A stretch of DNA of 14,530 bases from Candidatus Hermodarchaeota archaeon (GTDB taxonomy: Archaea > Asgardarchaeota > Hermodarchaeia > Hermodarchaeales > Hermodarchaeaceae), in NCBI GenBank assembly GCA_016839995.1, contig JAEOTD010000067.1:1-14530 (forward strand), in the 5' to 3' direction. Of this stretch, positions 1-14,530 are shown one piece after another (position 1 is the stretch's first letter; every line of letters begins with the position of its first letter). The notes beneath the pieces are model-generated. The model did no database searches, was not told the origin of the DNA, and worked only from the letters and a program-made list of their open reading frames with translations. A program made the position numbers and the translations under genes.

Positions 1-777
1 GGCCGAGTGAAGGCGACCATTGGAACTGGAACCTTTATTCTAGCCTTTGAAGATAAACCACGGTTTGACCCGCATCGACGGCTTCTTTGTAGTTGCCATG
101 CAGTGCCTAACCGATGGGTCATTGAAGCGAGTATTTTCACCAGTGGGATAATATATAGATGGTTTCGCGACCAATTTGGTCAAGAAGAAAAACAACTTGC
201 CAAGTTATTGAACTCCGATCCCTATGAACTAATGAACGAACAAGCAAAACAATCACCACCCGGATCAAGAGGGATTGTCGTATTACCCCATTTTGTTGGC
301 GCTGGAGCACCTCATTGGAACCCAGAGGCCCGTGGAGTGATAGTGGGTCTAGCCTTAGGACATTCACGAGCAGATATAATTCGGGCAATAATGGAAGGAT
401 CATCCTTTGAAGTACGTCGGAATCTAGAAACCATGGAAAGTATAGGCATCTCATTAAAGGAGCTGCGCATGACGGGTGGAGCAACCCGTAGCCAGGTTTG
501 GAACCAAATTCAGTCCGATATTACTCAGTTAAAAGTTCAGCGGAGTCAAATCGAAGAAGCGACTGCCTTAGGAGCAGCAATTCTTGCAGCGACCGGTGGT
601 GGCCTTTATCGAGATGTTAGTCAGGCTGCTGAAGCAATGGTTTCCATTGGTGAACAGTATAAGCCATCTACCAAGTTTGCAAAACGTTACAATCAACTCT
701 ATTCTATTCACACCGATACTTACCAAGCTTTAGAAAAGGCAAAGGTTTTTTCACAACTGTCCACACTTGACGCCTGA
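1..777 (+). CDS. FGGY-family carbohydrate kinase (glycerol/xylulose/gluconate kinase-like), C-terminal part; the 5' end lies outside the window
   Basis: The frame is open from base 1, and the GTG at 7 is probably internal. The C-terminal FGGY signature is present: 'LRMTGGATRSQVWNQIQSDITQLKV...EEATALGAAILAATGGGLY'. The upstream 'PHFVGAGAPHWNPEARG' matches the P.W.p.arG region of FGGY kinases. Stop TGA at 775-777. Confidence 0.75.
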   Translation, partial: GRVKATIGTGTFILAFEDKPRFDPHRRLLCSCHAVPNRWVIEASIFTSGIIYRWFRDQFGQEEKQLAKLLNSDPYELMNEQAKQSPPGSRGIVVLPHFVGAGAPHWNPEARGVIVGLALGHSRADIIRAIMEGSSFEVRRNLETMESIGISLKELRMTGGATRSQVWNQIQSDITQLKVQRSQIEEATALGAAILAATGGGLYRDVSQAAEAMVSIGEQYKPSTKFAKRYNQLYSIHTDTYQALEKAKVFSQLSTLDA

Positions 778-783
778 GTACTA

Positions 784-2079
784 ATGACAGAACTTCAGCT
801 TCGTTATGGGCAGGGTCAAGTTCAGTTGAAAATCCCCGATAATAATATCGGTGAAATCGTTCAACCTCGCAAACAAGAGGCATCAAAGGACATTGCAGGT
901 TCCCTTCGAACCGCTTTAGAGACGCCAATTGACAACACTCTATCAGAGATCATTGCCAATCGTCGTGTGGGTGTGTTGGTTGAAGATGGAACACGAGCTG
1001 AACCACACGAAATTATCCTCGATGAACTAACCCCACATTTCGCGCCCGCAAAGGATTTGACCTTCATACTTACAACCGGCTCCCACGAACCAAATAGTGC
1101 CCGTAATCAAGAAATAATCCAAGCTATTCATAAAAGTTGTAAAACTAACAACCTTGAAGCGTACCGGGTTATTGTTCATGATGCGCTCCAATCCTCATTT
1201 CAACATGTAGGAACCACAAGCCGTGGAACCGAAGTTCGAGTAAACACAGAAGCCTTGGAAATGGAGGCATTTGTAGTTGCAGCAGACATGAAAAACCATT
1301 ACTTTGCGGGATACTCCAATGTTCTCAAGAACTTCTTGCCAGGCATCTGTGATTTCAACACCATCGAGGCCAACCATAGCCTAGCCCTTGAACCCGAATC
1401 CACCTTCGGACGTCATCCCTTCCACCCAGATTCTACACGTCACACCAATCCCGTGGCAGAAGACATGCTAGAAGGGATGAACCTGATTCTCGCAGATCGC
1501 CCCGTGTTTCTTCTTGCCATGGTTACAAGTGGCCCATATATTATGTGGTCAAAAGCAGGAGCAATTCAACCAGTAACCAGCGAAGGCTTCCAAGTCATTG
1601 ACAAGACAGCCTCCTTTACTGTTCCAGCAACAGATCATATTATCGTCACACCCGGAGGAAATCCCCAAGACGAAAGCCTCTACAACGCTCAACGAGGACT
1701 AGAACTGACGAAGAACGCCGTTCGAGATAACGGTGAAATCCTTCTCCTTGCTGAATGTCCTAAAGGGATTGCACCCACACCGACGGCGCGTGAATTCTTC
1801 TATGATTATCTGATCATGCCTCTTCCCGAAATGATGGCAAAAATTCAAGAAAGCTATAGACTGTATACTCATAAGAGTTGGAAATTTGGCGAACTCATCC
1901 AACGCTTAAACCGAATTTGGCTGTACACCACTCTCGATCAGGCGCAGGTAGAAACAGCCCATATTTCCTTTGCACCGAATCCCCAAAAGATTGTGGACTC
2001 GTGGATTCAAAAGGATTCCGCTGCAAAGATTCATGTTTTCAATGATGCGAACAAAATTGCTGTTTATGCAAGCAGTTAA
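784..2079 (+). CDS. LarA-like nickel-pincer-nucleotide-dependent 2-hydroxyacid racemase/epimerase homologue (DUF2088 family)
   Basis: 431 aa, similar in length to L. plantarum LarA (about 424 aa). It has 'VEDGTR', 'TTGSHEP' (H101) and 'HYFAGYSNVLKNFLPG...EANH' (H172, K182, H198). The H->K->H spacing of 10 and 16 residues is identical to LarA H174/K184/H200. The start lies 6 nt after the FGGY stop. Confidence 0.7.
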   Translation: MTELQLRYGQGQVQLKIPDNNIGEIVQPRKQEASKDIAGSLRTALETPIDNTLSEIIANRRVGVLVEDGTRAEPHEIILDELTPHFAPAKDLTFILTTGSHEPNSARNQEIIQAIHKSCKTNNLEAYRVIVHDALQSSFQHVGTTSRGTEVRVNTEALEMEAFVVAADMKNHYFAGYSNVLKNFLPGICDFNTIEANHSLALEPESTFGRHPFHPDSTRHTNPVAEDMLEGMNLILADRPVFLLAMVTSGPYIMWSKAGAIQPVTSEGFQVIDKTASFTVPATDHIIVTPGGNPQDESLYNAQRGLELTKNAVRDNGEILLLAECPKGIAPTPTAREFFYDYLIMPLPEMMAKIQESYRLYTHKSWKFGELIQRLNRIWLYTTLDQAQVETAHISFAPNPQKIVDSWIQKDSAAKIHVFNDANKIAVYASS

Positions 2080-2173
2080 CATGCCTAACTTGCTCCACTT
2101 GCTTTCAAGAATTACTGGAATTTGTGCCGACTTAAATTGTTTCAGAAGGAAACGTTAAGAACGGTTCCTGTGC

Positions 2174-2179
2174 TATATA
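2174..2179 (+). promoter_or_regulatory. TATA-like box (TATATA) about 30 nt upstream of the ATG at 2207
   Basis: This is the only strongly AT-rich hexamer in the 127-nt spacer after the LarA-like gene. Its spacing is compatible with a very short leader. Confidence 0.3.
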
Positions 2180-2206
2180 CTCGGTAACAATCCTGGGAGC
2201 TCACCG

Positions 2207-2692
2207 ATGCCTGTCGTTTACACCTATTGTGAGATGTGCAAGGCGTATATAGCGATAGACGTTGCGCCAGATATTATTCAGCGACAAAACGTCTTTCCGT
2301 TTCCATATTCCTACGTCCATGGCGAGCCTACGCATGTCATCACAATCTACCTTGACCAAGATTTAGTTGAACGGGGGCATGAGGTTTCCGAAATTCATTC
2401 AGGTAACCAAGTCGAAGTAACACAAGCTCAGCCTGGGGCATCCCCTCAACCCTCGAGCCCTCCTCCATCCACAATGGTTGGCACTAGAAGTCGTCGGATT
2501 GTTCCAAAGGTTGTTGCGGATTTGGAGAAACAAAAACTCTCCATCACCGAATTCCGCATGCTTAGTTTATGCGATGGAAAAACAACCCTTCAGGAAATTG
2601 CTGAGAAAATGGGATTACAGTTTTTCATCGCTATGCGAATGCTTTTGGATCTTCAAAAGCGGAAGCTTGTAGATTTCGAAAAACGATTCTAA
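2207..2692 (+). CDS. hypothetical protein: N-terminal beta-rich domain, Pro/Ser linker, C-terminal winged-helix-like segment
   Basis: 161-aa ORF. A GGGAG box lies 7 nt upstream of the ATG, and a TATATA lies about 30 nt upstream. The C-terminal 'LSITEFRMLSLCDGKTTLQEIAEKMGLQFFIAMRMLLDLQKRKLV' has the helix-turn-helix/wing pattern of MarR/TrmB-like wHTH domains. I did not recognise the N-terminal 'FPFPYSYVHGEPTHVITIYLDQD' domain. Confidence 0.5.
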   Translation: MPVVYTYCEMCKAYIAIDVAPDIIQRQNVFPFPYSYVHGEPTHVITIYLDQDLVERGHEVSEIHSGNQVEVTQAQPGASPQPSSPPPSTMVGTRSRRIVPKVVADLEKQKLSITEFRMLSLCDGKTTLQEIAEKMGLQFFIAMRMLLDLQKRKLVDFEKRF

Positions 2693-2757
2693 CTGTAATA
2701 AGGGGAACGAATGATTCATAACGCTAGTTGCAGAGTACGAATATGTGGTGAAATGAC

Positions 2758-3267
2758 ATGGGTGTCAAAGGTTGGATTGGCTGGCACTTTAAGATGCAAA
2801 AAACCTCACTGAATGCATTCCAGGCTTTGGTTGCAGCAGTAATTGACGATGTTCTAGAAGACAGTAAAGGTGATGTCAACCTAGCAAATCAGAAGCTATT
2901 GCGCTTAGGAAATGCCATGGCTGAGACCTTGTTATTTGAATACAGCGACACAATTGGACAGCACGCAACCACCTTTGATGGTTTTCTCGACACTTTCACG
3001 TTAGCTACCAGGGTAATGTTAGGCAAAGGCTTTGACAATGCCTATTACGATAAAGCCGAAAGAAAAATCGTTTATGTATTTGAAGACTGCCCCATTTGCC
3101 AAAACATTCGAATGTCTGACGAGTTTCATGGTCTGAAGTACTGTAACATCCTCAGTGGAGTATTTCAACACGTTCTAACTCTCCGGGGTTTCAATAGTAT
3201 ATGCGAAGAAGTCCAATGCAGAACGTGGGGTTCTGACTCTTGCATTTGGGAGCTAAGAGAACAATAG
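2758..3267 (+). CDS. V4R (4-vinyl-reductase) domain protein, the fold family related to eukaryotic Bet3/TRAPP subunits
   Basis: GGTGA at 2747-2751 lies 6 nt upstream of the ATG. The C-terminal 'CPICQNIRMSDEFHGLKYCNILSGVFQHVLTLRGFNSICEEVQCRTWGSDSCIWEL' fits the V4R pattern C..(G)..G......v.E..C...G...C.f.l. Confidence 0.65.
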   Translation: MGVKGWIGWHFKMQKTSLNAFQALVAAVIDDVLEDSKGDVNLANQKLLRLGNAMAETLLFEYSDTIGQHATTFDGFLDTFTLATRVMLGKGFDNAYYDKAERKIVYVFEDCPICQNIRMSDEFHGLKYCNILSGVFQHVLTLRGFNSICEEVQCRTWGSDSCIWELREQ

Positions 3268-3371
3268 GCAGTACCCACACCATCAAAAAAATCCTTCATT
3301 AGTTAATTTTGAAACTGTCGAAGAAAGTTTGATAAGGCAACTCATGTCAGAGACACGATGAGGTAACCATT

Positions 3372-4652
3372 GTGTCCAAAAAAACTTCAGCTATTAGTGG
3401 ATTTTATCGTTTATCCATTCCAGAGCGCTTAGATAAGCTGCGTGAGTTTGCAAATCTTACCGATGAAGATATCGCCACATTAGAGACCTTTGGAGCTCTT
3501 GATGCTGCTACAGCGGATCGAATGATTGAGAACGTGGTTGGCTCGTATGCTTTTCCTCTTGGAATGGCTACAAATTTCCAGATAAACGGTCAAGACTACC
3601 TCATTCCCATGGCATTAGAGGAACCTTCTGTTGTAGCAGCCGCCTCAAATGCCGCAGGGATGACACGAGAACAGGGCGGTTTTACTGCAAGTACAACAGA
3701 CCCCGTAATGATAGGGCAAATTCAAGTAGCTGATATTCCTGACTTAAAAGTAGCACAAAAGTCGATTTTAGAACAAAAAGAGAATTTGTTGAGAGTGGCT
3801 AATGCACAAGATCCTGTCTTAGTCAAATTTGGAGGAGGTGCGCGCGATTTGCAGGTCCGTCGATTGGACACCATGATGGGACCCATGCTAATTGTCCACT
3901 TACTTGTTGATGCCCGTGATGCCATGGGCGCAAATGCTGTTAATACGATGTGCGAAATGCTTGCCCCTCTTCTTGAAGATTTAACCAAGGGAAAGGTGTA
4001 CTTACGGATTCTATCCAACTTAGCAGTGAATCGTCTTGCTCGAGCAGAGGCAACATTTCCAGTTAAAGCCTTAGGCGGAGCAAAGGCAGTTGAAGGGATT
4101 TTGAAAGCTTATGCTTTCGCCCAAGCGGATCCCTACCGCTGTGCCACCCATAATAAGGGAATAATGAATGGTATCGATGCCGTGCTCCTTGCTACTGGAC
4201 AGGATTTCCGAGCTGTTGAAGCAGGCGCACATACGTATGCAGCAACACGAGAGGGAGGTTATCAATCCCTGACACACTATGAAAAAACCGCTGAAGGTGA
4301 TTTACATGGTTCTATTGAATTACCCATGGCTGTCGGACTAGTAGGCGGAGCGACCCGAACTCACCCAGTTGCACGCTTATGTGTGAAAATCTTAGGAGTA
4401 AAAACAGCCAATGAGCTTGCACAAATTATTGCTAGTGTGGGATTAGCCCAAAACCTCGCCGCATTGCGTGCTTTAAGCCAAGAAGGTATTCAGAAAGGAC
4501 ACATGAAGCTACACGCTCGAAATGTCGCTGTCGCTGCAGGAGCTTTTGACGATGAGGTCGACCAAGTCGCTCAGAAAATGATTACTGAAAAACGCGTTCG
4601 CTTTGATAGGGCACAAGAAATCCTCGCTGAGCTTCGAAAGAAAACTACATGA
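3372..4652 (+). CDS. mvaA: hydroxymethylglutaryl-CoA reductase, class II (soluble, Pseudomonas mevalonii MvaA type)
   Basis: GTG start, with GAGGT at 3360-3364 about 7 nt upstream. 426 aa with no N-terminal membrane domain. Class II motifs are present: 'MIENVVGSYAFPLGMATNFQINGQDYLIPMALEEPSVVAAASNAA', 'HNKGIMNGIDAV', 'GQDFRAVEAGAH', 'GHMKLHARN'. Confidence 0.9.
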   Translation: MSKKTSAISGFYRLSIPERLDKLREFANLTDEDIATLETFGALDAATADRMIENVVGSYAFPLGMATNFQINGQDYLIPMALEEPSVVAAASNAAGMTREQGGFTASTTDPVMIGQIQVADIPDLKVAQKSILEQKENLLRVANAQDPVLVKFGGGARDLQVRRLDTMMGPMLIVHLLVDARDAMGANAVNTMCEMLAPLLEDLTKGKVYLRILSNLAVNRLARAEATFPVKALGGAKAVEGILKAYAFAQADPYRCATHNKGIMNGIDAVLLATGQDFRAVEAGAHTYAATREGGYQSLTHYEKTAEGDLHGSIELPMAVGLVGGATRTHPVARLCVKILGVKTANELAQIIASVGLAQNLAALRALSQEGIQKGHMKLHARNVAVAAGAFDDEVDQVAQKMITEKRVRFDRAQEILAELRKKTT

Positions 4653-4747
4653 CACAACAATTTCTTATACACATCATTCCCTCATATGTATTGAATGCTC
4701 ACGTTGTGTGGCTGCACTATCGTGATGAACTAGCGGTGAACCATTAA

Positions 4748-5683
4748 ATGAAACAGTACATCGGGATGATTGAAATCCTGGGTGAAGGGGGCGAAATGCT
4801 TCCACTTCACTGGAATCCTAAACATCTAGTAAATGGTCGGTCGATACTAATTGTTGATGAGACCGAGGGGATTATCTGGGTGTGGTTGGGTAAAGGGACA
4901 TCGATGTTACAACGTACAACAGCTCTTCGTCAGGCCCGGTTTATAATGAAAAACGGTACCCGTGTTGAAGAGACCCATTTTGGCACTAAATGCACAAATT
5001 TCATTGAAGTACCTGGTGATCTGGCGAATCCAAAAGCGGCACTCCTCAGAAACCTCCTTGAAACGCATCCCAAAACTTCTGACTATCTTGTAGTTACCCA
5101 AGAGGAAGAAACGGTTTCAACGTTTGAAGAGTCCTTCCAAGACAAAGTTGAGGTTATTGAGCAAACAGTTGTCCCTGAACCTATTCGCAAGGTTACACCG
5201 GTGCGTCGACGAATTCTAACGTATGAAGAACAGCTAGCAACAAAAGTGCTTTTTGCTGTATCCGATTGCTATGGACAGGCTTCTATGAATCCAATTGGCC
5301 CCAATGAGTTCTTGGTTTCGGTGCTTCGATTACAAATGCGCTTTTTCTGTCAAGGAGAGGCAATTTTATTCTCTGAGATTCGAGCGGCTGCACAAGAGGA
5401 TCTTGACGCCTTTACTCGGTGTTTTGGTCAACAACCCGAACTAACTGCAGAGGGACAAATATTTGTTTCATCCACCCTTCTAACATCTGAACCACCAACC
5501 CCATCAAGTGATAAACCAGCATCTGTTGTTGAATCCATGCGTGAACAACTGTCTCAGATAAGTCACAATGCTTCGGATCAAGATGACGAGGAACCAGACG
5601 ACACAGCAGAGGAAGAAAGTGAAGACGAAGAAGAAGAGGAAGACAAGAAGAGCGGCTCTTCTGATTTTGAACTATTTGAGTAA
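4748..5683 (+). CDS. gelsolin-like domain protein, paralogue 1 (Gel domain, linker, uncharacterised C-terminal module, acidic tail)
   Basis: GGTGA at 4735-4739 lies 8 nt upstream of the ATG. Residues 1 to about 117 carry 'SILIVDETEGIIWVWLGKGTSMLQRTTALRQARFI...NFIEVPGDLANPKAALLRNLL', which parallels the gelsolin repeat pattern (hydrophobic-D strand, xWxG, basic/acidic long helix). The C-terminal tail is 'DQDDEEPDDTAEEESEDEEEEEDKKSGSSDFELFE'. A T5 run follows the stop. Confidence 0.6.
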   Translation: MKQYIGMIEILGEGGEMLPLHWNPKHLVNGRSILIVDETEGIIWVWLGKGTSMLQRTTALRQARFIMKNGTRVEETHFGTKCTNFIEVPGDLANPKAALLRNLLETHPKTSDYLVVTQEEETVSTFEESFQDKVEVIEQTVVPEPIRKVTPVRRRILTYEEQLATKVLFAVSDCYGQASMNPIGPNEFLVSVLRLQMRFFCQGEAILFSEIRAAAQEDLDAFTRCFGQQPELTAEGQIFVSSTLLTSEPPTPSSDKPASVVESMREQLSQISHNASDQDDEEPDDTAEEESEDEEEEEDKKSGSSDFELFE

Positions 5684-5688
5684 TTTTT
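5684..5688 (+). terminator. oligo-T run directly after the paralogue-1 stop (archaeal-type terminator candidate)
   Basis: The sequence reads TAA-TTTTT-cttgtattt. The next gene is convergent. Confidence 0.45.
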
Positions 5689-5772
5689 CTTGTATTTGGT
5701 GTTGCGTTACCCTGCAATAACAAGTCGTATTGGACGTCGCTTCATTCTCATTTGTGAAAAGAGGGATTAGTG

Positions 5773-6015
5773 TCATGCATGAGTTGAAACTTTTTCAACA
5801 CGCAGCCATGGATTTTGTCGGGTAAACTCAAAAAGAGATTGGGTGAATCGTTCTAAGTCATCGAGCTCAATGACGAAGTTGAAACGTCCTTCCCCTAGGG
5901 GTAATTTGCTGATAATACGTCCATGTTGGTTGAGGAGAAGATTGATCCAACCCGTTTTTGTTGCGTTTTCTTCACGGGTTGTACCTCGGTAGGAAAGCGA
6001 AATATTAGCTTTCAT
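5773..6015 (-). CDS. small hypothetical protein (80 aa, predicted beta-alpha-beta-beta-alpha-beta pattern)
   Basis: A strong SD, GGTGAGG at 6020-6026 on the minus strand, lies 4 nt upstream of the ATG at 6015. No family was recognised. The alternating strand/helix propensity suggests a ferredoxin-like fold. Confidence 0.55.
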   Translation of the reverse strand: MKANISLSYRGTTREENATKTGWINLLLNQHGRIISKLPLGEGRFNFVIELDDLERFTQSLFEFTRQNPWLRVEKVSTHA

Positions 6016-6099
6016 ATAGCCTCACCTTACGTTAGTTCTTTGGCAACTGAGCCGACTTAAACCTTTCCGAAGACGTGTTGAATTACAGCCTTTGACGGA

Positions 6100-6687
6100 T
6101 TAAGCAGTGGATTCAGAGCGGGTTGAAGAAGAATTGGCGCGGAAACGATATGAGATGAGATCGTAGGCAATATCGAACCCCCAGAATGCAACTGTATGAA
6201 CTAAGGTCAATAAGCCAAGGAAGGGAAGGATAAGAACTATGATTTTCAATAATGGCCGGTGAACGATAGCCCAGCGTAAAGTAGAATGTGCAATTTGAGA
6301 AGCTTTGGAATGGAGCAACTCGTCCATTATCGAAGCAACTAAGATGATAATAAGTGTGGGAAAACCCATTAGAAATCCAGACATAACCAGAAGTCGAAAG
6401 AAACTCAGGGGTAGTGTGGTGATTGTCAGAAGCAAAAAGAAGCTGCTGTCAACTTTACGTGTTACGATTAGACCTAATATGATTCCAATAACCAGAATCG
6501 CTGTGTAGAGATCAAAAAATACCCAGATATTGACGAGAATTACTAGCCCACATGTCACCACCCATAGAGAGGTATGACGTGATTGAAACTGAACAGGAAA
6601 ATCGGTTGCCAAATCAAGGAGTTTGATACCTGCACCGAGGAGCACATAGGATACGATTAGAGCTAGTGCAAAAAGAACGAGACTCAT
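6100..6687 (-). CDS. polytopic integral membrane protein (about 6 TM segments), family unknown
   Basis: 195 aa and dominated by hydrophobic stretches, for example 'SLVLFALALIVSYVLLGAGIKLL', 'LWVVTCGLVILVNIWVFF', 'LYTAILVIGIILGLIVT', 'PLLKIIVLILPFLGLLTLVHTVAFWGF'. It starts 27 nt downstream of the paralogue-2 stop on the same strand. Confidence 0.7.
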   Translation of the reverse strand: MSLVLFALALIVSYVLLGAGIKLLDLATDFPVQFQSRHTSLWVVTCGLVILVNIWVFFDLYTAILVIGIILGLIVTRKVDSSFFLLLTITTLPLSFFRLLVMSGFLMGFPTLIIILVASIMDELLHSKASQIAHSTLRWAIVHRPLLKIIVLILPFLGLLTLVHTVAFWGFDIAYDLISYRFRANSSSTRSESTA

Positions 6688-6714
6688 TATTCCATGCCTT
6701 TAATCTATAATGGT

Positions 6715-7425
6715 TTAACCGGCAATGCTTTTGAGTTCGTGGGCCACCAACTCTTTGAGTTCCTTAGGAGTTTTTGAATCCCATTTGAATGTTAATTTGC
6801 CTTTACTGCGTTTCATCTCGTGGGTAAGCCCATCAATTCCCTCTATTATCACTTCTTCAGTTTCACCCTTACTTCGATATTCAATGTGAACTTGTTGATG
6901 GACGCGGATAATCGCCAGTAGTGCCGCTTCCAAATCAAGTTTGGATGCCTTTTTCGCAGGTGCTCTTGTTTCTGTTGGTGTTACTGTTTCATCGGGTGAA
7001 ATACTTGCTGATACAGGAGCTGAAGAAGCACCCCCTTGAAGTGTTCCCACAATAAGTGTTCCCTTGGGACTTGCTATCGTAGAAATTTCCATTGGAGATT
7101 CTAACAAGGCGATGAGGTTTGAATAATTGTTTGATGTGGTGGGATCTTCCAAGTTATCTGCATCAATGAGGACAAGGGAATACCCTCGTCCCAAGACTTC
7201 GTCACCAATTCGCTGGCCTTCCGTGGTGATTTGTTCAGCTTTTGCTTTTGCTGTACGACGTTTGTCATATTGAACACCAGTACCCATCCAGAACCAGAGA
7301 GTTTTGTTTTGTTCATCAACAACACCGACACATACATCACCTCGGAGTTTTCGGGCTCCAGGACGAATCGATCTAACAAAGCCTAGGCCACCGATTTCCA
7401 ACATTACGACTCGTGACATGTGCAT
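6715..7425 (-). CDS. gelsolin-like domain protein, paralogue 2 (Gel domain, Ser/Thr/Pro linker, uncharacterised C-terminal module)
   Basis: 'VCVGVVDEQNKTLWFWMGTGVQYDKRRTAKAKAEQI...SLVLIDADNLEDPTTSNNYSNLIALL' aligns position for position with paralogues 1 and 3. The start is ambiguous. The ATG at 7425 is only 2 nt from the GGGGTG box, whereas the in-frame ATG at 7419 ('MSRVV...') has 8-nt spacing and may be the true start. Confidence 0.6.
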   Translation of the reverse strand: MHMSRVVMLEIGGLGFVRSIRPGARKLRGDVCVGVVDEQNKTLWFWMGTGVQYDKRRTAKAKAEQITTEGQRIGDEVLGRGYSLVLIDADNLEDPTTSNNYSNLIALLESPMEISTIASPKGTLIVGTLQGGASSAPVSASISPDETVTPTETRAPAKKASKLDLEAALLAIIRVHQQVHIEYRSKGETEEVIIEGIDGLTHEMKRSKGKLTFKWDSKTPKELKELVAHELKSIAG

Positions 7426-7448
7426 AGCACCCCATTTGACACCATTCG

Positions 7449-7469
7449 AATAGAAATGTAATTTCTATT
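7449..7469. repeat. perfect 9-bp inverted repeat with a 3-nt spacer (AATAGAAAT-gta-ATTTCTATT), 24-44 nt upstream of the paralogue-2 start
   Basis: Read directly from the sequence. It is AT-rich and overlaps the position where a TATA/BRE for a short-leader transcript would sit. Confidence 0.6.
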
Positions 7470-7491
7470 GAAGCAATTTTTACCACGATTT

Positions 7492-7515
7492 CACCTATCT
7501 AGTGATGGATAGGTG
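7492..7515. repeat. perfect 8-bp inverted repeat with an 8-nt loop (CACCTATC-tagtgatg-GATAGGTG)
   Basis: Read directly from the sequence. It lies in the 198-nt spacer between paralogues 3 and 2, and TTTT follows it on the plus strand. Confidence 0.6.
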
Positions 7516-7607
7516 TTTTCGGGCTAGGTCCGGTTTAGAATTTGTTACCGTATTTATTAAGTTGACCCTGCGCATACTTTGGCTGTAATATCTAATACAG
7601 TTCCTGC

Positions 7608-7613
7608 AAAAAA
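7608..7613 (-). terminator. T6 run 10 nt after the paralogue-3 stop (archaeal-type terminator candidate)
   Basis: The minus strand reads TAA-cccacggaaa-TTTTTT-gcagg. Confidence 0.45.
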
Positions 7614-7623
7614 TTTCCGTGGG

Positions 7624-8391
7624 TTAGAGGTCAGCGGCGGCTAATCGATCTCGGAGAAGACCTAGTATATCATTACGTCTTCCACGAAAATCGTATCGTT
7701 GCAGAAAATGAACTGAGTTTTGACTTACTTCCACTTGGCAGATGATACCTTCAGGATCTTCTACTGAATAGCGAGTTCCTTCGTCCGTTTTTGTAACACT
7801 TACATAGCACATTGGAAAAAAGTCAAGGATTGATGAGATGAGAATTCCTACACGGATGATGCCGAGACCTTGAAGCTCTCGGGAAGGTTTCGGTGCAACT
7901 GTTTCAGTAGTAGGCTTGGCGGGAGCAGCTTCAGTTACAGCAGGGGTTGGTGTTGTGACTTTTTCAACGGGGGCTGGTTGAGGAGCGGGTTTTGTTGGTG
8001 GAGGAGCTGGTGAGGGCGTTCCTCCAAAGCGCCCCAGGACTCCTTCTGTGATGTTGAACTTCTGGCTCAGGGTATGAATTAGTTGGTCATAGTATCCTTT
8101 GATTTCAGGGTCGTCGAGGATTTCACCATCAATAATTTCGATGTTTGTAACATCACGACCAATGCGGTATGGACCTAGTTGATAGCCTGCGCTTACAAGA
8201 GAGCGGGCTTTTCGTTGGGCGGCCCGTCGTTCAACAAGTGTGGTTGAGGAGCCTTGCCAGAGCCAGACCCGCTCCTTGAGTTCGTCGATAGCTATGACGA
8301 TTCGATCGTCGGTTAGAGCCTCGGTTGATAAGGGGAGGGGTTCGATTATCCCTGAGGAAAAATCGAGTAGTAACACAAATTTATCTGCCAT
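7624..8391 (-). CDS. gelsolin-like domain protein, paralogue 3 (Gel domain, Pro-rich linker, uncharacterised C-terminal module)
   Basis: 'DRIVIAIDELKERVWLWQGSSTTLVERRAAQRKARSLV...IEIIDGEILDDPEIKGYYDQLIHTL' is the closest of the three to the gelsolin repeat consensus (xWxG...s..ER.aA...A). The linker is 'GGTPSPAPPPTKPAPQPAPVEKVTTPTPAVTEAAPAKPTTETVAPKPS'. A T6 run on the minus strand follows the stop. Confidence 0.65.
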   Translation of the reverse strand: MADKFVLLLDFSSGIIEPLPLSTEALTDDRIVIAIDELKERVWLWQGSSTTLVERRAAQRKARSLVSAGYQLGPYRIGRDVTNIEIIDGEILDDPEIKGYYDQLIHTLSQKFNITEGVLGRFGGTPSPAPPPTKPAPQPAPVEKVTTPTPAVTEAAPAKPTTETVAPKPSRELQGLGIIRVGILISSILDFFPMCYVSVTKTDEGTRYSVEDPEGIICQVEVSQNSVHFLQRYDFRGRRNDILGLLRDRLAAADL

Positions 8392-8447
8392 TGTATCTAA
8401 TCCCGTCGGTTAAGGTTTCTTGTAAGTGAATCACATTCCATATTATT

Positions 8448-9575
8448 CTACAAGCACAATAACCTTTCTTGTGGGGGCGTAGTAACTTGGTACCCGGATT
8501 TTGTCACGGCGACGTTGATTTCGCTTCGTACTCCGAATTGCCCCTTGAGATAGATTCCCGGTTCTACAGAGGTTAGGGTGTTGGGAAGTAAGAAGCGCGT
8601 TTCTGGCATTTCATGGCTATCAAGGTTCGCGCCTTTTCCATGAGAATGCTCATCAATGCTATGTCCTGTTCGATGAAGAATTCCATGTTCAAATCCTGCA
8701 GCAATGATAATTTCTCGGGCAATTTCGTCTGGAATCCGTGCAGGGATGTTTGGTTTAATGGCAGCTGTGGCTGCATCTCTAGCTTCAAGAATGGTATCCC
8801 AGACAGTTTGTATTTCAGAGGGCACTTTTGAGCCAGTAAAAGCCATGTGTGTGATATCTGCAAAGATATCCCATTTTGCCCAAAGATCTATCATCAACAA
8901 CTGGTTCTTCTGGATAGTTTCATTCCCAGCAGTATAGTGGGGGTTTGCCGCATTGGCTTGAACAGCAACCATGGGTCCAGTAATATGGGTCAGATTTTCT
9001 TTCCTGAGCAATTCTCGCATAAAGTCAGCCACCTGTGCCTCGGTTACCGACCCGAGTCGATCTTTGACAAATTCGAAAGCTTGCCCCATGATATTTGTTA
9101 GCGTTTGGGCTGTACGTTTATGACTTCGTAATTGCTTGGGAGTAAGTACAGAATGAATGATTTGCATGAGATTTTCTCCAGACTCCCATGTAATTTTAGG
9201 CATTGTTTTTTGGAGATGGATGTATCGACCCGTGGGGAGAACATCGGTTTGGGGGTTTTTGCCATAGTTTAATGCTATGCGCTGGAACGTCTTAGTTACT
9301 TGTTGGATAGCTTGCAAAAAGGCTGCTTGGGTTCGTGTGTCTATGGTCTTGATTGATGAGTGGATACCGATTAACTCATTGCTCTCAACGGGGGATTTGA
9401 TAATGGTGATGGGATCCGAGGATGAGATTAGGATGGCGTATAATCGCGAATGGGGAGTCAATTCACCAAGTAATGCTTTACCAGTCGGATCATTTTCCCG
9501 GAAGTCAATAATTAGCCACGCATCAAGGTTTGAATCGTCCATGTATTGTCGGACAAGCCGGATTTTGTCACTCAT
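8448..9575 (-). CDS. M24-family metallopeptidase (Xaa-Pro aminopeptidase/prolidase-like, creatinase-type N-domain)
   Basis: Pita-bread fold metal-ligand pattern: 'LMIDLWAKWDIFADITHM' (D, D), 'HRTGHSID' (H), 'SVEPGIY' (E), 'VRSEINV' (E). I chose the ATG at 9575 ('MSDKIRLVRQYMDDSNLDAWLI', a typical N-terminus). The ORF track extends to a GTG at 9608, which is an alternative start. Confidence 0.8.
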   Translation of the reverse strand: MSDKIRLVRQYMDDSNLDAWLIIDFRENDPTGKALLGELTPHSRLYAILISSSDPITIIKSPVESNELIGIHSSIKTIDTRTQAAFLQAIQQVTKTFQRIALNYGKNPQTDVLPTGRYIHLQKTMPKITWESGENLMQIIHSVLTPKQLRSHKRTAQTLTNIMGQAFEFVKDRLGSVTEAQVADFMRELLRKENLTHITGPMVAVQANAANPHYTAGNETIQKNQLLMIDLWAKWDIFADITHMAFTGSKVPSEIQTVWDTILEARDAATAAIKPNIPARIPDEIAREIIIAAGFEHGILHRTGHSIDEHSHGKGANLDSHEMPETRFLLPNTLTSVEPGIYLKGQFGVRSEINVAVTKSGYQVTTPPQERLLCL

Positions 9576-9707
9576 GTTCAGAAGAGGTATGGCCACTTGA
9601 ATTACCACCTTTAGGGAGTTGTGGTTCTAGAGACCAAAAAGATTTAGGCAAAGTGGTCCTGTGCTACAAGAACCCTGTAGCATTTAACCAATTGCAATGT
9701 TGATCCT

Positions 9708-10616
9708 ATGGCAAGGAATTCAGCGACTGAGAAAGATAAGTTTGGAGCTATTCTGGACCAGTTACGGAAAGTACAAGCAGCAAACCGAGTATTAATACGG
9801 GGAATTCAGGAAGCAAAGAATCGAGCATGGGAATGGCGTGACAGACGAGATGAGTTACGTTCAGAAGCTCCTGTTGTTCATGAGGAAATGTCTGATCAGC
9901 GAACTAGACGGGATGAATTGAACGCAGAAGTTCAGCACCAGAAAAAGTTACGAGATGAGGCAAATGAGCATGTTCGATTGTTACAAGAACAGCTCCACGA
10001 ATTACGAGCGCAGCGAGATAATCAACGGAACTATATACCATTAGAGGAGTTACAACGACAATTTCGTGAACTCGAATGGAAACAGCAGACTACTACGCTT
10101 ACAGTAGAGGAAGAGCGAATCCTCTTAGATGAGATGGAAAGATTATCAAAAGCGATGGAAACTGCACCAACTCACACTTCTCAGTCGGCAAACCAATCAG
10201 AAGAAATGGATGAATTGTGGCAAGAGATTCAAGAAGCTCGAGATAAAGCACAAGAACATCATGAGAAAATGATAGCACTTGTTGAAGAGGCACAACAAAC
10301 ACATCGAAGTATACTCGGTTTATCTCAAGGACTTGGTCCTGCTCGATCAGAGGGTGATGAAGCTCATCAAGAGTATGTTAAATGCCTTCAAGAAGCAGAT
10401 GAGATGCGGGAACGAGTAGATGTATTACGAGAACAGGAAAGAGAGCTGAAATCTCAACTAGATAGTATTCGAAAAGATCAGAAGGCTTCTCGTCAAGCAC
10501 AAGAGCAGGCGGCTATGGAGAAATTAGCAGAGCAGGCTAAGGCTAAACAACAAGCTGGGCAAAAACTGAGCATGGAAGAGCTGCGAGCCTTGATGGAATC
10601 GGATGGAATAGGGTGA
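9708..10616 (+). CDS. charged coiled-coil protein (resembles the archaeal COG1340-type uncharacterised coiled-coil family)
   Basis: 302 aa, rich in E/R/Q/K with heptad-like periodicity. It contains 'LEWKQQTTTLTVEEERILLDEMERLSKAME' between two long helical halves. There is no SD, and ATTTAA at 9682-9687 lies about 23 nt upstream of the ATG, which may indicate a leaderless mRNA. The family assignment is from memory of the pattern only. Confidence 0.55.
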   Translation: MARNSATEKDKFGAILDQLRKVQAANRVLIRGIQEAKNRAWEWRDRRDELRSEAPVVHEEMSDQRTRRDELNAEVQHQKKLRDEANEHVRLLQEQLHELRAQRDNQRNYIPLEELQRQFRELEWKQQTTTLTVEEERILLDEMERLSKAMETAPTHTSQSANQSEEMDELWQEIQEARDKAQEHHEKMIALVEEAQQTHRSILGLSQGLGPARSEGDEAHQEYVKCLQEADEMRERVDVLREQERELKSQLDSIRKDQKASRQAQEQAAMEKLAEQAKAKQQAGQKLSMEELRALMESDGIG

Positions 10617-10634
10617 AGTGAGGCTAGGGTTCAG

Positions 10635-11648
10635 CTAGAACGACCGTTGATAAATGAAGTCAACCAAGGTTTCGAGTAATTGGGTTGCCTCTTTGTTGGG
10701 GAAGGAATCAAGGGCACTTTTGGCATCATTAACGAGCTGCTTGGCTTTCTTTTGGACAAAATCGCTAGCCGTTGTTTGTTTAAGGAGTGCAATGACTTTC
10801 TTGACATCATTTTCCGTGGGTTTATCGGAACGAAGAACTTGGAGAACATAGTCTCTGTCAGCTTGAGATAGAAGTGGCAGCGCCTGTAAAAGGACTACAT
10901 TACCGAGTTTATGTTCATAGATATCCTTGCCTAGTTTCTTACCAAGCTTTGCTTCTTCAGCAAAGAGGTCGAGGACATCATCAGCCAATTGAAAAGCAAT
11001 TCCAGCTTTCCAACCAAATTCTCGGGCAGCCTTTTGCATCTCCTTTGATCCAGCTGCACAGATTACTCCAATTTCACATGAAGCCCGTATTAGGGCTGCT
11101 GTCTTATACCCAATCATGGTTTCATAGTCTTCTAAGCTGACATCGCGATAACGGTGTTTTTCGGTGTATTCTTCATTACTGGGAAGTTGCTCAAATAATA
11201 CGTCCAGCCGTTCCCCTTCAACCAATTCCCGAATGGTATCAGCGATAATTCGGGATATAGCGGCATGATTGGGTGTTCTTATGGACCCCTCTTCAATTGC
11301 TTCACGATAATGTATTGCGGCTAAAATTCCAAAGTTCAAACCGAACTTCTTCCATGTCGTCGGGAGGTTTCGTCGAACATCAGCGTCGTCAATTACATCA
11401 TCGAGTATGAGAGAATAGTTGTGGACTAATTCAATTGCTGCTGCGGCTGAGAGGGCATCTTCTGTGTTTCCTCCTACTGCTTGGCAGAATAAAATTGTCA
11501 ATGCTGGTCGGACGCGTTTTCCTCCCGCTTGGACCTGATGGAACACCACTTCTTGGAAATCCTTTGAAGCACCTACGGTAAGGAGTTCCAGCATTTTGTC
11601 ATCTACTTGGGAACCAAGCTTCCCGAGAACTTGTAAAATATCAGACAT
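10635..11648 (-). CDS. idsA: (all-E) polyprenyl diphosphate synthase, probably geranylgeranyl diphosphate synthase
   Basis: First Asp-rich motif 'LILDDVIDDADVRRN', second 'FQLADDVLD'. An aromatic Tyr sits 5 residues before the first motif ('HNYSLILDD'), as in short-chain (C20) archaeal enzymes. GGTGA lies 6 nt upstream of the ATG at 11648. Confidence 0.85.
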   Translation of the reverse strand: MSDILQVLGKLGSQVDDKMLELLTVGASKDFQEVVFHQVQAGGKRVRPALTILFCQAVGGNTEDALSAAAAIELVHNYSLILDDVIDDADVRRNLPTTWKKFGLNFGILAAIHYREAIEEGSIRTPNHAAISRIIADTIRELVEGERLDVLFEQLPSNEEYTEKHRYRDVSLEDYETMIGYKTAALIRASCEIGVICAAGSKEMQKAAREFGWKAGIAFQLADDVLDLFAEEAKLGKKLGKDIYEHKLGNVVLLQALPLLSQADRDYVLQVLRSDKPTENDVKKVIALLKQTTASDFVQKKAKQLVNDAKSALDSFPNKEATQLLETLVDFIYQRSF

Positions 11649-11756
11649 TCCAAGTCACCAACGACTGTCTGGTCAGCTCCTTAGTTCTGAACTTTAAGGC
11701 TTTTTCTCAATGAGCTTACTTCAGTGTTTAAAGCCGTTTCAAGTTAGTTCTGTATT

Positions 11757-12656
11757 CTATAACACTTTTTGAAAGCGTTTTGCTTGAATACAAAGGAAGG
11801 TAGTGATAATGCGAGCGGCGGCAATAGCCGTGATGCCTTGGTCATATTGTGGTGTAACCTCAGTGATATCGAATATCATCGCTCGAGGAGTAACCACGCG
11901 AAGAATTGTGAGTAATTCAGAGGTTGTCAGTCCTCCAGCTTCAGGGTTTCCTACAGCGGGTGCATAGGCTGGATCTAGAACATCCATGTCGATTGAAATG
12001 TATAGAGGAGGACCTGGAGGGATAGCGTCGTTGATTCGTCGGGCTATTGTTGCTGCGCCTTCTTTTCGAATATCATTACAACTGTAATATGTGATTTTGT
12101 GTTCTTGGGCGTAGTCGAATTCTTCCTTCGATACTGCTCGAATTCCAATTTGGATGAGATGATCAGGACCGAGCTGTTCGACAATTCGTCGTTGGACACT
12201 GGCATGAGAGAATTCCTGGTCATTGAATCGATCACGGAGATCCATGTGGGCATCAAATTGAAGAAGCACGATGTCACGAGGAAGAGCCCGAACTGCTGCA
12301 AGTGTCAATGTATGTTCGCCCCCGAGGAGGATTGGAATCTTTTCTTCCTGTGCGATTTGCCCCACTACCGATTCGACTGCACGAAGCATGCTTTGGACGG
12401 TGTGTGGTTCAAAAGTGATATCACCGATATCTGCTATTGGAAGGTGTGCTGCATCAACGTTATTTTGTTCATCGAGACAAAAGCTTTCAATCATTTGTGA
12501 AGCAGTGCGGATTGCCGCAGGTCCTTGCTTTGAGCCTTTTCGATATGTACTGGTTTCGTCAAATGGAACTCCGGCAACTACAAACGATGCCGTGGATGGA
12601 TCGATTGGTGCCCCAAATAATGTGTTTACGACTGGTGAAACGCCTTGTACTGTCAT
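11757..12656 (-). CDS. speB: agmatinase (ureohydrolase/arginase family)
   Basis: Mn-binding motifs of the arginase fold are present: 'GGEHTLTL', 'FDAHMDLRD', 'SIDMDVLDPAYAPAVGNPEAGGLT'. 299 aa, the typical archaeal SpeB size. GAGGGA lies 6 nt upstream of the ATG. Confidence 0.85.
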   Translation of the reverse strand: MTVQGVSPVVNTLFGAPIDPSTASFVVAGVPFDETSTYRKGSKQGPAAIRTASQMIESFCLDEQNNVDAAHLPIADIGDITFEPHTVQSMLRAVESVVGQIAQEEKIPILLGGEHTLTLAAVRALPRDIVLLQFDAHMDLRDRFNDQEFSHASVQRRIVEQLGPDHLIQIGIRAVSKEEFDYAQEHKITYYSCNDIRKEGAATIARRINDAIPPGPPLYISIDMDVLDPAYAPAVGNPEAGGLTTSELLTILRVVTPRAMIFDITEVTPQYDQGITAIAAARIITTFLCIQAKRFQKVL

Positions 12657-12714
12657 GATAATCCCTCATTTGAAAAGACGGTTTTTCTGCTATTTGGGTC
12701 TTCCCTTTCTCCTT

Positions 12715-13938
12715 CTAGATAATTTGTGTAGGTAGTTTTAGTTTAAGGTCGGAAATTCGAGATTTGAGAGTGGAGGGAGTATGGGTTTCATAGTAAACGG
12801 TATTGATGAATTCGTCGGTAAGATGAGCCTCTTGGGCTGCTTTGAAGAAGCCTCGAATTAGCCATGCCCCTACTAAGTAGGTGTACCCATATGGTCCCCA
12901 CATGGGATCTGTCATGAATGGTAATCGTGCTTTTGCATAAGGTTCTTCGTAGGCTCCAAGGTCTTGAAGGTACTCTGTAACTTCAGATTCACTCCGTTGA
13001 TCCTTGTGGAGCATGCCAAGAGCATTGATACCAACTGCCCGACGAAGTTGTATGAGATATGTTGAGACTGACTCAGGCATGGTTAATGGACGAGCATCAT
13101 GTAGGATATCGGAGCCTGCTTCAGCGATTCCTTCAGCAATCGTGCATTCGGGAGAGTTGATAATTGCTATCGTTGACTCCAAGTTATGTGTACCTTGATG
13201 GTAACCGGATTCTTGTTTTACTAATTGGGTTTGGTGTCCCGGGTAGGTTTCGTGCGTTACCCATTTCCAGATGCTATATTTACTGCGAGGCAATTCGATG
13301 TTGATTTCAATAATAGCTTGATAATTTCCCTGATAATAGTTATAGGCACTCCAAGGTGCTTCAGGAACGGCGCGAAATTCGACTGTTTCTTGTGGAGGAA
13401 GCGTGAACAGAAGCTGTTCCGTTGCTCTGCGAGCATCAGCTGCTGCGTCTTGGGCCAGAGGGATAATTTCTACTCCCATTGTCATTGCGCGTTTTCGCCA
13501 TCGTGTTGCCATTGAGGTTAAATCGCCTTTGAGAACCTCTTTTCGAAGTGCTCTGTTTGCCTTTTCACTAAGCTCCTCAACGCGTTCTGCCGATATGACA
13601 ACAGGAGCAATATCTAAGCCTGTTTTCACACGTTCTTCAAAAGAAACGTTTTCACCAAGACCATATTTCACTAGGAGGGTCATTGCATCCAATTGCTTAA
13701 TCAGATAGGTTCTTCGTGGGTTCTCCCGAATCTGTGATTTTACCGATTCTCGAAGCTGGCGAATCGATTTCATCAGGTTGTCAGGATCAACTTTCTTCTT
13801 TTTTGGTTTCAAGTTCGGTGGACCAAAATAGCAATCGACGATGATAGTGTTGTCTCCAAGTTGGGTTTTCAAGTAATGGTCTAACTGAAATGCTAATCGA
13901 ATATACTCTTCACCAGGATCAAAAATTTCAGATTCCAA
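12715..13938 (-). CDS. DUF885-like putative zinc metallopeptidase
   Basis: 'WVTHETYPGHQTQL' resembles the DUF885 signature HE..PGHH.Q, followed by 'TIAEGIAEAG'. The start is TTG at 13938. A perfect GAGGTG at 13946-13951 (minus strand) lies 7 nt upstream, and the next in-frame ATG is far downstream. The start lies 4 nt after the GTPase stop. Confidence 0.5.
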   Translation of the reverse strand: MESEIFDPGEEYIRLAFQLDHYLKTQLGDNTIIVDCYFGPPNLKPKKKKVDPDNLMKSIRQLRESVKSQIRENPRRTYLIKQLDAMTLLVKYGLGENVSFEERVKTGLDIAPVVISAERVEELSEKANRALRKEVLKGDLTSMATRWRKRAMTMGVEIIPLAQDAAADARRATEQLLFTLPPQETVEFRAVPEAPWSAYNYYQGNYQAIIEINIELPRSKYSIWKWVTHETYPGHQTQLVKQESGYHQGTHNLESTIAIINSPECTIAEGIAEAGSDILHDARPLTMPESVSTYLIQLRRAVGINALGMLHKDQRSESEVTEYLQDLGAYEEPYAKARLPFMTDPMWGPYGYTYLVGAWLIRGFFKAAQEAHLTDEFINTVYYETHTPSTLKSRISDLKLKLPTQII

Positions 13939-13942
13939 AGGA

Positions 13943-14530
13943 TTACACCTCAGGAAAGAGTTTCTCCATCAGTTGTGTAGCCAAATCTGTGAAGGCTTCA
14001 GTGACGTTGCGCCCATCTAAGGCACTGGTTTCATAGTATTTTCCTTGAATACGATCAGTTGCTTGTGTTGCGGCGTATTCAGATACGGCTCGTTCTGATT
14101 CTAAATCGGTTTTATTTGCCAAGACTACTCGGATAAAATCGTTGCCTAGGGTTGATGTGACCTCGTCTAACCATTTGGATTCGACTGCTGATGCAGATGA
14201 GGCGCGAGTAATATCAAAGACGAAAATAACTGCATTGGCACCAGTATAATATCTCTGACGAAGTGGTTGAAATCGTTCTTGACCCCCAGTATCAAATAAT
14301 TGTAGTTTCAGTTTTTGTCCTTTCACATCTATGATTTTGGTGACAATATTGACTCCAATACTTGGTTTATAGTCATGCTCAAATTTATTTTCAGCAAACC
14401 GCCGGATTACACTGGTTTTTCCTACGCCCCAATCACCAACAATAACGACTTTGACAACGTATCCGGCTTTCCCAGGTGTTTCAGCTTCAGAGGTATTTGA
14501 AGGATGAGATTGTGCGCAGATTGTCCTCAC
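13943..14530 (-). CDS. Ras-superfamily small GTPase, Rab/Arf-like (Asgard-type); the N-terminus is at or beyond the window edge
   Basis: G1 is 'GDWGVGKTS'. Switch I is 'YKPSIGVN' (compare Rab 'STIGVDF'). G3 is 'DTGGQERF', G4 is 'NKTD' and G5 is 'ETSAL'. The protein ends '...MEKLFPEV' with no C-terminal Cys. The ORF is open to base 14530, where a GTG happens to sit, so the true start is uncertain. Confidence 0.85.
   Translation of the reverse strand: MRTICAQSHPSNTSEAETPGKAGYVVKVVIVGDWGVGKTSVIRRFAENKFEHDYKPSIGVNIVTKIIDVKGQKLKLQLFDTGGQERFQPLRQRYYTGANAVIFVFDITRASSASAVESKWLDEVTSTLGNDFIRVVLANKTDLESERAVSEYAATQATDRIQGKYYETSALDGRNVTEAFTDLATQLMEKLFPEV
13946..13951 (-). promoter_or_regulatory. Shine-Dalgarno GAGGTG embedded in the last codons of the GTPase gene, serving the TTG start of the downstream DUF885-like gene (translational coupling)
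   Basis: The minus strand reads cct-GAG-GTG-TAA-tcct-TTG. The motif is complementary to the archaeal 16S 3' end consensus and has 7-nt spacing to the TTG. Confidence 0.6.

Follow-up and report, generated by a model that had tools for sequence, protein, structure and literature searches.

The three open reading frames

The window analysed here, a 14,530-nt stretch of Hermodarchaeota DNA of Asgard, specifically Hermodarchaeial, origin, holds three neighbouring genes, A, B and C, which a first-pass annotation had read as old duplicates encoding proteins with a gelsolin-like N-terminal domain. The Asgard gelsolins Thor ProGel, 1DGelX and 2DGel act as regulators of actin in vitro (PMC7444086). The locus raises two questions: whether A, B and C belong to the gelsolin superfamily, and whether they make up an actin-regulatory module. 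All three open reading frames (ORFs) were found where that annotation had placed them, in the same orientations. The features of the locus are as follows.

4748–5683, + strand: gene A (311 aa); gelsolin-homology (GH) N-domain, short helix and linker, α-β C-domain, acidic tail
4748–5104, + strand: A GH domain (aa 1–119); D37, W44-V-W46-L-G48, helix 53–69; pLDDT ~92
5222–5467, + strand: A C-terminal domain (aa 159–240); α, four β strands, α, β; pLDDT ~95
5468–5680, + strand: A acidic tail, predicted disordered (pLDDT <50); ends SGSSDFELFE
5773–6015, − strand: conserved 80-aa ORF, downstream of the membrane protein gene on the same strand
6100–6687, − strand: conserved multi-pass membrane protein (~195 aa), ORF 27 bp downstream of B
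6715–7425, − strand: gene B (236 aa); GH domain, P/T/S-rich linker, C-type domain
7051–7425, − strand: B GH domain (aa 1–125); D37-E38, W44-F-W46-M-G48, helix ~54–68; from hhalign to the C family
6718–6945, − strand: B C-terminal domain (aa 161–236); diverged copy of the C-type domain, from hhalign
7624–8391, − strand: gene C (255 aa); GH domain, P/T-rich disordered linker, C-type domain
8017–8391, − strand: C GH domain (aa 1–125); D36-E37, W43-L-W45-Q-G47; pLDDT ~90
within 8017–8391, − strand: C GH helices; long helix 52–68, short helix 95–108
7876–8016, − strand: C linker (aa 126–172), P/T/A-rich and disordered; pLDDT <50 over residues 134–172
7627–7875, − strand: C C-type domain (aa 173–255); helix 176–189, four strands, helix 239–252; pLDDT ~91

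Along with the basic helix, A, B and C all contain the (I/V)x(V/I)DE element and the later L..(D/N)P...L..LL segment that had been described for the N-domains. The W-x-W-x-G motif starts at the residues originally given but ends one residue further on (44–48 in A and B, 43–47 in C), because this five-residue motif had been assigned a four-residue span. In the orthologues of B, the protein starts at the residue corresponding to Met3 of B (MTR..MLEIGG); the true start of B may therefore lie at 7419 rather than at 7425.

A, B and C are old paralogues

The three proteins have in common an N-domain of about 110–120 aa. BLASTP comparisons between them gave E-values of 7e-6 (A/B), 3e-10 (A/C) and 3e-12 (B/C), and hhalign comparisons of the orthologue families, which aligned the N-terminal 90–120 residues, gave probabilities of 99.1% for C and B (E = 1.4e-18), 97.9% for C and A (E = 3.7e-13) and 96.7% for B and A (E = 4e-10). 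By these sequence measures, the resemblance among the N-domains is far beyond chance. At the DNA level, blastn found no similarity among the three genes better than E = 0.066, and their codon-aligned nucleotide identity was 42–45%, in agreement with the lack of nucleotide similarity noted earlier. The supposition that the duplications are old also stood, given an amino-acid identity among the copies of 23–28%, the lack of DNA similarity, and the finding of a B-like subfamily in a MAG labelled Helarchaeota as well. The three genes thus go back to ancient duplications, and their products share an N-terminal domain of the gelsolin fold.

Gelsolin homology and predicted fold

A combined N-domain profile (A4) matched 32 chains in the PDB, every one of them from the gelsolin superfamily. 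These included villin (2.8e-11), Loki 2DGel (4.3e-7), gelsolin (3e-5) and adseverin (3.6e-4) and, more weakly, Heimdall 2DGel (4.5e-4), Thor ProGel (0.011) and CapG (0.017). The three best PDB matches of the C-family profile were the Heimdall, Loki and Thor gelsolins. No confident match of A, B or C to an unrelated family appeared, and the gelsolin-like reading of the N-domain is upheld by the A4 search. The single proteins, in contrast, fell short of the gathering score of the Pfam Gelsolin family (PF00626): A alone reached 15.7 bits (E = 0.014) against a cutoff of 21 bits, while B alone and C alone gave no match. Only 16 of 49 family members touched this Pfam model at E ≤ 1, the best at E = 0.0031. 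Lying below the gathering score, the proteins are publicly annotated as ‘hypothetical’. In phmmer searches, A matched villin at 0.015; against ProGel, C gave E ~1, and A and B gave no match.

AlphaFold2 models of A (mde83c8626d46) and C (m20ca2eb2adb6), with a domain pLDDT of ~90, show the GH topology: four β strands, a long helix, three β strands, a short helix, and one or two β strands. The gelsolin core, a mixed sheet of five or six strands sandwiched by a long helix and a short one, is thus present in both models. The best Foldseek match of each was the Thorarchaeota ProGel crystal structure (7c2f_B), with a target-normalised TM of 0.87 and an rmsd of 1.8 Å for A, and a target-normalised TM of 0.73 (E = 5.8e-4) for C. 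Gelsolin, adseverin, villin, 2DGel, CapG and severin followed for C, and dozens of gelsolin-family domains were matched by both models at a probability of 1.00. The best BFVD match was a Klosneuvirus gelsolin-repeat protein. The GH domains are therefore predicted, with high confidence, to adopt a gelsolin fold whose nearest known structure is Thorarchaeota ProGel; identity to ProGel in the structural alignments was just 14–18%.

The DWG motif discriminates gelsolin from cofilin/ADF-H folds (Akil et al. 2020, preprint 10.1101/768580). It is found in A (D37/W46/G48), B (D37/W46/G48) and C (D36/W45/G47), and in HMMER alignments its residues coincide with their counterparts in villin V3 and gelsolin G3. 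The W and G are invariant across the three families, and the D is invariant or nearly so save in the most divergent B members. The W-x-G strand and the long helix form the most conserved segment of the family. The type II calcium site consists of an acidic residue ahead of strand C and a Glu where the long helix starts. At about these positions, as read from alignments whose register may be off by 1–2 residues, C has an invariant D29 and E54, A has G30/Q55, and B lacks a matching pair. Calcium control seems unlikely for A and B and possible for C.

The C-terminal domains

All A, B and C orthologues carry conserved C-terminal domains. The C-type domain, predicted to be a small α-4β-α fold, has an HMM that matches 42 further pan-Asgard representatives; no relatives were found in PDB sequences or Pfam. 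A broad C-type profile aligned with the C-domain of B over 72 columns (hhalign probability 90.3%, E = 1.5e-6), and B and C are paralogues along their full length. The HMM for the C-domain of A found matches within the A family only. Its alignment to the C-type profile is in register, although not significant (E = 0.11), and the kinship of the A C-domain to the C-type domain is one of topology alone. The linker of C differs in length and sequence between orthologues. In A, the tail ends in a motif, G-[ST]-x-[DE]-[FY]-x-[LFM]-F, that is kept throughout the A family.

If the α-4β-α domain were a gelsolin repeat that had degenerated past sequence recognition, A, B and C would be cryptic 2DGels. 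The order of elements after its leading helix, β-β-β-β-α(-β), equals the first two-thirds of the gelsolin core, and several of the top Foldseek matches are multi-domain gelsolins aligned over 250–340 columns, that is, over more than the N-domain (8viz_G, 3ffn_A, 9jus_V). However, these long alignments had rmsd values of 20–30 Å and lower probabilities, and so may be spurious extensions. Further, comparison of the C-domains with GH profiles gave no signal (E of 0.3–0.4 for family profiles and 0.27 for broad ones), and neither a second W-x-G in the C-domains nor a WH2-like LKKV/LKDV motif between the domains was present. A hidden second repeat is thus very improbable.

An Asgard-wide family distinct from the published gelsolin classes

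The orthologue families of A, B and C comprise 65, 52 and 64 clusters, respectively. Those of A, with identities of 40–89%, are all annotated as ‘hypothetical’ and have no Pfam domain; every B cluster is likewise ‘hypothetical’. The wider family, defined in a search of 1.84 billion proteins, has 92 representatives at E < 1e-10, mostly of 200–340 aa. Proteins with the look of multi-repeat gelsolins or villins (~500–1700 aa, with three to five matched stretches each) come after the family in that search, from E = 6e-9. The named members belong to Odinarchaeia, Helarchaeota, Freyarchaeota, Asgardarchaeia, Hodarchaeota, Ranarchaeia and Promethearchaeota; among them, the wider family is confined to Asgard archaea. 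For most pan-Asgard representatives the N-domain of C is the best-scoring of the three, and, judged by these scores, C represents the mainstream pan-Asgard form in Hermodarchaeia. The family has a characteristic layout, in which a single divergent GH domain is joined by a low-complexity, disordered linker to a small α-4β-α domain at the C-terminus. New here are the recognition of A, B and C as conserved orthologue families in Hermodarchaeia with their gene order kept, that of the Asgard-wide family of some 90 cluster representatives uniting them, and the distinctness of this family, a clade of far greater divergence, from the published ProGel, 1DGelX and 2DGel classes.

Thor ProGel (PDB 7C2F; PMC7444086) resembles A, B and C in its fold, its single GH domain, its W-x-G signature and its Asgard origin. 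It is, however, a bare domain of ~90 aa, whereas A, B and C add a linker and a C-terminal domain, and it lacks both the W-x-W-x-G and the strongly basic helix. Membership of the ProGel class was rejected because of the conserved C-terminal domains of A, B and C and of their orthologues.

The 1DGelX proteins (Thor KXH72031.1; L. ossiferum B35_GelX) also combine one GH domain with a long linker and a C-terminal domain, X, that is not of gelsolin type. In the published 1DGelX, of ~40 kDa, the GH domain is 35% identical to that of ProGel and domain X is a predicted coiled coil. The GH domains of A, B and C are only 14–18% identical to ProGel, and the C-domains of A and C are compact α-β folds (pLDDT 91–95). 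This class was rejected on the distance from ProGel, the folded C-domain and the size of the proteins (236–311 aa), KXH72031.1 being compared by description. A ProGel-like ‘GH + X’ group, of which representative P0290 alone matches ProGel at 9.7e-8, has a far lower profile score than the A/B/C clade and a different C-domain.

The GH domain of the 2DGels (PDB 7C2G/7C2H from Thor, 7WHG from Loki, 7WHF from Heimdall) is homologous to that of A, B and C. The 2DGels, which are among the best matches of the family profile, have two recognisable repeats that bear calcium sites and are separated by a WH2-like motif, while the second domain of A, B and C is non-gelsolin by sequence; with E-values of 0.27–0.41 between C-domain and GH profiles, the 2DGel class was rejected too. 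Eukaryotic gelsolin, villin, adseverin and CapG (PF00626) share with A, B and C the fold and the signature of a strand, the D...W-x-G and the long helix, but contain three to six repeats instead of one GH domain. The acidic residues of their type II calcium site are retained, at approximate positions read from the alignment, in C only (D29, E54).

L. ossiferum B35_Gel1 and B35_Gel2 (UYP47899.1, UYP48324.1) consist of a single GH domain and a further region; these proteins, of 29.2 and 26.6 kDa, were enriched in Lokiactin co-immunoprecipitation (10.1101/2025.11.30.690169). Their likeness to A, B, C and the wider family, compared by description, lies in size range and the single GH domain. Their non-GH part is described as disordered, whereas the C-type domain of the A/B/C family is predicted to be folded.

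A proposed role on actin

The best explanation of these findings, and in our judgement a likely one, is that A, B and C diverged long ago as paralogues within a GH family that spans the Asgard archaea and has a proposed actin role. The family probably regulates the archaeal actin cytoskeleton, and we infer from homology that A, B and C would bind actin. Supporting context is given by the profilin-like gene beside an Odinarchaeia member and by the co-immunoprecipitation of the similar-sized B35_Gel1 and B35_Gel2 with Lokiactin. In the manner of gelsolin G1 and ProGel, the GH domain would dock on archaeal actin (Lokiactin), and its strongly conserved basic long helix (RR.A.R.A) would occupy the cleft that separates actin subdomains 1 and 3. 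The C-type domain, tethered by the flexible linker, would provide a second contact, serving self-association, filament-side binding or the binding of another partner; with it, a protein that only binds monomers or ends would become one that caps, severs or bundles. By analogy, the activity of A, B and C may be modelled on that of Thor 1DGelX, which both nucleates and severs actin and is not controlled by calcium (PMC7444086).

The gelsolin fold also occurs in the COPII subunits Sec23 and Sec24, which do not bind actin and use their gelsolin-like domain as a protein-protein interaction module. The GH domains of A, B and C might likewise be true gelsolin-fold homologues recruited to a non-actin role, as an interaction module in membrane trafficking or in another process specific to Asgard archaea. 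Sec23/24 domains appear among the weaker Foldseek matches of C (E ~1e-2), the sequences are far diverged from actin-binding gelsolins, B is paired with a membrane protein, the window also encodes a Ras/Arf-like GTPase and a V4R/TRAPP-like gene, and in most lineages the neighbourhood is unrelated to actin. Nevertheless, all 32 PDB matches of the profile are actin-binding gelsolin-family proteins and none is Sec23/24, the nearest structure is that of ProGel in complex with actin, and the best-conserved segment of the family, the W-x-G strand and long helix, is the actin-contacting element of gelsolin G1 and ProGel. Moreover, the named members are restricted to Asgard archaea, to our knowledge the sole prokaryotic group with a regulated actin cytoskeleton. 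We therefore hold a non-actin role to be unlikely.

Gene neighbourhood and the question of a module

An orthologue of the membrane protein encoded next to B lies at the same position in loci L001, L002, L003 and L005, and one of the 80-aa ORF is present in L001, L002 and L005; neither protein belongs to a Pfam family. B and the membrane protein are probably co-transcribed. Synteny across Asgard MAGs gave a divided picture: the cluster is kept within Hermodarchaeia, while the members in distant Asgard loci are lone genes without a membrane-protein neighbour, which makes the clustering a Hermodarchaeial trait. In one of six distant loci, that from Odinarchaeia, the family member has a profilin-like gene 46 bp upstream.

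With an actin role for the family, the paralogues may have sub-functionalised. C would be the ancestral general form; B, given its probable co-transcription, may act at the membrane; and A, with its different C-domain and an acidic tail ending in a peptide motif, might serve another partner. It is plausible that the three genes form a functionally differentiated actin-regulatory module, as first suggested. They could also be leftovers of old tandem duplications without a joint function, co-localised by slow rearrangement in Hermodarchaeia, a reading to which we give almost as much credence as doubt. In the Hermodarchaeial loci examined, synteny extends over the full ~15 kb that runs from the GTPase through the LarA-like gene, and the kept neighbourhood is consequently weak evidence of joint function. 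Further, unrelated genes, for a β-CASP RNase and a helical 150-aa protein, have entered or dropped out of the cluster, depending on the genome, and family members are solitary in other Asgard lineages. Against this, the order C, B, membrane protein is retained even at 41% identity. The leftover-duplication reading bears on the module claim only, and fits the explanation preferred above for each protein.

Three old paralogues share a gelsolin-fold N-terminal domain

The three genes singled out by the first-pass annotation, here named A, B and C, lie exactly at the coordinates and on the strands that it reported:

4748–5683 (+), A, ORF of 311 aa
6715–7425 (−), B, ORF of 236 aa
7624–8391 (−), C, ORF of 255 aa

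Pairwise BLASTP comparisons gave E-values of 7e-6 (A/B), 3e-10 (A/C) and 3e-12 (B/C), with 24–27% identity across the N-terminal 80–110 residues; the similarity among A, B and C is statistically solid. The ordered pattern of N-terminal motifs described earlier is present, with the correction that W-x-W-x-G, which had been assigned four positions, spans five residues (44–48 in A and B, 43–47 in C). The reported lack of similarity between the copies at the nucleotide level was also borne out (best blastn E=0.066; codon-aligned identity 42–45%). When the profiles of the three orthologue families were compared pairwise, N-domain homology was detected at probabilities of 99.1%, 97.9% and 96.7%.

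In single-sequence searches of Pfam and PDB, all gelsolin matches were sub-threshold. Pfam Gelsolin against A alone gave E=0.014 (15.7 bits; cutoff 21 bits), and the sub-significant phmmer matches were recurrently villin, gelsolin, CapG and the Loki, Heimdall and Thor gelsolins. Profiles of the individual families were still marginal against PDB, the top three matches of the family C profile being exactly the three Asgard gelsolin entries. Only A4, a single N-domain profile in which the three families were fused, was decisive: all 32 of its PDB matches belonged to the gelsolin superfamily, in alignments that span strand C, the D...W-x-G turn and the long helix.

PDB matches of the merged N-domain profile A4 (protein, E-value)
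Villin, 2.8e-11
Loki 2DGel, 4.3e-7
Gelsolin, 3e-5
Adseverin, 3.6e-4
Heimdall 2DGel, 4.5e-4
Thor ProGel, 0.011
CapG, 0.017

AlphaFold2 models of C and A showed two folded domains (pLDDT ∼90–95) and disordered linkers. In the modelled N-domain, four strands lead into a long helix, after which come three short strands, a short helix and the terminal strands. For both proteins, the best single-domain match in a Foldseek search of PDB was the Thorarchaeota ProGel 7c2f_B, with target-normalised TM values of 0.73 (C) and 0.87 (A; rmsd 1.8 Å). Below it, dozens of further domains had a probability of 1.00, all from gelsolin, adseverin, villin, severin, fragmin, CapG or Asgard 2DGel. Against viral structures, too, a gelsolin-repeat protein ranked first, from Klosneuvirus. 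Profile searching and structure comparison, the two checks initially proposed for the gelsolin-like N-domain, both support it. The N-domains of A, B and C are genuinely gelsolin-fold and gelsolin-homologous, and the genes are three old paralogues. The first-pass finding is real and its interpretation essentially right.

A, B and C probably regulate actin. The gelsolin-homology (GH) domain would bind archaeal actin in the manner of G1/ProGel, with the W-x-G strand and the basic long helix, itself strongly conserved, making the contact; these two elements are where the family is most conserved. The main rival, which we consider unlikely, is that the fold serves a role other than actin binding, as in Sec23/24, and the gelsolin-like domain of Sec23 did appear lower down the Foldseek list from PDB. 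Should A, B and C not bind actin, they would show that the gelsolin fold was co-opted early for other functions.

The C-terminal domains and the acidic tail of A

In alignments of the A, B and C families, the conserved N-domain (∼110–125 aa) is followed by a linker that is variable and of low complexity (rich in P/T in B and C) and by a conserved C-terminal domain of ∼75–85 aa; A alone ends in a long acidic tail, with a conserved ...G-S-S-D-F-E-L-F motif at its end. An HMM of the C-terminal domain of C, which we term the C-type domain, matched 42 pan-Asgard representatives, so C is the Hermodarchaeial orthologue of a pan-Asgard protein made of a GH domain, a linker and a C-type domain. Family-level hhalign detected no homology among the three C-domains. 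A broad C-type profile aligned end-to-end with the C-domain of B (72 columns, probability 90%, E=1.5e-6); B and C are therefore full-length paralogues. The same profile matched the C-domain of A without significance (E=0.11), and an HMM of the latter matched the A family only; the predicted model of this domain has an alpha-4beta-alpha(-beta) topology, the same as that of the C-type domain.

Searches with phmmer and profiles found no relatives of the C-type domain among PDB sequences or in Pfam, and Foldseek searches with whole models returned N-domain matches only. The C-type domain is a novel Asgard C-terminal domain. That the C-domain might be a cryptic second gelsolin repeat is possible but highly improbable, and this reading has no sequence support; diverged gelsolin repeats were considered for all C-domains and rejected, similarity to the GH domain being absent from their sequences. 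As part of a probable actin regulator, the tethered C-domain would supply a second contact, be it with itself, with the side of the filament or with some other partner. The three paralogues may have diverged in partner or location, and the distinct C-domain and tail peptide of A would be part of that divergence.

5468–5680, C-terminal tail of A, long, acidic and disordered, closed by a conserved terminal motif

The terminal motif of the A family is G-[ST]-x-[DE]-[FY]-x-[LFM]-F (SGSSDFELFE in the window) and looks like a docking peptide. The tail so capped resembles the acidic, hydrophobic-tipped tail of ribosomal P-stalk proteins, or else the acidic motifs found in actin nucleation-promoting factors; Pfam identified neither type of family in it.

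An Asgard-wide family overlooked by annotation

Database searches gathered 64 clusters for C, 65 for A and 52 for B, with identities down to ∼40%. Every cluster is annotated as ‘hypothetical protein’, and none carries a precomputed Pfam domain. A scan of species-representative genomes found family C in 17 genomes, and those with informative names were nearly all Hermodarchaeota, one of them Ca. Hermodarchaeum yapensis; the window accordingly derives from an Asgard archaeon of the Hermodarchaeia.

When 1.84 billion representative proteins were searched exhaustively with the N-domain profile as HMM, 170 matched at E≤1e-3, of which 92 reached E≤1e-10. The strong matches beyond the Hermodarchaeial families amount to ∼90 cluster representatives, mostly of 200–340 aa and with the whole N-domain matched. 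All named representatives are from Asgard archaea (Odinarchaeia, Helarchaeota, Freyarchaeota, ‘Asgardarchaeia’, Hodarchaeota, Ranarchaeia and Promethearchaeota) and are annotated as ‘hypothetical’ throughout. Proteins of ∼500–1700 aa with a multi-repeat gelsolin/villin appearance were found only from E ∼6e-9 downward, and 2DGel-like proteins at E ∼1e-5 to 1e-4. For most representatives the N-domain of C was the best scorer. Hermodarchaeia are not alone in having B-like N-domains: one example elsewhere is P0258, a Helarchaeota-labelled protein with a C-type C-domain; the B/C duplication thus appears to predate Hermodarchaeia, provided that the label of this MAG is reliable.

To our knowledge, Asgard archaea are the only prokaryotes with a regulated, eukaryote-like actin cytoskeleton, and the tally of their actin regulators (profilins, ProGel, 1DGelX and 2DGel) feeds models of the origin of the eukaryotic cytoskeleton. 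Since standard annotation overlooks a whole Asgard-wide clade of gelsolin-homology proteins, the three published classes understate both the number and the diversity of likely Asgard actin regulators. A, B and C, all encoded in one genome, offer concrete, short and soluble-looking targets for actin assays, together with a conserved new C-terminal domain.

Some family members have larger architectures. P0184 (525 aa, from a Hodarchaeota-labelled MAG) has two tandem GH domains of the divergent type, a helical region and a domain that by eye looks C-type; P0249 (374 aa) combines a ProGel-like GH, a divergent GH and a zinc-ribbon-like end; P0261 (427 aa) is a further case. These architectures suggest domain shuffling inside the clade.

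Relation to the published Asgard gelsolins

Asgard gelsolin-homology proteins are already well known, so A, B and C do not constitute a categorically new system. What the analysis does expose is a subfamily that occurs Asgard-wide, is divergent and unannotated, and carries a new C-terminal domain; it also exposes a three-paralogue cluster specific to Hermodarchaeia. Akil et al. (2020; PMC7444086) defined three Asgard classes: ProGel (a bare domain), 1DGelX and 2DGel. The GH domain of 1DGelX is 35% identical to ProGel and its domain X is a predicted coiled coil; the protein runs near actin on gels, and nucleates and severs actin independently of calcium (PMC7444086). A, B and C share with 1DGelX the outline of one GH domain plus a further part. 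However, their GH domains are only 14–18% identical to ProGel, their C-domain is globular rather than a predicted coiled coil, and the proteins are smaller. The exhaustive search also revealed a separate group (P0283, P0285, P0290, P0310 and others) with a clearly ProGel-like GH and a different C-domain, whose scores with profile A4 are lower than those of the A/B/C clade by many orders of magnitude; within it, P0290 alone matched ProGel end-to-end (E=9.7e-8). This group is a likelier home for the published 1DGelX than the A/B/C clade. In a 2025 preprint on L. ossiferum, five gelsolin-homology proteins are reported to co-immunoprecipitate with Lokiactin (10.1101/2025.11.30.690169); two of them, B35_Gel1 and B35_Gel2 (29.2 and 26.6 kDa), are of a size that fits the A/B/C family and are a tentative lead. 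Cluster look-ups for 30 representatives returned no accession of Thor 1DGelX (KXH72031.1) or of the L. ossiferum B35 proteins.

Gene order in Hermodarchaeia

Gene order in Hermodarchaeia is preserved down to 41% identity: an M24 peptidase gene, C, B, a gene for a membrane protein of ∼190–195 aa, an 80-aa ORF, A on the opposite strand, and HMG-CoA reductase. In the window, C and B are 198 bp apart (7426–7623). Other genes of the window are:

6100–6687 (−), conserved multi-pass membrane protein, ∼195 aa, starting 27 bp after B
5773–6015 (−), conserved 80-aa ORF after the membrane protein, same strand
3372–4652 (+), HMG-CoA reductase, isoprenoid-lipid gene flanking the cluster
10635–11648 (−), polyprenyl (GGPP-type) synthase, isoprenoid-lipid gene flanking the cluster
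13943–14530 (−), Ras/Arf-like small GTPase (Pfam Ras, 4e-48), Asgard ‘eukaryotic signature’ type
2758–3267 (+), V4R/TRAPP-like protein, same type
9708–10616 (+), DUF7121 coiled-coil protein, same type

The last three are all syntenic with the gelsolin-like cluster across Hermodarchaeia. Since the entire ∼15 kb block is syntenic within Hermodarchaeia, gene order is weak evidence of a functional module; whether A, B and C form one is about evenly balanced, however their role in relation to actin is read. In all four Hermodarchaeial loci examined, the membrane protein gene follows B after 27 bp, an arrangement that suggests co-transcription. B may act at the membrane, and its pairing with the membrane protein is a possible archaeal actin–membrane link. 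The membrane protein and its orthologue in locus L005 have the motifs G.IK.LD...D and DEL.H in common; no Pfam family was found for it or for the 80-aa ORF. The pairing with B is not found at the B-like gene of a Helarchaeota MAG.

It is possible, if somewhat short of probable, that A, B and C represent a fourth, so far undescribed Asgard GH class, defined by a highly divergent GH (W-x-W-x-G plus a basic RR.A.R.A helix), a disordered linker and a new Asgard-specific alpha-4beta-alpha domain. This class would be present in most Asgard lineages, missed by Pfam annotation, and expanded in Hermodarchaeia to a conserved three-paralogue cluster in which B, co-transcribed with a multi-pass membrane protein, couples actin to the membrane, and A differs in its C-domain and ends in an acidic tail tipped by a docking peptide.

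Two genes of the compared loci are absent from the window: an all-helical gene of 150–160 aa between C and B (L003, 8941–9423; L005, 8914–9369) and, separating the 80-aa ORF from A, a gene for a beta-CASP RNase (L001, 10691–12088; L005, 11103–12506). The former was considered as a fourth paralogue and rejected, being all-helical and unrelated; homology to it of similarly placed small genes in distant lineages was unconvincing. A sigma-70 promoter and terminator scan was disregarded, as it is not applicable to archaea.

Gene neighbourhoods in other Asgard lineages

In six other lineages, among them Helarchaeota, Odinarchaeia and Freyarchaeota, the family is represented by a solitary gene set among unrelated ones. 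Six distant loci were inspected for a recurring actin or profilin gene nearby, and only the Odin locus has one: in L024 (Odinarchaeia MAG GCA_054383415.1), positions 6587–6955 encode a profilin-like protein of 122 aa (Pfam Profilin, E=3.3e-4, 21.2 bits; cutoff 25), on the same strand as the family member P0188 and 46 bp upstream of it. A DNA ligase gene adjoins or lies near the family member in three distant loci (L024, L027 and L028), two of which also have a beta-CASP RNase nearby, as in Hermodarchaeia. These neighbours may be the trace of an ancient synteny, which would support the view that the C-type genes are orthologous. The window's remaining genes are those for an agmatinase, the M24 peptidase and a LarA-like protein, together with an FGGY kinase fragment.
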